IMG/VR virus record: IMGVR_UViG_3300045988_100976
Reading direction: 5' to 3' (one strand)
DNA length: 52,142 bases
From: a virus
A program made the position numbers and the translations under genes. The notes beneath the pieces were generated by a model. It made no database searches. It saw only the letters and a program-made list of their open reading frames with translations, and was not told the origin of the DNA. Below are positions 1 to 52,142 of the stretch, piece after piece. Positions within the stretch are counted from its first letter, which is position 1. Every line of letters begins with the position of its first letter.

Positions 1-55
1 ATTTTACAGGCTCAAAAACCAAAGCGGCGTTTTTGACTAATTTTACAAAATTTTC
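1..55. repeat. Terminal 55-bp direct repeat (copy 1), indicating an assembly overlap of a circular or circularly permuted molecule
   Basis: Bases 1-55 are letter-for-letter identical to 52088-52142, so the unique length is 52087 bp. Confidence 0.95.
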
Positions 56-99
56 GTGAAATTTGGGTTGGAAAATTGAAAATGATTTATACTGGTTGT

Positions 100-320
100 G
101 GCTTGTGACTGATACTGGACCCGTCCGGGTGCGCGCTGATCCTTTCGCTGATCCGCTGCGGATCTCCGGCATATTGCACAAATGCCTGATATACCGCTGC
201 GCCGGTTTGGTGTCCTGATCTTTCGCCATGCTCCGGATATGGAATCCGGGCGCACTTCTCCGGGTGTCTTTCTTGCTGATCTTGTCCGGGCGCGGTTGCA
301 GAATTTCAAGGTGCACAAAT
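100..320 (-). other. GC-rich, ORF-poor island with three degenerate ~60-bp repeat units (candidate ncRNA or iteron block)
   Basis: Hand count gives about 59 percent G+C over 121-300, against AT-rich flanks. TCCGGG(T/C)GCGC occurs at 124-134, 245-255 and 285-295, and CTGATC occurs four times. The ORFs here have no SD and are Arg-rich. Confidence 0.4.
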
Positions 321-427
321 AAAATCTATTGTGATCGAATATTTGCGCCTGTGAACGCGCAGAACGCCATCAGATCCACGCGGGCAATACAAGGCATATA
401 AATACACTTATAGATATAATTAGGGCT

Positions 428-456
428 ATAATATGCCTATATTGTCAAATTGTCAA
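428..456 (-). promoter_or_regulatory. Sigma-70-like promoter facing the GC-rich island
   Basis: On the minus strand: TTGACA (456-451), a 17-nt spacer, then TATTAT (433-428). A second TTGACA sits 8 nt downstream (448-443). Confidence 0.5.
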
Positions 457-461
457 GGTGC

Positions 462-486
462 GAAAAGAAGCCGGAGCTATCCGGCT
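462..486 (-). terminator. Intrinsic terminator of the leftward operon
   Basis: Hairpin AGCCGG/CCGGCT (469-474 / 481-486) followed on the minus strand by a T-rich run. Confidence 0.7.
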
Positions 487-652
487 ATTGCTTTTCATAT
501 TCTTGTATTGATTCATCAACGCGATCAAATGCGCGCATGATGTCCGCGTTTGCTTTGCTTCCGCTTATTTCTCCACGCTTCAAAGCATCCAAGGATGCTA
601 TAATATCCTTGTATTGCTTGTTTGCTTCTTTTAGCAATTTATCGCATTTCAT
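485..652 (-). CDS. Hypothetical small protein (55 aa, MKCDKLLKEANKQYKD...)
   Basis: The ORF is below the track cutoff. ATG at 652-650 is preceded by an AGGGGG SD, the stop TAG is at 487-485, and a terminator follows. Confidence 0.6.
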   Translation of the reverse strand: MKCDKLLKEANKQYKDIIASLDALKRGEISGSKANADIMRAFDRVDESIQEYEKQ

Positions 653-697
653 AATAAAACCCCCTTTATTTTAATATAATACGCCCCAAAAAGCGAA

Positions 698-742
698 AAC
701 AACCGCCCGGAATCGAACCGGGCGCAATGCTCCAAGGTTGTT
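698..742 (-). other. tRNA top-half mimic (acceptor-like stem plus T-arm with GGTTCGATTCC) that also acts as an intergenic hairpin
   Basis: Minus strand reads AACAAC(C)-11-nt linker-CGCCCGG TTCGATT CCGGGCG-GTTGTT, followed by a T-rich tail. Confidence 0.5.
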
Positions 743-745
743 AGA

Positions 746-1009
746 TTAAATACAGCAAAAATCGCCTTGCCATCCGGTCAAAATGATTGTTTTTCCGTCT
801 GATCTGCGATAAACAACCCCCACACCGTCCGCATACGTTGACCATACAAGCCACCCCGGCGGCGTGATCGGTTCGCCTGTTTTGCCGTCGCGCCATGCAT
901 AGCACGGAGAAATTCCGGCTTTCTCCTGTCTTTCTGCTTCGTGGAATGCGTCCGCTTCTGTAATTACTTTGTTTCCATTTTTCAAGTGCAATATAAAAGA
1001 TCTTTTCAT
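746..1009 (-). CDS. Hypothetical protein (87 aa)
   Basis: ORF-track frame 746..1024. The internal ATG at 1009 is preceded by a GGAGG SD. Confidence 0.7.
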   Translation of the reverse strand: MKRSFILHLKNGNKVITEADAFHEAERQEKAGISPCYAWRDGKTGEPITPPGWLVWSTYADGVGVVYRRSDGKTIILTGWQGDFCCI

Positions 1010-1049
1010 TTTCCACGCCTCCATATTTTCAATTATTTCCTTCCGGGAA

Positions 1050-1095
1050 AAACCGCCGCCGGTAGTGATCCGGCGTGCATCCTCTGCGGCGGTTT
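1050..1095 (-). other. tRNA top-half-like intergenic element (7-bp outer stem, 13-nt linker, 6-bp stem with 7-nt loop)
   Basis: Minus strand reads AAACCGC-linker-CGCCGG ATCACTA CCGGCG-GCGGTTT then TT. The architecture matches 698-742 and 1354-1394, but the loop is not a T-loop consensus. Confidence 0.4.
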
Positions 1096-1098
1096 CGA

Positions 1099-1314
1099 CT
1101 ATTTTTTTGAATAAAATTCTTTTGATGCATCATTTGCCCAATTCGGCATAATGTTCTCAAAATCTGCGCCATAGATAAATTTTAATGTTTCGCAAAAAGC
1201 TTCATATCGAGCTTTTTCAGTGCTTTCAAAAATGCTTTTTTCAAACGAATCCTTTTCTAAACAATCCATGTATAAATCTTTGTAGTATTCTTTACATTCA
1301 CTTAAATTTTTCAT
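1099..1314 (-). CDS. Hypothetical acidic small protein (71 aa)
   Basis: Full ORF with an AGAGAGG SD upstream of ATG 1314. Confidence 0.7.
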   Translation of the reverse strand: MKNLSECKEYYKDLYMDCLEKDSFEKSIFESTEKARYEAFCETLKFIYGADFENIMPNWANDASKEFYSKK

Positions 1315-1353
1315 GTTGTTTACCTCTCTTTTATTTATTCCCTTCCGGGTAAA

Positions 1354-1394
1354 AGCAAGCCGGGGAATTGAACCCCGGAAGCACCGACCTTGCT
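1354..1394 (-). other. tRNA top-half mimic (acceptor-like stem plus T-arm with GGTTCAATTCC)
   Basis: Minus strand reads AGCAAG-10-nt linker-CCGGGG TTCAATT CCCCGG-CTTGCT then TTTT. The 6+6 bp of coaxial stems match the 12 bp of a tRNA minihelix. Confidence 0.5.
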
Positions 1395-1396
1395 AA

Positions 1397-1729
1397 TTAT
1401 TTGCTTGCTAAAATCTCCCTTGCTAATAAATCCCAGTAAAGGCTATCGCCGCGCTTGTCAAGCCACTTTTCGGCTTCTTCTGTGCTTTCGTCTAACCATT
1501 CAGCCATAAGCTGGATAATATCATAATAACTATAATCAACGCCAACGCCCAAACCTCTCAGCCATTCTATGCAGGCGTTACGCTCTCCAAGTCTTGCAAT
1601 CGCCCAGCCGTATTCACTTACAAACTTTTCCTTAATGTCCTTAATTGTGATAAGCTCTTCACTCTGTGCAACCTCTGCCAAATAATTTCTAACCGCTACT
1701 TTAACTTCCTTGCTGTTTGTTCTTCTCAT
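1397..1729 (-). CDS. Hypothetical protein (110 aa)
   Basis: Full ORF in the same leftward operon. No motif recognised. Confidence 0.75.
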   Translation of the reverse strand: MRRTNSKEVKVAVRNYLAEVAQSEELITIKDIKEKFVSEYGWAIARLGERNACIEWLRGLGVGVDYSYYDIIQLMAEWLDESTEEAEKWLDKRGDSLYWDLLAREILASK

Positions 1730-1877
1730 TTCTTTTTACCTGTGCTATAATATAGCTACCTTTCTTTTTTGATTGGTGGCGGCGTGTGCTTGGTAGGCGT
1801 GCCGCCTTTTTTAGTCTGCCATCATCAGAGCCGGGAGACCATCCCACGGCTGACGCTCCAAGGTCGGAGCGTTTCGG

Positions 1878-1991
1878 CTATGCTTCTTTTACTATGAAAT
1901 CCTTTTCAGCTCTGCGCGCCTGCGCTGGTGTCATTGCTACAACTCCTATAATTGCCTTTGTTGCCTTGTCTGTGATTTTGTAATTTTTCAT
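1878..1991 (-). CDS. Hypothetical miniprotein (37 aa, MKNYKITDKATKAIIGVVAMTPAQARRAEKDFIVKEA)
   Basis: ATG at 1991-1989 is preceded by GGAAGGA. It is the first gene downstream of the leftward promoter and is below the track cutoff. Confidence 0.5.
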   Translation of the reverse strand: MKNYKITDKATKAIIGVVAMTPAQARRAEKDFIVKEA

Positions 1992-2039
1992 ATTTGATTC
2001 CTTCCTTTCGTTTGGTGCTTGGTTTCTTAACTTGGTTTT

Positions 2040-2068
2040 ACTATATCACTTTCAAAAGTGATAGTCAA
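2040..2068 (-). promoter_or_regulatory. Leftward promoter
   Basis: Minus strand: TTGACT (2068-2063), a 17-nt spacer, then TATAGT (2045-2040). The spacer is occupied by the 2044-2063 palindrome. Confidence 0.65.
2044..2063. promoter_or_regulatory. Operator palindrome TATCACTTT-ca-AAAGTGATA
   Basis: Perfect 9-bp inverted arms with a 2-bp spacer, lying inside the leftward promoter spacer. Confidence 0.7.
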
Positions 2069-2102
2069 GCGTTTTTATAACTTTTTTTAGTTATATTTTT
2101 TC

Positions 2103-2131
2103 TTGACTTTTTCGCCACCATATTATAATAT
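2103..2131 (+). promoter_or_regulatory. Rightward promoter for the HTH gene
   Basis: TTGACT at 2103-2108, with TATAAT at 2124-2129 (15-nt spacer) or TAATAT at 2126-2131 (17-nt spacer). Confidence 0.6.
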
Positions 2132-2168
2132 AGAAAACAAGCAAATAATTGCGTAAGGAGGTTATAAG

Positions 2169-2405
2169 ATGCTAAAATATAAATTTAATGTAGGCGATGC
2201 GCTAGATCGTGCCGGATTTACTTCATATAAGGCAAAAACAAGCGGTATACTAAGTCAAGACACGCTAAAGAAGATCAAGAAGGAAGATACAAACATATCA
2301 CTAAAGGCGATCAATAGCTTGTGCATGATCTTAGACATGCAGCCGAAAGATCTACTTGTATATGAAGAGACAGACACAGAGAAAGAGCAGAAAGAAAAAT
2401 TATAA
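2169..2405 (+). CDS. Small Xre/Cro-type helix-turn-helix regulator (78 aa)
   Basis: The segment ...ILSQDTLKKIKKEDTNISLKAINSLCMILDMQPKDLL... fits the HTH_XRE pattern. AAGGAGG SD is present and operator palindromes flank the gene. Confidence 0.75.
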   Translation: MLKYKFNVGDALDRAGFTSYKAKTSGILSQDTLKKIKKEDTNISLKAINSLCMILDMQPKDLLVYEETDTEKEQKEKL

Positions 2406-2416
2406 CTTTTTAAAAA

Positions 2417-2450
2417 ATCACTTGCAAAAGTGATAAAAACGTAGTATCAT
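2417..2450 (+). promoter_or_regulatory. Second operator (ATCACTT-gcaa-AAGTGAT) overlapping a promoter
   Basis: TTGCAA at 2422-2427, a 17-nt spacer, then TATCAT at 2445-2450. The inverted half-sites at 2417-2434 share the ATCACTT/AAGTGAT core with 2044-2063. Confidence 0.6.
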
Positions 2451-2498
2451 AGGTTTAACAAATAAAGAAAGGGCAGCCAAGGCTGTAGGGTGGTTAAT

Positions 2499-2777
2499 AT
2501 GACAAAAGGATATGTAAAAGATTTTTTCGGAAATGATACCGAAATGAGAAGCTGGGTTTTTGGTAACGGAATTGAAGTGTATGAAAAGGATTTTGACAAT
2601 AATTTACATTGCTTTGACGTTTACAACGGAGAAGAAAAGCTCGGAACGATTTACCCGGACAATATCGGCGATATGGAGAGCTGCATAGAATTGTTAAACG
2701 CTGGAGAAGACCCAATAAGCGGACACTGGGAAGATGGTTGCGGAAATTTATGTACACTGCAAGGATGGGGGGAATGA
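2499..2777 (+). CDS. Hypothetical acidic protein (92 aa)
   Basis: ATG 2499 lies after an AGGGTGG SD and directly downstream of the operator-controlled promoter. Confidence 0.7.
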   Translation: MTKGYVKDFFGNDTEMRSWVFGNGIEVYEKDFDNNLHCFDVYNGEEKLGTIYPDNIGDMESCIELLNAGEDPISGHWEDGCGNLCTLQGWGE

Positions 2778-3436
2778 TGATGATATGGGGTAAATTGCTT
2801 GAAACATACGAAAATTGTAATGATATAGTAAGGGTGGCGCATGTTGCGCTGCCTTTATCTGTTGGCGTGTTACTTGATCCGCTGGGAAAATTATTGCTTA
2901 TACAAAAATTTGAAAAAAAGGAATGGGCAGAATCGCCTTGTACTGTTAAATCCGAAACACGGACAAGCAACATATGCCCGCATATCTTAAACGACAAATA
3001 CACGTATATAGGCAGCAAAGATAAAGAAAAGCACGGTAAATATATGGATCAGCTAAGACAATACGCGAAAAATAGCAATCACTTATACCCATTTGCCGTA
3101 TATAAATATTTGTCTGAAAATGATATTGACAAGGATTTGATCGAAAATGACATACAGATAGGTGACGGTGATTATATTGGTTTTGCAGTCTATAAAACGG
3201 AATATGATCCGAAAGAGTGGACGGAATATTATGTAAACACTTTGCCTAAAAATGGTTTATGCTCTGTAACTATGCAAGAGGATTACATACCGGAAGCATA
3301 CCCGGCTAAAATTATGAGTGTAACAGACAAATCAAAAATATTTGCTAAAGGTTCCGACGTCGGATATATTGCATCCCAAAAAATTATACATACGATGCAG
3401 TATCTTAACTGGTACAAAGCAGCAAAAAATATATAA
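2774..3436 (+). CDS. Hypothetical protein (~220 aa; start is 2774, 2777 or 2780)
   Basis: Three consecutive ATGs follow a GGGGGG SD and overlap the upstream stop. No motif recognised. Confidence 0.7.
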   Translation: MMMIWGKLLETYENCNDIVRVAHVALPLSVGVLLDPLGKLLLIQKFEKKEWAESPCTVKSETRTSNICPHILNDKYTYIGSKDKEKHGKYMDQLRQYAKNSNHLYPFAVYKYLSENDIDKDLIENDIQIGDGDYIGFAVYKTEYDPKEWTEYYVNTLPKNGLCSVTMQEDYIPEAYPAKIMSVTDKSKIFAKGSDVGYIASQKIIHTMQYLNWYKAAKNI

Positions 3437-3442
3437 AATTAG

Positions 3443-3467
3443 CCCCGGCTGAAAAGCTGGGGTTTTT
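3443..3467 (+). terminator. Intrinsic terminator
   Basis: Hairpin CCCCGGC/GCTGGGG followed by TTTTT. Confidence 0.7.
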
Positions 3468-3555
3468 CTTTGGTTGCCAAGTGGTTAACAAGACGGCGAA
3501 AAAACAAGGTTGCCAAAACAGCTACAAGCCGCGTAAATACTGACTTTTGACAAAT

Positions 3556-3628
3556 GTATACATTCTGTATCCATAGTGTATACATAGTGTATCCATACCG
3601 TATACATACCGTATCCATACCGTATACG
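3556..3628. repeat. About 3.4 tandem copies of a 22-bp iteron (GTATACATAnnGTATCCATAnn)
   Basis: GTATACA begins at 3556, 3578, 3600 and 3622, an exact 22-bp period. Confidence 0.9.
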
Positions 3629-3705
3629 CAAAGAAAAAAGAGAAAAAGAAAGCAGAAAGAAAAGAACCAAAAGAAAGAGTAAAGAATAAAGATAAATAAA
3701 GAAAC
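3629..3705 (+). repeat. Polypurine (A/G) tract of ~75 nt
   Basis: The top strand is almost exclusively A and G. Confidence 0.85.
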
Positions 3706-3830
3706 ACGATATATATATAATATAAATATAATTTTATATTTTTATTTATATATTTTATCAAGGCATATATTATATATAAATATATATACTATATCGCGCG
3801 CGGATATATATTATATAGGCGGTATATGTG
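3706..3830. repeat. Extreme AT-rich (TA)n-like block with a central CGCGCGCGG island
   Basis: Runs of TATATA surround CGCGCGCGG (~3796-3804), which looks like a DNA-unwinding element. Confidence 0.8.
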
Positions 3831-3847
3831 TAGCATAAATAAATCTA

Positions 3848-3876
3848 TTGACAAGGTATATATGCCTGTGATATGG
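3848..3876 (+). promoter_or_regulatory. Candidate promoter for the packaging/late genes
   Basis: TTGACA at 3848-3853 with a TGTGATATGG region 17 nt downstream. The -10 is imperfect. Confidence 0.4.
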
Positions 3877-3997
3877 TTTATTCAACAACAAAAGCCGAAT
3901 CACTCAGGAAACGCCCCGGAGCCGTGGGAGGGGATCAACGCCCGTTTATGTGATAGGCAGCGGAGCAAGGACGGCGAACAGATCAGCGATACACGCT

Positions 3998-4046
3998 CAC
4001 AAGGGAAAGGCAATCAAGACCTTTTATACCCTTGTGGGCGTTTTTT
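3998..4046 (+). terminator. Intrinsic terminator at the end of a ~190-nt GC-rich leader, just upstream of the terS-like start
   Basis: 8-bp stem CACAAGGG/CCCTTGTG (3998-4005 / 4029-4036), then GGCG and TTTTTT (4041-4046). Confidence 0.65.
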
Positions 4047-4079
4047 AGTACCCTAAACGATCAGAAAGGAGCGCGGAGC

Positions 4080-4727
4080 ATGGAAAAAATGGAAGCGGCA
4101 GAAGATACACAGGAAGTTTTTGAAAATGATATAGCTATGTATCTGCGGATCTTTTGCGAGGAACAAGAGATAGAGGACATGCGCGCCGCGTCTCAATCCG
4201 TATATAATGCATGTCTTAGATATATACAACGTCATGTATTTAAAGATAAAGACATATTAAAGGATAAGAGCAATGTATATAATATAAATAACAGCATCAT
4301 GAGTAACTATAACAGATACAATTATGATCTGTTAAATGATATATGTGACTATTATATATATATATCTATGTTGTATGATAAAGAAGTATCTATAATGGGT
4401 TTTTGTAATCTAACAGGGATAGATAAAGATACTGTTACAACATGGAGTAAACCGGACAGATTAAGTCCGTTGAGCATGAGCATATACAAAAAACTTTGTG
4501 AAAATAGAGAGGAATCTTTGTCAAATAAACTCGTGACTGGAAACAAGAACCCTGTTGGCGTGATAGCTGTACTCAATAGACAATTCGGTTGGGCATCGCC
4601 GTACACCAGTGACAGCAACCGTCAAAAGCAACCGCTAACAGCCGCAGAGCTGCCAAAGTTAGCGCCATCTAATTGCGCGGAAATCACAGACAAATCGGCA
4701 TCAGATCAGCCGGAAGGAGTTGTTTGA
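4080..4727 (+). CDS. Putative terminase small subunit
   Basis: ATG 4080 follows an AAAGGAG SD. The central segment GFCNLTGIDKDTVTTW is HTH-like, and the C-terminal NPVGVIAVLNRQFGW resembles the Terminase_2 signature. The call also rests on its position at the head of the late region. Confidence 0.5.
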   Translation: MEKMEAAEDTQEVFENDIAMYLRIFCEEQEIEDMRAASQSVYNACLRYIQRHVFKDKDILKDKSNVYNINNSIMSNYNRYNYDLLNDICDYYIYISMLYDKEVSIMGFCNLTGIDKDTVTTWSKPDRLSPLSMSIYKKLCENREESLSNKLVTGNKNPVGVIAVLNRQFGWASPYTSDSNRQKQPLTAAELPKLAPSNCAEITDKSASDQPEGVV

Positions 4728-5016
4728 AATTGTGCATATTTTCAAACAATTAGAAAAGCCAGTGTTTATGCGGCTTTCGGAGATTTTAAGAGGTTTTAAC
4801 TATTCGACAAAGATTTATTTATCGAATAGTACGAAACAATAAAAGAATATTTTGGAAAAATATATACAATTTAGAAACAATTTAAAAGCAAGAGAAGAGC
4901 GGCGGAAAGGTTCCGACTGACAGGGGGCGTGGGGGTCTAACAAAAAAACGGATCAGACCCCTACTAAGTCCCTAAAATATCCTTAAAAACAAAAAGACCT
5001 TATGGAGATAACAGAC

Positions 5017-5130
5017 ATGAACCTAGTAGACCTGATAATGATATTATTAAATATAACAAGCATCATACTCCTTGTACTGGTAGTAATAGAGTATAGAAAG
5101 ATGATAGAGGTAATAGAAAATGACGAATAG
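5017..5130 (+). CDS. Hypothetical single-pass membrane miniprotein (37 aa)
   Basis: GGAG SD lies 9 nt upstream. The core LIMILLNITSIILLVLVVI is hydrophobic. The ORF overlaps the next start. Confidence 0.4.
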   Translation: MNLVDLIMILLNITSIILLVLVVIEYRKMIEVIENDE

Positions 5131-5539
5131 AGAACACTACAGGGAACAGATAATTGATATCTGCTCTAAAGGTAAAAGACCTATAGTTGACTCTGGCAGG
5201 CTGGCAAGTTGCAGTAGGCATGATTGCAGTGGATGTCATAACTGGTATAAATCGCAGAATTTTTTCGGTACGGGTTTTTCATGCAGAGCGCAGGAGAATT
5301 TCACGAAATGGCTGGAACAGGAATATGAGCCGGCGGTCGACTGGTCGAAAGTGCCAGTAGATACCCCAATACTTGTTAAAGACGAGCGCAGCAGTGACAA
5401 ATGGTTTGAAAGACACTTTGCATATTATCATGATGGGAAAGTTTGCGCATGGAAAAACGGGAGAACAAGCTATACGACGCAACAAGATCCGCCAAGTGTA
5501 TGGCAATATGCAAAATTATACGAACAGGAGACGAAGTAA
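5120..5539 (+). CDS. Hypothetical Cys-containing protein (139 aa)
   Basis: Full ORF, tightly coupled to the MazG-like gene. Confidence 0.7.
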   Translation: MTNREHYREQIIDICSKGKRPIVDSGRLASCSRHDCSGCHNWYKSQNFFGTGFSCRAQENFTKWLEQEYEPAVDWSKVPVDTPILVKDERSSDKWFERHFAYYHDGKVCAWKNGRTSYTTQQDPPSVWQYAKLYEQETK

Positions 5540-5872
5540 ATGACAGGACATGAATACCAATTACTAGCTGCTAGGACGATCAATAAGGATCTGACAAATA
5601 AAGGCTGCGAAATGCACGCGCTGCACGGCATGGTTGGAGAAATCGGAGAACTACACAGCCTATACCAAAAGAAATACCAAGGTCATGAGTTTGACAAGCA
5701 TCACGCTATGAGTGAAATCTCCGATCTGCTTTGGTTCATTGCAGAGTATTGTTCGACAGTCGGACTGAACCTTGATGATGTGATGCAGTACAACATCGAT
5801 AAGCTGATTGCAAGATACCCGGATGGATTTTCGGAAGAAAAATCACTGCACAGGTCGGAGGGGGATATCTGA
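5540..5872 (+). CDS. mazG: MazG-like nucleotide pyrophosphohydrolase
   Basis: The pattern YQ..A.RT...GMVGEIGE...E(I)SD(L)LWF...L..V...N..KL..R is typical of the all-alpha NTP-PPase (MazG) fold. Confidence 0.8.
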   Translation: MTGHEYQLLAARTINKDLTNKGCEMHALHGMVGEIGELHSLYQKKYQGHEFDKHHAMSEISDLLWFIAEYCSTVGLNLDDVMQYNIDKLIARYPDGFSEEKSLHRSEGDI

Positions 5873-6045
5873 TGTACTTTGATGATACAGACAATGGACT
5901 TGGAAATAAGAGAAAGCGTTGCGCGAATTGCAGATATGGAGAATACGACAAAACGCAAGGATATGTATGCTGCAACGATTCAAGCGAATATGTAGCAGAT
6001 TTTGTGGAATATAATTTCTGTTGTGTGGACTACGAGGAAAAGTAA
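5872..6045 (+). CDS. Cys-rich miniprotein (57 aa)
   Basis: GGAGGGGG SD. The ATG overlaps the upstream TGA. Contains CANC...CC...CC motifs. Confidence 0.55.
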   Translation: MYFDDTDNGLGNKRKRCANCRYGEYDKTQGYVCCNDSSEYVADFVEYNFCCVDYEEK

Positions 6046-6212
6046 TGGAAATAGCGGGAAAACAGATAAATGATGAATGTACAAAATGTGCGGAACTGCT
6101 GCAATGTGAATTATTTAAGCAAGGACATGGCATAAGGCGGCCGAGATCAAATATCCGGCAGATGCTTGAATGTCAGATGAAGCATAGAGAAAAGGCAGGT
6201 GGTGCAGAATGA
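6045..6212 (+). CDS. Hypothetical miniprotein (55 aa)
   Basis: TAATG stop/start overlap with the preceding ORF. Confidence 0.45.
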   Translation: MEIAGKQINDECTKCAELLQCELFKQGHGIRRPRSNIRQMLECQMKHREKAGGAE

Positions 6213-6339
6213 AAGAGATTGCGAGAAGCCCTAAAAGGGCGGTCTGAAAGGAAAGGTTTTGTTTTATATCACAGAGTAACTAATAACACACATAATATAG
6301 CATTTTACCCCATAGGGCTTGAAATACAGCCCTATACAA

Positions 6340-6425
6340 CGAGACATGGTGTAAACGGAAAACATTGGCAGCCTTAACCCCCTCAAACCCTCTGTCAGAT
6401 GTCGGTTCGATTCCGGCTGTCTCGA
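6340..6425 (+). ncRNA. tRNA-like element (86 nt) with a 20-nt G-less, C-rich loop in place of the anticodon loop
   Basis: It has a perfect 7-bp acceptor (CGAGACA/TGTCTCG), a D-arm and a T-arm (GTCGG TTCGATT CCGGC). The anticodon-position stem GGCAG/CTGTC closes the loop CCTTAACCCCCTCAAACCCT. Confidence 0.55.
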
Positions 6426-6647
6426 TTTGTCTGAATTATTAGCCATTTTTCGGACACCCCTAAGACCCACTAGCAGAAAGCTGATTAAAGAGCCGTCACA
6501 AGGCTTGGTGGGTATCGGCGGAAATGACGCGCCGCCGGACATTGGCAGTGAAAATCAACCCGTGATTCATAGCACGACAGTTAAAGGCTGCACTCCTTTC
6601 ATAATTGTTTGGTTTGTGGGCGGTTAGTGCTTATTCGCTCACAGCAT

Positions 6648-6719
6648 AGGGCTATCGCCAAGCGGTAAGGCACAGCACTTTGACTGCTGCATTCGTAGGT
6701 TCGATTCCTACTAGCCCCA
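6648..6719 (+). tRNA. tRNA-Gln (anticodon TTG)
   Basis: Folded by hand into a cloverleaf: anticodon arm CAGCA-CTTTGAC-TGCTG, T-arm GTAGG TTCGATT CCTAC, 5-nt variable loop. Position 1:72 is an A-C mismatch. Confidence 0.75.
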
Positions 6720-6782
6720 TTTCTGCACGGCAGACTATCGTGCGCCGGAAGTATATGAGTGATTTATAAAGAACAATTTATT

Positions 6783-6983
6783 TGATGCGTGGCGGAATAG
6801 GTAAACGCTAATCAATGGTTAAGAAAAAGGTATGCGACAAGAATTGCTAGAACAAGTCCGGTAAATAGCTGTAAGCAATTATACCTATAAATCTGTTAGA
6901 AAATATAAATCCATTTATCCTTAATTGTAAGTGCGGACTAACTAACAGAATTTCATGTGTGGTGCAAATCCACACCGCATCAA
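6783..6983 (+). ncRNA. Split tRNA-like scaffold with a ~145-nt structured insert where the anticodon and variable arms would be
   Basis: The acceptor TGATGCG (6783-6789) pairs with CGCATCA (6976-6982). U8, a GG-containing D-arm (6792-6808) and the T-arm GTGTGG TGCAAAT CCACAC (6957-6975) are present. Internal helices include AGGTAT/ATACCT, AATTGC/GCAATT and CTGTTAG/CTAACAG. Confidence 0.45.
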
Positions 6984-7131
6984 TCGGTCGGGTAGCTCCC
7001 GAATAAGCAGGCGTTGTGGTAGTCCCTGCTGAAAAATCAAAACGCTTGTGTGGCTGACTTTAACTCGAATATGAAAAGAGTTGGAGCTGGTCGCACAAGA
7101 AACCGCACAACGATTGCGAGGTGTTAGCTGT

Positions 7132-7413
7132 ATGGTACAAAATTGTATAAACTGTGGTGCACCGATAGATACAGCGCATACAAAATGTCCGTATTGCGGC
7201 ACGCCATACGAGTATGATGGATTTAATGCCAAGTTTGAAAATAAAAACGCTTATGGAACATTACGAGTGGCAGACAAAGAGTATCGGGTATACTTAGGTG
7301 ATGTTGAATTTAACGGAATACCTTCGATGAATGACATATATAGAGACGAGAACGGCATAATACATCGAAATTTGCTGACAACAAAACGAAAATTTATGTT
7401 GATTGAGGTGTGA
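7132..7413 (+). CDS. Zinc-ribbon protein (93 aa)
   Basis: ATG 7132 follows a GAGGTG SD. Motif is CINCGAP...CPYCGTP. Confidence 0.65.
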   Translation: MVQNCINCGAPIDTAHTKCPYCGTPYEYDGFNAKFENKNAYGTLRVADKEYRVYLGDVEFNGIPSMNDIYRDENGIIHRNLLTTKRKFMLIEV

Positions 7414-7414
7414 T

Positions 7415-7633
7415 ATGTGTAAATTTTGCGAAAATATAGGGATTGGATTACCAGATTGGAATTTCTTACCCGAAGATGATGCGGAAATAGTTCCGGATGG
7501 GATGAAAATAGAAATCAGAAAAGTTATTGATAAAACAGCACTTGTATTTACGAATAGCGCAGATGAATACGGAGCAGGAGCAATCAATATTAGGTTCTGC
7601 CCTATGTGTGGCAGAAAGTTGGTGGAAGAATGA
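7415..7633 (+). CDS. Cys-rich miniprotein (72 aa)
   Basis: GAGGTG SD. Has CKFC at the N-terminus and CPMCG at the C-terminus. Confidence 0.6.
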   Translation: MCKFCENIGIGLPDWNFLPEDDAEIVPDGMKIEIRKVIDKTALVFTNSADEYGAGAINIRFCPMCGRKLVEE

Positions 7634-7809
7634 AAATGTTTAAAGACTGTTCAATTTGCAAATATTGTGATGAAGATCTTATTTTTGATGAAGAAACAGG
7701 AGAAGAATATCCGTTTTATATTTGTCAAAAAGGAAACGATACATCACTTGACTATGAGTGCAAGGATTTTGAAAGGTTTACGAATAATGAGTATGACAGA
7801 CGTAATTGA
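7630..7809 (+). CDS. Cys-rich miniprotein (59 aa)
   Basis: GGTGGAAG SD, start overlaps the upstream stop, motif CSICKYC. Confidence 0.55.
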   Translation: MKMFKDCSICKYCDEDLIFDEETGEEYPFYICQKGNDTSLDYECKDFERFTNNEYDRRN

Positions 7810-7966
7810 ATCAATAGAGCGAGAAGCATTCAGAGAAGCACAAGCGCATGAAATCACAGGGAGAAATGGAGAACCTATAGATTGTTCCACTTTAGGAGAT
7901 AAACCTGTTATTGCGGCAGATAATGAAGAAGACAGGCAAGCGTTGAGAGATTGCTTTAAGAGGTAA
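7787..7966 (+). CDS. Hypothetical miniprotein (59 aa)
   Basis: ATG 7787 in the frame of track ORF 7667..7966. The SD is weak (GAAAGG). Confidence 0.45.
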   Translation: MSMTDVIESIEREAFREAQAHEITGRNGEPIDCSTLGDKPVIAADNEEDRQALRDCFKR

Positions 7967-7970
7967 AAAT

Positions 7971-8450
7971 ATGGAGTACCAAGACGCAATTAAGAAAATG
8001 GAAAAAGGAATAACAAAACTTCAAAAAAAATTAGACGAAGCCAAGTCAGGAATAAAAACATCACAGAATGAGTTTCTTGCTTGCGATGATACGATGAAAA
8101 TAGATATTCTTGGAACGGAATACAGGATTGAAACCCACAAAGTATCAGAGGACAGTTTCATGGAGAAAAAAGGTCTTGCAGGATATTGTGGAGAAGAAGA
8201 CAAGTTGATAGTAGTTGCCGATATGTCGGAAGAAAAATATTTTGTAGGCATGGACGAAAAAGCGCAGGAAACATATCGCAAAAAGACCTTAAGACATGAA
8301 ATTATACACGCTTTTCTGAATGAGAGCGGACTGTCTGATAGTTCAAACCGGTTTGATGGTGCATGGGCAAAGAACGAGGAAATGGTTGATTGGTTTTCAA
8401 TTCAAGCTCCGAAAATCTTTTCTGCGTTCAAGAAAATGAATATTTTGTAA
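7971..8450 (+). CDS. HExxH zinc-metallopeptidase-like protein (159 aa)
   Basis: Contains TLRHEIIHAFLNESG, a HExxH motif with a downstream E. Confidence 0.55.
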   Translation: MEYQDAIKKMEKGITKLQKKLDEAKSGIKTSQNEFLACDDTMKIDILGTEYRIETHKVSEDSFMEKKGLAGYCGEEDKLIVVADMSEEKYFVGMDEKAQETYRKKTLRHEIIHAFLNESGLSDSSNRFDGAWAKNEEMVDWFSIQAPKIFSAFKKMNIL

Positions 8451-8692
8451 ACATGTATTACCGGCTAACAAAACGGTTATCCAATATCTTAAAACAAGAC
8501 CAAGAAAATAGTCTTTAAATAATTTCCAAAACGCCAAGAGGTGCGTACAATATTGGTGTGCTAAGAATAGCTTTTACTACTGACTACGCATTTTACCGGC
8601 TACAGATTGATTGTAGCTGCTATCCTAGAAAAATTATAGGCAGAGATTTCTTTTCGGCATCTCTGCTTGAATGAGCGGAGGTACTTTTCTTT

Positions 8693-10450
8693 ATGGCATC
8701 TAAAGAACTAATCAACACAGTAAATCAATATGACAATTTTATAAAGACACATCTTGTCGATGAATCCGTAATATCTGCCTATGTAGAAGCCTGTAAGGTG
8801 GCTATAAATGGTGAAAAGGATATTGAGTATGGGTTACAACTTACAAAGCGTTCTAAGGGCATTATAGAGCAATTCTGCATGAAACAAACAGGCGGAACTA
8901 TATGGGATTTAGATTACTACCAATTCAAGCATGAAACAACGCCATATGATCTGTTAGACAAATATCTGAATATCTATAAACTGGAATCTCATTATAGGTT
9001 TGAAAGTTTTATGATCTTCATGGAAAAAAACAGGGCACCTTGGGAAAGGTTCTATTTGCCTAGACAAAATCCGTTGAAGCAAGTAGCAGATTTAATACAA
9101 GACTTATACGATGATAAACTTGACGAGGGCATGGTTTTTATGCCGGGTCGTGTGGGTAAAACTCAAATTGTAAAAATGGGTAATTTGTGGTTTGGTTCCA
9201 ACAGACCAGAAAGATCAGATTTGTATTCTGCATATTCGGATAAGATCACTGGCGGATTTTATGATGGAATATGTGAAATGATGACAGATCCAACATATAC
9301 CTATGCAGAGATTTACCCGGAAAATGTAGCAAAAAAAATTTACACAGATGGAAAAGATCTTACAATAGATCTTGTTCGCAAAAAGACATATCCAACATTT
9401 ACTTGCCGGTCAATATATGGAACGCTGAACGGAGCATGTGACTGTGATGGACTTGGAATTTATGACGATCTTTTTAGCGGTATTGATGAAGCACTAAGCG
9501 AAGATCGACAAAATACGGTATGGGGCAAATTTGACAACAACTATATGCCAAGAATGAAGCCGGGAAAAGCAAAACTTATTGGAATCGGCACAAGATGGGC
9601 GCCAAAAGACGTACAGGGCAGAAGATTAGAATTGCTGCAGAACGATCCAGAATATGCAGGAATAAGACACAGAGAGATAATTATTCCTGCACTTGATGAA
9701 AACGGAGAAAGCAATTTTGATTACCCGTACAAACTCGGCTACTCAACGCAAGACTACAAAAGACGTATGGCTTCGTTCGAGAATAACGATGATATGGCTT
9801 CATGGCTTGCACAGTATCAGCAGGAACCTATTGAACGTAAAGGGCAGATGTTTAACGTTGATACTATGAATTTCTTCAATCCGGCAGAAATCGAAGAAGT
9901 ACGACCAGATAGAATATTTGCGGCAAACGACCCAGCATATGGCGGCGGTGACTTTGTATCCATGCCTATCTGCTACGAAATTGACGGAGAATATTATGTA
10001 CTTGATGCTGTTTACAACGACGGAGATAAGGAAATAACAATACCAGAAGTAACAAGCAGAATAGAATCACATTTAGATAAATTCCCAAACAAAACTGCAG
10101 AGGTGCATTTTGAGGAAACGAAATCTACATCCAGCTACAGAACCGCTTGCGAAAAAATATGGGAAGAGGACGGATACCCAGTCAATGCAACACATGATCC
10201 GGCGGACAACAAAACTGCAAAAATGGATAGAATCAAGAATCATGCGCCGGACATACGGAAGCTGCATTTTGTAGATATGAAGCATCAAACAAAAGAGTAC
10301 AGAAAATATTTTCAAAATATCTTGTCTTGCACATATGAAGGAAAAATGAAGCATGATGATGGAGTAGATTCAACAGCGCAGCTTTGTGACATGATTTATA
10401 GCCCTAAAAGAAGAAAAAGAAAAGCTGTTATTATACAAAGCCCTATTTGA
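8693..10450 (+). CDS. terL: Terminase large subunit
   Basis: 585 aa with a Walker A-like MPGRVGKTQ and a Walker B-like GLGIYDDL, plus an acidic C-terminal nuclease-type half. It sits immediately upstream of the portal region. Confidence 0.85.
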   Translation: MASKELINTVNQYDNFIKTHLVDESVISAYVEACKVAINGEKDIEYGLQLTKRSKGIIEQFCMKQTGGTIWDLDYYQFKHETTPYDLLDKYLNIYKLESHYRFESFMIFMEKNRAPWERFYLPRQNPLKQVADLIQDLYDDKLDEGMVFMPGRVGKTQIVKMGNLWFGSNRPERSDLYSAYSDKITGGFYDGICEMMTDPTYTYAEIYPENVAKKIYTDGKDLTIDLVRKKTYPTFTCRSIYGTLNGACDCDGLGIYDDLFSGIDEALSEDRQNTVWGKFDNNYMPRMKPGKAKLIGIGTRWAPKDVQGRRLELLQNDPEYAGIRHREIIIPALDENGESNFDYPYKLGYSTQDYKRRMASFENNDDMASWLAQYQQEPIERKGQMFNVDTMNFFNPAEIEEVRPDRIFAANDPAYGGGDFVSMPICYEIDGEYYVLDAVYNDGDKEITIPEVTSRIESHLDKFPNKTAEVHFEETKSTSSYRTACEKIWEEDGYPVNATHDPADNKTAKMDRIKNHAPDIRKLHFVDMKHQTKEYRKYFQNILSCTYEGKMKHDDGVDSTAQLCDMIYSPKRRKRKAVIIQSPI

Positions 10451-10465
10451 GAAAGGAAAATAAAA

Positions 10466-10891
10466 ATGACAACGAAAGAATATTTAAACCAAATAAGCCG
10501 GCTAAATCGAATGATAAATAACAAACTTTCAGAGCTTGCAGAATTAAAAGAATTGTCAAAGAGCATATCTGCTGTATCAAACAAAGAACGTGTTCAGACT
10601 TCTATGGAGCGAGACAAAATTGGAAATACGCTTTCTAAAATTGACGAAATGGAAAGAGAAATAGATAAAATGATAGATTCTTATTCTGACAAGAGGACGC
10701 ATATTATCGGTCAGATAGATTCGATGGAAGATGAAAACAGCTATGACATTCTTTTTTCGAGATACATTGAGAAAAAGACGTTTGAAAAAATAGCTGATAC
10801 AAAAAATTACTCTTTCAGGCAAATAATCAGGCTACACGGAATTGCATTAAAGCAATTCGAGGAAAAATACGGTAGCGAATATATGTCATAG
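10466..10891 (+). CDS. Sigma-70 region-4-like / ArpU-type putative transcriptional regulator (141 aa)
   Basis: N-terminal coiled coil. The C-terminal segment YDILFSRYIEKKTFEKIADTKNYSFRQIIRLHGIALKQF resembles a sigma r4 HTH. Confidence 0.5.
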   Translation: MTTKEYLNQISRLNRMINNKLSELAELKELSKSISAVSNKERVQTSMERDKIGNTLSKIDEMEREIDKMIDSYSDKRTHIIGQIDSMEDENSYDILFSRYIEKKTFEKIADTKNYSFRQIIRLHGIALKQFEEKYGSEYMS

Positions 10892-11045
10892 AATGTCACA
10901 TTGAAAAAATTGTATAATTACAATGGGCAAAGCCCATAAGAGAAATACGAACAAAATAGCAGAAACTATAAAGCTAATGTATAAAGAAAATAAGAATCTT
11001 GAAAGGGCATCGCAGTAATGTGGTGCTTTTTTCGTGGAGAAATTT

Positions 11046-11237
11046 ATGAAAGAAAAGAAAATATATTGTCCTAGATGCGGTCGCAAGGTGGCTACATACG
11101 ATGGACGGTCACAAATAGATATAGTTGTAAAATGCAGAAAATGCAACAAAAAAATCGTGTACAGGGTCGCGACAGGAGATATTGAAGTAAAGCCGTTACC
11201 AGTAAGGCAGACAGCAAGCGGAATGACGTTTATTTAG
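11046..11237 (+). CDS. Mu Com-like zinc-finger protein (63 aa)
   Basis: CPRCGRK...CRKCNKK spacing and overall size resemble Com-type zinc fingers. GGAG SD. Confidence 0.45.
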   Translation: MKEKKIYCPRCGRKVATYDGRSQIDIVVKCRKCNKKIVYRVATGDIEVKPLPVRQTASGMTFI

Positions 11238-11252
11238 TGTAGAGGTAAGTCA

Positions 11253-12833
11253 ATGCAAACAGGAAGAATTGTAATTTATACAGGCGTAAAAGAAATAACA
11301 TCTGAAAACGTAATATCTGTTTTGCGTGATGCAATTTTAGAACACGATCAAAATTCTGCGAGAATACAATTTTTACTTGATTATGATGCCGGCATACAGC
11401 CAATAGTAAGAAAAAACCCTAAAAGCTATAGACCTGATATTGATTGCTCGTGCTGTGATAATGTGGCAAATGAAGTTACTGAATTCGCCCTCGGATTCAA
11501 GTGGGGGAACCCTATAACACTTGTGCAAAATGGGGATAACGAAGACCCTAACCTCACAGAAGCTATAGCGGAATTAAACAGCTGCTATGAATCACAGAAC
11601 GCAAGACAAAAGCAACAGGAACTTGCTAGATATGTTGAAATCGGCGGAATCGGATATGTTTATATTGATATAAATACAGAATACGAGGATGGAGAAAGCT
11701 ATTTCACATACGATGTTTTGGATCCAAGAACGACTTTTGTAGTAAGGTCAACAGCTTACAGCGACAAGAGAGTTATTCTTGCTGGGACATATATAAAAGA
11801 TAGGCACAGCGGTACAAGATACTACACTTGTTTTACCAAAGATACGCGATATGAAATTACTGACGGAATAAAAATCACTAACGGAAAAAGCAAAGAGAAA
11901 ACAAAATGGGGGTTTTTGAAGAGAAGCGGAGAAGAAAATCCGCTTGGCAAAATTCCCATTATTGAATACGTGAGATCGTATGACCGCATGGGATGTTTTG
12001 AGCGGCAAATATCAGAAATGGATAATTTGAATCTGCTCATTTCAGATTTTACCAATGATGTTGAACAGAACACACAGGCTGTATGGCATACGAATGATGT
12101 TGATTTCCCGTCTGTAGAGCAAAAAAATGAAGATGGAACCACAACAGAAATTCCTATAAAACCAAAATCCGGAGAATGGATGCAGACATATACTGCACCG
12201 GATGGAAAAACGCCAATCGTTGAACCACTTACGATCAATTATGATTATACGGGTATGTTGAACAACATCCAATCGAGAAGACAGATTATATTGCAGAAGT
12301 GCAATGTTCCCCAAAGAAATGACAACAGCGGCGGCAGTACAGGCGTTGCAATGTCGGATGCCACAGGTTGGTCGCAAGCTGAAACAGCGGCTGCAAAGCA
12401 GCAGTTGATTACTGACGGATGCAAAATGGAAGAGATAAAAGTCGTTTTGGCGGCAATCAAACTGTCAAAAGACGTTATACCCGAAAATCCGTTGATGAAT
12501 CTAAAAGCAAGAGACATAAAGCCAAATATCAAAAGGCAAAAAACTTATGAAATGTCAACTAAGGTTAATGCAATGGCAACATTACTCAGCCACGGATTTA
12601 GCCTTAAAGATACAGTAGAAGCAATCCCGTTTTTTGATGATCCTAACGATGTGGTAGCACGTAGCGGAAAGATGGTTAAAGCCTATCAAGACAGCATAAT
12701 CAAAAAGGATGCAGATAATAAGGGAGAAGGCGGAGAGGGAGAAAAAACTCCTAATAACGACCGAATCATGCAAGATTTATCAGATCAGACTGGTAATAGC
12801 CCTGTGATTGATAAAAGCAGAACAGATAAATAA
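11253..12833 (+). CDS. Portal protein (SPP1 gp6-like)
   Basis: 526 aa. The size and its position after terL and before the scaffold and capsid genes support the call, and the N-terminal region is typical of this family. Confidence 0.8.
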   Translation: MQTGRIVIYTGVKEITSENVISVLRDAILEHDQNSARIQFLLDYDAGIQPIVRKNPKSYRPDIDCSCCDNVANEVTEFALGFKWGNPITLVQNGDNEDPNLTEAIAELNSCYESQNARQKQQELARYVEIGGIGYVYIDINTEYEDGESYFTYDVLDPRTTFVVRSTAYSDKRVILAGTYIKDRHSGTRYYTCFTKDTRYEITDGIKITNGKSKEKTKWGFLKRSGEENPLGKIPIIEYVRSYDRMGCFERQISEMDNLNLLISDFTNDVEQNTQAVWHTNDVDFPSVEQKNEDGTTTEIPIKPKSGEWMQTYTAPDGKTPIVEPLTINYDYTGMLNNIQSRRQIILQKCNVPQRNDNSGGSTGVAMSDATGWSQAETAAAKQQLITDGCKMEEIKVVLAAIKLSKDVIPENPLMNLKARDIKPNIKRQKTYEMSTKVNAMATLLSHGFSLKDTVEAIPFFDDPNDVVARSGKMVKAYQDSIIKKDADNKGEGGEGEKTPNNDRIMQDLSDQTGNSPVIDKSRTDK

Positions 12834-12842
12834 CTGATACAT

Positions 12843-12872
12843 AGCCACTAGGAAATACCTAGTGGCTTTTTA
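12843..12872 (+). terminator. Intrinsic terminator after the portal gene
   Basis: 10-bp stem AGCCACTAGG/CCTAGTGGCT followed by TTTT. Confidence 0.7.
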
Positions 12873-12951
12873 TATGCCCTAGAGAAAGGGCAATACAAAT
12901 TTCGCAGAAAGTTAGAGAAAACTTAAATCGCAGAAAGAAGAGGTAGTAATT

Positions 12952-13542
12952 ATGGCAGAAGTAACCACAACAGAAACTGAATCAACAAAAAATACTGAAC
13001 AGGCAACAGAAGCGAACGCTTCTGAAAAAACGCCGACGGTAGAAGAACTCATGACACAGCTTGCTAATGAAAGAGCAGAAAAAGAAAGATACAAGAATGC
13101 ATCTGACAAGGCAAGTTCGGAAGCCGCAGCCTATAAAAAGCAGCTTAGGTCAAAGCAGACGGCAGAAGAGCAGGAAGCAGAAGCAAAAGCAGAAGCGGAA
13201 AAACTTCAAACAGAAAAGTTTGAAAGCATGAGCAAAGAGCTGAATCACATTAAAGCAGTCAATGCTTATCAAAAAACTATCAGTGATGATAAATCCATTG
13301 AAGCGTTGATTGATGCGGTTGCTGATGCAGACCATAGCATGATTGCAAGCGTGATTGAGAACGAGGTTCAAAGACGCGTGAAATCAGAAAAAGCGGAATG
13401 GCTGAAATCAAGACCGCCTGTAAATGCAGGCTCCGGGGAAGACAGCGCAATTACGCAAGAACAGTTTAACAAGATGAACTACCACGAAAGAGTGGAGTTC
13501 AAGAATAAAAATCCTGAGCTTTACAAGAAGTTCACAGAATAA
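12952..13542 (+). CDS. Scaffolding protein
   Basis: 196 aa, rich in E, K and A with coiled-coil character, lying between the portal and major capsid genes. Confidence 0.7.
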   Translation: MAEVTTTETESTKNTEQATEANASEKTPTVEELMTQLANERAEKERYKNASDKASSEAAAYKKQLRSKQTAEEQEAEAKAEAEKLQTEKFESMSKELNHIKAVNAYQKTISDDKSIEALIDAVADADHSMIASVIENEVQRRVKSEKAEWLKSRPPVNAGSGEDSAITQEQFNKMNYHERVEFKNKNPELYKKFTE

Positions 13543-13557
13543 AACGGAGGTAATAAT

Positions 13558-14586
13558 ATGCCACAAACAAAGTTAGCAAACTTAGTAGATCCACAGGTAA
13601 TGGCTGATATGGTATCAGCTAAGCTCCCAAAGAAAATCAAATTTTCTCCTATTGCAAGAATTGACACAACGCTGGTAGGCAGACCGGGAAGCACAATCGT
13701 TGTACCGAAATATGCGTATATCGGCGATGCAGAGGATGTTGCAGAAGGCGTTGCAATGGGCACGACTGTACTTACTGCATCCACAACAGAAGCAAAGGTA
13801 AAGAAAGCTGGAAAAGCTGTAGAGTTAACAGATGAATCCGTCCTCTCTGGTTACGGAGATCCTATGGGAACAACGGTAAATCAGATAGCAATGTCAATCG
13901 CTGCAAAAGTAGATAATGATTGTTACGACGCCCTTTGTGACGCGCCAATCCAGTACGATGGAGCAGCCGCAGATATCAGCTATTCTGCAGTTGTAGCGGC
14001 TAACAGCAAGTTTGATGATGAATCAGATGGAGCGCTCACAAAAATCCTGTTTATCAATCCGGCACAGGAAGCTACATTGCTGAATGACGCGGATTTCAAG
14101 TCAAATGACAAATATCCACTTAACGTGATTATGAACGGTACAATCGGATCTATCGCGGGAGCACAAGTTGTTAAATCCAAGAAGGTAAAACTTGTTAAGT
14201 ACGAGAAAGACAACGAAGCCGGCACCATTACAATCGTAGCAGATACAGTAACAGAAGATGCGACAAAGAAGCATCTGTCAACAATTCTTCCGAACTATGC
14301 TGGAAAACTTGCTGTGGGAGACAAGGTTAAGAGCGCAACAACGCCTTATTATGCTTGCCCTATCGTGATTGTTTCCACAGAAGACCCTAACGAGGATTCA
14401 GGCGCAGATGGTGCTTCCGAAGAAGAAAGCGCACTTACAATCTACATGAAGAGAAGCGTTGAGATTGAATCAGACAGAGATATCCTTGCAAAAACAACGG
14501 TTATCTCCGGTGACGAGCATTACACGGCAGTATTAAGCAATGATTCCAAGGTTGTTGTTGCACATTTTAAAGCTGCTACAGAGTAA
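13558..14586 (+). CDS. Major capsid protein
   Basis: 342 aa. Position, strong SD and an N-terminus (...LVDPQVMADMV...) typical of Firmicutes-phage major capsid proteins. Confidence 0.8.
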   Translation: MPQTKLANLVDPQVMADMVSAKLPKKIKFSPIARIDTTLVGRPGSTIVVPKYAYIGDAEDVAEGVAMGTTVLTASTTEAKVKKAGKAVELTDESVLSGYGDPMGTTVNQIAMSIAAKVDNDCYDALCDAPIQYDGAAADISYSAVVAANSKFDDESDGALTKILFINPAQEATLLNDADFKSNDKYPLNVIMNGTIGSIAGAQVVKSKKVKLVKYEKDNEAGTITIVADTVTEDATKKHLSTILPNYAGKLAVGDKVKSATTPYYACPIVIVSTEDPNEDSGADGASEEESALTIYMKRSVEIESDRDILAKTTVISGDEHYTAVLSNDSKVVVAHFKAATE

Positions 14587-14598
14587 GGCGGTGATCGT

Positions 14599-14865
14599 AT
14601 GCTGTTAAGAAGACATAAAATCAATGCTGCTACGCTATGCGAAGTAGAAGCAGAAAAAGAGATCCAAAAGGAGACATACGGGAAAGAACTTAATTATGAA
14701 GAAGAGCCGGACAAATTTCCGTGCTCTTCTTTTACTAAGACAAGTATCAACCGTATGTCTACCGCAGAATTACAAGAGCTTGCAGAAGAACAGGGAATTG
14801 AAGATGCAAGAGAAATCAACGGTTCAGAGTTAAAAAAAATTCTGATTGAAAAATTCAGACTGTAG
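14599..14865 (+). CDS. Rho-N/SAP-like domain protein (88 aa)
   Basis: The C-terminal MSTAELQELAEEQGIEDAREINGSELKKILIEKF fits the helix-extended-helix motif of Rho N-terminal-like domains. Confidence 0.55.
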   Translation: MLLRRHKINAATLCEVEAEKEIQKETYGKELNYEEEPDKFPCSSFTKTSINRMSTAELQELAEEQGIEDAREINGSELKKILIEKFRL

Positions 14866-14874
14866 GTGGTAATT

Positions 14875-15255
14875 ATGGCAGAGTACAGCATCGTGGAGCA
14901 GGTTAAAATCCGGCTGAAACAATTTCATATTGAGACGGTTGCGAATGAGGACAAAACTACTTCCGACGTTGTTGTATTCGATAAGCCGCAGGATAACCCA
15001 CTGATCGAGCAGTTAATCAAGCAGGCAAAGCAGGATATTGTGGCTATGCGGAATTATCCAAGCACATATACGTCAGAGAGAATCGAAGCTGACCTTAAAA
15101 ACTATGAAGCGGTTATCGTGAATTTGGTTGTGTATGATATGTCGCAAGCTGGCGAGGAATTTATGTCAAGTTTCTCTGAAAATGGCGTAAGCCGTAATTG
15201 GAGAAAACGAAGCGAATTATTCGTTGGTGTATATCCGTTTGCCAAGGTCTTATAG
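14875..15255 (+). CDS. Head-tail connector (gp6-like) protein
   Basis: Called from its position and the N-terminal VEQVKIRLK...LIEQLIKQAKQDI pattern. Confidence 0.55.
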   Translation: MAEYSIVEQVKIRLKQFHIETVANEDKTTSDVVVFDKPQDNPLIEQLIKQAKQDIVAMRNYPSTYTSERIEADLKNYEAVIVNLVVYDMSQAGEEFMSSFSENGVSRNWRKRSELFVGVYPFAKVL

Positions 15256-15360
15256 AGAAGATTGTGCGTTACCGTGTTTGCTGTGCGGATGCGGTAGCAG
15301 GCGGCACACTTTAAGGGCGGTGGGCGGTGTGCCAACAAAAAGAAAAATAGGAGCTACAGA

Positions 15361-15666
15361 ATGAAAGAGTTTTTGTTACAGACATATACAATCGTGCTTC
15401 CAATAATGCTCGGATATATTGTCTGGCTTCTAAAGCAACAAAAGAAAGATAAGGACGCAAACAGCAAAGGAACAATGTTACTTTTGCGTGTGCAACTTAT
15501 AGAATACCATGACAAATACGTTGCACTTGGAGAAATACCGTCTTATGCATATCAGAATTTTTCTGAAATGTACGACGCGTATCACGCGCTTGGCGGCAAC
15601 GGAATGATAACAAAAATGTATGAGGAAATTAAGCAAATACACTTAAAGAACGGAGGTAAAGAATAA
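15361..15666 (+). CDS. Membrane protein with one N-terminal TM segment (possible holin partner or lysis regulator)
   Basis: A TM helix (YTIVLPIMLGYIVWLL) is followed by a basic stretch. The gene is translationally coupled to the holin-like gene. Confidence 0.6.
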   Translation: MKEFLLQTYTIVLPIMLGYIVWLLKQQKKDKDANSKGTMLLLRVQLIEYHDKYVALGEIPSYAYQNFSEMYDAYHALGGNGMITKMYEEIKQIHLKNGGKE

Positions 15667-15977
15667 TGCAGGAATTATTAAGCAACGCAACATTATTGAT
15701 TGCTGTAATTGGATTTATGGCATTTATCGTTTCAGTAATTACGCAGGTAGTCAAAGGCGTTTTAGGAAAAGTGCCGACTGACTTGGTTGTGTTTGTGCTT
15801 TCAATCGCTCTTACGGTAACAGCGTTTGTGGCGTACATGCAGTATATCAAAGCTGAAATTCTATGGTATATGATTGCTGCATCCGTAATCGTTGGGTTTA
15901 TTGTGGCGTTTGTTGCCATGTTCGGATGGGAGAAATTATCTGAACTATGGAAGCGGTTTGGCAAGGATGTGAAATAA
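15666..15977 (+). CDS. Holin-like protein (three TM segments, charged C-terminus)
   Basis: Three hydrophobic helices followed by EKLSELWKRFGKDVK. 103 aa. Confidence 0.65.
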   Translation: MQELLSNATLLIAVIGFMAFIVSVITQVVKGVLGKVPTDLVVFVLSIALTVTAFVAYMQYIKAEILWYMIAASVIVGFIVAFVAMFGWEKLSELWKRFGKDVK

Positions 15978-16462
15978 TGTCACTGGATATCAATAAGCAG
16001 AAAATGACATATGCACTACCAACAGGTCAACAGCCCAAATACGAACTGGATTCTGACGGAAATATAATTTACGAGGGCTATACGGACGACGATGGAGTAT
16101 TCATCCCATACTTAGATGATGATGGAAACAAGATACCAAAATTGACAGGAGATACGATAGATACTTATTCGGCTCCTGTTATTTTTTATTCTTCTATCAA
16201 CAACAAGCTAAACGAAGTGTTGGCAAAGGAATTTGGTATTGATGATTCAACCAATTATGCACAGCTTGTTACCGATAAAGAAAAGTTTCCGCTGAAAGTC
16301 GGTGCTCTGATTTGGAAAAAGTCAGAAGTGGTGTACACGGTTATCAATGGAGAGCCTATGGTAGATGCTACGACCGCAGATTACACGGTTAAAGGTGTAG
16401 CGGACGAAGGATTGACAGTTGACCTTTATCTGCTGCAAAAAAACGTCAAAAATGCGGAGTAG
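15977..16462 (+). CDS. Head-tail joining / structural protein (161 aa)
   Basis: TAATG overlap with the upstream gene. Called from its position in the head-tail module. Confidence 0.6.
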   Translation: MSLDINKQKMTYALPTGQQPKYELDSDGNIIYEGYTDDDGVFIPYLDDDGNKIPKLTGDTIDTYSAPVIFYSSINNKLNEVLAKEFGIDDSTNYAQLVTDKEKFPLKVGALIWKKSEVVYTVINGEPMVDATTADYTVKGVADEGLTVDLYLLQKNVKNAE

Positions 16463-16465
16463 GAT

Positions 16466-16999
16466 ATGGCAAAAAAAATCACTATAACTCTATCGCAGAA
16501 GTCCATACAAGACGCCATAAGCCAAATTAAGGCATACCAAAATGACTTGACGTATAAATGTCAGTTATTGGCTGAAAAGCTATCCGAAAAAGGCGTAGAG
16601 ATTGCAAGACTGCAATTAGCAGACCTTGATGCAATATTCACTACGGAATTGATTTCAAGTGTTCATGCGGAATACAAAGGAAGTATAAAAGGCGGCGGTA
16701 TATGGGCGGTAGTAGCTGGAACAGATCATGCAATGTTCGTAGAGTTTGGTACTGGTATTGTCGGTAAGAGATCGCCGTATCCGGGGAAATTGCCGGATGG
16801 TGTTGACTGGCAGTATGCAAGCGGTAAAACAATCAGACAGCTAGCAGATGGTCGGTATGGTTGGTTTTATCAAGATGATAACGGCGAGTGGTGGTTTACA
16901 GAAGGTATGCCTAGCAGACCATTTATGTACTACACAGCACAGGAACTTGAAAAAATTGTGGCTGAAACAGCAAAGGAGGTATTCGGTGGAAATCGATAA
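16466..16999 (+). CDS. HK97 gp10-family morphogenesis protein
   Basis: Contains the motif HAMFVEFGTG, and the size is typical for the family. Confidence 0.7.
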   Translation: MAKKITITLSQKSIQDAISQIKAYQNDLTYKCQLLAEKLSEKGVEIARLQLADLDAIFTTELISSVHAEYKGSIKGGGIWAVVAGTDHAMFVEFGTGIVGKRSPYPGKLPDGVDWQYASGKTIRQLADGRYGWFYQDDNGEWWFTEGMPSRPFMYYTAQELEKIVAETAKEVFGGNR

Positions 17000-17426
17000 T
17001 TTATGGGTTTTTGACAATGAAACAAAGATAATCAGTAACCTTAACTCTTTTGCTATCCCTGCATTGAAGCAGAATTTTACAAACATGAAATTCCAAAAGG
17101 GAATCACGATTACAAATTTGAAAAGCAGACTGGCAGGAACGATATTTCCGACCATATACGTGCACGAAATGAGAGGTACGGAAATCGGAGAAACAATCGA
17201 CGGACAAACGATGAATGGCATAAATTCAACGTATCAAGTAGATGTGATTGTCAATACACAACAGTCGGATGCTAAAAAGATACTTGCTATAGTAGCAAGT
17301 GTTTTTAAAAAAATGAGGTTTAAAATGATAGCATCACCGGAGTTTAATTCAGAAGAAAAGATATATCGAAGTACAGCAAGATTTTGGCGGCCAATAGCCG
17401 CAAATGACAGATTGTTAGATCAATAG
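16986..17426 (+). CDS. Tail completion/terminator-like protein (146 aa, GTG start)
   Basis: GTG 16986 lies 6 nt after AGGAGG, in the frame of track ORF 16848..17426. Confidence 0.55.
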   Translation: MEIDNLWVFDNETKIISNLNSFAIPALKQNFTNMKFQKGITITNLKSRLAGTIFPTIYVHEMRGTEIGETIDGQTMNGINSTYQVDVIVNTQQSDAKKILAIVASVFKKMRFKMIASPEFNSEEKIYRSTARFWRPIAANDRLLDQ

Positions 17427-17447
17427 ACCGAAAGGTCTTATTTTTTT
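17425..17447 (+). terminator. Hairpin plus T7 upstream of the major tail gene
   Basis: AGACC-gaaa-GGTCT followed by TATTTTTTT. Confidence 0.55.
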
Positions 17448-17472
17448 ATGAAAAATTAAGGAGGTATACAAC

Positions 17473-17949
17473 ATGGCATCAGCAGGAGTTTCCACACTTG
17501 GAATTACTTTTGGTTATGGGGTAGAAACAACAGCCGGAACAAAACCTACGGCTTTTACACGGCTTACCCGCATCAACGCGATCGGGGGTATCACAATCGA
17601 AAATGAGCAGATTGAGGCATCCGCAGTTGAAGATTTTATCACAAGATATGTGCGTGGGCGTGGCGACACAGGCGGTTCTTTCCCGGTAACGATCAATTTT
17701 ACAGCAGAAACAGTCGCAGAATGGGAAAAACTTATCTCTGATTACGAAGCACTTACAGATGGCAAAAGAATGTGGTATGAGACAATCATTCCCGGATTTG
17801 AAAAAGCATTTTTTGTTGTGGCACAGCCGCCTACAGCATTTCCACAGCCGGAAATCGGGCAAAATGAACTTCTTACGGTTGAAATGAACTTAACTGTTGA
17901 AGAATATAAGGGAATGGATACAAAGGTAGCTTTTACACCGGGGGAATAA
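17473..17949 (+). CDS. Major tail protein
   Basis: 158 aa with a very strong AAGGAGG SD, lying immediately upstream of the chaperone pair and the tape measure gene. Confidence 0.7.
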   Translation: MASAGVSTLGITFGYGVETTAGTKPTAFTRLTRINAIGGITIENEQIEASAVEDFITRYVRGRGDTGGSFPVTINFTAETVAEWEKLISDYEALTDGKRMWYETIIPGFEKAFFVVAQPPTAFPQPEIGQNELLTVEMNLTVEEYKGMDTKVAFTPGE

Positions 17950-18107
17950 ATAGCCAGTCAGAAACAAGTAATGGAAAGGCTGTGCTGACTGGTTATGAAG
18001 ATGAAGCAGCCGAGCCAGAGATTGATAAGTATTAAATAGCAAAGGGCGGTCTACGGACTGCCCCTTTCCTATGTGAAAGACATAGGGGGAAAGGAAAAGG
18101 TAACAAA

Positions 18108-18461
18108 ATGAAATATTTTACATTAAATGGAAAAGAATACAAGTCCAAAGAACTTGACTACAATACAGCCTGCGACCTTGAAGATATGGGCGTGTCGCTT
18201 GAAATGGCAAATACGCGACCTATGTCAATGGTACGTGCGTATTTTGCCTGCTGTGCTGATATTAGCAAAGAAGCGGCAGGAAAAGAAATTGAAGCGCATA
18301 TTGTAGCCGGCGGGAAACTGGATGATGTTATAGATATTATGACAGAAGAGGTTGAAAACAGCAGTTTTTTTCGCGCTCTCAACAAGACAGTGGAAACGGA
18401 AGATGCAGAGAATACGTCGGAGCAGGGAAAAGAAGAGAAAAAAGAAAGAAGCAAAAATTAA
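18108..18461 (+). CDS. Tail assembly chaperone (gpG-like)
   Basis: Called from its position between the major tail and tape measure genes, its acidic C-terminus, and an A-rich slippery region at its 3' end. Confidence 0.7.
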   Translation: MKYFTLNGKEYKSKELDYNTACDLEDMGVSLEMANTRPMSMVRAYFACCADISKEAAGKEIEAHIVAGGKLDDVIDIMTEEVENSSFFRALNKTVETEDAENTSEQGKEEKKERSKN

Positions 18462-18850
18462 GAGATTTGCTTGAAAAAGAAGTATTTCCGCAGGCGTATG
18501 TAATGGGTGTTACGTGGGAACAGTTTTGGAAACTAAACCCACGTAAACTTGATTCTATTTTTGCTGGATACAAAGCCAAGCTAAAAGAAGATGATTATAA
18601 GAACTGGTTAAATGGTATTTATACACAATCAGCAGTTTTTGTCTCAATAGACATAGCACTCAATGGCAGAAAATCAAAAAGCAAGTATCTAAAACGACCG
18701 ATCCTTGAAGAAATGGAAAATCAGCAAAATATGTCAGAGGAAGAAATGCAAAAGCAAAGAGAATTGTTTGTTGCAAAACTCTTGGCAATGCAAGCAAATT
18801 TCAATATAAATCATGGGGAGAAATCCAAAAATGAGCAAGAAAGTAATTGA
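18108..18850 (+). CDS. Tail assembly chaperone G-T fusion made by a -1 frameshift
   Basis: ORF 18467..18850 is in the -1 frame relative to 18108..18461. That frame is open across GAG AAA AAA GAA (18435-18446). Confidence 0.55.
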
Positions 18851-19694
18851 TGTATCATCATATCAAGGTTCGATAAATTGGCAGCTGGTAAAACAGTCAG
18901 GCATTGATGGCGCAATCTTAAAGATTATGCGGAAAAACCTTGCTAAAGATAAGTTTTTCGAGGTCAACTACAAAAACGCAGAAAATGCCGGTGTTACTGT
19001 GATTGGAGTATACAACTACAGTTATGCGACTACAGTTGCAAAAGCAAAGGCAGATGCCAAGAAAGTATTAGAGCATTTAAACGGAAGAAAAACAACCGTA
19101 TGGCTCGATGTAGAGGATAAGTGCCAACAGGGGCTTGGAGTGGCTCTTATAGGCATCATACGTGCTTACAGAGATATCATTGTTGCCGCAGGATATGACT
19201 TCGGTGTTTACACTGGATACGCATTTTATAACAAATACATTCTACCTTATGGCGGAGTAGATTGTAAGCTGTGGATTGCAAAATACGGTATCAATGATGG
19301 CAAGTACAATGTCAACCGTCAGCCTGTGGTTAGCGGTAATATGGTCGGATGGCAGTACACGTCCAAAGGAACTGTAGGCGGCGTATATGGCAAAGTGGAT
19401 TTAAGTATTTGGTATGAAGATATTGAAAACAATACCGCCGCTGTATCACATAGAAATAATTACCCGGAACCGCGCAGACTGTTGAAAAAAACAGTACCTT
19501 GTCAACGCGGAGAGGATGTTAAGTGGCTTCAATGCGAGCTTGTATATCACGGTTTTCTTGTACGCAAAGACATTGACGGAATTTTTGGAAAAGATACGGC
19601 AAATGCGGTAGGAAGATTTCAGAAGAAAGTAGGAATAAAAGTCGATAAGAAGTGCGGAGTGGTAACAATCAGTTACCTAAAAGCAACTAATTGA
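18831..19694 (+). CDS. GH25 muramidase with a C-terminal PG_binding_1 domain (endolysin)
   Basis: N-terminal VIDVSSYQGSINW...GIDGAILK...WLDVED is GH25-like. C-terminal GEDVKWLQ...DGIFGKDTANAVGRFQKKVGI is peptidoglycan-binding-like. Confidence 0.8.
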   Translation: MSKKVIDVSSYQGSINWQLVKQSGIDGAILKIMRKNLAKDKFFEVNYKNAENAGVTVIGVYNYSYATTVAKAKADAKKVLEHLNGRKTTVWLDVEDKCQQGLGVALIGIIRAYRDIIVAAGYDFGVYTGYAFYNKYILPYGGVDCKLWIAKYGINDGKYNVNRQPVVSGNMVGWQYTSKGTVGGVYGKVDLSIWYEDIENNTAAVSHRNNYPEPRRLLKKTVPCQRGEDVKWLQCELVYHGFLVRKDIDGIFGKDTANAVGRFQKKVGIKVDKKCGVVTISYLKATN

Positions 19695-19707
19695 CAACAA
19701 AATTTAG

Positions 19708-19737
19708 AGCGGTGTGGATTTCCATGCCGCTTTTTTT
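19708..19737 (+). terminator. Intrinsic terminator between the endolysin and tape measure genes
   Basis: Stem AGCGG...CCGCT with an inner TGGA/TCCA pairing, followed by TTTTTTT. Confidence 0.65.
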
Positions 19738-19761
19738 AATTTGAAGAAAGTTGGTGGAAGT

Positions 19762-22700
19762 ATGGCAGAAGTAGATAGCTTAGAGATTGGGATAAAAGCG
19801 CAGGCAACACAAGCAAATAACGCATTAAATAAGCTGGTAAACAATCTTACTAGGCTGTCAAACTCTCTTATGAGCGTAAACACAAGCGGTCTCAACGGTT
19901 TGTCAAACGGAGTAACAAAGCTGTCTAATGCTATGGCTGGAATCAGCACAGTAAAAACGGCAGATTTTACAAGAGTTGCAAGCGGAATAACCAAAATTTC
20001 CAGCATTGACACGGCTAATTTGAACCGCTCTGCATCTGCAATCGGTATGCTTGGTAAAGCATTAACACCGCTGACAGCTTCCGGGGCATCTGATAGAGTT
20101 ACAGCACTTGCAAAAGCGATTTCACAGCTTGGTTATAAGTCAAGCACAAAAGCTATTGACAATATACCTAAACTTGCCAAAGCCATGAAGCAGCTTATCA
20201 CAACCCTTTCCGGCGCACCAAAGGTAAGTCAAAATCTTATTGATATGACTAATGCGCTTGCACAATTTGCGCGTACCGGTGCATCCGGCGGCAATGCGGC
20301 AAAGGCACTTGCGAATAACTTTACTTCTTTTGGTTCTACGGCGGTAAAGGCTAAAAAGCATACGTTTTCACTAGCATCCGCTTTTGGAAAGCTATATGCT
20401 TCGTACTGGCTTCTGATTCGCGGAGCTGGGAAATTAAAAGAAGCAATCAACATATCATCTGCTTTGACAGAAGTACAAAACGTAGTTGTTAATACGTTCG
20501 GGCAATATACGGATTCACTTGAAAAATTCTCAAAAAATGCAATACAGCAGTATGGCATTTCTGAATTAACCGCAAAGCAGACAGCAAGTAGATATCAGGC
20601 AATGGGTATTGCAATGGGAGTGCCTATTCAGAAAATGTCTGACATGTCTATTGCTCTGACGAAGTTATCCGCTGATATGGCATCTTTCTACAACGTGGAG
20701 CAGAGCCAAGTTCAGCAAAATTTGCAGTCCATATTCACTGGCGAGACAGAACCAATGAGAAAATATGGTATCGACCTCACGAATGCCACGCTGAAAGAAT
20801 GGGCTTTGAAAGAGGGACTTGATGCAGATATTTCATCTATGACACAGATGGAAAAGACAATGCTTCGATACCAGTACGTAATGCAGAATACAGCGAATGT
20901 GCAGGGGGACTTCGCTAGGACTGCAGATACATGGGCGAACCAGCTTCGTATCTTGCGAGAGCAGTTTAAGGCGCTTGGGGCTATTTGGGGCAATGCTTTT
21001 ATCAATATGCTTAAACCACTTGTAAAGGCACTGAATACGGCTATGCAGGCTGTAATTAAGTTTTCCGAAACTGTAGTGAATGCGCTTGGGGTTATTTTCG
21101 GTTGGAAAATCGAAATGCAGTCAGGCGCAATCGCAGAAGACTATGACACGGCGGCTGGCAGTGCTGACGATTTAGCCGCGAACACAGGCAAAGCGGCTGA
21201 TAATGCTAAGAAATTAAAGCAACAGTTACAGGGCTTTGATAAGCTGAACAACCTTACAACAACGCAAGACAACGGAGCTGGAAAAGGTAAGGGAAGCGGT
21301 GCTGGTGGTGCTACAGGTGGTGCATCAGGCGGCAATCTGAAATTCAATGTCAAGGAAACAGAAAGCCTTTATAAGAGCAAGATAAAAACTCTTGAAGGAC
21401 TTGGAAAGTATATAGGAAATAGCTTGTCTAAAGCCATGGAATCAATTAAATGGGATAAGGTGTACAAGAAAGCAAAAGCGTTCGGTACTGGTCTTGCGCA
21501 GTTTTTAAACGGTCTTATCAGTCCAAGACTTTTCGGAAATGTCGGAAAAACTATTGCTGGCGCACTTAACACAGCTATCTATGCCGCACTTTCGTTCGGA
21601 ACTACGTTTAACTGGAAAAACTTAGGCAATTCGATTGCAACAGGAATAAACAAATTCTTTAGTACATTTGATTTTGCGGCATTAGCGCAAACTATCAATG
21701 TATGGGTACAAGGAATTTGGGATACTCTTACAACGGCAATCAAGAAAATAAAATGGGAAAAAGTTTTAGAAGGAATCACTGATTTCCTCAAAAATTTGGA
21801 CTTAAAAACATTATCAATCGTAATAGGCGCACTTGTAATACGTAAAATTTTAAAATTAAAATTGGGCGCAAAACTGCTTTCATGGATAGGCTCTACAGTA
21901 TCAGCAAAAATAGTCGGCTCTATAGCTCAAAAACTTGGCGTTGAAGCGTCATGGTCTACGGTCGGGCAAACAATTTTAACTAAAATCGGAACGACAATAT
22001 CGACATCTTTTGCGTCTCTTGGCGGTTTGGGCGGAATTATGACAATGGATATCGGCACAATACTTGGTGCTGGTACTCTTGCCGAAATCGGTTTGTTTGC
22101 AGGAACTGCTATAATCGGTGGGATTGTTGCCGCTATTTTCGGGTGGAATGTCGGTCAGACAATCAATGAAAAACTCACAGGCGAAAAAATAGACATGTCA
22201 TTCTCAGAACAGATGAAAGAAATCAAAAATTCCTTTTCCGATGGTTCGTGGAAAGAAGCCTTGAAACTTTGGGGCGACGATATCTACAACGGTTTTCTTG
22301 CTGTTTCAGAATCAGAAGACCAACTCATGAAGCCTGTTAAAGATGGGCTGAATGAAGTGAGAGGAATGTTCTCCGACGGTCAATTTGGAGAAGCTATGTC
22401 TCTTTGGGGGCAAGATATATACGACGGTTTCTTGTCGGTATCGCAGTCGCAAGATAATTTTATGAAGCCCTTCAAAGATAAATACAATGAGGTAAAAGGA
22501 CTTTTTACTGACGGACAGTTTGGCGCGGCTATGGGAGCGTGGGGCGACGATATCAAACTAAAACTGAACAATGTGAAAGACAGTTTCCTGCTGACATGGG
22601 ATAACATAAAGCTAGGCGTTAAAAGCGCATGGCAAGCTACGGTTGACGGTCTGAAAGAAATATGGAATAAATTTGCATCATGGTTAAATGAGAAGTTATC

Positions 22701-23091
22701 ATTTGATATACCGCCAATCAATATTGCTGGCAAGGAATTATTCGGCGGTACGCATATCGACCTCGGAAAAATACCGACTTTTGCAAGCGGCGGTTATGTT
22801 CCAAAGCAGTACAGCTTGCTTATGGCTGGCGAAAATGGTATACCAGAAATCGCAGGAACGGTAGGAGGAAAGGCAGCGGTTGCAGGTGGTGCAGAAATCA
22901 CAGGTATTAAAGAAGCAATATTGCAGGCGTCAAACAGTGAAATGGCTCTAATGAGACAGCAAAACACGCTACTGCAAGGTATTCTTGCTAAAGAGTTTGG
23001 TATCAGTCAATCAGATGTAGGAAAAGCCGCTAGAAGCTATGCAAAGGACTATAACCAGCGGACAGGGAAAGACGCATACAGTTTCGCTTGA
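19762..23091 (+). CDS. Tape measure protein
   Basis: 1109 aa from ATG 19762 (GGTGGAAG SD). Helical and Gly-rich segments, TM-like stretches, and three 45-aa tandem repeats near the C-terminus. Confidence 0.85.
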   Translation: MAEVDSLEIGIKAQATQANNALNKLVNNLTRLSNSLMSVNTSGLNGLSNGVTKLSNAMAGISTVKTADFTRVASGITKISSIDTANLNRSASAIGMLGKALTPLTASGASDRVTALAKAISQLGYKSSTKAIDNIPKLAKAMKQLITTLSGAPKVSQNLIDMTNALAQFARTGASGGNAAKALANNFTSFGSTAVKAKKHTFSLASAFGKLYASYWLLIRGAGKLKEAINISSALTEVQNVVVNTFGQYTDSLEKFSKNAIQQYGISELTAKQTASRYQAMGIAMGVPIQKMSDMSIALTKLSADMASFYNVEQSQVQQNLQSIFTGETEPMRKYGIDLTNATLKEWALKEGLDADISSMTQMEKTMLRYQYVMQNTANVQGDFARTADTWANQLRILREQFKALGAIWGNAFINMLKPLVKALNTAMQAVIKFSETVVNALGVIFGWKIEMQSGAIAEDYDTAAGSADDLAANTGKAADNAKKLKQQLQGFDKLNNLTTTQDNGAGKGKGSGAGGATGGASGGNLKFNVKETESLYKSKIKTLEGLGKYIGNSLSKAMESIKWDKVYKKAKAFGTGLAQFLNGLISPRLFGNVGKTIAGALNTAIYAALSFGTTFNWKNLGNSIATGINKFFSTFDFAALAQTINVWVQGIWDTLTTAIKKIKWEKVLEGITDFLKNLDLKTLSIVIGALVIRKILKLKLGAKLLSWIGSTVSAKIVGSIAQKLGVEASWSTVGQTILTKIGTTISTSFASLGGLGGIMTMDIGTILGAGTLAEIGLFAGTAIIGGIVAAIFGWNVGQTINEKLTGEKIDMSFSEQMKEIKNSFSDGSWKEALKLWGDDIYNGFLAVSESEDQLMKPVKDGLNEVRGMFSDGQFGEAMSLWGQDIYDGFLSVSQSQDNFMKPFKDKYNEVKGLFTDGQFGAAMGAWGDDIKLKLNNVKDSFLLTWDNIKLGVKSAWQATVDGLKEIWNKFASWLNEKLSFDIPPINIAGKELFGGTHIDLGKIPTFASGGYVPKQYSLLMAGENGIPEIAGTVGGKAAVAGGAEITGIKEAILQASNSEMALMRQQNTLLQGILAKEFGISQSDVGKAARSYAKDYNQRTGKDAYSFA

Positions 23092-23149
23092 TAGATTTTT
23101 CCCCTTGTGATATTATTAGAATAAATTTTATCATAAGGGGGATAAATAT

Positions 23150-23380
23150 ATGGGAAAACAAATAATGTGTCCTAGATGGAGCTGTGATGGCGTTGGCATT
23201 CCAGTTGATACAAAAAAGAAATTTTCATTTGGAAAAGCGTTGGTCGGCAATACGGTTGGCGGATTCCTTATGGGCCCAGCAGGAGCCGTAATTGGAACGG
23301 CAACAGGGATTAAAGGAAAGAACGGAAAAACGAAATTTGTTTGCTCTAAATGTGGCAAAGTATTTGAGAAAAAAATATAA
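23150..23380 (+). CDS. Zinc-ribbon / glycine-zipper miniprotein (76 aa)
   Basis: CPRWSC...CSKCGK flank the segment GGFLMGPAGAVIGTATG. AGGGGG SD. Confidence 0.6.
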   Translation: MGKQIMCPRWSCDGVGIPVDTKKKFSFGKALVGNTVGGFLMGPAGAVIGTATGIKGKNGKTKFVCSKCGKVFEKKI

Positions 23381-23391
23381 TATGAATTTTT

Positions 23392-23419
23392 AAGGCAGTC
23401 GAAATAGGCTGCCTTTTTT
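23392..23419 (+). terminator. Intrinsic terminator
   Basis: AAGGCAG/CTGCCTT stem followed by TTTTT. Confidence 0.7.
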
Positions 23420-23507
23420 ATTTCAAAAAATAATTCGGTGTTGAATTGGCATCTATCAGAAATGGCAGGTGCTTTTTTGATGCTCATTTTTAGACAGGAG
23501 ATTTACG

Positions 23508-23912
23508 ATGGCATACGCTGGATACCTTATCAGAGTTGGAAATTACACAATCCCAAAGAAATACATTAGGGCGGAAAAATACGACGTAGTTCTTCACGGA
23601 CAAGACTTGGATTCATACCGTGACGCAAACGGTCAGTTGCAGCGTACAGCCTTACAGCACATGGTTGTTGATGTAACTTTCTCTACTCCGCCTATGATGC
23701 ACGAAAATACATGGAGAAACCTCATAGACAACATTAGAGCACAGTATACGAACCCTATCGAGAAGAAGTGCACTGCATCGGTTTACGTGCCGGAAATCGG
23801 CGATTACAAGGTGCAGGACGTATATTTGCCGGATATCAAGACCAACATATACTATGCGGACGACCACGACATTATATACAACGAAATAGAACTGCAATTT
23901 ATCGGATATTAA
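23508..23912 (+). CDS. Small distal-tail (Dit-like) protein
   Basis: Called only from its position, as the first tail gene after the tape measure gene. 134 aa. Confidence 0.4.
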   Translation: MAYAGYLIRVGNYTIPKKYIRAEKYDVVLHGQDLDSYRDANGQLQRTALQHMVVDVTFSTPPMMHENTWRNLIDNIRAQYTNPIEKKCTASVYVPEIGDYKVQDVYLPDIKTNIYYADDHDIIYNEIELQFIGY

Positions 23913-23924
23913 GAGGTAGTAATT

Positions 23925-25619
23925 ATGCTGAATGTGACAGAAGAAACAAAACTGGCATTTTTGCAGAGTAGCAGCCACAAAGAACTAAATATAACATTCC
24001 CAGACCATGACTTGATCGTTGGAAACGCCAACATTGTTCAAGAAAGCATGGAACTGGAAGAAAGTATTATGTCCGGAAACGATCTTGAATTTATCGGCTG
24101 TGAAAGTAACCGATTCTCTATAGATTTATCCGGCACATTGATTGATATGGACGGTGCACCAGTAACAAAGGATTTAACCGGCACTGATATATCCGTTTCG
24201 ATTAAAGCAAGCGGATCAGAAGAAAGCGTACCGCTATTTGTCGGAACCGTAGTTGAATATGACGGAAAAAGCAACACACGCAAAAAAACAATCACGGCAT
24301 ATGATGCCTTATATTGGCTGGGAGATTCTGTCAAAGGGGAAGTAGACTGGACGGACTACAATACTCTGAAATTTCCTATCACGATTAAAAAATTCAGAAA
24401 CTGGCTATTCGGAAAAGTAGGGATTGAGCAGGAATCCGTCGCGCTTCCGGCAGATGATATAGAGACAAGAGGTCTTGACGATTATGTTTACAGTCAGACG
24501 AGAAAGTACCAGCGTGGAGAACTGTGTAAATATCACGGAAAAGTATACGCAAGAAAGGTATATACCAAGCAGAAAGAGATTAGCTTTGAATCTGCAAAGT
24601 GGTATCAGCCGGCAGAATACAGCAGCACAAAAGTGTACAAATATGGAACAGTAATTGTTAAAAACGGTGCATTTTATCTGTGCAACAAAGACTTTTCGGC
24701 GGCTAAAGAGTATTCAGAGGAAGATTGGTCGGAAATCGAATTTGAAACAGAATACAGCGACGAAAACACGACATACCTTGACCTTATTAAACTGGTGTGC
24801 CAGTTAAATTGCGTATGGGGCAGAATCGACCGCTATGGAAAGTTTACATATATTTTCCCTACACAGCTGACAGAAGATGATTCGTTTTATCCTGGAGCAG
24901 AATCTTTTCTACCAATGTATCCTACCACTGGTATTGATGATTCTACTGGCACTGATTCGGCAAGTAATTCCGTTCACTATGCGCACTACAAGGAAGTGAC
25001 ATACGAGACATACAAGATAAAACCGCTGAACAGGTTCATTGTTCGTGATTCTTCTAAGGATAAAACCAAAGGAAACGTAGGAACCGGAAAGCGGAAGTAT
25101 ATAGTGCAGGGCAACCATCTATTATTTGGTCTTGACAGAATATGGAAAACACAGCTTGCAACGCTTCTGATGGATCAAAATGAGGGTTTCACTTACCAGC
25201 CGTTTGAAGCTGCGACAATGGGGCTACCATATATTGAATGCGGAGACGTAGCAATGTTTTACACCTATGATTTCATCAATTCGGCGCAGCAGCAGAAAGA
25301 TATTTGGGTAGAAATGTCATTTATTATTCTGCATAGAAAACTGACCGGCATTCAACAGCTTATGGATGAGTTGTCTGCTACAGGCGAAAAAGGAAACACA
25401 CATATATCCGGCAGTGAAGCGCAAGTAAACCAAAACTACACAAACACACAGATTCAGAAATTACAGACCAGCCAAAGCTACACTGAATCCAATGTTGAAA
25501 ATCTGAATGAACAGGTGGAACAGTTACAAACAAACGGCTTGAAAGTAGAATCGGTCACAGCACTTCCGGCAAGCCCGGATGCAAACACAATCTATCTGAT
25601 ACAGGGAACGGCAGGTTGA
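23925..25619 (+). CDS. Tail tip / baseplate hub (Tal-like) protein
   Basis: 564 aa, in the expected position. The C-terminal TALPASPDANTIYLIQ motif is common in fibre-attachment proteins. Confidence 0.5.
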   Translation: MLNVTEETKLAFLQSSSHKELNITFPDHDLIVGNANIVQESMELEESIMSGNDLEFIGCESNRFSIDLSGTLIDMDGAPVTKDLTGTDISVSIKASGSEESVPLFVGTVVEYDGKSNTRKKTITAYDALYWLGDSVKGEVDWTDYNTLKFPITIKKFRNWLFGKVGIEQESVALPADDIETRGLDDYVYSQTRKYQRGELCKYHGKVYARKVYTKQKEISFESAKWYQPAEYSSTKVYKYGTVIVKNGAFYLCNKDFSAAKEYSEEDWSEIEFETEYSDENTTYLDLIKLVCQLNCVWGRIDRYGKFTYIFPTQLTEDDSFYPGAESFLPMYPTTGIDDSTGTDSASNSVHYAHYKEVTYETYKIKPLNRFIVRDSSKDKTKGNVGTGKRKYIVQGNHLLFGLDRIWKTQLATLLMDQNEGFTYQPFEAATMGLPYIECGDVAMFYTYDFINSAQQQKDIWVEMSFIILHRKLTGIQQLMDELSATGEKGNTHISGSEAQVNQNYTNTQIQKLQTSQSYTESNVENLNEQVEQLQTNGLKVESVTALPASPDANTIYLIQGTAG

Positions 25620-25623
25620 TGAT

Positions 25624-26976
25624 ATGGCAAGAAAACAATCAAGTACGATATGGTATCAAGGGAATCCACATAAAGAGATATATTTTCAAGGTCATTACCA
25701 CGACAAGATGTATAAGGGAAGTCAGCTTGTGTGGGAAAAACTGGATAATGAATATGCTCCAAACAAATTGTACAGAATATATGATTATGCGACATGGAAT
25801 AACGAAACATATTGTATTGTTGCAATGTATGGTTTCAATCCATCTACCAAAGAACAAACTTTTGAAGATGTATATATAGCCAAATTTAACAGCGAAAAAA
25901 TGTGCCTTGATTTGACTTTAAAAGGATTTTTGACAAGCGATAATTATGATAGTTATTATTTGCACGCTTGCAAAGACGGAATTGTTCTAATCGAATGGGA
26001 TAGCAAATTTTCAAGCACCAATACTGAAAACGAACCTGTAATGAGAATTGCGGATTACCCTTTAAGTAAAAATTCTGTATTTAAAAATATAGGGCAAGGA
26101 ACATTTACAGAAGACGCTACAATCTTTGTTCCGTCTCATGTAAGAAAGGATAAATCGACTGGAACGCATTATTATGCCCCACAATATGTATTATTTTCTT
26201 CTGATTATTATATAAAGCAAACAATAACATCTGAAAATCAAGCGGTCATAACAAAATATAACTATGCAAACGAAGTAATTAAGCAATCAACACCTACTGA
26301 CTATGCAGTAGAAGGCGCAAGGCAATCAAGAGTAAGGAATGTGTTTGAATTGTCGGGAGATAAATATGTAAGTTACGTGACAACATATAATAACACCAAT
26401 ACATCGATGGAAAATATACGAGGTCTTCTTGTAGACAAGGAAATATCATCAAAGGTACAACAAGTAATCGAAGCTACAAGTGATGCTTATTATCAAATAA
26501 TCAACACAAGTAATATGGGTCTTACTAAAATGTGCCAAAAAAGAGTAATGGCAAGATACAAAGATGGCGTAATTTTCTCAGCATTTATATATCCAAAAAC
26601 CGGAACCGGATCAATGTATGTTACGATCAGAAATTATATAGGAAAAGTAGACGGCATATCTATGGTAAATACAGATATATCACCCCATTGTTTTGTTACT
26701 TCTAAAAATTCTATTATAATGGTTCGTTACAACGACAAAATCGCAGATGTATATGAAATAAAAGAAAATGAAATAAAGAAATTTAGCACAGGAATATCTT
26801 TGGGAGTTTCATACACGAGCAGAGAAATATGGATAGCAGAAGATGAAAATAATTATTATGTAATATCTGATGGATATTACGCTGATTCAAACTATTATGG
26901 CTTGATATATGCATTTGACAAAGAAACTTTAAAATTCAGTGGAACTCGTCAAAATATGAAATATAGGTATATCTAA
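25624..26976 (+). CDS. Tail-associated protein, possible receptor-binding accessory (450 aa)
   Basis: Called from its position between the hub and fibre genes. The sequence is Y/N-rich and looks beta-rich. Confidence 0.45.
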   Translation: MARKQSSTIWYQGNPHKEIYFQGHYHDKMYKGSQLVWEKLDNEYAPNKLYRIYDYATWNNETYCIVAMYGFNPSTKEQTFEDVYIAKFNSEKMCLDLTLKGFLTSDNYDSYYLHACKDGIVLIEWDSKFSSTNTENEPVMRIADYPLSKNSVFKNIGQGTFTEDATIFVPSHVRKDKSTGTHYYAPQYVLFSSDYYIKQTITSENQAVITKYNYANEVIKQSTPTDYAVEGARQSRVRNVFELSGDKYVSYVTTYNNTNTSMENIRGLLVDKEISSKVQQVIEATSDAYYQIINTSNMGLTKMCQKRVMARYKDGVIFSAFIYPKTGTGSMYVTIRNYIGKVDGISMVNTDISPHCFVTSKNSIIMVRYNDKIADVYEIKENEIKKFSTGISLGVSYTSREIWIAEDENNYYVISDGYYADSNYYGLIYAFDKETLKFSGTRQNMKYRYI

Positions 26977-26987
26977 AGGAGGTAATC

Positions 26988-29066
26988 ATGGCAAATTACA
27001 CACCGACATTTACAAAACCATACCCTAGCGGCTGGGTTGATAAGCCGTCCAAGACTACACCAGCCACAGCGGCAATCATGAACAGCTACGATACAGCTAT
27101 TGCGGCACTGGAAGCATATCTTAGAGATAATGCGATTGATACGGTTAGAGTTAGCGTAGAGCAGTTTCCATCAGATGGAAGGGAATGGCTTGGAACAATT
27201 ACAGTGGGAAGCAACCAGTATAGAATCTATATGCCATCGCTAAAATATGAAAATTCAGTTTCCGGCGGCATTAAGATAGGAACTATCACTTTGGGAGAAC
27301 AGTCTTTTGACGTTTACGCTCCAGCATATTCCGCAGGTGGCAGTACCGTATCAGTAGTGCCCAAAACGCTTACTGGCACAAATATTGCAGAAATCACAGT
27401 GGATGGCACAACTTATCAGCTTTATGCGCCTACTAGCGGCGGCGGTAGTGGAAGCACCGTGACAGCAGAAGCTACACTGACAGAAGGTACACAAATAGGA
27501 AAGATTACGATTGATGGAACAGAAACAATCCTTTATGCACCGACCGCAAGCCTAATAACTGTAGATGCCGAATTGTCTGCCACAAGTGAAAATCCTGTGC
27601 AGAACAAGGTTGTTACAGCGGAACTTGACAAAAAACTTGAAGTTTTGGGAGATGAATCTCAAGCACCCGATGCAGTCAATTTTGATTTAGATTCTGAACT
27701 TTCTCTAACTTCCGTCAAAGGTGTACAGAACAAGGTTATTGCGGAAGAATTTCAGAAGTATGCAAACGGCACAAAGGTTGTTGCCAAAGCTACAGAAGCA
27801 GAAACAGCAAAAACAGCTGCAAGTGCTACAACCGCACAATCAGCCACAACCGCTGAAAGTGCCACAAAAGCCACGCAAGATGCACAAGGAAATGTAATAG
27901 ACACGACATACGCAAAAAAGACAGAAATTCCACAGGGGGCTGTTGTTGATGATGCTTTATCTTCAACAAGTACCAATCCCGTACAGAATAAAGTTGTGAA
28001 AGCTGAGTTCAACAGGGTAGATAGTAATTTAACTGATTTGAAATATGGGGAAGTAGCAGGTGGAAAGAATCTGTTTACATTAAAAGGTAAAGAGATTCAC
28101 ACTGACAATGTTAAATATGAAGTTATAAACGAAAATAGCGTTTCAATCACTGGCAATGATAATTGTCCTAGTAATCAATGGGTACAGATTGTTGTAAAAA
28201 ACATTAAAGTAAAGAAGAACACAGATTATGTGCTCAGTATTGGTAATGTATCAAATGCATTAAGTGATACTATGTGCGCTGTTGTCAGAACTGATACTTC
28301 TGTAACTATTGGGTCTATGTATAATGTCCAGTCCAATGCGTTAATAAAATTCCATGTAAGGGATTATGATAATGTTTTTATTATACTAAGGCACTCACAA
28401 AATGATTCTTCTGGTGCTAGCAATCACACAATAATTTGGAGTGATTTACAGATTGAAGAAGGCACACAGGCAACCGATTATGAACCATATATCCCGTCAG
28501 TCAAGATGCTTGCAGAAGAAGATGCACAGCAATCCACTGATTTATCTAATTTAAAAGACGGCACAACACCAGTTGCAAAAGCTGTAGCTGACGAAGATGG
28601 GAATAATATAAAAAGTACCTATGCAACCAAAGCAGAAATACCGTCCGCACCATCTTCTTTGTACGAAACAGTAAAAGTTGGTATCACAACAGATTTGTTT
28701 GCAAAATCAGCAACGCAACATTATGTAAACTGTGAGCGCGTAGGAAATATTTGTACACTAAGTTTTTGGTTGCAAGCGACAGCAAGCGTAGATTACAAAA
28801 ATAGGCACGAACTTTTTTATATTGATAAAATACCAAAAAATAATTTAACAATCGGATTCTGCGTAGTGAATTTTAATCAAGCCGTATCAAACACAGCCAA
28901 TAGCGCTTACAACTACATCAACAGTATATCTGTGCAAGAAGATTATAATGCAATTTTAAAAAGAAATGCTTCAAAAGTATATTTATTGCCATATAGAACA
29001 GGAAGCAATATACTATCAAGCGGATATGAAATTATCGGGCAAATTAGCTGGGCTGTTGAAGTCTAA
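26988..29066 (+). CDS. Tail fibre protein
   Basis: 692 aa. Contains the repeat (I)G.IT.(D)G....(L)YAP three times, the NPVQNKVV repeat three times, and an Ala/Thr-rich coiled segment. Confidence 0.75.
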   Translation: MANYTPTFTKPYPSGWVDKPSKTTPATAAIMNSYDTAIAALEAYLRDNAIDTVRVSVEQFPSDGREWLGTITVGSNQYRIYMPSLKYENSVSGGIKIGTITLGEQSFDVYAPAYSAGGSTVSVVPKTLTGTNIAEITVDGTTYQLYAPTSGGGSGSTVTAEATLTEGTQIGKITIDGTETILYAPTASLITVDAELSATSENPVQNKVVTAELDKKLEVLGDESQAPDAVNFDLDSELSLTSVKGVQNKVIAEEFQKYANGTKVVAKATEAETAKTAASATTAQSATTAESATKATQDAQGNVIDTTYAKKTEIPQGAVVDDALSSTSTNPVQNKVVKAEFNRVDSNLTDLKYGEVAGGKNLFTLKGKEIHTDNVKYEVINENSVSITGNDNCPSNQWVQIVVKNIKVKKNTDYVLSIGNVSNALSDTMCAVVRTDTSVTIGSMYNVQSNALIKFHVRDYDNVFIILRHSQNDSSGASNHTIIWSDLQIEEGTQATDYEPYIPSVKMLAEEDAQQSTDLSNLKDGTTPVAKAVADEDGNNIKSTYATKAEIPSAPSSLYETVKVGITTDLFAKSATQHYVNCERVGNICTLSFWLQATASVDYKNRHELFYIDKIPKNNLTIGFCVVNFNQAVSNTANSAYNYINSISVQEDYNAILKRNASKVYLLPYRTGSNILSSGYEIIGQISWAVEV

Positions 29067-29084
29067 GAAAGCGAGGTATAAAAA

Positions 29085-29339
29085 ATGTCAGCATTAGAGA
29101 AAATAACCGATTGGCTCAAACTCGGAAATAAGATAGTAATACCGAAAACATATGCGTCCTGTGTATACGACGCGAACGGAGAGACAGTAGAAGCAAGATT
29201 AAAAGCTTTGCAGAGCCAGATTGATACAGGAGGCAGTAGTATAAAAGCGAGTGGAAATGTTACCTACGGTGGCACAGGGGTAGGTGGTTTGGCTACTTAC
29301 CATGATCTGCAGGCTGCACCTGTACAAACAGCAGAATAA
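29085..29339 (+). CDS. Hypothetical protein (84 aa), possible fibre accessory
   Basis: Strong SD and position after the fibre gene. Confidence 0.6.
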   Translation: MSALEKITDWLKLGNKIVIPKTYASCVYDANGETVEARLKALQSQIDTGGSSIKASGNVTYGGTGVGGLATYHDLQAAPVQTAE

Positions 29340-29356
29340 CGGAAAGGAGATAGAAT

Positions 29357-30088
29357 ATGGCTACAATAATGGGGCTTAATTATTTATATCTGACGAAAGC
29401 AGTTGTAAATTCAACAGGCGCAACAGTGTATCAGTTTGACTTTGATATAGAAAAGGTAAGCACTGCACTTGGCTTGAAGGTTACACAACTTGAATCAAAT
29501 GATGAAAACTATCCATATTATTATCTGATTCATGCAGGGGAGGACACACAGAATGGTGTATTGATTCGTGTTAAACAGAACAAGGATGCTGTTTTTGGGA
29601 ATTTATATGCAAATGGGTCATTTGATAAATCGACATATTATTTTAGTGCTACAAACATTACAACAACACAGCAATGCGTCCTTTATTATAAGAAAGATGC
29701 AAATAGTGTCGTGTTCGGCTTCTCAAAAACAAATGAGGTTCCAAGAATAAGCTGTGCATATTCCGTGTATAGAAAATTAGGAGAGACAGAAGAACACAAG
29801 GGATTCCTCATCAATTATAAAGGAACAAGCAATGCCGGAAGTTGTCTCTTAGTAGATGGTACGATTGATACTATCAGTAGAGGTTCTATTTCAATTGGAA
29901 ATGGTATATTGGCAATGTGTCCAATGATATTTACAACAGCGCAGGTAATTTTTCCGTATGCTTATATCTCACGTATAGATGCTACAGATGTCAACTCAAA
30001 ATATATCGACATGAACGGTAAGGTATATATTAGAGCAGTATCTTACAGTGCAACAGACAACAAATGGCTTGTGGAATTTGATGCATAA
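29357..30088 (+). CDS. Hypothetical protein (243 aa)
   Basis: AAAGGAG SD. No motif recognised. Confidence 0.65.
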   Translation: MATIMGLNYLYLTKAVVNSTGATVYQFDFDIEKVSTALGLKVTQLESNDENYPYYYLIHAGEDTQNGVLIRVKQNKDAVFGNLYANGSFDKSTYYFSATNITTTQQCVLYYKKDANSVVFGFSKTNEVPRISCAYSVYRKLGETEEHKGFLINYKGTSNAGSCLLVDGTIDTISRGSISIGNGILAMCPMIFTTAQVIFPYAYISRIDATDVNSKYIDMNGKVYIRAVSYSATDNKWLVEFDA

Positions 30089-30303
30089 GTAAGAGAAAGG
30101 AAGGAAAACATATGCACAATTCCCACAACTTTGCCACAACTTAGTTTCCCGAAAGAACTGTCGATGAAATTCACTTGAATCTGTCGAAAAGAAGTGTTAT
30201 TGTACAAATACGCCTTGCAGATGTACGCATGGCGCAATCAATCTCTGGCGCGTGGGCTTGTCCCGACAACAGGCTCACGCAAATGTGTGTGAAAGGGGTA
30301 AAT

Positions 30304-30417
30304 ATGGAAGATGAAAAGGAATTTTACAGAAGCGAAATTATTCGGTACGTGAAAAAATGCGATAATACAGATTGGTTATATGTCACATATTATCTGCTAA
30401 AAAAATTACTTGAATAA
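30304..30417 (+). CDS. Hypothetical miniprotein (37 aa)
   Basis: ATG 30304 follows AAAGGGG and a bidirectional terminator follows the ORF. Confidence 0.35.
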   Translation: MEDEKEFYRSEIIRYVKKCDNTDWLYVTYYLLKKLLE

Positions 30418-30420
30418 ATA

Positions 30421-30460
30421 AAAAGGTCGAGGGTTTGTACAATGCCCTCGACTTCTTTTT
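30421..30460. terminator. Bidirectional intrinsic terminator
   Basis: GTCGAGGG/CCCTCGAC stem flanked by an A-run on the 5' side and a T-run on the 3' side. Confidence 0.75.
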
Positions 30461-30833
30461 ACTTCAAAACACTTTCTACAAAATCTTCCAGCCTATTCCA
30501 ATCATCTTGACTTAATCTTGATAGTGCATATAAGAATTTTCTTTTAAAATCATCTTCATCACGTTTCATAACATCAGATAACATGTCAAGCAATTCTTTG
30601 TACTTTTTAGAACTATCAGAAACATATCGTTCTCCAGTTCCATTTACAAGCCATTCTTTATTTACACTACATTTTTCACATATAAGCTCTATAACCGCAT
30701 CTGTAGGGGTTCTTCTTCCACTTTCATAGCTTGCAAGATTGTCATATGATATGCCAAGAAAATTTGCAAAAGTCTTTTGATTTTTTCCGACCTGCGGAAA
30801 AGACTTTCTTATTTCTTTTATTCGATCTTTCAT
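30459..30833 (-). CDS. CI-like repressor (N-terminal Xre HTH plus C-terminal helical domain)
   Basis: The segment KNQKTFANFLGISYDNLASYESGRRTPTDAVIELICEKCSVNKEWL is a typical HTH_XRE. The gene is divergent from the early operon, with operators in between. Confidence 0.8.
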   Translation of the reverse strand: MKDRIKEIRKSFPQVGKNQKTFANFLGISYDNLASYESGRRTPTDAVIELICEKCSVNKEWLVNGTGERYVSDSSKKYKELLDMLSDVMKRDEDDFKRKFLYALSRLSQDDWNRLEDFVESVLK

Positions 30834-30889
30834 TTTTCCCTCCTTTCAATCTTATTATACACATTTTTTGAAAAAAGACAAGAGTAAAT

Positions 30890-30960
30890 ATGTACATTGT
30901 ACATAAATAGTGCTTGACAAATAATGTACGGCGTACTATATTAAGAATGTACAAAGTACA
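30890..30960. promoter_or_regulatory. Three operators TGTAC-N3-GTAC(A/T) overlapping a rightward promoter
   Basis: O1 at 30891-30903 (part of the 15-bp perfect palindrome ATGTACATTGTACAT), O2 at 30925-30937, O3 at 30948-30960. Promoter: TTGACA at 30914-30919, 17-nt spacer, TATATT at 30937-30942. Confidence 0.7.
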
Positions 30961-30977
30961 AGAAAGGAGTTGAGATA

Positions 30978-31235
30978 TTGAGCAGAATAAAGGTTCGTGC
31001 AGTTTCGTTTTTCAATAGGCATTTTGTAAAAAAGAAATTTTTGAACAGTATGTTCGTTGTCCCTTTTTGCAAAGATGGAAAAATGTATCTGCACATTTCG
31101 CAGGTATGCAGAGACGGAACAAGAGTTGTAAAAAGAACATTCCTCATTGAGCATTTGGTTGATGATAACTTGGCGGTTACGAACCAAACGCTCGCAGAAG
31201 AAAAAAGAGTGTTTAAGAATCCTACATTACTTTAA
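30978..31235 (+). CDS. Hypothetical first early protein (85 aa, TTG start)
   Basis: AAAGGAG SD lies 8 nt upstream of TTG 30978. No HTH is evident. Confidence 0.4.
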   Translation: MSRIKVRAVSFFNRHFVKKKFLNSMFVVPFCKDGKMYLHISQVCRDGTRVVKRTFLIEHLVDDNLAVTNQTLAEEKRVFKNPTLL

Positions 31236-31297
31236 TCCATGTAGTGTATCCGCACTATTTCAAGAAAATTATATCACAGGAAAGGAAGTGAATTTAA

Positions 31298-31441
31298 TTG
31301 AGTGAAAAAGAAAAACAAGTTGTTGAAAAACTGAAAGAAGCAATCCCAAAAATGAACGATTTCCAAAAAGGCTATATGCTCGGCATGGTAGAGAGTATGG
31401 CAGGAAAGAAAGAAAAAGAATCTGAACAGGAAAGGAGCTGA
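31298..31441 (+). CDS. Hypothetical miniprotein (47 aa, TTG start)
   Basis: Preceded by copy 1 of the 21-bp repeat, which contains GGAAAGGAAG. Confidence 0.4.
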   Translation: MSEKEKQVVEKLKEAIPKMNDFQKGYMLGMVESMAGKKEKESEQERS

Positions 31442-31445
31442 TGTA

Positions 31446-31604
31446 GTGACGGATTATTCAGAAAAGGTAAAAGATATCCTCTACCAGCAGATGGAAATGT
31501 TGGCAGAGGAAAGTAGAAGAACGGATAGCATAGAAACAAAGCTAAAGATTGCCGCTGAGATAGACAGGATCGCGGACACTTTACTTATTCGGGCAAATAT
31601 TTGA
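31446..31604 (+). CDS. Hypothetical miniprotein (52 aa, GTG start)
   Basis: AGGAG SD lies 9 nt upstream of GTG 31446. Confidence 0.4.
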   Translation: MTDYSEKVKDILYQQMEMLAEESRRTDSIETKLKIAAEIDRIADTLLIRANI

Positions 31605-31773
31605 TTTTTGATTCAATCGATGCTATGTCCCTCTGAATAGCTTTCAATTCAACGAGATTGTTTATGCTTGATAGCTTAGATAGCTTTAATATTGCGCAGC
31701 ACTGATTATCCTTCAAATACCATGCGCAATCATTTTGGCAATCTTGGAAGTTATTTAATGGGCACTTATTCAT
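31585..31773 (-). CDS. Cys-rich miniprotein (62 aa) antisense to the early operon
   Basis: ATG 31773 is preceded by AAAGGAG. Motif CPLNNFQDCQNDCAWYLKDNQCC. Confidence 0.55.
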   Translation of the reverse strand: MNKCPLNNFQDCQNDCAWYLKDNQCCAILKLSKLSSINNLVELKAIQRDIASIESKIKYLPE

Positions 31774-31832
31774 AATATAGTCTCCTTTCTTATTTGATAA
31801 GGGGATTATATCACAGGAAAGGAAGGTAATGA

Positions 31833-32609
31833 ATGGAAACACTTGAACAGAAATTCATTGATAGCAGAGAAGTGGCTGAAATGGTAGGAAAAGAACATAA
31901 CAAATTGCTGAGAGATATTCGGGAATATTGCAATCAGCTTTCACTGTCCAATCTTGGACAGTCAGATTTCTTCACAGAATCAACCTACATGAATGACAGA
32001 GGAAAAGAGTATCCGTGCTACAACGTCACAAAGAAAGGTTGCGAATTTATAGCACACAAACTGACTGGTGTCAAAGGTACAGAGTTTACAGCAAAGTACA
32101 TCAATCGTTTTCATGAAATGGAAGATGTCATTAAGGCACATATTCCTACTGGCAATGAATTGATAGCACTTGCTGTAGTAGAAGCGCAGAAGTTACTTGC
32201 TCAAAAGGAAGAAGAAATAAAGCAGTTAGAAGATTCCATGCAGCAGATGGATAAGGCAATAACAGAACTGACACCGAAAGCCGACTATGCAGACAGGATT
32301 TTATCGTCAAACGACTGCATGACGGTTACGCAGATTGCGCAGGACTACGGCTTATCCGCAGTTTCATTCAATCGGATTTTGAGCCGCGCAGGTATTCAGA
32401 GAAAAGTCGGCGAACAATGGATTTTGTATGCGGAATACCAGGGCAAGGGATATGTGCAGAACAAAACCTACGACTATGAAAAGGCAAACGGAACCACTGG
32501 CACAAAGTTATCTACCGTGTGGACGCAAAAAGGCAGATTGTTCCTGTACAACCGTCTGAAAGAAATCGGGGTTGTGCCAGAAATGGAAAAAGAAGAGGTA
32601 TCGGCATGA
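31833..32609 (+). CDS. Antirepressor (Rha N-terminal domain plus KilAC-type C-terminal domain)
   Basis: N-terminal IDSREVAEMVGKEHNKLLRDIR...CYNVTKKGCEFIAHKLTG is Rha-like. C-terminal MTVTQIAQDYGLSAVSFNRILSRAGIQRK is KilAC/ANT-like. Confidence 0.8.
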   Translation: METLEQKFIDSREVAEMVGKEHNKLLRDIREYCNQLSLSNLGQSDFFTESTYMNDRGKEYPCYNVTKKGCEFIAHKLTGVKGTEFTAKYINRFHEMEDVIKAHIPTGNELIALAVVEAQKLLAQKEEEIKQLEDSMQQMDKAITELTPKADYADRILSSNDCMTVTQIAQDYGLSAVSFNRILSRAGIQRKVGEQWILYAEYQGKGYVQNKTYDYEKANGTTGTKLSTVWTQKGRLFLYNRLKEIGVVPEMEKEEVSA

Positions 32610-33094
32610 AGAAATCGAAAATGTTAGCAATCGCATTAGCCGCTTCACTTGTCCTGTCACAGCCTGTTATGGCAAAGGAAGAAATCAATCCGACACATAT
32701 CAGCGTTGAAGCACAGGTTTCTTGCTATGAATATGGGGAAATGTACGATATCTGCCCGGAGCTTCTTATGGCAATGATTGAAGCGGAAAGCAGCGGAAAT
32801 CCAAAAGCTGAAAATGGAGACTGCAAAGGTCTGATGCAGATTTCAGAGAGATGGCATACAGCGCGCATGGTAGAAATTGGAGCAGATGATATATGGAGTG
32901 AAACGGATAACATTCATATCGGTGCAAATTACCTGCATGAACTGTTCAACAGGTACGAAGATGTGGCACTGGTGCTGATGGTCTACAACGGCGAATCTGA
33001 TGCCGTAGAGAAAGCAGAAAACGGATATATAAGCGACTATGCGCGGAAGATACTTGACAGAAGCGCAGAGTTAGAAAGATGGAAAGGAAAGTGA
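32606..33094 (+). CDS. Secreted lytic transglycosylase (SLT domain)
   Basis: Signal peptide MKKSKMLAIALAASLVLSQPVMA. Catalytic motif AMIEAESSGNPKA...GLMQI. Confidence 0.8.
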   Translation: MKKSKMLAIALAASLVLSQPVMAKEEINPTHISVEAQVSCYEYGEMYDICPELLMAMIEAESSGNPKAENGDCKGLMQISERWHTARMVEIGADDIWSETDNIHIGANYLHELFNRYEDVALVLMVYNGESDAVEKAENGYISDYARKILDRSAELERWKGK

Positions 33095-33100
33095 TTTAGT

Positions 33101-33232
33101 ATGTATATACCACCTTTTTGGTGCGGTGTAGCCGCAACACTTCTGATAGAACTTGTAGCAACTATCGTCTATGCCGCCGTGGCATTCAAAAATGATGATA
33201 TCAACGATAGCAACGATAGCAGCGAGGAATAG
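33101..33232 (+). CDS. Membrane miniprotein (43 aa)
   Basis: SD is present. One TM helix and an acidic tail. Confidence 0.4.
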   Translation: MYIPPFWCGVAATLLIELVATIVYAAVAFKNDDINDSNDSSEE

Positions 33233-33235
33233 CCT

Positions 33236-33394
33236 ATGGGCGTATCGAGGAAAGTCAAGCAGAGAACAATGCTTGCAATCGGAAAAGACTGGATTTACGT
33301 GTGCGGAAATGAAACGCACGTAAAAATCAAAAATGCCAAAACAGGGCAGACAAAAACACTTGTGAATAGGAAGAAAAGGAGAAAACGAAAATGA
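33236..33394 (+). CDS. Basic miniprotein (52 aa)
   Basis: ORF in the operon with a highly basic C-terminus (NRKKRRKRK). Confidence 0.35.
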   Translation: MGVSRKVKQRTMLAIGKDWIYVCGNETHVKIKNAKTGQTKTLVNRKKRRKRK

Positions 33395-33504
33395 AAATTG
33401 TAACAGATTATAACCAGATGTCGGTTGAGGAATTACAGGTAATCGCAGATCACTTAGGTTTCGGTTTTGTGATCGACGGTGGGAAAATCGTGGAGGTAGA
33501 GTAA
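33391..33504 (+). CDS. Miniprotein (37 aa)
   Basis: ATGA overlap with the upstream ORF. Its stop abuts the GTG start of the next gene. Confidence 0.35.
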   Translation: MKIVTDYNQMSVEELQVIADHLGFGFVIDGGKIVEVE

Positions 33505-35424
33505 GTGAAGGCACTGAAAATTAAGTCAATCGAATTATCGAATTTTATGAAATTCGGGTCATTTAAGGCGGATTTTGCGGATTTTACCAAGATTTCCGGC
33601 ATGAATGCAGAGGGAAAGTCCACAATCGCAACAGCTATCTTATGGCTGCTGTTTAACTGCGACTATGATATGCACGACAATCCGGCAGTCAGAAGAACTG
33701 TAGACGGAAAGCCAGTAGATGATATGGACGTGTCTGTAACAGCCGCGTTTGACATGGACGGCAAAGAGGTAATTGCTACAAAAACGCAGAAAAGAAAGTA
33801 CGGAAAAGACGGAATTTCTTACAAAGATGATAACTCTTATGAGGTAAACGGCGTTCCGAAAACACTTACAGCATTCAATGAGTATTTTGAGATTGTGCCT
33901 AAAACAGACAAGATTTACGTTATTCTGAATGCATTTCTTGCAAAGAAGCCGGACGATATGAGAGCCGTTCTTTTTGCATTGGCTGATGGCATCACAGATC
34001 GCGATATTGCATCCGGGAATGACGAATTATCAGAACTGGTTCCACTGTTAGAGAAATACACCGCAGAAGAACTGAAAGCCATGAACAACAAAACTGTCAA
34101 AGATGGGAAAGATATTTCCACTGACAGGAAATCCAAAATTGACGGCGGCATGGAACTGATTGAGCAGAAACAGGAACTTGATCTTGCGGAAGTAGAACTG
34201 AAAAAGAAAGCACTGGAAGATCAGCTTGCAGACTGCCTTGAAAAACAGAATGCCTCAGAAAAACTACTTGGAACATATGATAAAGCAAGCTCTGACGCTC
34301 TGAAACTTAGATTTGATTTGTCTGATATGCAGAATAAGGCGAATGTGGAAATCCGAAAGGATAAGGACGATGCAAGCAAAGAACTGGCACTTGCAGGGAT
34401 TGAAGTCGGAAAACTCAACCATGAGTTAGAGCGTGTTGCTACACACATGGCTGCCATGTCAGATAAGGCAGACGCGGCAGAAGCCGGGAGAAAAGATCAG
34501 GCTGAAAAATGGAAGCAGGCAAAGGAACGCGCATTTGACGAAAACAGCCTTGTTTGCCCGTATTGCGGTCAAGAGTTGCCGCAGGACAGGAAAGAAGCCA
34601 TGATAGCTGAATTTGAAAGCCACAGGGCAGAAGAATTAAAGTCTATCGAAACAAACGGAAATCTTTTCAAAAAAACCAAAGAAGAATGCCTTGCAGAGAT
34701 CGAAGCAGACAGGGAAACAGTTGAGCGACTGGAAAAAGAGATTAGAAAAGCAGAAGAGAAGCAGGCAGAACTAAAAGAAAAGTACAATTCACTGCCTGAT
34801 TCCGTGGACGTTTCACAGACTGATGAATACAAGGAAATCGAGAAAAAAATCGCAAAATGCGAAGAAACAATGAGGCGGTTTGATTCTACAGCTGGACTGA
34901 AAGCAGAATTGAAGCAGCAGGAAAACGAGATCAGAAAACAGATTGTTGACTGCAATAGTCAATTATCGGCAGCAGACACTACAGATATCGAAAATCAGAT
35001 TTCCAAGTGGAAAGAAGAACAGAAAAATGCGGAGCAGGCTGTTGCAACAGCAGAAAAAATCCTGTATCTGCTGAAACAGCTTGATAAGTGCAAGAACGAG
35101 AAATTGACCGAAGAAGTCAACAAACATTTCTCACTGGTTAAATGGAAGCTGTTCGACTTTGCGAAGAACGGCGAATACAAGAACTGTTGTATCCCTATGG
35201 TTGACGGAAAATCGATTCTTGATATTTCCAGTAACAAAGGCAATCGAATACTTGGAAAAATTGATATTTGCAGTTCGTTTCAGAAAATCAAAGGTATTTC
35301 AATGCCGATCATTCTTGATGATGCAGAAAGCCTTGACAGCGGAAATCTGAAAACAGTATCAGAAATGGTTGAATCCCAGTTAATCGCACTGATCGTAACT
35401 GATAAAAAACTGAAAATCGAATAG
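33505..35424 (+). CDS. Rad50/SbcC-like AAA ATPase with a coiled coil and a CxxC zinc hook
   Basis: Walker A GMNAEGKST, a long E/K-rich coiled coil, a central CPYCGQ, and a C-terminal Walker B-like PIILDDAESLD. Confidence 0.75.
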   Translation: MKALKIKSIELSNFMKFGSFKADFADFTKISGMNAEGKSTIATAILWLLFNCDYDMHDNPAVRRTVDGKPVDDMDVSVTAAFDMDGKEVIATKTQKRKYGKDGISYKDDNSYEVNGVPKTLTAFNEYFEIVPKTDKIYVILNAFLAKKPDDMRAVLFALADGITDRDIASGNDELSELVPLLEKYTAEELKAMNNKTVKDGKDISTDRKSKIDGGMELIEQKQELDLAEVELKKKALEDQLADCLEKQNASEKLLGTYDKASSDALKLRFDLSDMQNKANVEIRKDKDDASKELALAGIEVGKLNHELERVATHMAAMSDKADAAEAGRKDQAEKWKQAKERAFDENSLVCPYCGQELPQDRKEAMIAEFESHRAEELKSIETNGNLFKKTKEECLAEIEADRETVERLEKEIRKAEEKQAELKEKYNSLPDSVDVSQTDEYKEIEKKIAKCEETMRRFDSTAGLKAELKQQENEIRKQIVDCNSQLSAADTTDIENQISKWKEEQKNAEQAVATAEKILYLLKQLDKCKNEKLTEEVNKHFSLVKWKLFDFAKNGEYKNCCIPMVDGKSILDISSNKGNRILGKIDICSSFQKIKGISMPIILDDAESLDSGNLKTVSEMVESQLIALIVTDKKLKIE

Positions 35425-35433
35425 GAGATCAAA

Positions 35434-35697
35434 ATGGAAATTAAAAGAGAAACCACAGTGATGGTGCTTACCACGGACGGAAAAGAAATCCGTGAAGGGA
35501 ATTACGTTGTTTTCAATGCATCGGGAAGATGCCATGCAGGTTATTTCGCCGGAATTAGCAAGAAAGGTGCTCTGATTTTTAAAAGTATTATTTATGGCAC
35601 AGATGTTACTTTTCATGTGATGCCTAAATGCATCGAAACAATTTATAAGGCTTCAATCAAATTGTCAGCAGAAAGTGAGGAAAAGAATGAGATTTAA
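35434..35697 (+). CDS. Hypothetical protein (87 aa)
   Basis: Full ORF in the operon. Confidence 0.6.
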   Translation: MEIKRETTVMVLTTDGKEIREGNYVVFNASGRCHAGYFAGISKKGALIFKSIIYGTDVTFHVMPKCIETIYKASIKLSAESEEKNEI

Positions 35698-36097
35698 AGC
35701 AGGAGACAAGGTAAGAGTAAAGAAATTTAAAGTAAGACCTTTCTATTGGAATTGCGAAGGAAAAATGGATCATCTGATGGGGAAAGTTGTAAAAATTGAA
35801 CGTACCGTAAACAGTAGATATGTAGTGCGCGATTCCCAAAATGATTGCGATTGGATTTTTAGAGATGATGATCTTGAGCCATTAAATGAAACCATCGTTA
35901 TTTATAGCAAAGAACGTGAGGTTATCGCTCTTGACAAGGCTACAGGAGATAAAGCTATCGCACGCTGTAATCCGGCGGATGAATACGATTTCCGAATTGG
36001 TGCCAAATTGGCATTTGAACGTCTCATGAACGGGAATAAAGAAAACATCACAGTTGAGGATATGCGAAAGAAGGTTAAAGTCCTATTGCGACAATAG
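35687..36097 (+). CDS. Hypothetical protein (136 aa)
   Basis: GAGGAAAAG SD. The N-terminus looks like a small beta-barrel. Confidence 0.6.
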   Translation: MRFKAGDKVRVKKFKVRPFYWNCEGKMDHLMGKVVKIERTVNSRYVVRDSQNDCDWIFRDDDLEPLNETIVIYSKEREVIALDKATGDKAIARCNPADEYDFRIGAKLAFERLMNGNKENITVEDMRKKVKVLLRQ

Positions 36098-36725
36098 ATT
36101 GTGCAGTGGTTGCAAATTAAAATCCCCAACGTGTCGTTGCGGGATAGGTGTTCATTTCATGACAAAAGACAAAGCCGGTAATTACGCAATGAGCAACAGA
36201 GAAATTGAAGATGCATTTAATATCGTATTTGGCACCGGTATTAAAGAGGTCAAACCGAAAGAGCTGCATAAATTCAAAGTTGGTGATATTGTCAAGGGGA
36301 ATTCGGAAAGTGATGAAAAGTACGCTGTTACCACTAGCAATATGACAAGGGGTAAAGTTGTCAGTGTTACAGATGCTTTTATCACGATTAAAGTATTAAG
36401 CCATAAGACCATGCCGGAAGAAGTTGGGGAAGAATATTCCGGTGTTAAATCTAAGTATTTTGACCTTGTTCAAGAAGCCCCAAAGCTTTACAACGGCAAG
36501 ATTGTTTTTACTAAAGGAGACAACATATTCAAAACCGGTCATATTTACGAGGTTAACGATGGAAGAATAAACACGGATCAGTATGGACGTGTTCCTGCAG
36601 AAGAACCCTTTAAGGATATTGAAGATGTGAAAGATTACTTTGTAGGAAAACGTGACGGAAGCAGAAAGAGAAAAAGAGGATGGTCACAGTACACTCTTGA
36701 ATTGATGGAAGTTAGGGAAGATTGA
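36054..36725 (+). CDS. Hypothetical protein, start uncertain (TTG 36054, ATG 36159, or +1 continuation of 35687..36097)
   Basis: The frame is open from 36030. A Cys cluster SYCDNRLCSGCKLKSPTCRC precedes the first ATG. Confidence 0.5.
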   Translation: MRICERRLKSYCDNRLCSGCKLKSPTCRCGIGVHFMTKDKAGNYAMSNREIEDAFNIVFGTGIKEVKPKELHKFKVGDIVKGNSESDEKYAVTTSNMTRGKVVSVTDAFITIKVLSHKTMPEEVGEEYSGVKSKYFDLVQEAPKLYNGKIVFTKGDNIFKTGHIYEVNDGRINTDQYGRVPAEEPFKDIEDVKDYFVGKRDGSRKRKRGWSQYTLELMEVRED

Positions 36726-36748
36726 CTAAAAGAAAGTGAGGAATATTT

Positions 36749-36976
36749 ATGATTTTATCCCAAAATGGAGAAGTTCAGGCACATGGTAATATAGCCGAAT
36801 TGTCAGTAGATTTATTTGTAATTCTGCGTGTGATGAGAAAAATAATAGGAGACAAATTCGTTGATATAGCATTGAAAAATTCACAACTTTCCGATGAAGA
36901 ATTTTCAGAAGAAGTTAAAAGAACGAGAGAAGCAATGAGTTGCCTTAAAAATCTTTTTAATGAGGAGGAAAAATAA
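36749..36976 (+). CDS. Hypothetical protein (75 aa)
   Basis: GAGGAAT SD, full ORF. Confidence 0.6.
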   Translation: MILSQNGEVQAHGNIAELSVDLFVILRVMRKIIGDKFVDIALKNSQLSDEEFSEEVKRTREAMSCLKNLFNEEEK

Positions 36977-36978
36977 TT

Positions 36979-38022
36979 ATGGCAGAGAATACATCGGTTT
37001 TAGATAAAAAAGCATTTACCACTTCGTTAAGCGAGTGGAGCAATACAATGACAGGACTTATCATCAACGATTACAAGTCTGTTGGAATGGATATGGACGA
37101 TTATGCTAAGGAATGTGCTATGGAAGCCATGACAAGCATTTTCAATCTTGTCAAGAGCGACCCTAAGATTGATATGAGAAACCTTGATACAAGCAATTTA
37201 AGAGGGATCGTTAAGCGCTGCGCATCTCTTAAATTGAACGCCAGTGCATATCCAAGAGAATGCTATTTCCAGTTGCGAAATGTAAAAGTTGGAACTGACC
37301 CACAGACAGGAAAGGATGTATGGCAGAAGCAGGTTGAAATGGGAATCGAGGGCAGCGGTTACGATTCATTGCTTGCTAACTATGGCAAGGATGTAAAACA
37401 GGTATATCCATATTGGGTAATTAAGGAAGGAGATGTGTATATCCCACCAAAGCACAAAGGGCTTACAGTTACAGAGCCGGAATGGGAAGAAAAAGGATTA
37501 TCTGATAAGGCTGTAAGAGTTGTATATCCTGTTAAACTGTCGGACGGAACAGTAACATATCTTTCCGCTGATAGAGATAGTGTTAAAGTAAATCTTTTAG
37601 CACATGTCAAGCAAAATATGATGAATAGCACTTTTGGCGTGTGTGAGGATAGATATAAAGCTACACAAAAGCAGAAAGCAGAGATTAAGGCTAAGAAAGA
37701 AGAAATACTTAATGCTTTAATAGCGTGTAAGACAGTTGATGAAATGCTTGAATGCGATCTTGCAAGACCATTTATCAGCGGTGCTTGGCTTGATACGCCG
37801 GAAAGCATGATTCAGAGAAAAATGTGTAACAATGCTACAAGAAAATATCCAAAGAATTATGATCCTATGGCAAGACAGGCACAGGTCGAAATGGACGAGG
37901 TATATCAAGCTGCACAGGATGAAATCGCTGAAAATGCCAACTCTGTAGATTTTCCAGAAGATGAAGCAATCGATGCAGAAGCAACCGAATCGGCAGCAGA
38001 GCCGAGTTTCTTGAAAGAGTAG
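36979..38022 (+). CDS. RecT-like single-strand annealing protein
   Basis: 347 aa. Has a GYDSLLANYGKDVKQVY..VIKEGDVY core and an acidic C-terminal tail. It sits next to the SbcC-like ATPase. Confidence 0.55.
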   Translation: MAENTSVLDKKAFTTSLSEWSNTMTGLIINDYKSVGMDMDDYAKECAMEAMTSIFNLVKSDPKIDMRNLDTSNLRGIVKRCASLKLNASAYPRECYFQLRNVKVGTDPQTGKDVWQKQVEMGIEGSGYDSLLANYGKDVKQVYPYWVIKEGDVYIPPKHKGLTVTEPEWEEKGLSDKAVRVVYPVKLSDGTVTYLSADRDSVKVNLLAHVKQNMMNSTFGVCEDRYKATQKQKAEIKAKKEEILNALIACKTVDEMLECDLARPFISGAWLDTPESMIQRKMCNNATRKYPKNYDPMARQAQVEMDEVYQAAQDEIAENANSVDFPEDEAIDAEATESAAEPSFLKE

Positions 38023-38028
38023 CGGCTT

Positions 38029-38418
38029 ATGAAAAATGGAAGCATAGAGGAAATGATTAGAGAGTTTTCTGACGGCACATATGATTTGACTTGCAATGGC
38101 GAATGCATCCAGTGTGGAAATTGTTGTAGCAACATACTTCCCATGACTAAAAATGAGATAGATGCAATCCGCAGGTACATAGCCAAGAAGCATATCAAAG
38201 AACAGAAGCACGCATATCCATTTTCGCAAGAAAGCATCGATATGACCTGCCCGTTTCTTGATAATAGCAAGCCAAAAGAGAAATGTGTAATATATGCGGT
38301 TCGCCCTCGGATATGCAGAGATTTTATCTGCTGTCCGAGCAAAAGACCGCCGATTGATGATTGGGGTTACAAATTAAAGTGTAAGACAGTTGACGTTAGA
38401 AAGGAGTTTTTTGGATGA
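38029..38418 (+). CDS. YkgJ-family cysteine-cluster protein
   Basis: CIQCGNCC ... CPFL ... C.IY..RP.ICR.F.C pattern. Confidence 0.7.
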   Translation: MKNGSIEEMIREFSDGTYDLTCNGECIQCGNCCSNILPMTKNEIDAIRRYIAKKHIKEQKHAYPFSQESIDMTCPFLDNSKPKEKCVIYAVRPRICRDFICCPSKRPPIDDWGYKLKCKTVDVRKEFFG

Positions 38419-38723
38419 GAGTAATTTCACAGGACGGAAATTTAGACTTGAATTACGAGAATATAACTATTTTAAAAGCAAAAGAAACTATAATTGCTAG
38501 ATACGGTGCGCATGATTACACATTAGCCGAATATTCTTCAAAAGGAAAAGCAATTAAGGTCATGGAAATGTTTAGGGAAAAATATGAAAATATCGAATTT
38601 TATCATCATATGGCTAATTCGCAGCGTTTTGAAGAATCGTTGAGAATTCTAAGTAACGAAAAATTCAAAGAAGCAACTAGCGAGTATTTCCAGTTTCCAC
38701 AGGATGATGAAATCGAGGTGTGA
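38415..38723 (+). CDS. Hypothetical protein (102 aa)
   Basis: Start overlaps the upstream stop. Confidence 0.6.
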   Translation: MRVISQDGNLDLNYENITILKAKETIIARYGAHDYTLAEYSSKGKAIKVMEMFREKYENIEFYHHMANSQRFEESLRILSNEKFKEATSEYFQFPQDDEIEV

Positions 38724-38965
38724 GTATGACATTATTAGAATTACAGAACATATTGGGTAAGCATATTGAAGCTATTGATCGCGAAGATATGTCGCCGGAG
38801 CAAAGAAAAGAAGAATACCAAAAGAGTGAATCGGTTGCTAGACTTGCGAAGCAGATGATTAACAATGCTGATGTTGTTCTTAGAACAGACAAGCTGATTG
38901 CTGAAGGAAAGCTATTAAAGGGAAATACAATATCCAAGATTGTCGGAAGTTCGGATAATGAGTAG
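38720..38965 (+). CDS. Hypothetical protein (81 aa)
   Basis: Start overlaps the upstream stop. Confidence 0.6.
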   Translation: MSMTLLELQNILGKHIEAIDREDMSPEQRKEEYQKSESVARLAKQMINNADVVLRTDKLIAEGKLLKGNTISKIVGSSDNE

Positions 38966-39686
38966 ATTTTACACAGAGGAGCACAGACAATGGATTTTTT
39001 GTAATCAAAAAAAATTTACAGAATATGGGGAATTGACTGCTGCTTTCAACAAACAATTCAACTGCGATAAATCGATACATGCTTTACAACAATTCGCAAC
39101 AAAAAAGTGCGGAGTTCACTTGAACACTGCAAAAACAAACACTCATTATACGCAAGAACAAGAGGATTATCTTGCTAAAAACTTTTGTAAATGTAGTGGC
39201 TATGCTGAATTAACCGCCGCCTTTAACGAGAAATTTTGCGATTGCAGAAGTGTGTCACAGATAAGCGATAAATGCTCGAAATGGTTGAAATTAACAGGCA
39301 TGAATAATGTTACAAGGTTTGCAAAGGGGAATATTAAAGAGCAATGCCAAATCGGTACATTGCGAAAAGGTCGAAACGGAACAACCTACATAAAGGTTGT
39401 TGACAGCAGAAATTCACATGCAAGTGGATATAGGGAACCTTGGTGGCTACCTATTCAGAAGAAAATATATCAAGATGCCTATGGAGAAGTGCCACAAGGC
39501 AAAATGGTTATATTTCTTAATGGCAATACAGAGGACTTGTCGATTGACAATTTATATGCGATTGACCGAAGGATATCAGCTATATTGGCTAAGAATGGTT
39601 GGTATTTTCATGACGCAGAACGTACCTTAACGGCAATTAAATGGTGTGAATTGTATTACAAACTGAAAGAAGGAAGAGTGAAATGA
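38958..39686 (+). CDS. HNH (HNH_3-type) homing-endonuclease-like protein with two N-terminal Myb/SANT-like repeats
   Basis: MVIFLNGNTEDLSIDNLYAIDRR matches the HNH_3 core. There is a duplicated YT(E/Q)E....GELTAAFN(K/E)(Q/K)F segment. Confidence 0.7.
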   Translation: MSRFYTEEHRQWIFCNQKKFTEYGELTAAFNKQFNCDKSIHALQQFATKKCGVHLNTAKTNTHYTQEQEDYLAKNFCKCSGYAELTAAFNEKFCDCRSVSQISDKCSKWLKLTGMNNVTRFAKGNIKEQCQIGTLRKGRNGTTYIKVVDSRNSHASGYREPWWLPIQKKIYQDAYGEVPQGKMVIFLNGNTEDLSIDNLYAIDRRISAILAKNGWYFHDAERTLTAIKWCELYYKLKEGRVK

Positions 39687-40413
39687 AACTTAAATGTATC
39701 GCCACAGGAAGTACAGGAAACTGCTACACCTTAACTTCCGAAAGCGGAGAAACACTTATTCTTGATTGCGGAATACCGATCAAAGAGATTAAAAAAGGCT
39801 TGAATTGGAACATAAGAGGGATAAAGGGTGTGATTATAAGTCACACCCACCTCTAGACCACAGCAAGTCATTAAACGATTTTAAGCCAATGGGAATACCG
39901 ATACTTGCACCATATTTAGGCAATAGCCGTAAATCAATGAATATGGGCGAATTTACAGTAAAACCCTTTGATTTAACAACGATAGACGGAAATTGGACAC
40001 ACACAGACGCAAATGGCGATCCTTGCCCGATATATGGCTTTCTGATTACTCACAAGGAAATTGGGAGAATACTTTACATAACTGATTGTGAACTAATCAA
40101 GTGGAAGTTTAAAGACATAAACCACATTCTCTTAGGTGTGAATTATGACAAAGATTTGGTTGATAAGGATAATGACCCAAAGGCAAGACATGTATTCAGA
40201 GGTCATTTATCCATTGACACAGCTTGCGATTTTGTTAAAGCAAATTATTCAGATAGCTTGCAGAACGTCATAATGTGTCATCTATCAAGTGAAAATTCTG
40301 ATAGAGATAGTTTTATCGAGAAGATGAAAAAAGTTGCTAAAAATGCAAATGTGGATGTTTCGGTTGCAGGGAAAAGTTGGGGTTTGAAAAATCCTAGTGA
40401 GTGTCCGTTTTAG
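39683..40413 (+). pseudogene. MBL-fold metallohydrolase interrupted by a frameshift inside the HxHxDH motif
   Basis: Frame A reads ...GVIISHTHL then TAG (39854-39856). Frame B continues DHSKSLNDF... from 39856. Removing TA at 39854-39855 restores SHTHLDHS. Confidence 0.7.
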
Positions 40414-40425
40414 AAAGGAGATTAT

Positions 40426-40584
40426 ATGTCAAGAGAAATTTGTGGAGAATGTAAGTACAACAAAAGAGATTTTTCAAAGCCACAGAATAGCGGTTATGCA
40501 GAGTTTTGTTGCGACAATGAAGATAGTGACTGTTATGGAATACCGACTATGTATAGGTTAAAAGGCGGTGGTTCTGGTGAGTAA
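40426..40584 (+). CDS. Cys-rich miniprotein (52 aa)
   Basis: AAAGGAG SD. Motifs CGEC...CCDNEDSDC. Confidence 0.55.
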   Translation: MSREICGECKYNKRDFSKPQNSGYAEFCCDNEDSDCYGIPTMYRLKGGGSGE

Positions 40585-41173
40585 ACCAAATTATAGGCAG
40601 ATATACGCAAAGAAAGCGGTTAGAGAAAATCGTATTAAGTCTATTTGCCCTAATATTCCAAACACAAGCGGAATATACGCATTTCACAGAGTGGATGAAG
40701 CCGGTATAAAAAGGTCGTACGTGGGGCAAGCAGTAAACCTTTTGGAAAGATGCGCTTCACACCTTGGAGAGTATGACCATATAGCATTAAGCCTAAAAAA
40801 ACACGGGTTTTACAGTGAGGACAATCCTTGTGGTTGGAAGTTGGATTTTAAGATTTGCCCTAAATCTGAATTAGATGAAAAGGAAGTTGCTACGATCAAG
40901 CAATTTGCTGACAAGGGATTTCAGATGTACAACGTCACAGCCGGTAGCCAAGGGCAAGGGAAGTTGGTAACAGGTCAATACAAGCAACCTAAGACCTATA
41001 CGCAGGGCATACAACAAGGATATAAAAAAGCTTCAAAAGAAGTTGCGCATTTATTTGAATTGCACCTTGATTATAAGACTAAATCTGAACCCCCTAACAA
41101 AAATCAAGAAAAAGCATTGAATAAATTTTTGGAGTTTTTAAATTATTGCAAAGGAGATTCTGGAAATGAATGA
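40568..41173 (+). CDS. GIY-YIG nuclease-domain protein
   Basis: SGIYAFHR...SYVGQAVNLLERCASH matches GIY-(10-11 aa)-YVG with a downstream R and H. Confidence 0.75.
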   Translation: MVLVSKPNYRQIYAKKAVRENRIKSICPNIPNTSGIYAFHRVDEAGIKRSYVGQAVNLLERCASHLGEYDHIALSLKKHGFYSEDNPCGWKLDFKICPKSELDEKEVATIKQFADKGFQMYNVTAGSQGQGKLVTGQYKQPKTYTQGIQQGYKKASKEVAHLFELHLDYKTKSEPPNKNQEKALNKFLEFLNYCKGDSGNE

Positions 41174-41585
41174 GATATGGAAAAGCGTTGTCGGATATGA
41201 AAATCTTTATGAGGTATCAAGTTTCGGTCGGGTCAGGAGCGTTGATAGGACAACTATTGGGAAAACAGCTTTTAGTGATGATTCTTTGTATCATTTTAAA
41301 GGAAAAATATTGAAACAAGGAAATAGGAAAACTTCTGGAATGCCTTATAAGCAGGTTGTTCTTTATAAAAACAAGGAACACAAGACTGTTGCCGTACACA
41401 GATTGGTTGCAGAGGCATTTATACCCAACCCTGATAATTTGCCTCAAGTAAATCATAAGGACGAAAATCCAAGCAATAACAATGTTAGCAACCTTGAATG
41501 GTGCACATGTAAATACAATGTGAATTACGGAAGGGCGAATATGGTAAGGGCGGTTGCTATTATCTTTGCGTTGCAAGAGGCGTGA
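41166..41585 (+). CDS. NUMOD4 plus HNH homing endonuclease
   Basis: EIWKSVVGYENLYEVSSFGRVRS is NUMOD4-like, and VAVHRLVAEAFIPNPDNLPQVNHKDENPSNNNVSNLEW is HNH_3-like. Confidence 0.85.
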   Translation: MNEIWKSVVGYENLYEVSSFGRVRSVDRTTIGKTAFSDDSLYHFKGKILKQGNRKTSGMPYKQVVLYKNKEHKTVAVHRLVAEAFIPNPDNLPQVNHKDENPSNNNVSNLEWCTCKYNVNYGRANMVRAVAIIFALQEA

Positions 41586-41770
41586 AAATGCTTTTTGTGA
41601 GTAATGTGCTTTTTGATGTTAATGATTGGAGAGATAATGACCCAAGAATACACAAGGACGCAAATTGCCGATACAGAGACCGCAGGACATATCTTGATAT
41701 TATTTATGAGTTAATCAAGGCAGATATGCTTATAAGTGATTGTGTGAAAGCAGGTGAAAACAATCAATAA
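41582..41770 (+). CDS. Hypothetical protein (60-62 aa)
   Basis: GTG 41582 or ATG 41588, overlapping the upstream stop. Confidence 0.45.
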   Translation: MKMLFVSNVLFDVNDWRDNDPRIHKDANCRYRDRRTYLDIIYELIKADMLISDCVKAGENNQ

Positions 41771-41942
41771 ATATTATGACTGCCATTGTTGGAACGATTA
41801 TCCGAACGAGAATCATAAATACTATGGGTGTTCAGATACGCCGAAAAAGAGTGGCAAATGGAAATGTGTTGATCGCTACGAATATGTTGGAAAATCTAAA
41901 TTCGGTGCAACGCATTGTAGGAAGAAAATAAAGGAGTGGTAA
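41754..41942 (+). CDS. Cys/His-rich miniprotein (62 aa, GTG start)
   Basis: Full ORF in the operon. Confidence 0.45.
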   Translation: MKTINKYYDCHCWNDYPNENHKYYGCSDTPKKSGKWKCVDRYEYVGKSKFGATHCRKKIKEW

Positions 41943-41944
41943 TA

Positions 41945-42292
41945 ATGACGATTGATGAAACGATACAAAAAGCGAGAAATAATGAAAACATTTTCAAAAA
42001 CAATCATAAGCTTAATTTAACATTAAAAAAGAGAAGCCCATACTATGGATTGGACTGCCTTAAAATTTCAGAAGATAACAAACATTTAGCTGAATGGTTA
42101 GAGGAATTGAAATCGTACAGGGAAAACGAGGGAATGTCAGAAAATGTGTATAGATCTGGCTATAAATTTGGCTACAACAAAGCTATTGACGACACTATAA
42201 AATCTATCAAAGAAGAATATGCCTTTACAATCTTGGAAGAAGAAAAGATTGATGAAATAGCCAAACAGTTGAAGGGGAGCGAAGCAAAATGA
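41945..42292 (+). CDS. Hypothetical protein (115 aa)
   Basis: AAGGAG SD upstream of ATG 41945. Confidence 0.6.
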   Translation: MTIDETIQKARNNENIFKNNHKLNLTLKKRSPYYGLDCLKISEDNKHLAEWLEELKSYRENEGMSENVYRSGYKFGYNKAIDDTIKSIKEEYAFTILEEEKIDEIAKQLKGSEAK

Positions 42293-42492
42293 AGATTTTA
42301 AGTAAAAAGAAATGCGAAGAAATTTTGAAAAGAATTACCGCAAACGAAATCATTCAGACAGAGTACGGACTGCACGATATGGAAGCAGAAACAAAAGCAA
42401 CGGAAAATAGAGCAGAGATAGCTTTTATTGTCGGTGGTATCAAGGGAATAAATAAGGTGCAGAACACATTAAGAAACAGATACAAAAACTAA
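42289..42492 (+). CDS. Hypothetical protein (67 aa)
   Basis: ATGA overlap with the upstream gene. Confidence 0.55.
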   Translation: MKILSKKKCEEILKRITANEIIQTEYGLHDMEAETKATENRAEIAFIVGGIKGINKVQNTLRNRYKN

Positions 42493-42557
42493 CTAAAAAT
42501 CAAAGAAAGGAATAAGGTTGTCCGGACATAAAACCTAGGTTTCCTTTTGGTAGATTT

Positions 42558-44472
42558 ATGGATTTTGAAAATTATTCTTGTGATAATCAAATGTCTATAT
42601 TTGATTACATAAGAGAACCGATCAGAATAACAAAGCCCATTCGATTGATAGAGTTATTTGCCGGCTACGGAAGTCAAGCAATGGCACTAAAAAGAATAGG
42701 TGCAAAATTTGAGCATTACAGGGTTGTGGAATTTGATAAGTATGCCATAGCAAGCTATAACGCAGTGCATGGCACAGATTTTCCTACAATGGATATAACT
42801 AAGGTCCATGCAGAAGATTTGAATATTTGCGACACAGAAACCTTTACTTACTTACTTACTTACTCTTTTCCGTGTACGGACTTGTCTGTTGCCGGGAAGC
42901 AAGCCGGTATGTCTAAGGGTAGCGGTACACGATCAGGACTTTTGTGGGAAGTTGAAAGAATACTAACTGAAATCAGAGATGGTAGCGGAGAGTTGCCGCA
43001 GATATTATTCATGGAAAATGTACCACAAGTACACGGCAAGAAAAATATTGATGATTTTAAAAAGTGGTTGGAATTTTTGGAAAGTTTAGGCTACACGAAC
43101 TATTGGCAAGATTTGAATTCTAAAAATTACGGAGTTGCACAGAATAGAAACAGATGTTTTATGTTTTCGTTCTTAGGGAATTATTCATATAATTTTCCGC
43201 AGCCTATACCACTCAAAAAGAAACTCAAAGATTACCTGAAGGATAATGTAGATGAAAAGTATTACATCAACAATGAAAAGGCTGACAAACTGATAAAGCA
43301 GCTTATTGACAATGGTACATTACCAAATACAATCCCTAAGAGCAGAGCAGAGCAGACTTGCGTTGACGGAACAATTAATAAACCACAACGAAGAGAGGTT
43401 GCAAACTGTATCAAGGCAAGATGTGATGCCGGAATTTCAAACTTGCGGTCGGACGGAAACCTTGTTGTTAAAAGGAATGGTTGATAAAACGATTGAACCA
43501 ACGGCATCTAAAATTGATGTTTCGACAACAATTATGGCAAGAGACTATAAGGGATTGAATAATTACGGAACGAATGGAGTAATTGAATGGAAGTAATAGG
43601 AAGCATATATACAGGAGTTTCAGATAGATTTCAGAAAGGCATTATTAGTGGCGGTATATCACGGTGTGTAAAGGCTGAAAAAAATGATTTAGGAGTAGTT
43701 ATGGCAGATGTAAATGTTTTAGGTTCTCTTGAAGCAAAATTTGAGAGTACAAACAGAATTTATGATGTGGGGGGGGTGTAGTCCAACATTGAGTACAATG
43801 CAAGGTGGAAATCAAGAGCCGAAAATTCTTGAAGCAAAGCAGTTAGGATTTATGGATAATGGCACAGGCAAGCACCAATCAAACACAGTATATGATGAAA
43901 ATGCACTTTGCCCCAACATTACAACAGTCGAGGGTGGCGGTACGCAGCAAATTAAAGTATGTGAAAGTCAGATAGTTGCTATGCGTGGAAGAAATCCAGA
44001 TAATCCGTCAGATAGAACTGTTGGAAGTCCGACAGAGCAACGGTTAGAAGCGAATACACAAGGCGCAAGTAATTGTTTGACAAGTGTGCAGAAAGATAAC
44101 ATTGTTATGGAAAGCCAGGTATTAACACCCAAACGCACGGAATATGGCAAACAGATAAGAAAAGCGTATGAAAGCGGTCAGATACAGGAGAGCAGACACA
44201 ATATGACGGAATTAGAGCCTAGGCAAGACAATGTATCCAATACGCTGACAACAGTGCAAAAAGATAATTTATTGCTTGAAAAACCTCAATATCGCATCAG
44301 AAAGCTGACACCGAGAGAGTGTGGACGGCTTATGGGTGTATCTGATGAAGATATTGACAAAATGGCAGCAGTCAACAGTAACACGCAGTTGTATAAGCAA
44401 TTTGGCAATAGCATCGTTGTAGATGTTATGTGTGCTATGTTTAGGAATTTGAACATTAAAAACAGAGATTGA
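42558..44472 (+). pseudogene. Multi-TRD DNA (cytosine-5) methyltransferase split over four ORFs by three frame changes
   Basis: Motifs I (ELFAGYGS), IV (SFPCTDLS), VI (ENVPQV) and VIII (QNRNRCF) are in frame 0. Motifs IX and X (RKLTPRECGRLMGV, GNSIVVDV) are in frame 1. The frame switches near A4 at 43470-43473, near 43587, and at G8 at 43769-43776. Confidence 0.8.
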
Positions 44473-44482
44473 TTGATAAGGA

Positions 44483-45172
44483 GTGAGAAAAGTGGCAGAA
44501 AGACGTATGTTTACAAAAAGGATAACTGAAAGTGACGCTTTTTTAGATATGCCTAGCAGCACACAAATGTTATATTTTCATTTTTCTATGAATGCAGATG
44601 ATGATGGATTTGTGAATAACCCAAAGAAAATACAAAAAATGTGTGGTGCTTCTGATGATGATTTTAAATTGCTGATTGCAAAATCATTTATCATACTATT
44701 CGATAGCGGAATAATCGTAATAAAGCACTGGAAAATGCACAATTACATTCAGGCAGACAGGTATAGACCTACAGATTATGCAGAAGAGAAATCTATGCTT
44801 GGAATCAAGTCAAACAAGGCTTATACGTTGGATGTATCCAAAATGGATACAGAATGTATACAGAATGGATACATAGGTAAGGTAAGTATAGATAAGGATA
44901 GTAAAGATAAGGATAGTAAAGAAGAGAATGCGATAGAGGAAAAAGCTAAACGCTTTTATCCGCCAACACTAGATGAAGTGAAACAGTATTGCGAAGAACG
45001 GAAGAATAATATTGATCCGATGGCATTTATTGATTTCTATTCAAGTAAGGGTTGGATGATCGGAAAGAACAGAATGAAAGACTGGAAAGCGGCTGTTAGG
45101 ACTTGGGAACGGAAAAGAAAAGAACAATCCAAAGCAGAAAGCAGCGTATATGACGAATGGAGGGATGCCTAG
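44483..45172 (+). CDS. Phage replisome organizer (DnaD-like N-terminal domain)
   Basis: RRMFTKRITESDAFLDMPSSTQMLYFHFSMNADDDGFV is the Phage_rep_org_N signature. The start is GTG 44483, GTG 44492 or ATG 44507. Confidence 0.75.
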   Translation: MRKVAERRMFTKRITESDAFLDMPSSTQMLYFHFSMNADDDGFVNNPKKIQKMCGASDDDFKLLIAKSFIILFDSGIIVIKHWKMHNYIQADRYRPTDYAEEKSMLGIKSNKAYTLDVSKMDTECIQNGYIGKVSIDKDSKDKDSKEENAIEEKAKRFYPPTLDEVKQYCEERKNNIDPMAFIDFYSSKGWMIGKNRMKDWKAAVRTWERKRKEQSKAESSVYDEWRDA

Positions 45173-45798
45173 TGACAAGAGAGGAAACAATAGAGCTTCT
45201 TATGATGACGCAAGCAGCATTCCCGAATTACAAGCCACAGGATAAAACGGTAGCTGTCAATACTTGGTTTCTGATGCTTGCAGATTATCCGTATCAGCAA
45301 GTACAGATGGCACTTAAAGCCTATATCGCGACGGATACAAGCGGATTCGCGCCAAACATCGGGCAGATCATTGATAAGATACAAATGATAACCAATCCTG
45401 CGGAAATGAACGAAATGGAAGCATGGTCGCTTGTCAGTAAGGCTCTGCGGAACGGAAACTACAAGTCAAGAGAAGAATTTGAGAAATTGCCCGATCTTGT
45501 GAAAGAAGCGGTCGGAAGCCCGGAAAACATTCATAACTGGGCGCAGTCTGACATAAAGAGTATTGAGAGCGTGATCCAGTCAAATTTTATCAAGAGTTAT
45601 CGGACTGTTGTAAACAGGCAAAAGGAAATGCAGAAATTGCCAAAAGACATAAAAGCTGTGATTTCCAGCAGTAGGACCTGCATCGGCAAGGAAATTGAAA
45701 CATCACAAAAGACTGCGTTGGAAGCAAAAGAAGAGCCGGCAGAAGAACGAAAATGCATTCCTATGCCGGATCGTTTGAAAGAAAAACTGAAATTGTAG
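45172..45798 (+). CDS. Replicative helicase loader/inhibitor (G39P-like)
   Basis: TIELLMMTQAAFPNYKP...AVNTWFLMLADYPYQQVQMALKAYI fits the loader family and lies directly after the replisome organizer. Confidence 0.65.
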   Translation: MTREETIELLMMTQAAFPNYKPQDKTVAVNTWFLMLADYPYQQVQMALKAYIATDTSGFAPNIGQIIDKIQMITNPAEMNEMEAWSLVSKALRNGNYKSREEFEKLPDLVKEAVGSPENIHNWAQSDIKSIESVIQSNFIKSYRTVVNRQKEMQKLPKDIKAVISSSRTCIGKEIETSQKTALEAKEEPAEERKCIPMPDRLKEKLKL

Positions 45799-45851
45799 GA
45801 GGTAAAGAGGTTTGTCCGGACAAATAAAGCTAGCTTTACTCATGCAATCAT

Positions 45852-46511
45852 ATGTACGACAAAGAAAGATACGAAAGACTGAAAGCAGAGGGCATATGCC
45901 CAAATTGTGGGAAACCAAATGATCGCGCTAATAGGGTATACTGCACAGAATGCCAGAAAAGAAAAACTGAAAAGCAGTTAGAAACAAGGAAATGGTATGC
46001 AAAAATGGGATATTGCCCTAGATGCCAAAAAAACAAATTGTTTGGATCTGAAAAGGTCTGCCCGGAATGCACTGCTGAAAATACGAACAGGATTGAAAAA
46101 GAGAGAAAACTGAACAGAGAAAAATACAACGATTACATGAAAGATTACCATAAGAAGTTGCATAAACAGAGGAAAGCGGATGGAATCTGTACTCGTTGCG
46201 GAAAGGTAAGTGTAAAAGGAACAGGATATTGCACCTGCATAAAATGCAGGGAAAAAGAAAGAAAAAACATATATCCAAGAGAATACGGCTGGGCGAGAGT
46301 TGCCGAGGGTAAATGTTTCTTTTGCGGAGAACCAGTGAAGAAAGGCTACAAGGTATGTGAAAAGCATTGGAAGTCAAATTGTGAGAATGCGAAAAAGGCA
46401 GACAGAAGTTATTTACAAAGGACGAACAAATTGTTTTTCAAAAAGAAAGGTAAACGTGCAGATGAAAAGGAAAATCCATATTTGGATTGCACAGATGTGA
46501 TTAAGACATAA
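45852..46511 (+). CDS. Protein with four tandem zinc-ribbon modules (219 aa)
   Basis: CPNCG..CTEC, CPRC..CPEC, CTRCG..CIKC and CFFCG..CEKH, each followed by a basic K/R-rich linker. Confidence 0.7.
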   Translation: MYDKERYERLKAEGICPNCGKPNDRANRVYCTECQKRKTEKQLETRKWYAKMGYCPRCQKNKLFGSEKVCPECTAENTNRIEKERKLNREKYNDYMKDYHKKLHKQRKADGICTRCGKVSVKGTGYCTCIKCREKERKNIYPREYGWARVAEGKCFFCGEPVKKGYKVCEKHWKSNCENAKKADRSYLQRTNKLFFKKKGKRADEKENPYLDCTDVIKT

Positions 46512-46534
46512 AGAGAGTAAAAGGAGAACGGCTT

Positions 46535-46933
46535 ATGAGGTTATCGGAACTGACTAAGCCAGAGATTGATTCGATCGTCGGAAATGCTAATTTTACGGAA
46601 GAAGAATATCAAGTGTTCCAGTATTTGTGTAAGGGCACAACACTTGACGAAATGGTTTTTAAATTAAAGTTATCGAAAGCTACCATTTCAAGAATCGTAT
46701 TTAAGGTCAAAATGAAAATAGAAAGGATTGATAAAATGAAGCAGAATGTACCTGTATGGGAAAAAATCACAATGACAGTAGAAGAAGCTGCAGAATATAG
46801 CAGCATCGGTATAAACAAAATCAGAGAACTTTCAAGTGATCCAAGATGTAATTTTGTTATCTACATAGGCAAAAAGCGGTTAATAAAGCGAAAAGAGTTT
46901 GAAAAATTTATTGCTGATAATGTGGAGTTGTAG
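46535..46933 (+). CDS. DNA-binding protein with an excisionase-type (HTH_17) C-terminal domain, putative Xis or regulator
   Basis: C-terminal MTVEEAAEYSSIGINKIRELSSDP...IGKKRLIKRKEFEKFI is excisionase-family-like. The N-terminal half is sigma-r4/LuxR-like. The gene sits directly upstream of int. Confidence 0.65.
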   Translation: MRLSELTKPEIDSIVGNANFTEEEYQVFQYLCKGTTLDEMVFKLKLSKATISRIVFKVKMKIERIDKMKQNVPVWEKITMTVEEAAEYSSIGINKIRELSSDPRCNFVIYIGKKRLIKRKEFEKFIADNVEL

Positions 46934-46940
46934 ACTTATA

Positions 46941-46981
46941 AAGCCTTATGTGATATTATATGTATTTGCATAAGGCTTTTT
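46941..46981 (+). terminator. Long-loop hairpin terminator, whose 3' arm is also the left copy of a 20-bp inverted repeat
   Basis: AAGCCTTATG (46941-46950) pairs with CATAAGGCTT (46969-46978), followed by TTT. Confidence 0.55.
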
Positions 46982-47006
46982 CCGTATAGGGAAAGGAGCG
47001 TAAAAG

Positions 47007-48137
47007 ATGGGAAAAGACCTAAGAGGTAAGGAAATAGGGCAAGGTTTGTCCCAGAGGAAAGATGGGTACTATGTCGCTAGATATACTGACAGATACGGAA
47101 AGCGCATACAAAAACTGTTCTTGAAAATGAGAGAAGCCCAAAAATGGCTTTCAGAAAACAAGTATGAGGATCAGCATTCAAATATAGACTTTCCATCTGA
47201 CTTGATTGTTGAATCGTGGTTCCAATACTGGATTGCAATAAAAGAGAAAACGGTAAGACCGAATACCGTCAGAAATTACAGAGAGCGTTATATTAGAAAC
47301 ATAAAGCCGATAATAGGGAATAAATTATTAAGAGATGTAAACAGTATTCATTGTCAGCAAATATTTAACAAAATGGATGATGAAGGATACAGGAAATCGA
47401 CAATATATCAGACAAGAATCGCATTGTACAATATGCTGCAATATGCGTTTGACAACGATGTAATAAGAAAAAATCCGTGCACAAGAGCTGTTATATCTGA
47501 TATAGGAAAAGAATCCGTTAAGAAAGAAGCGCTAACAATAGAAGCGCAGAAAAAATTTTTAAAATATGCTTCCGGCATGTCTTATGAGTATCAATATAGA
47601 TTTATATTACAAACCGGCTTGAGAACTGGGGAGCTTACTGGTTTAAAGTGGGAAGATATAGACTTTAAAAGCAGAACGCTTACGGTTAGCAGAAGTTTGG
47701 AATACAGGCATTCAACAGGCGAATGGAGAGAGGGTCAGCCGAAGAGTAAGTCCGGGTACAGGACTATACCGCTGACAGACGAAGCGATTTATATCTTGAA
47801 TAAGCAAAAAGAGAAAAATGCGCATCTGAAATTTGTCGAAATGCAATGGAAAGACAGAATATTTTTGTGCAAAACCGGAGCACCTGTTAAGAACAGCACA
47901 TATGACACGGCGTTATTTAAAATCTGCGATAAAGCAAAAATTCATAGATTCTCAATGCACGTATTGCGTCATACTTTTGCTACGAGATGCATAGAAGCCG
48001 GAATGATGCCGAAAACTCTTCAAACGATTTTAGGACATTCAAATATCGGAATAACCATGAATCTGTATGTGCACACAACAGACGATCAGAAAAAAATAGA
48101 AATTGAAAAAGTAGCAAAAGCACTAAAAGTTGTGTAA
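47007..48137 (+). CDS. int: Tyrosine recombinase / phage integrase
   Basis: 376 aa. N-terminal SAM-like core-binding domain. Catalytic region has ...LRTGELTGLKWEDID..., HVLRHTFATRCIEAG and LGHSNIGITMNLYVH (R, HxxR, H and Y). Confidence 0.95.
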   Translation: MGKDLRGKEIGQGLSQRKDGYYVARYTDRYGKRIQKLFLKMREAQKWLSENKYEDQHSNIDFPSDLIVESWFQYWIAIKEKTVRPNTVRNYRERYIRNIKPIIGNKLLRDVNSIHCQQIFNKMDDEGYRKSTIYQTRIALYNMLQYAFDNDVIRKNPCTRAVISDIGKESVKKEALTIEAQKKFLKYASGMSYEYQYRFILQTGLRTGELTGLKWEDIDFKSRTLTVSRSLEYRHSTGEWREGQPKSKSGYRTIPLTDEAIYILNKQKEKNAHLKFVEMQWKDRIFLCKTGAPVKNSTYDTALFKICDKAKIHRFSMHVLRHTFATRCIEAGMMPKTLQTILGHSNIGITMNLYVHTTDDQKKIEIEKVAKALKVV

Positions 48138-48138
48138 A

Positions 48139-48160
48139 ATTGGTACATAATTGGTACATA
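48139..48160 (+). repeat. Two tandem 11-bp repeats ATTGGTACATA (candidate integrase arm-type sites)
   Basis: Exact copies at 48139-48149 and 48150-48160. Confidence 0.85.
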
Positions 48161-48366
48161 AAAATAAAACAAAGACAAAGAAATGCGATAAAATAGGCAT
48201 TTTCAGTAAGGAGGAAGTCGAAATGAAATTAGGCATCGTAGTTAATTGAAGTTTTTTATATAAATTTACGTGGTTTAATATATTGCTACAAATACCTATT
48301 TTATTGAGTTTATTGAGTTTTTGTGAAATTGTATATTTTTATATATTTTCACGTATTTTTATAAAA

Positions 48367-48399
48367 ATTGGTACATAATTGGTACATAACTGGTACACG
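48367..48399 (+). repeat. Three tandem 11-bp repeats ATTGGTACATA (the third is degenerate)
   Basis: 48367-48377 and 48378-48388 are exact. 48389-48399 reads ACTGGTACACG. Confidence 0.85.
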
Positions 48400-48433
48400 G
48401 AAAAAGCCTTATGCAAAATGAGAATAAATTGAT

Positions 48434-48461
48434 AAGAATGTGATAACCACATTCTTTTTTT
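48434..48461 (+). terminator. Intrinsic terminator
   Basis: AAGAATGTG/CACATTCTT stem followed by TTTTT. Confidence 0.7.
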
Positions 48462-48496
48462 ATGCGCCAAAATATAGTCATAAGGAGTTGATAGTT

Positions 48497-48658
48497 ATGT
48501 TTTCGGACGCAATTTTAGAAAAGATATTTGCAATGCCGGATATGCAGATGCTTGATCTGCAAACGCAGTCAAACATTGTGCACGGCATTGAGACAATACT
48601 GGAAAAAGAGGAAAAGAAAAATGCTGATGAATTTCAGTCAGATGGGAACACCGAATAA
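48497..48658 (+). CDS. Hypothetical miniprotein (53 aa)
   Basis: AAGGAG SD 9 nt upstream of ATG 48497. Confidence 0.55.
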   Translation: MFSDAILEKIFAMPDMQMLDLQTQSNIVHGIETILEKEEKKNADEFQSDGNTE

Positions 48659-48794
48659 AGATGTATTTTTGACACAGGATGAAACAAACATATTGGTCGA
48701 AGCTGAAAAAGCAGAAAGAGAGGATCGTAATGCAGCCTTACCCAAATCCAAATTACTATCAGAACTATATGCAGCCGCCGCAGCAGATTTATAG
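48621..48794 (+). CDS. Possible miniprotein (57 aa) overlapping both neighbours
   Basis: GAGGAAAAG SD. It overlaps the next start by 65 nt, so it is uncertain. Confidence 0.3.
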   Translation: MLMNFSQMGTPNKDVFLTQDETNILVEAEKAEREDRNAALPKSKLLSELYAAAAADL

Positions 48795-49200
48795 TCAGCC
48801 GGCAGTACAGCAGTACCAGCAACCTTCATATATGCAGCAGGCAGCGCAAAGAATAAACGGAAGAGTGGTGCAGTCCGCAGATATGATTACCGCAAACGAT
48901 GTCCCGATGGATGGATCGGTTGCGTTCTTTCCCACACAAGATCTGTCAGAGATATACGCAAAGAGTTGGGACGCAAACGGTAAAATCGTTACAAGGCTTT
49001 TTAAGCCTGTTTCGGATTCGTACCCTTCCAATCCCACACAAGAAACAGAAAAATTGAAAATAGGGCTATCAGACGAAGCCACAGAGGTATTCAACAAGCA
49101 CTTTGATACACTGTTTTCCAAAATAGAAGAACTGGAAAAGAAAATTGACGAGAAATCTTTGACTAAGACTAATGCAAGAACAAAAGTTAGTCAAGATTAG
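48730..49200 (+). CDS. Hypothetical protein with a Q/P/Y-rich N-terminus (156 aa)
   Basis: GAGAGG SD. N-terminus is MQPYPNPNYYQNYMQPPQQIYSQPAVQQYQQPSYMQQ. Confidence 0.65.
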   Translation: MQPYPNPNYYQNYMQPPQQIYSQPAVQQYQQPSYMQQAAQRINGRVVQSADMITANDVPMDGSVAFFPTQDLSEIYAKSWDANGKIVTRLFKPVSDSYPSNPTQETEKLKIGLSDEATEVFNKHFDTLFSKIEELEKKIDEKSLTKTNARTKVSQD

Positions 49201-49250
49201 TCCAAGTTTAGCCATAGATTAGTCATAAAAAGTAATAGGATGGTGGTTTT

Positions 49251-49469
49251 ATGAATTTTTTTCAAGCGTTTAAAAGTCCGCAACAGTTTTTGCAGAGCAT
49301 GATAGGAAATAGCCAAGTTATGCAAAACCCGATGGCTAAAAATGCTATCGGAATGGCTCAAAATGGAGACACAAAAGGAATAGAACAGATGGCACGTAAC
49401 TTATGCCGAGAAAAAGGAATAAACCCGGATGAAATGATAAATCAAATAAAAAGCAGAATGGGTATGTAA
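49251..49469 (+). CDS. Hypothetical helical miniprotein (72 aa)
   Basis: Full ORF with a GGTGG-type SD. Confidence 0.6.
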   Translation: MNFFQAFKSPQQFLQSMIGNSQVMQNPMAKNAIGMAQNGDTKGIEQMARNLCREKGINPDEMINQIKSRMGM

Positions 49470-49542
49470 CAGCATATTAGAGGTTTGTGCACAATACCTA
49501 GGTGACCTCTTTATGAATAAAATATTTTTGGAGGTATCTAAT

Positions 49543-50367
49543 ATGTTCAACACAGGAAATTGCGCGTCGGTTCCGCTTGTAGCGAATATCGACGGAAATG
49601 GAAACAACGGTTGGGGTGGTGATGGTGGCTGGCTCTGGATTATCGTTGTATTTGCCTTACTCTTTGGATGGGGTAATGGTGGATTTGGTAGCTGGGGTGG
49701 CAATAATGGCGGCGGCTATGTTGCAACAGCTGCTACGCAGTCAGACATTCAGCGTGGATTCGACAATCAGGCTGTTATCAGCAAACTTGACGGAATTACA
49801 AACGGTCTGTGTGACGGATTCTATGCTGTAAACAACAGTATGCTTACAGGATTTAACGGAATCAACACCAATATCATGCAGACAGGCTATGGCATCCAGC
49901 AGGCAATCAACGCTGACACAATCGCGAATATGCAGAACACAAATGCATTGCAGGCGCAGCTTGCAAACTGCTGCTGTGAAACTCGTGAAGCTATTCAGAA
50001 CGTAAACTACAACATGGCAACTAACACTTGCGCATTGCAGAACACAATGAATAACAACACAAGAGACATCATCGACAGCCAGCAGGCAGGCACAAGAGCG
50101 ATTCTCGACTATCTGTGTCAGGATAAGATCGCAACATTACAGGCTGAGAACAGCGATCTCAGACAAGCTGCATCACAGGATAGACAGAATGCACTTCTGA
50201 CTACTGCAATGACAGCGCAGACAAGCCAAATTCTTGACGCTGTAAGACCTACACCGGTTCCGGCTTATCCAGCCGCTTCACCTTATGGACTTGGTAACTG
50301 GTCTCCGCAGGTGCTGGCAAATGGCTATAACACAGGTTGCTGCTGCAATACAGGTTGCGGATGCTAA
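49543..50367 (+). CDS. Membrane-anchored Gly/Trp-rich, N/Q-rich protein with the Cys-rich C-terminus CCCNTGCGC (274 aa)
   Basis: GGAGG SD. GWGGDGGWLWIIVVFALLFGWGNGGFGSWGGNNGGG flanks a TM helix. Also has internal CCC and terminal CCCNTGCGC. Confidence 0.7.
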   Translation: MFNTGNCASVPLVANIDGNGNNGWGGDGGWLWIIVVFALLFGWGNGGFGSWGGNNGGGYVATAATQSDIQRGFDNQAVISKLDGITNGLCDGFYAVNNSMLTGFNGINTNIMQTGYGIQQAINADTIANMQNTNALQAQLANCCCETREAIQNVNYNMATNTCALQNTMNNNTRDIIDSQQAGTRAILDYLCQDKIATLQAENSDLRQAASQDRQNALLTTAMTAQTSQILDAVRPTPVPAYPAASPYGLGNWSPQVLANGYNTGCCCNTGCGC

Positions 50368-50443
50368 TTACAACAGAATAATTGAGTATCTTAATTGAGT
50401 TTAACTCGATTATGTCTGCAAAAGCAGTATTACTTGTAATCAA

Positions 50444-50479
50444 AAGGGCAGACTGAAATATGTTTGCCCTTATTTTTTT
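50444..50479 (+). terminator. Intrinsic terminator
   Basis: AAGGGCA/TGCCCTT stem followed by ATTTTTTT. Confidence 0.7.
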
Positions 50480-50498
50480 GAAAGAGAGGTAAATAAAT

Positions 50499-50921
50499 AT
50501 GGCAGAATTTACAGGAATTGCATTACAAACAGTTGCCGCAGGAGAAGATGTTGCTTTTACAGAAACACCAGTATGCGGTAGCAAGTGTATTGTTCATAGA
50601 CAGGGAAGTGGAATTGTCAAGTTAAGAGGTATTACAAACCAGTGCAGAGCAAGATTTCTTGTATCGTTTAGTGGAAATATTCAGATACCAACAGGCGGTA
50701 CGGTTGAAGCTATTTCGCTTGCACTTGCGGTAGATGGAGAGCCTTTGCAATCAACACGAATGATCGTAACACCGGCAGCAGTCGAGAATATGCAGAACGT
50801 ATCAGCACAGGCATACGTTGATGTGCCTTGTGGTTGTTGCAGTACAGTAGCGGTGCAGAATACATCTACACAGGCTATTGAAGTTCAGAACAGTAATTTA
50901 ATTGTTGTTCGTGAAGCGTAG
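50499..50921 (+). CDS. Small beta-rich protein resembling BclA C-terminal / C1q-TNF-like domains (140 aa)
   Basis: The alternating hydrophobic pattern and the LVSFSGNIQIP..G....ISLALAVDGEPL...........NVSAQAYVDV....STVAVQN.S...I.V.NSNLIVV layout recall exosporium BclA-C-type jelly rolls. This is recollection only. Confidence 0.35.
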   Translation: MAEFTGIALQTVAAGEDVAFTETPVCGSKCIVHRQGSGIVKLRGITNQCRARFLVSFSGNIQIPTGGTVEAISLALAVDGEPLQSTRMIVTPAAVENMQNVSAQAYVDVPCGCCSTVAVQNTSTQAIEVQNSNLIVVREA

Positions 50922-50933
50922 GAGGTGATCTGT

Positions 50934-51578
50934 ATGCATGAGTTTGCAAAGAAAATTATGGAATGTGTAAAAACAAATGCTGAATCTATAGGCATTGACA
51001 ATTTCAGCGGTCAAAACCTTGATGACTTAAAGGATTGGACGGAGATTGCAAAGAACATTGTCTGCTATGACAAAGACTACAAAATTGTGGAAGCAATGAA
51101 GAAGTCAGAAGATAATGAGGATATTATGCATATGCTTGAACAGTACGAAGATTATCCAGAGCGCAGATTTTACGATCATTACAGATATGCTGATGGAAGA
51201 TTTGCGCCAAAAGGTCGCGGAACATACCGCAGAGGTTACGAGGAACCGCCGTACTGGCATATGACACCGGAAATGTATCGTGATATGGATAGAGATACGC
51301 GCAGCAGAATGTATTACACGGAAACAAACATGAATGACGGTGGAACAAGTAATTCTCGTATGAGTGAGAGTAATTACGACCGCGCAAAGCGTAATTACAC
51401 GGAAACGAAGGAAATGCATCGCGCAAATACACCACAGGACAAGGAAGCAAAGATGCGTGAACTTGAAAAGTACATGAAAGAGCTTTCAGCAGACATTACA
51501 GATTTGATGTCCGGTATGTCGCAAGAAGAAATGAACATGGCGAAGTCAAAACTTACGACACTTGTAAGCAAGATGTAA
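50934..51578 (+). CDS. Hypothetical R/Y/D/E-rich protein (214 aa)
   Basis: AGGAGGTG SD. No motif recognised. Confidence 0.65.
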   Translation: MHEFAKKIMECVKTNAESIGIDNFSGQNLDDLKDWTEIAKNIVCYDKDYKIVEAMKKSEDNEDIMHMLEQYEDYPERRFYDHYRYADGRFAPKGRGTYRRGYEEPPYWHMTPEMYRDMDRDTRSRMYYTETNMNDGGTSNSRMSESNYDRAKRNYTETKEMHRANTPQDKEAKMRELEKYMKELSADITDLMSGMSQEEMNMAKSKLTTLVSKM

Positions 51579-51588
51579 TTTATACAAC

Positions 51589-51620
51589 AGGCTATGGGTG
51601 TAATACTCATAGCCTTATTT
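51589..51620 (+). terminator. Hairpin terminator (weak T-run)
   Basis: AGGCTATG/CATAGCCT stem followed by TATTT. Confidence 0.5.
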
Positions 51621-51633
51621 GAGGTATACAGGA

Positions 51634-51960
51634 ATGGTATTTACAATAACTGGGGAAAATTGGATATTGCAATTTGTACGTCCGAATAGTGAAGAACTGC
51701 GCCGGTCAGATGGTGTATATACGCTTGGCGTTACCGACAATACTACCAAAACGGTAACGATTGCGGATAATCTGTCAGATCGAATGACAGACAAGGTACT
51801 ATGCCATGAACTGACGCACGTTTACAGCTTCGAGAATGGGTGTCACATGGATATGCGCACAGAAGAGATAGTTGCGGACTTTCTGTCTCTGTATGGTCGA
51901 GATATCGTGTACATGGCTGATGATCTGATGAAGATTTTTCCGAGAAAAGTTGCGTACTAA
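51634..51960 (+). CDS. Small HExxH metallopeptidase-like protein (ImmA/IrrE-like layout, 108 aa)
   Basis: TVTIADNLSDRMTDKVLCHELTHVYSFENG contains HExxH after a segment of the type 'I.I...L......'. Confidence 0.5.
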   Translation: MVFTITGENWILQFVRPNSEELRRSDGVYTLGVTDNTTKTVTIADNLSDRMTDKVLCHELTHVYSFENGCHMDMRTEEIVADFLSLYGRDIVYMADDLMKIFPRKVAY

Positions 51961-52043
51961 TTGGCTTTATGTAAACTGAAAAACTGGTTTTTGAAAATCT
52001 TGAGATAAATGCTAAAAAAGATCTGATTTCAAAAAAAATTCAC

Positions 52044-52073
52044 GAAAAAATTTCAAATTGGGGAGAATTTGAA
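52044..52073 (-). terminator. Minus-strand hairpin plus T-run, a candidate 3' end for the transcript of the GC-rich island
   Basis: TTCAAATT/AATTTGAA stem (52052-52059 / 52066-52073), followed on the minus strand by ATTTTTT. Confidence 0.45.
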
Positions 52074-52087
52074 CCCCCCCCGGTATT

Positions 52088-52142
52088 ATTTTACAGGCTC
52101 AAAAACCAAAGCGGCGTTTTTGACTAATTTTACAAAATTTTC
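52088..52142. repeat. Terminal 55-bp direct repeat (copy 2)
   Basis: Identical to bases 1-55. Confidence 0.95.

Follow-up and report, generated by a model that had tools for sequence, protein, structure and literature searches.

The window analysed here is a 52,142-nt stretch of viral DNA (IMG/VR record IMGVR_UViG_3300045988_100976). Positions 6213-7131 of this window form an island in which phage tRNA and ncRNA genes are clustered on the plus strand (Table 1). A first-pass annotation, made from the sequence alone, had placed the island between terS and terL. The neighbouring coding sequences encode other proteins, the upstream one without assigned identity and the downstream one with a zinc ribbon. 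TerL lies further downstream, and the lone terS-like signal is a sub-threshold GP3_package match at 4032-4727.

The same annotation had found no credible gene within the island, and this was borne out, as all three open reading frames that it named are frameshifted in relatives of 95-96% identity. ORF 6264-6542 (minus strand) is broken by a 2-nt insertion in L019 and by a 1-nt deletion at 6426 in L031. Similarly, ORF 6427-6627 (plus strand) is broken in L031 by a 2-nt deletion (6566-6567), and a 1-nt insertion after 7034 breaks the frame of ORF 6942-7232 (minus strand) in both relatives. The island had also been described as heavily structured. Folding energy does not show this, the z-scores of -0.71 for 6426-6646 and -1.97 for the tRNA-like RNA being unexceptional; such evidence for structure as there is comes from comparison. 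The proposal of one large ornate RNA was abandoned, since separable modules of 86, 74, 200 and 126 nt come and go independently in relatives.

Table 1. Features of the island and of the genes around it (positions in the window).
Feature	Position	Strand	Description	Basis
CDS	6045-6212		55-aa protein without assigned identity; flanks the island	
Hairpin	6313-6334	+	TAGGGCT-TGAAATAC-AGCCCTA; just 5' of the first tRNA-like gene	directly from sequence
tRNA-shaped RNA #1	6340-6425	+		ARAGORN; Rfam tRNA, 38.5 bits
Variable spacer	6426-6646	+	local hairpins	relatives' alignment, folding
tRNA-Gln	6647-6720	+	anticodon UUG	ARAGORN; Rfam tRNA, 61.1 bits
200-nt RNA	6783-6982	+	tRNA-Leu-like, chassis family	homology, scaffold covariation
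Acceptor stem	6783-6789/6976-6982		7 bp, TGATGCG/CGCATCA	
D stem	6792-6794/6806-6808		loop AAUAGGUAAA	
Type-A cargo domain	6809-6956	+		alignment of 14 distinct members
PK2	6814-6818/6911-6915		type-A pseudoknot	
P2	6828-6833/6881-6886		type-A helix	
P3	6842-6848/6874-6880		type-A helix	
PK1	6855-6860/6934-6939		type-A pseudoknot	
P1	6892-6899/6942-6949		type-A helix	
P5	6920-6923/6928-6931		type-A helix	
T stem	6957-6962/6970-6975		6 bp, loop UGCAAAU (6963-6969)	
Downstream module	6984-7109	+	conserved, three hairpins	comparison across relatives
H1	6988-6992/6998-7002			
H2	7006-7011/7025-7030			
H3	7045-7052/7092-7099 (base)		long variable hairpin, then conserved AAACCGCACA	
CDS	7132-7413		93-aa zinc-ribbon protein; flanks the island	
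TerL	8693-10450			

The 5' part of the island

The TAGGGCT/AGCCCTA pairing proposed earlier is a real hairpin that can be read straight from the sequence. Phages differ in its orientation: L019, L031, L271 and L272 carry its exact reverse complement (loop GTATTTCA), and L270 has the form found in the window.

Both aberrant tRNA-like scaffolds that had been noted were recovered, at 6340-6425 and 6783-6982, as was the canonical tRNA-Gln, which ARAGORN and the Rfam tRNA model each found. The tRNA-Gln has a cloverleaf with a 7-nt anticodon loop, scores above the 29 bits required for RF00005 and is shared by many related loci with 82-87% identity. The acceptor stem, D arm and T arm (GTCGG-TTCGATT-CCGGC) of tRNA-shaped RNA #1 are normal, and its stem GGCAG/CTGTC closes a 20-nt C-rich, G-free anticodon loop, CCUUAACCCCCUCAAACCCU, with 17 nt instead of the 4 of the Rfam tRNA model. 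This RNA scores above 29 bits and lacks a 7-nt anticodon loop with U33 and a usable anticodon, a C occupying the U33 position in ARAGORN's reading. It is kept in five related contigs, in which a single base of the loop is substituted and a G.U pair of the T stem has become G-C. tRNA-shaped RNA #1 is not a decoding tRNA, and the ARAGORN call 'tRNA-Stop (tta)' is an artefact. Ochre suppression or recoding by this RNA was considered and rejected, given the 20-nt loop, reading frames that stay open with the standard code, and the frequency of TAA, which ends 13 of 27 long ORFs and is the main stop codon. When the window was searched for an antisense target of the C-rich loop, only the loop itself matched.

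The spacer that follows contains a three-way arrangement with ACCCAC/GTGGGT at about 6465-6512, the candidate hairpin CGGCGG/CCGCCG (6516-6537) and the hairpin GTGGGCGG/TCGCTCAC (6616-6642). It carries most of the substitutions and all of the intra-island indels among the 95-96% relatives, and L272 diverges within it, 3' of GGCGGAAA. The CGGCGG/CCGCCG pairing is unchanged in the close relatives L019, L031 and L270, and it is within this pairing that L272 diverges. A GCACT/AGTGC pairing in the first-pass annotation did not survive comparison, being disrupted in L019 and L031, where the supported hairpin is the one at 6616-6642. The spacer was rejected as a structured RNA because no part of the island varies more, its z-score is modest (given above) and it is common to close relatives only. 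It is probably a processing spacer and recombination remnant, not a conserved RNA. A duplicated 10-mer reported earlier does exist, at 6362-6371 and, one base away from the position first given, at 6539-6548. Chance alone would give an estimated 0.4 such repeats, and L019 has a mutation in one of the copies.

The 200-nt RNA and its tRNA-Leu-like frame

The suggestion on which the first-pass annotation fell back, a new phage ncRNA, has held: the RNA at 6783-6982 belongs to a large, heavily covarying family, termed here the chassis family, and a further structured module, also conserved, lies at 6984-7109. The 200-nt RNA retains the full core of a class II leucine tRNA, namely acceptor, U8, D arm and T arm. 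The acceptor rule of the family, 7 bp closed by G7-C66 and followed by U8 G9, holds in the window copy, in which TG follows the 5' strand of the acceptor. Positions 6792-6808 read GCGGAATAGGTAAACGC and fit the D-arm rule G(C/U)GG-AAUAGGUA(A/G)A-C(G/A)C. The core also includes A14, A15, G18 and G19 in this arm and an invariant U at the U48 position. According to the T-arm rule, (C)AU precedes a 6-bp T stem with the loop UGCAAAU, and the 3' strand of the acceptor follows directly; 6954-6982 reads CAT GTGTGG TGCAAAT CCACAC CGCATCA. Because the T stem has 6 bp, the acceptor/T stack of the 200-nt RNA reaches 13 bp. The acceptor stem is followed at once by an A (6983).

A 151-nt fold containing two pseudoknots takes the place of the anticodon/variable region, and there is no anticodon loop. 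ARAGORN made no call at 6783-6982. RF00005 (threshold 29 bits) was unmatched there at E<=10 in a search of 356 nt, and no anticodon arm is present. An unannotated stretch of Enterococcus Schiekvirus phages is 71% identical to the 200-nt RNA, and substitutions in its acceptor and T stems compensate each other.

The type-A cargo domain was examined in an alignment of 14 distinct members, in which 52 pairs of scaffold and cargo were 96.2% paired and 26 of the 52, both pseudoknots included, showed changes on both sides; the cargo structure was drawn from the same sequences on which its pairs were counted. The PK1 pair 6859/6935 appears as U-A (10 members), C-G (2) and G-C (2), and a PK2 pair takes A-U, G-C and G-U forms. 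In L154/L205 and L338 the domain is found free of the tRNA frame, and in L338 a plain helix stands in place of the frame.

The downstream module

Two of the helices proposed earlier belong to the three-hairpin module at 6984-7109, and both were confirmed. TCGGG/CCCGA (6988-7002) covaries with TCCGG/CCGGA, and GCAGG/CCTGC (7006-7030) is conserved with one closing pair covarying; the changes in H1 and in the closing pair of H2 distinguish two clades. Variants at the base of H3 include CTTGTG/CACAAG, CTGATAT/ATATCAG and CCGATGC/GCATCGG. The module is found after chassis RNAs with type-A or type-B cargo, and in the window it ends 9 nt 5' of GAGGTG (7118-7123), the Shine-Dalgarno sequence of the gene at 7132.

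Size, covariation and spread of the chassis family

Chassis RNAs of 80-265 nt were found on more than 200 IMG/VR contigs. Two scans gave at least 120 loci each. The first yielded 98 complete members, of which 75 were distinct in sequence, and the second 83, all distinct. In the scaffold, 99.1% of cells were paired, a percentage inflated by the extraction, which demanded a paired acceptor and T stem. Double changes were seen in 13 of 16 pairs (448 cells). None of 500 shuffles gave covariation as high, and slid controls were 32-51% paired. The G7-C66 pair was present in all 103 of 103 family sequences.

In this frame the core is almost invariant, the stems covary freely and the insert differs between phages. 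Inserts are also found in the D loop (between G18 and G19) and in the T loop (between G55 and C56). One and the same acceptor/T arm (TGATGCG, GTGTGG) is combined with the type-A cargo in certain phages and with an unrelated cargo of 157 nt elsewhere. The D-arm part of a query made from one member matched annotated phage tRNA-Leu genes with 92-100% identity over 23-26 nt. The SPP1 member aligns end-to-end with the Rfam tRNA model, with 50 nt in place of the anticodon arm, and scores 21.6 bits, which is under the 29-bit cut-off. ARAGORN called none of 158 members.

A tRNA lies within 500 nt of 55 of the 158 members, and all 101 such tRNAs are on the same strand. Co-transcription with tRNAs is not general, because 92 of the 158 members have no tRNA within 2 kb. 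The exact D arm was found on more than 120 IMG/VR contigs, as against 34 matches in 185,579 species genomes, the latter in Firmicutes, Bacteroidales, Planctomycetes, CPR and Proteobacteria. The family is phage-borne and has a wide host range. Unannotated members are present in cultured phages, among them SPP1, phi3T, Sha1, LP65, phiJL-1 and EFDG1, and thus in Lactobacillus phages and Enterococcus Schiekvirus too. The SPP1 copy (about 6645-6752 of NC_004166) lies between gene 9 and gene 11, 5' of the scaffold gene, the phi3T copy lies 3' of yonN, and some members sit in the middle of a tRNA array. No linked protein partner emerged from the ORFs within 3 kb, the largest protein cluster of which covered 16 of 159 members. 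A description of the family was found neither in Rfam nor in the searchable full-text literature.

Comparison with known RNAs

The first-pass annotation had proposed a check against ROOL, GOLLD, tmRNA and group I introns. Rfam 15 gave tRNAs alone, both on the island (gathering thresholds and E<=10) and on the 356-nt sub-window (E<=10). In 36 member-bearing loci (E<=0.1 and E<=0.5) it gave tRNAs and, elsewhere in those loci, ROOL, int-alpA and abiF.

One close likeness is to class II tRNA-Leu. Chassis RNAs share with it the 7-bp acceptor, U8, the D arm GGCGGAAU.GGUAGACGC, A15 with the U at the U48 position, G18 and G19, and, in the T arm, G53, U54, C56, A58 and C61. In addition, the long arm of the chassis stops 2-3 nt short of the T stem, in the manner of a class II variable arm. 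In contrast to tRNA-Leu, chassis RNAs have a 6-bp T stem, a G at the place of U55 and, in most cases, U-A or A-U instead of G-C as the first acceptor pair. They have neither a 7-nt anticodon loop nor an encoded CCA, and the window copy bears a 151-nt pseudoknotted domain.

Like tmRNA, the chassis RNA has a tRNA-like top, paired 5' and 3' ends and a large pseudoknotted middle, and some Herelleviridae carry a tmRNA gene. In the window copy, A-U forms the third acceptor pair where tmRNA has G.U, the D stem is full and there is no conserved tag frame. Neither ARAGORN nor Rfam called a tmRNA on the island. A tmRNA-like tag was considered, as a short ATG-GTT-AAG frame starts in the linker of the window copy and also in that of L046 and L074, and was rejected; the frame is absent in EFDG1, and PK2 explains the segment. 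In EFDG1, a tmRNA that both ARAGORN and Rfam detect lies 2 nt 5' of a chassis member. A group I intron was suggested by a 'GACUAA' motif in the cargo and was likewise rejected: the 151-nt insert is too small, no model matched and the motif pairs in PK1. The shared flanks, which as exons would have to join into a tRNA, are unable to form an anticodon arm.

YrlA and other Y RNA-like RNAs are modular, joining a tRNA-like acceptor/T/D domain to another module, and some are phage-encoded. YrlA ends in the Ro-binding stem with the tRNA-like part distal, whereas the topology of the chassis RNA is reversed, its ends forming the acceptor stem. Chassis members had no Rfam match to this group, and no protein cluster exceeded 16 of 159 members within 3 kb. 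YrlA and Y RNA-like RNAs are mentioned in PMC12282133. RNAC and RNAD (species 1 and 2) of T4 are small stable RNAs from the phage tRNA region (PMC3014915, PMC9697503). The chassis RNAs share this context, and T4 was absent among the matches to chassis family motifs. In the engineered tRNA scaffold for recombinant RNA and in the tRNA-miRNA units of the herpesvirus MHV68, a tRNA frame provides stability and processing by tRNA enzymes and displays a foreign structured RNA within or beside it. The former is man-made and the latter eukaryotic-viral; the chassis would be a natural, widespread phage version with a conserved frame.

Possible roles of frame and cargo

The reading that we prefer, with slightly better than even confidence, is that the cargo does the work and that the tRNA frame serves its processing and stability. 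The 200-nt RNA would be transcribed together with the adjoining tRNAs, and host RNase P and tRNA 3'-end enzymes may excise it by way of the acceptor/T/D frame, as far as its shape indicates. Excision would leave a stable, defined RNA, and the frame would therefore act as a handle for processing and stability, perhaps also as the place where a host factor that binds tRNAs docks. The cargo domain would bind a host or phage component. The RNA at 6340-6425 would be a simpler case of the same design, its frame presenting the 20-nt C-rich loop. Against this reading, the first acceptor pair is seldom G-C, CCA is not encoded, and the 13-bp stack and G55 are unusual for substrates of RNase P and tRNA enzymes. 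In addition, a core that is near-invariant across distant phyla exceeds what a mere handle needs, which hints at a specific partner, such as LeuRS.

The latter point leads to the first alternative, unlikely in our estimate, that the RNA is an anticodon-less mimic of tRNA-Leu. The frame itself would then be functional, bound or charged by LeuRS or by another factor reading the core, with the insert modulating it, and the RNA could be a decoy, a sponge or an amino-acid donor. Bacterial LeuRS reads A73 and the tertiary core, and the anticodon and variable arm are dispensable for it. The mimic is consistent with this recognition, with the near-invariance of U8, A14, A15, G18, G19, U48 and the T loop across very different hosts, with the identity of the chassis D arm to that of real tRNA-Leu genes and with the A that follows the acceptor stem in 62% of members. 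However, the discriminator is not A in the other 38%, G takes the place of U55, the 13-bp acceptor/T stack is atypical, and the variants with D-loop or T-loop insertions would disturb the elbow that such a partner reads. Furthermore, the type-A cargo is conserved and also occurs frame-free, which argues for a function of its own.

A cis-acting leader is less probable again. The tRNA-like fold and the hairpins of 6984-7109 would lie in the 5' UTR of a late or packaging transcript and control read-through, processing or translation of the following genes. Members often have RinA/ArpU-like late activators on one side and HNH/terS/terL on the other, with strand shared, which would suit a leader, as would the end of the downstream module so close to a Shine-Dalgarno sequence and the retention of this module in phages that differ right after AAACCGCACA. 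Against this, no downstream gene is conserved, the largest neighbour cluster being the 16 of 159 given above. Members also sit within tRNA arrays, in the gap between SPP1 genes 9 and 11 and after yonN in phi3T, and the close relative L270, which lacks the RNA interior, differs in the downstream sequence too.

It is very improbable that these are interrupted or decaying tRNA genes, descended from tRNA-Leu genes (from some other tRNA for 6340-6425), with inserts that are introns or junk and products that are spliced to tRNAs or non-functional. Such genes would explain the tRNA-like shape, the insertions in D loop, anticodon region and T loop, and mosaic loci gained and lost among relatives. However, only 27 and 29 nt are shared and these are unable to form an anticodon arm, the shortest member has one 8-bp hairpin with a 5-nt loop, group I intron and ribozyme models were unmatched, and pseudogenes would lack the 448 compensated cells and a frame conserved across phyla. 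Membership in, or diverged kinship with, ROOL or GOLLD, the class named in the first-pass annotation, has a negligible chance: the island shares their phage or prophage setting next to tRNA genes, and a true ROOL in the related locus L004 adjoins tRNAs and a chassis member, but the island differs in size and modular make-up (separable 86-, 74-, 200- and 126-nt modules versus one RNA of about 600-800 nt), and their covariance models were unmatched at E<=10 with lax filters, the L004 ROOL serving as a working control (292.3 bits; RF03087 cut-off 99.1 bits).

The handle-and-cargo reading can be widened, although more tentatively, to a system in which phages of many bacterial phyla use one almost invariant, anticodon-less tRNA-Leu chassis for swappable structured RNA modules that host tRNA enzymes mature and stabilise and that act on host or phage targets; this is possible but doubtful. 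The modules would plug in at the D loop, the T loop or the anticodon/variable region and might be, for example, decoys or sponges against host defences, and the pseudoknotted type-A domain would be one new class of functional RNA, an aptamer or a protein-binding fold.

Few non-decoding tRNA-like RNAs are known (tmRNA, Y-like RNAs and viral tRNA-like structures), and each has been instructive. Here, one conserved tRNA-Leu-type frame recurs in hundreds of phage genomes of distant hosts with many different structured inserts. If expressed, these RNAs would constitute a class of phage non-coding RNA that is both new and abundant, their cargos a set of new conserved RNA folds, and the frame a natural precedent for the engineered tRNA-scaffold trick. 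The family also accounts for certain 'orphan' gaps between genes and doubtful short ORFs in phage annotations, SPP1 'gene 10' among them.

RNA genes of the island

The window, a phage genome, has plus-strand genes and uses the standard code. Positions 6213-7131 had been described in the first-pass annotation as an ORF-free, heavily structured RNA island with embedded tRNA and tRNA-like modules, between terS and terL. The immediate neighbours of this island are a 55-aa protein and a zinc-ribbon protein, not terminase subunits (see table). The absence of protein genes was upheld, as all three ORFs named there are frameshifted in L019 and L031, two contigs 95–96% identical to the window across 5400-7635. 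Substitutions in these contigs are concentrated in the spacer, and the three tRNA-shaped genes are nearly unchanged; together with the frameshifts, this is what RNA genes with spacers between them would be expected to show.

Two tRNA-type genes were identified in the gap by ARAGORN and Rfam, including the canonical tRNA-Gln already proposed. No family besides tRNA matched the island in Rfam 15 at E<=10, and raiA, tmRNA, group I introns and self-cleaving ribozymes are thereby excluded. The suggested kinship with ROOL or GOLLD found no match in the same search, a negative that carries weight because the ROOL model detects a genuine ROOL (292 bits) in the related locus L004; an island related to these RNAs is accordingly among the less likely explanations.

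Features of the island, the window and related loci (window positions unless a locus is named; minus strand marked)
Feature	Position or locus	Details
GP3_package match, sub-threshold	4032-4727	sole terS-like signal
MazG-like gene	5540-5872	
Unknown 55-aa protein	6045-6212	CDS on one side of gap
tRNA-like #1	6340-6425	ARAGORN label 'tRNA-Stop(tta)'; Rfam tRNA 38.5 bits
Spacer	6426-6646	folding z -0.71, no better than shuffles
tRNA-Gln(UUG)	6647-6720	61.1 bits
Chassis family copy	6783-6982	type-A cargo inside 6809-6956
Downstream module	6984-7109	
Zinc-ribbon protein, 93 aa	7132-7413	CDS on other side of gap
TerL	8693-10450	phrog_38, 4e-41
Half-tRNA minihelices	1394-1354 (-), 742-698 (-)	
Type II hammerhead ribozyme	1810-1879 (-)	RF02276, 64.6 bits, E 3e-11
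T-loop extra module, ~20-120 nt	L032, L033, L054, L070, L071, L084, L095, L101	UG, then ACUAUACGAGUA...CUCGU, then CAAAU
D-loop extra module, ~20-120 nt	L126, L148, L153, L162, L164, L171, L175, L202, L209, L222	AAUAG, then ACA...AAUA, then GUAGAC
Complete unannotated chassis member	Bacillus phage SPP1	flanked by genes 9 and 11; dubious 'gene 10' on the opposite strand
Complete unannotated chassis member	phi3T	after yonN homologue
Complete unannotated chassis member	Lactobacillus phage Sha1	between rinA and HNH/terS

The acceptor, D and T arms of tRNA-like #1 are normal, and its anticodon stem (GGCAG/CTGTC) closes a G-free loop of 20 nt, CCUUAACCCCCUCAAACCCU, from which the stop anticodon is a forced ARAGORN reading. 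TAA is the commonest stop among long ORFs (13 of 27), and no window gene needs read-through under the standard code. The element is kept in five related contigs; no complementary target of its loop was found within the window. Comparable oversized tRNA-model matches, 90-114 nt in length, are present in phage tRNA clusters elsewhere (L020:1106-1219, L123:2074-2181 and L028:395-484); their T loops are ordinary, but the anticodon or D-loop region contains a large insert. They suggest that non-decoding tRNA-shaped RNAs may be common in phages beyond the chassis family.

The spacer is the most variable part of the island and is common to close relatives only. The helix GCACT/AGTGC drawn there earlier is broken in L019 and L031; the supported hairpin is 6616-6642. 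Two other close relatives have lost modules at sharp breakpoints. L272 (~3430) diverges into a protein gene directly past GGCGGAAA, which puts the break within hairpin CGGCGG/CCGCCG of the spacer (window 6516-6537), and L270 (~1940-2010) keeps TGATGCG...GCATCA around 18 unrelated nt that replace the tRNA-like interior. Island modules are thus gained and lost independently. The downstream module, which follows chassis members of both cargo types, comprises two short hairpins (supported in two clades only) and a long variable hairpin with a covarying base, followed by the conserved AAACCGCACA. Upstream of tRNA-like #1, the hairpin at 6313-6334 has the form TAGGGCT-TGAAATAC-AGCCCTA in the window and in L270; L019, L031, L271 and L272 carry the sequence exactly reverse-complemented (loop GTATTTCA). 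The two forms are a small inversion polymorphism of the flip-flop type, with 7-bp inverted repeats as its borders.

A family of tRNA-Leu-like chassis RNAs

In a sensitive blastn comparison of the island with cultured phages (word size 11), 21 EFDG1-type Enterococcus phages proved to contain a stretch without annotation that matches window 6789-6971 at 71% identity and lies within a tRNA cluster, 2 nt past an unannotated tmRNA. In EFDG1 itself (KP339049) this tmRNA, L001:2145-2492, scores 140.6 bits with Rfam, has the ARAGORN tag AKNEELLAVA* and is without GenBank annotation. The window and EFDG1 copies have the D arm GCGGAAUAGGUAAACGC in common and a long insert between the D and T arms. The acceptor stem is TGATGCG/CGCATCA in the window and GTCACTG/CAGTGAC in EFDG1, and the T arm is GTGTGG-UGCAAAU-CCACAC and GTAAGG-UGCAAAU-CCTTAC respectively; side by side, the stem differences are compensatory changes.

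The exact 18-nt D arm was found at no fewer than 120 IMG/VR loci. Among the matches listed, 98 of 123 occurrences have a T arm with the loop UGCAAAU downstream, followed directly by 7 nt exactly complementary to those preceding the D arm. A scan seeded on the T arm alone likewise gave at least 120 loci and added 83 further members, with UGGCGGAAUAGGUAGACGC as the commonest D arm; both scans, being seeded on exact motifs, miss divergent members. Members in the listed matches are 80-265 nt long. After the insert had been taken out of 103 distinct frames, pairing was seen in 99.1% of cells, a value inflated by an extraction that required pairing, and changes on both sides were observed in 13 of 16 pairs (448 cells). 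None of 500 shuffles paired as highly, and slid controls reached 32–51%. That requirement does not account for the 7-mer match, always at one fixed position, that about 80% of the independent occurrences show. Invariant positions are G7-C66, U8, G9, A14, A15, G18, G19 and the U preceding the T stem, together with most of the T loop.

Annotated phage tRNA-Leu genes match a member query in its D-arm part, with 92–100% identity across 23–26 nt. When filters were relaxed, the Rfam tRNA model could be aligned to the full length of the SPP1 member, in which 50 nt take the place of the anticodon arm; the score, 21.6 bits, is below the cut-off of 29. The family is therefore tRNA-shaped yet outside the tRNA family, and ARAGORN called none of 158 members. 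Unlike tRNA, the chassis has no anticodon loop, a G at the usual U55 position and a T stem of 6 bp, whose additional pair covaries (G-C, A-U, G.U) and gives a 13-bp acceptor/T stack. U-A or A-U usually forms the first acceptor pair, the acceptor stem is followed by A in 62% of members and by U in 23%, and no member encodes CCA. The closing helix of the central domain stops 2-3 nt 5' of the T stem (consensus C-A-U), the same spot at which the long variable arm of class II tRNA ends. In the shortest member (80 nt) the domain is reduced to a linker of 5 nt plus a single hairpin, its stem 8 bp and its loop 5 nt long. Some members have an insert within the D loop, between GCGGAAUAG and GUAGACGC, or within the T loop, between UG and CAAAU; both sites correspond to the tRNA elbow.

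Cargo and modularity

Fourteen distinct members (the window, gut-phage contigs, L046 and EFDG1) were aligned for the type-A cargo, the pseudoknotted domain of the window copy, in which four helices and two pseudoknots are supported. Cargo and scaffold helices together contain 52 pairs with 96.2% of cells paired, and 26 of the pairs are changed on both sides; the pair 6859/6935 of pseudoknot PK1 is U-A in ten members, C-G in two and G-C in two. Slid controls (31–42% paired) overstate the contrast, as the structure was derived from the same sequences; independent compensations are nonetheless numerous.

Five loci (L003, L050, L058, L093 and L097) combine the acceptor TGATGCG and T stem GTGTGG with an unrelated 157-nt cargo. 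Conversely, the type-A domain stands alone, without a tRNA frame, in L154/L205, the L154 copy lying ~165 nt downstream of that locus's own chassis member, and is enclosed in L338 by a plain 9-bp helix, AATGTGGCT/AGCCACATT. Frame and cargo are thus separable modules. An int-alpA motif (L161:585-653 (-), 52.9 bits) occurs ~230 nt downstream of a type-A member; none is present in the window.

Distribution

The exact D arm occurs in just 34 of 185,579 species genomes, whose range includes Weissella, Bacillus, Sphingomonas, Planctomycetes, Bacteroidales and CPR bacteria, which indicates a phage-borne element of very wide host range. A tRNA lies within 500 nt of 55 of the 158 members (same strand 101 versus 0), and 92 have none within 2 kb. 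In L004, member 1725-1884 shares a tRNA array with the ROOL (3293-3916) of this 240-kb phage contig. No consistently linked protein family was found near members; the commonest neighbours are genes for ArpU/RinA-like activators, HNH, MazG and terminase, all on the same strand.

Complete members were located in several cultured phages (see table); LP65, ATCC 8014-B2, phiJL-1 and other Lactobacillus phages are putative carriers, with two-piece, unannotated matches to both the D arm and the T arm. The element goes unmentioned in the 2018 re-annotation of SPP1. Because the plus-strand member overlaps it, the minus-strand ORF 'gene 10' (L268:926-1135; NC_004166 6525-6734), for which the record already flags a translation conflict, is probably not a gene.

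Possible function

Beyond the fold, modular build and phage distribution demonstrated for the family, we lean modestly towards a frame that serves as a processing handle. The acceptor, T and D arms would form a substrate of RNase P and the tRNA 3'-end machinery, whose cuts would release a stable RNA displaying the cargo, and the cargo would be the effector. The main alternative makes the frame itself the effector, an anticodon-less tRNA-Leu mimic that engages LeuRS or some other factor able to recognise the tRNA-Leu core. That the core is so extremely conserved speaks for such a mimic; G55, a discriminator base that varies, insertions at the elbow and cargo copies that lack the frame all argue against it, and we regard it as unlikely. 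A cis-regulatory leader and interrupted tRNA genes are also less likely than a processing handle.

Although tRNA-like non-coding RNA is already known as a kind, the frame with its 7/6 stack, UGCAAAU loop and swappable cargo at three sites is absent from Rfam 15 and was not found in the full-text literature, of which coverage is incomplete. The closest parallel by context is RNAC/RNAD, from the T4 tRNA region, whose roles are not known (PMC3014915, PMC9697503).

Other RNA elements

The two half-tRNA minihelices of the window lie directly past minus-strand stop codons; in each, a canonical T arm (CCGGGG-TTCAATT-CCCCGG; CCCGG-TTCGATT-CCGGG) is joined to a stem resembling an acceptor and followed by a T run. 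The same kind occurs in SPP1 (L268:1168-1215), directly 3' of the chassis member. These minihelices may use a tRNA T arm as the basis of a 3'-end or terminator signal. The hammerhead ribozyme is intergenic, upstream of the minus-strand ORF 1729-1397.

What the first reader, a model, noticed from the sequence alone, without database searches (positions are those of the whole stretch)
6340..6425. A tRNA-shaped RNA whose anticodon loop is replaced by a 20-nt G-less, C-rich single strand
Seen: the acceptor stem is a perfect 7 bp, and U8, a D-arm, a canonical T-arm (TTCGATT loop) and a discriminator A are present. The 5-bp stem at the anticodon position (GGCAG/CTGTC) closes the 20-nt loop CCTTAACCCCCTCAAACCCT (6372-6391). 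This loop contains no G and cannot fold on itself. At 86 nt the element has the size of a class II tRNA, but no 7-nt anticodon loop can be drawn. Inference: it could be a decoy or sponge for an anticodon nuclease or a tRNA-modifying enzyme. It could instead be a scaffold that presents a C-rich strand complementary to purine-rich (GAGGGGG-type, SD-like) sequences, or a degenerate tRNA.
Basis: partly seen in the sequence, partly recalled or inferred. Interest (0 to 1): 0.65.

Follow-up and report, generated by a model that had tools for sequence, protein, structure and literature searches.

The report
Non-decoding tRNA-shaped RNA in gut phage
A temperate phage of human-gut Lachnospiraceae carries a conserved gene that folds like a tRNA in every respect except that the 7-base anticodon loop is a 20-base, G-free, C-rich single strand, so it most likely works as a tRNA-framed carrier that displays that strand rather than as a decoder of codons.

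Summary
Window 6340-6425 (+) is a complete cloverleaf (ARAGORN; Rfam tRNA 38.5 bits). Its 5-bp anticodon-position stem closes a 20-nt G-less loop at 6372-6391.

It is not an ochre suppressor, an intron-containing tRNA or an attP fragment. It does not look like a decaying pseudogene:
- About 20 human-gut contigs carry it.
- It is the least variable stretch of its neighbourhood.
- Every stem substitution keeps the pairing.

Related Lachnospiraceae phages carry at least two further clean families of the same design, with 16-21-nt pyrimidine-rich loops. One 13-nt loop core is identical on two scaffolds whose stems are only about half identical.

The same tRNA island also holds a 201-nt tRNA-framed RNA (6783-6983). 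It is shared with Enterococcus phages and exists with two alternative inserts.

The Shine-Dalgarno sponge idea fails a direct test: the loop pairs with this phage's start regions worse than 96.5% of shuffled loops.

Best reading: a selected, non-decoding tRNA scaffold that is processed like a tRNA and presents its loop to an unknown partner. A host defence factor that targets tRNAs or RNA is my leading guess. The function remains inferred.

The parts
6340..6425 (+). The tRNA-shaped RNA gene (86 nt), whole element
   Evidence: ARAGORN; Rfam tRNA 38.5 bits; own covariance model scores 117 bits on itself, and 116-119 bits only in close relatives.
6340..6346 (+). Acceptor stem, 5' strand (CGAGACA; C1-G72)
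   Evidence: Pairs 7/7 with 6418-6424; invariant in 8 distinct variants.
6349..6365 (+). D-arm (GTGT / AAACGGAAA / ACAT) with G18 G19
   Evidence: Pair 13:23 switches U-A to C-G in 3 of 8 variants, a compensatory change.
6367..6371 (+). Anticodon-position stem, 5' strand (GGCAG)
   Evidence: Pairs with 6392-6396; the G.U pair becomes G-C in metagenome variant L118.
6372..6391 (+). 20-nt G-less, C-rich single-stranded loop (CCTTAACCCCCTCAAACCCT): the presumed effector surface
   Evidence: Unpaired in MFE and centroid folds. Unique composition on the + strand. Pairwise diversity 0.020 against 0.060 and 0.135 in the flanks. Only three variants seen: T36A, C41A and +1 C.
6392..6396 (+). Anticodon-position stem, 3' strand (CTGTC)
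6401..6417 (+). T-arm (GTCGG / TTCGATT / CCGGC)
   Evidence: Canonical T-loop; pair 63:77 alternates U.G and C-G.
6418..6425 (+). Acceptor stem 3' strand plus discriminator A. No encoded CCA; followed by TTT.
   Evidence: Same 3' context as the neighbouring tRNA-Gln, consistent with RNase Z and CCA-adding maturation (inference).
6312..6335 (+). 8-bp hairpin (ATAGGGCT-TGAAATAC-AGCCCTAT) ending 4 nt before position +1 of the element
   Evidence: Equivalent hairpins precede nearly every tRNA or tRNA-like unit in related arrays.
6268..6296 (+). Possible sigma-70-type promoter (ATCACA-17-CATAAT), 44 nt upstream
   Evidence: This is a consensus match only, and the number of such matches in the region is not above the shuffle expectation.
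6647..6720 (+). Ordinary tRNA-Gln(UUG), next unit of the same tRNA island; preceded by hairpin 6616-6642
6783..6983 (+). Second tRNA-framed RNA (201 nt): 7-bp acceptor TGATGCG/CGCATCA, class-II-like D-arm, about 140-nt structured insert, 6-bp T-stem GTGTGG/CCACAC
   Evidence: The acceptor, T-stem and an internal helix are fully compensated in Enterococcus phage EFDG1. No Rfam match.

Best explanation
The element is a selectively maintained, non-decoding tRNA mimic: a natural 'tRNA scaffold'.

Shown:
- It has a complete tRNA body: acceptor, D and T arms, and the elbow nucleotides G18 G19 and T-loop TTCGATT.
- It sits in the phage's tRNA island with the same flanks as genuine tRNA units: a hairpin just upstream, no encoded CCA, and a T-run downstream.
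- The anticodon arm is a 5-bp stem closing a 20-nt strand that cannot pair with itself.
- Body and loop are both conserved across about 20 gut contigs.
- Sister elements of the same design exist in related phages.

Inferred:
- It is transcribed with the array, cut out by RNase P and RNase Z, given CCA, and stabilised by its tRNA fold.
- It cannot read codons, because no 7-nt loop with U33 and R37 can form. It therefore stays out of translation.
- It acts through the displayed C-rich strand together with its tRNA body, by binding a trans-acting partner.

My best guess for the partner is a host factor that recognises tRNAs or single-stranded RNA. Examples are an anticodon-loop-directed or other tRNA-targeting defence nuclease or toxin, for which the element would be a harmless bait or competitive inhibitor.

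Approximate probabilities: functional non-decoding tRNA-framed RNA, about 0.7; acts through the loop as a specific recognition surface, about 0.5; the partner is a host defence or toxin factor (decoy), about 0.25.
For: - tRNA body confirmed by ARAGORN and Rfam.
- Pairwise diversity is 0.026 for the element and 0.020 for the loop, against 0.060 in the upstream intergenic DNA and 0.135 in the downstream spacer, in 10 relatives.
- All substitutions at paired positions keep pairing: 100% of cells are paired in both the window family and the L087 family, with compensatory double changes in the D and T stems and G.U to G-C in the anticodon-position stem.
- The design recurs independently. The L069/70/71/87/109 family has the loop TTTTTCATCCTTTCTG. 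The Lachnospiraceae prophage element L091x has the loop TTTTACACACCCCACGTTTTT. Looser relatives are L083x and L059x.
- The 13-mer TTTTCATCCTTTC is identical on two scaffolds whose acceptor, D and T stems are 18/32 identical and whose anticodon stems are 2/10 identical. P is about 6e-4 at that background identity.
- In the same island, a 201-nt RNA uses a tRNA frame, and the same frame occurs with a different 155-nt-form insert in other phages.
- Phage tRNAs are documented counter-measures to tRNA-cleaving defences (PMC10264068, PMC11464382, PMC11555353). A non-translating pseudo-tRNA with a cellular role is known in Bacillus cereus (PMC3399842). Replacing the anticodon arm of a tRNA is an established way to make stable recombinant RNA in bacteria (PMC3753655).
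Against: - There are no expression, processing or binding data.
- Divergence within the window family is low (98% mean column identity), so conservation of the loop there is weak evidence on its own.
- No partner was identified. No protein gene co-occurs with the elements, and the window encodes no tRNA-dependent enzyme, RNA ligase or nuclease.
- Loops differ completely between families. This could mean different partners, or little sequence constraint in some of them.
- The clade also contains arm-less (63-65 nt) and otherwise odd tRNA-like genes. These fit a model in which only the tRNA body matters.
- The decoy role is an analogy with known phage tRNA biology, not a result.
Confidence: 0.45

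Rival explanations
1. Cis-acting processing punctuation only. The tRNA body is kept solely as an RNase P / RNase Z cleavage module that cuts the polycistronic transcript. The upstream RNA is left ending in a protective hairpin. The anticodon arm is dispensable ballast.
For: - A GC-rich hairpin ends 1-5 nt before +1 of almost every unit in these arrays.
- Anticodon arms vary greatly in length between lineages, and some units lack the arm altogether (63-65 nt).
- The island lies between the early genes and the packaging genes.
Against: - Ballast should evolve faster than the stems. Instead, the loop is as conserved as the rest of the element.
- A 13-nt loop core is identical on scaffolds with 56% stem identity.
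- The anticodon-position stem is maintained and even improved from G.U to G-C.
Confidence: 0.15
2. A tRNA gene on its way to decay. An insertion in the anticodon loop inactivated a phage tRNA (Leu-UAA-like or Val-like), and the copy has not yet degenerated.
For: - The scaffold is about 70% identical to the clade's own C1-G72 tRNAs.
- Some expanded loops begin with a canonical-looking heptamer, for example L091x UUUACAC.
- The element occurs in a narrow lineage only.
- The arrays are mosaics with frequent gain and loss.
Against: - The element is less variable than all neighbouring non-coding DNA.
- Five of five stem substitutions preserve pairing, including one compensatory pair.
- No variant among about 20 contigs has a broken stem.
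- The same architecture is maintained in independent families with covariation.
- No canonical-loop ancestor was found with the scaffold-anchored scan of 241 million metagenome records.
Confidence: 0.12
3. One reading: a tRNA-scaffolded antisense RNA or sponge. Its C-rich loop pairs with purine-rich, Shine-Dalgarno-like sequences, in the manner of C-rich seed sRNAs of Firmicutes.
For: - The loop is single-stranded, G-less and C-rich.
- The host is a Firmicute and the phage uses strong GGAGG-type ribosome-binding sites.
- The complement of the sister-family motif occurs in ribosome-binding-site contexts on other phage contigs.
Against: - Direct test on 40 start regions of this phage. The 16S anti-SD control has mean dG -9.9 and z = -3.9 against its shuffles. 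The window loop has mean dG -6.4 and z = +1.7, worse than 96.5% of shuffles. L091x has z = +3.2 and L087x z = +0.2.
- There is no complement with 3 or fewer mismatches anywhere in the window, and only chance 8-mers.
- The best + strand duplex is -20.9 kcal/mol, against -21.8 +/- 1.6 for shuffled loops. That site varies without compensation and belongs to its own hairpin.
- A specific G-rich host RNA target is not excluded.
Confidence: 0.1
4. ARAGORN's reading: an ochre-suppressor tRNA (anticodon UUA) carrying a 13-nt intron that is removed to give a working tRNA.
For: - ARAGORN output.
- Position 37 would be A.
- Short inserts at position 37/38 are genuine introns in eukaryote-type tRNA-Tyr genes found on giant-virus contigs.
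Against: - TAA is the most used stop codon (16 of 43 genes), all three stops are used, and the long structural genes are intact in the standard code.
- Position 33 would be C rather than U.
- Variant L009 changes the putative anticodon from tta to taa.
- The insert has no G, so it cannot form a bulge-helix-bulge. It is far too short for a group I intron, and Rfam finds none.
- The host is bacterial. From general knowledge, no bacterial tRNA-splicing endonuclease is known.
Confidence: 0.03
5. Phage attachment site: a copy of the host tRNA segment used for integration by the tyrosine integrase.
For: The phage is temperate: integrase at 47007-48137 and an excisionase at 46535-46933.
Against: - Both halves of the cloverleaf are present, not only a 3' part.
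- The element is about 11 kb from the integrase even across the genome ends.
- The 21-nt T-arm/acceptor sequence has no exact match in one genome per species of 185,579 bacterial and archaeal species.
Confidence: 0.01

Closest known systems
Phage-encoded tRNAs that counter tRNA-cleaving host defences (anticodon-loop variants; T5 tRNA-Lys against PARIS; tRNA-Tyr against retron PtuAB). PMC10264068, PMC11464382, PMC11555353
   Same: The gene sits in a phage tRNA array and has a full tRNA body. The part that deviates from the norm is the anticodon loop, which is the part such defences attack.
   Different: The known cases are working tRNAs with 7-nt loops and point changes, and they replace cleaved host tRNAs. 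This element has a 20-nt loop and cannot decode, so it could only act as bait, inhibitor or something else.
tRNAOther of Bacillus cereus, a pseudo-tRNA that does not serve translation but affects gene expression and antibiotic resistance (PMC3399842)
   Same: A tRNA-shaped RNA in a Firmicute context with a non-translational role.
   Different: tRNAOther is chromosomal and, from memory, has a roughly normal cloverleaf. No expanded display loop has been described for it. There is no sequence relationship.
Synthetic 'tRNA scaffold' for recombinant RNA, in which the anticodon arm is replaced by a cargo RNA (PMC3753655)
   Same: Identical architecture: acceptor, D and T arms are kept so that the cell processes and protects the RNA, and the cargo is placed at the anticodon arm. 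The 155-nt and 201-nt versions of the neighbouring element show the 'same frame, different cargo' principle in nature.
   Different: It is an engineering device, not a natural family. Here the cargo is only a 20-nt unstructured strand.
tRNAs with enlarged anticodon loops: +1 frameshift suppressors such as SufB2, and yeast mitochondrial tRNA-Thr1 (PMC7609411, PMC8324841)
   Same: Extra nucleotides in the anticodon loop of an otherwise normal tRNA.
   Different: Those loops have 8-9 nt and still decode. None approaches 16-21 nt.
Stable small RNAs of unknown function in the phage T4 tRNA gene cluster (species 1 and 2, rnaC/rnaD). Recalled from memory; no open-access source was found
   Same: Non-tRNA stable RNAs co-transcribed and co-processed with phage tRNAs, with partly tRNA-like ends and no known function.
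   Different: They are longer (about 120-140 nt), not a clean cloverleaf, and unrelated in sequence. The resemblance was not tested here.
C-rich base-pairing sRNAs of Firmicutes (RsaE/RoxS type). Recalled from memory
   Same: Unpaired C-rich motifs in a small stable RNA of a Firmicute system.
   Different: Those sRNAs target G-rich ribosome-binding sites. This loop pairs with ribosome-binding sites worse than shuffled controls. They have no tRNA frame, and there is no Rfam match.

Membership tests
Canonical tRNA (Rfam RF00005) | Cloverleaf with 7-bp acceptor stem, D-arm with G18 G19, 5-bp T-stem with T-loop, discriminator base | tested here: met
   all present. Rfam scores 38.5 bits against a gathering score of 29.
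Canonical tRNA (Rfam RF00005) | 7-nt anticodon loop with U33 and a purine at position 37, presenting a 3-nt anticodon | tested here: not met
   The loop is 20 nt. Rfam aligns it only with a 17-nt insertion. ARAGORN needs a 13-nt 'intron' and C33.
Canonical tRNA (Rfam RF00005) | Aminoacylation and use on the ribosome | not testable with these tools
   Needs charging assays and ribosome association experiments.
Suppressor tRNA of a recoded phage | In-frame stop codons of the cognate type in essential genes; that stop not used for termination | tested here: not met
   Stop usage is TAA 16, TGA 15, TAG 12 of 43 genes. Terminase, portal and tape-measure genes are intact in the standard code.
Suppressor tRNA of a recoded phage | Conserved anticodon | tested here: not met
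   Variant L009/L013 has CCTAAAC in place of CCTTAAC.
Intron-containing tRNA (archaeal/eukaryal bulge-helix-bulge type) | Two 3-nt bulges separated by a 4-bp helix formed between exon and intron | tested here: not met
   The insert has no G and only A, C and U. No 4-bp helix with the loop can be drawn, and the fold leaves all 20 nt open.
Intron-containing tRNA (bacterial group I intron type) | Group I intron core (about 200 nt or more) in the anticodon loop | tested here: not met
   The insert is 13 nt. There is no Intron_gpI match at E <= 1.
tmRNA | tRNA-like domain plus tag reading frame | tested here: not met
   ARAGORN finds no tmRNA in the window, and Rfam finds none.
Y RNA-like (YrlA) tRNA mimics | Match to the YrlA model; tRNA-like module joined to a Ro-binding helix | tested here: not met
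   No YrlA match at E <= 1 in 6150-8100. The ends of this RNA form the acceptor stem, as in a tRNA.
C-rich SD-targeting sRNA or anti-SD mimic | Loop complementarity to ribosome-binding sites above composition-matched expectation | tested here: not met
   z = +1.7 for the window loop against z = -3.9 for the 16S anti-SD control. Host mRNAs were not testable.
Expanded-loop tRNA-like RNAs of Lachnospiraceae phages (class proposed here) | Full tRNA body (7-bp acceptor, D-arm, T-arm, class-I variable region) plus a stem closing a 16-21-nt pyrimidine-rich loop, located in a phage tRNA array | tested here: met
   12 clean members in 3 families, including this one, against 0-4 artefacts in the control. 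Array context.
Expanded-loop tRNA-like RNAs of Lachnospiraceae phages (class proposed here) | Pair-preserving evolution of the stems and conservation of the loop | tested here: met
   Statistical power is modest because divergence is low.
Decoy or inhibitor of a tRNA-targeting defence | Binding to, or protection from, a defined nuclease or toxin | not testable with these tools
   No candidate partner is encoded nearby. Needs genetics and biochemistry.

The most novel reading that the evidence does not exclude
Temperate phages of gut Firmicutes use the tRNA fold as a general cargo slot. The acceptor, D and T frame guarantees processing and stability. The anticodon arm is exchanged for different payloads, and these are selected for their own sequence. 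Examples are 16-21-nt single strands such as this one, a 12-nt loop on an extended stem, and structured inserts of about 95 and about 140 nt in the 155-nt and 201-nt RNAs. On this reading the window's element is a member of a previously undescribed class of phage effector RNAs, and its C-rich strand specifically neutralises or baits a host RNA-targeting immunity factor.
Probability: 0.25. Interest if true: 0.85.

Novelty: new variant of a known kind. Interest (0 to 1): 0.62.

Why it matters
Phage tRNA genes have recently been reinterpreted as weapons against host defences that cut tRNAs. If this reading is right, phages also make tRNA look-alikes that are deliberately unable to translate. Standard annotation mislabels them as 'tRNA-Stop', 'tRNA-Lys' or 'tRNA-Val' with an intron, or misses them altogether.

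This would add a new type of small viral RNA to look for in gut viromes. It would give a natural precedent for the engineered tRNA scaffold. It would also provide loop-swapped natural variants that make the question 'what does the loop bind?' directly testable.

In practice, it warns that suppressor-tRNA calls used to infer stop-codon recoding in phages can be false.

Tried and rejected
- Stop-codon recoding or suppressor role: rejected.
- A long complement of the loop in the window: none with 3 or fewer mismatches, and only chance 8-mers.
- A duplex-energy scan of the whole window. The best + strand site (6609-6630, -20.9 kcal/mol) is no better than shuffled loops achieve (-21.8 +/- 1.6). It lies in its own hairpin and varies (GGG to GAG) without any compensating loop change. 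Rejected.
- SD-sponge or anti-SD mimic: rejected for this phage's start regions.
- Complement of the sister motif (GAAAGGATGAAAA) in the held phage DNA: only ordinary ribosome-binding-site near-matches.
- Searches for more distant homologs of the window type. I tried the exact 30-mer, a stem-anchored pattern, a T-arm/acceptor-anchored pattern and a loop-anchored pattern in IMG/VR, and a scaffold-anchored pattern in metagenomes. All return one narrow human-gut lineage.
- Other collections: nothing in GenBank phages or in GTDB genomes.
- Positional orthology in relatives with about 80% terminase identity: the island is a mosaic and the position is not conserved.
- Co-occurring protein partner: none. 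The Cas8c-like ORF is present in only part of the lineage.
- Generic IMG/VR scan for D-arm to T-arm spacings of 35-60 nt. It is dominated by eukaryote-type intron-containing tRNA-Tyr on giant-virus contigs, so it does not estimate prevalence in phages.
- An 8-nt complementarity of the loop to the conserved 16S segment GGGUUAAG, recalled from memory. About one such match to rRNA is expected by chance, so I dropped it.
- Resemblance of the TTTTCATCCTTTC motif to the 16S 3' tail (UCA..UCCUUUCU). It is suggestive, but that loop shows no above-chance affinity for start regions, so I do not rely on it.
- Literature searches for a described class: none found.
Full report
**1. What is there**

Window 6340-6425 on the + strand reads as a complete cloverleaf. 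Its parts are:
- a 7-bp Watson-Crick acceptor stem, CGAGACA/TGTCTCG;
- U8;
- a 4-bp D-stem with the loop AAACGGAAA, which contains G18 G19;
- a 5-bp stem GGCAG/CTGTC at the anticodon position;
- a 4-nt variable region;
- a 5-bp T-stem with the loop TTCGATT;
- discriminator A.

The loop closed by the anticodon-position stem is CCTTAACCCCCTCAAACCCT (6372-6391). It is 20 nt long, with 11 C and no G.

ARAGORN reports exactly these coordinates, but as 'tRNA-Stop (tta)'. That call requires treating 13 nt as an intron. Rfam's tRNA model matches at 38.5 bits (gathering score 29), with a 17-nt insertion in the anticodon loop. Thermodynamic folding leaves the 20 nt unpaired.

On the + strand, where C is 16.7%, this is the only 20-mer in the 52-kb window with no G and at least 11 C.

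**2. Genomic setting**

The window is most of the genome of a temperate siphovirus-like phage. It encodes:
- large terminase, portal, major head protein and tape measure;
- RecT, an SbcC-like protein, an antirepressor and DNA methylases;
- a tyrosine integrase, an excisionase and an HTH repressor.

Genes use strong GGAGG-type ribosome-binding sites. Prophage relatives lie in Lachnospiraceae and other Clostridia genomes. All contigs that carry the element come from human-gut data.

The element opens a gene-poor island at about 6213-7970, between a MazG-like gene and the packaging genes. The order is:
- hairpin (6312-6335), then the element;
- a 220-nt spacer;
- hairpin (6616-6642), then tRNA-Gln(UUG) (6647-6720);
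- a 201-nt tRNA-framed RNA (6783-6983);
- further conserved non-coding sequence.

**3. Readings that can be excluded**

*Ochre suppressor with an intron.*
- TAA is the commonest stop codon (16 of 43 genes), and all three stops are used.
- The long genes are intact in the standard code.
- Position 33 would be C.
- One natural variant changes the putative anticodon.
- The G-less insert cannot form a bulge-helix-bulge, and it is far too short for a group I intron.

*Attachment site.* Both halves of the cloverleaf are present. The integrase is distant. No genome among 185,579 species representatives contains the 21-nt T-arm/acceptor sequence.

*Minus-strand coding.* The mechanical ORF 6264-6542 on the minus strand is hit by a 1-nt indel among the relatives. 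It is not a gene.

**4. Evidence of selection**

The exact element occurs in 10 IMG/VR contigs and 10 ENA/JGI gut metagenome contigs. Together they give 9 distinct sequences.

Across 10 relatives, pairwise diversity is:

| Region | Diversity |
|---|---|
| Element | 0.026 |
| Loop | 0.020 |
| Upstream intergenic DNA | 0.060 |
| Downstream spacer | 0.135 |
| Two upstream ORFs | 0.044-0.078 |

Five substitutions fall at paired positions, and all keep the pair:
- U-A to C-G in the D-stem, a compensatory change seen in three variants;
- U.G to C-G in the T-stem;
- G.U to G-C in the anticodon-position stem.

The loop shows only T36A, C41A and one extra C. The extra C is on a contig with 2.6x coverage.

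Divergence is low, so each of these results is modest. Together they argue against a decaying pseudogene.

**5. The element is one of a class**

More distant relatives (terminase 75-89% identical) carry ordinary tRNA arrays: Gln, Tyr, Arg, Ser, Ser, Trp, Met, Ile, Glu. They also carry further tRNA-shaped genes with an oversized loop at the anticodon position. ARAGORN misses several of these, or calls them 'Lys' or 'Val' with an intron.

A strict descriptor was used: 7/7 acceptor pairs, a 5-bp T-stem with a T-loop, a D-stem, a 5-bp anticodon-position stem and a 3-5-nt variable region. It finds 33 distinct canonical tRNAs and 12 clean expanded-loop elements in three families. On reversed sequence it finds 0 canonical tRNAs and 4 long-loop artefacts. 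The three families are:

| Family | Loop |
|---|---|
| Window type | CCTTAACCCCCTCAAACCCT |
| L069/70/71/87/109 type | TTTTTCATCCTTTCTG |
| L091x (Lachnospiraceae prophage) | TTTTACACACCCCACGTTTTT |

Looser members are L083x and L059x. L083x has a 7-bp stem and a 17-nt loop. L059x has an extended stem with U.U mismatches and a 12-nt loop. Most loops are pyrimidine-rich and G-poor.

In the L087 family, six variants keep 100% pairing, with two compensatory pairs, while the loop is unchanged in five of the six.

L087x and L083x share the 13-mer TTTTCATCCTTTC. Yet their acceptor, D and T stems are only 18/32 identical, and their anticodon-position stems 2/10 identical. At that background identity, 13 of 13 matches has P of about 6e-4. 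This is the strongest single indication that, in this class, the loop sequence itself is under selection.

The scaffolds are about 70% identical to the clade's own C1-G72 tRNAs of the Ile-UAU and CAU types. They therefore appear to be diverged paralogs of phage tRNAs.

**6. A second tRNA-framed RNA in the same island**

I followed a 71% BLAST match to unannotated DNA of Enterococcus Schiekvirus phages. This showed that window 6783-6983 is a 201-nt RNA with:
- a 7-bp acceptor stem, TGATGCG/CGCATCA;
- U8 and a class-II-like D-arm;
- a structured insert of about 140 nt;
- a 6-bp T-stem, GTGTGG/CCACAC.

In phage EFDG1 the homolog lies inside the tRNA array, right after a tmRNA gene that Rfam detects but the GenBank record does not annotate. 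Its helices differ from the window's by full compensation: the acceptor (GTCACTG/CAGTGAC), the T-stem (GTAAGG/CCTTAC) and an internal helix (CCATTAG/CTAATGG, against CTGTTAG/CTAACAG in the window).

Seventy-three IMG/VR contigs contain its 5' end. The same frame occurs with two different inserts, giving a 155-nt form and a 201-205-nt form. Rfam recognises neither form.

This is outside the finding's coordinates. It does show that these phage arrays really use a tRNA frame to carry non-anticodon cargo.

**7. What the loop does not do**

The complement of the loop does not occur in the window with 3 or fewer mismatches.

The best + strand duplex is at 6609-6630, at -20.9 kcal/mol. Shuffled loops achieve -21.8 +/- 1.6 somewhere in the window. 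That site is part of its own hairpin and varies without compensation.

For the Shine-Dalgarno sponge idea, I computed duplex energies with 40 translation start regions of this phage:

| Strand tested | z against its own shuffles |
|---|---|
| 16S anti-SD tail (control) | -3.9 |
| Window loop | +1.7 (worse than 96.5% of shuffles) |
| L091x loop | +3.2 |
| L087x loop | +0.2 |

The C-rich loops therefore tend, if anything, to avoid the anti-SD-like arrangement of their bases.

No protein gene co-occurs with the elements. The window encodes no tRNA-dependent enzyme, RNA ligase or ribonuclease.

**8. Most likely mechanism**

*Shown.* The element has an intact tRNA body and the flanks of a genuine array unit. 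These flanks are an upstream hairpin ending 4 nt before +1, no encoded CCA and a downstream T-run, as for the neighbouring tRNA-Gln. It has a non-decoding loop. Body and loop are conserved. The design recurs.

*Inferred.* The RNA is excised by RNase P and RNase Z and receives CCA. It is stable because it folds as a tRNA. It is excluded from decoding. It acts by offering its loop, held on a tRNA body, to a partner.

*Why I favour a host defence factor as the partner.* My guess is a host tRNA- or RNA-directed defence factor, with the element acting as bait or competitive inhibitor. Four points lead me there:
- Phage tRNA arrays are now known to counter such defences (PMC10264068, PMC11464382, PMC11555353).
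- The part remodelled here is the part those defences attack.
- Loops differ sharply between sister lineages, as expected in an arms race.
- Several expanded loops begin with a vestigial heptamer carrying U33, U34 and a purine at position 37: L091x UUUACAC, and UUUUGAA in another gut-phage family.

This last step is analogy, not evidence.

*Main rivals.*
- Pure processing punctuation. The upstream hairpins and the arm-less units favour it. Loop conservation argues against it.
- Recent pseudogene.
- Antisense action on a specific host RNA, which I could not test.

**9. Comparison with what is known**

Open-access literature describes enlarged anticodon loops of only 8-9 nt, all in decoding tRNAs. 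I found no description of phage tRNA-like genes with 16-21-nt loops.

The closest natural analogues are the non-translating pseudo-tRNA tRNAOther of Bacillus cereus (PMC3399842) and, from memory, the stable RNAs of the T4 tRNA cluster. The closest in architecture is the engineered tRNA scaffold (PMC3753655).

The element passes the structural tests for 'tRNA-like'. It fails the defining anticodon-loop test for a tRNA. It also fails the tests for suppressor, intron-containing tRNA, tmRNA, YrlA and SD-targeting sRNA.

I therefore file it as a new variant of a known kind, a non-decoding tRNA-like RNA. It is the simplest member of what may be a wider class of tRNA-framed phage RNAs.

**10. Verdict**

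The feature is real, conserved and unusual, and current annotation tools mislabel it. Its function is unknown. The scaffold-and-display reading is reasonably supported. The SD-sponge reading is disfavoured. The decoy reading is plausible but untested.

Interest is 0.62. The most novel reading still open is a general cargo-slot use of the tRNA fold by gut phages for anti-defence RNAs. I give it a probability of about 0.25.

Noticed in passing
window 6783-6983 (+); homolog L243 (Enterococcus phage EFDG1 KP339049.1) about 1495-1699: A 201-nt tRNA-framed structured RNA: 7-bp acceptor, class-II-like D-arm, about 140-nt insert, 6-bp T-stem with loop TGCAAAT. It is conserved between Lachnospiraceae phages and Enterococcus Herelleviridae phages, with fully compensated helices. 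73 IMG/VR contigs carry it, and the same frame exists with a different insert (155-nt form). There is no Rfam match.
   Followed up: partly
L243 1145-1495 (EFDG1 record about 46701-47051): Rfam finds a tmRNA gene (140.6 bits) inside the tRNA array of Enterococcus phage EFDG1. The GenBank record has no annotation there.
   Followed up: no
window 1810-1879 (-): Type II hammerhead ribozyme, 64.6 bits (gathering score 37), on the strand opposite to most genes.
   Followed up: no
window 2738-3436 (+): A 232-aa ORF matches the N-terminal 206 positions of Pfam Cas_Csd1 (Cas8c), E = 5e-11, above the cut-off. There is no NCBIfam match. It is present in only some contigs of the lineage. It may be a truncated Cas8c-like protein carried by a phage.
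   Followed up: partly
window 6312-6335; relatives L003, L005, L006, L008, L010: The 8-nt loop of the hairpin just upstream of the element is reverse-complemented in several relatives (TGAAATAC against GTATTTCA). This is a small inversion between the hairpin arms.
   Followed up: no
window 6312-6335 and 6616-6642; L087, L070, L091, L083, L059, L043, L016 upstream of their units: Almost every tRNA or tRNA-like unit in these arrays is preceded by a stable GC-rich hairpin that ends 1-5 nt before position +1. This suggests a repeated 'hairpin + tRNA' cassette design or a processing signal.
   Followed up: partly
window 6466-6512: A 47-nt module (CCACTAGCAGAAAGCTGATTAAAGAGCCGTCACAAGGCTTGGTGGGTA) recurs at 85-96% identity just downstream of tRNA-Gln in L075, L079, L089 and L090, although the surrounding sequence is not conserved.
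   Followed up: no
L075 8748-8810, L092 7721-7783, L090 5920-5984, L091 7277-7358, L091 6557-6631, L055 8503-8575: Other non-canonical tRNA-like genes in related arrays. They include 63-65-nt units with the anticodon arm missing or reduced to a short stem with a 5-nt loop, units with 8-9-nt anticodon loops, and ARAGORN calls with 2- or 4-base 'anticodons'.
   Followed up: no
L006 (IMGVR_UViG_3300045988_161138), at the position corresponding to window about 6520: In this relative the spacer between the element and tRNA-Gln is interrupted by inserted coding-looking sequence that starts with a ribosome-binding site and ATG. This shows how mosaic the island is.
   Followed up: no
loci L123-L242: Many IMG/VR contigs, often giant-virus MAGs, carry eukaryote-type tRNA-Tyr(GUA) genes with 12-35-nt introns at position 37/38. 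A separate gut-phage family (L169/L183/L200) has a Gln-like tRNA with a 16-nt loop, TTTTTTGAAGGTTTTA.
   Followed up: partly
window 42558-43484 and 43729-44472 (+): Two adjacent ORFs match the N-terminal and C-terminal parts of a C5 cytosine DNA methylase. This may be a split or interrupted gene. HNH endonuclease ORFs lie nearby, at 38940-39686 and 41166-41585.
   Followed up: no
L271 845-912: An int-alpA RNA (Rfam RF02996, 50.5 bits) lies near the tRNA array of a related gut phage contig.
   Followed up: no
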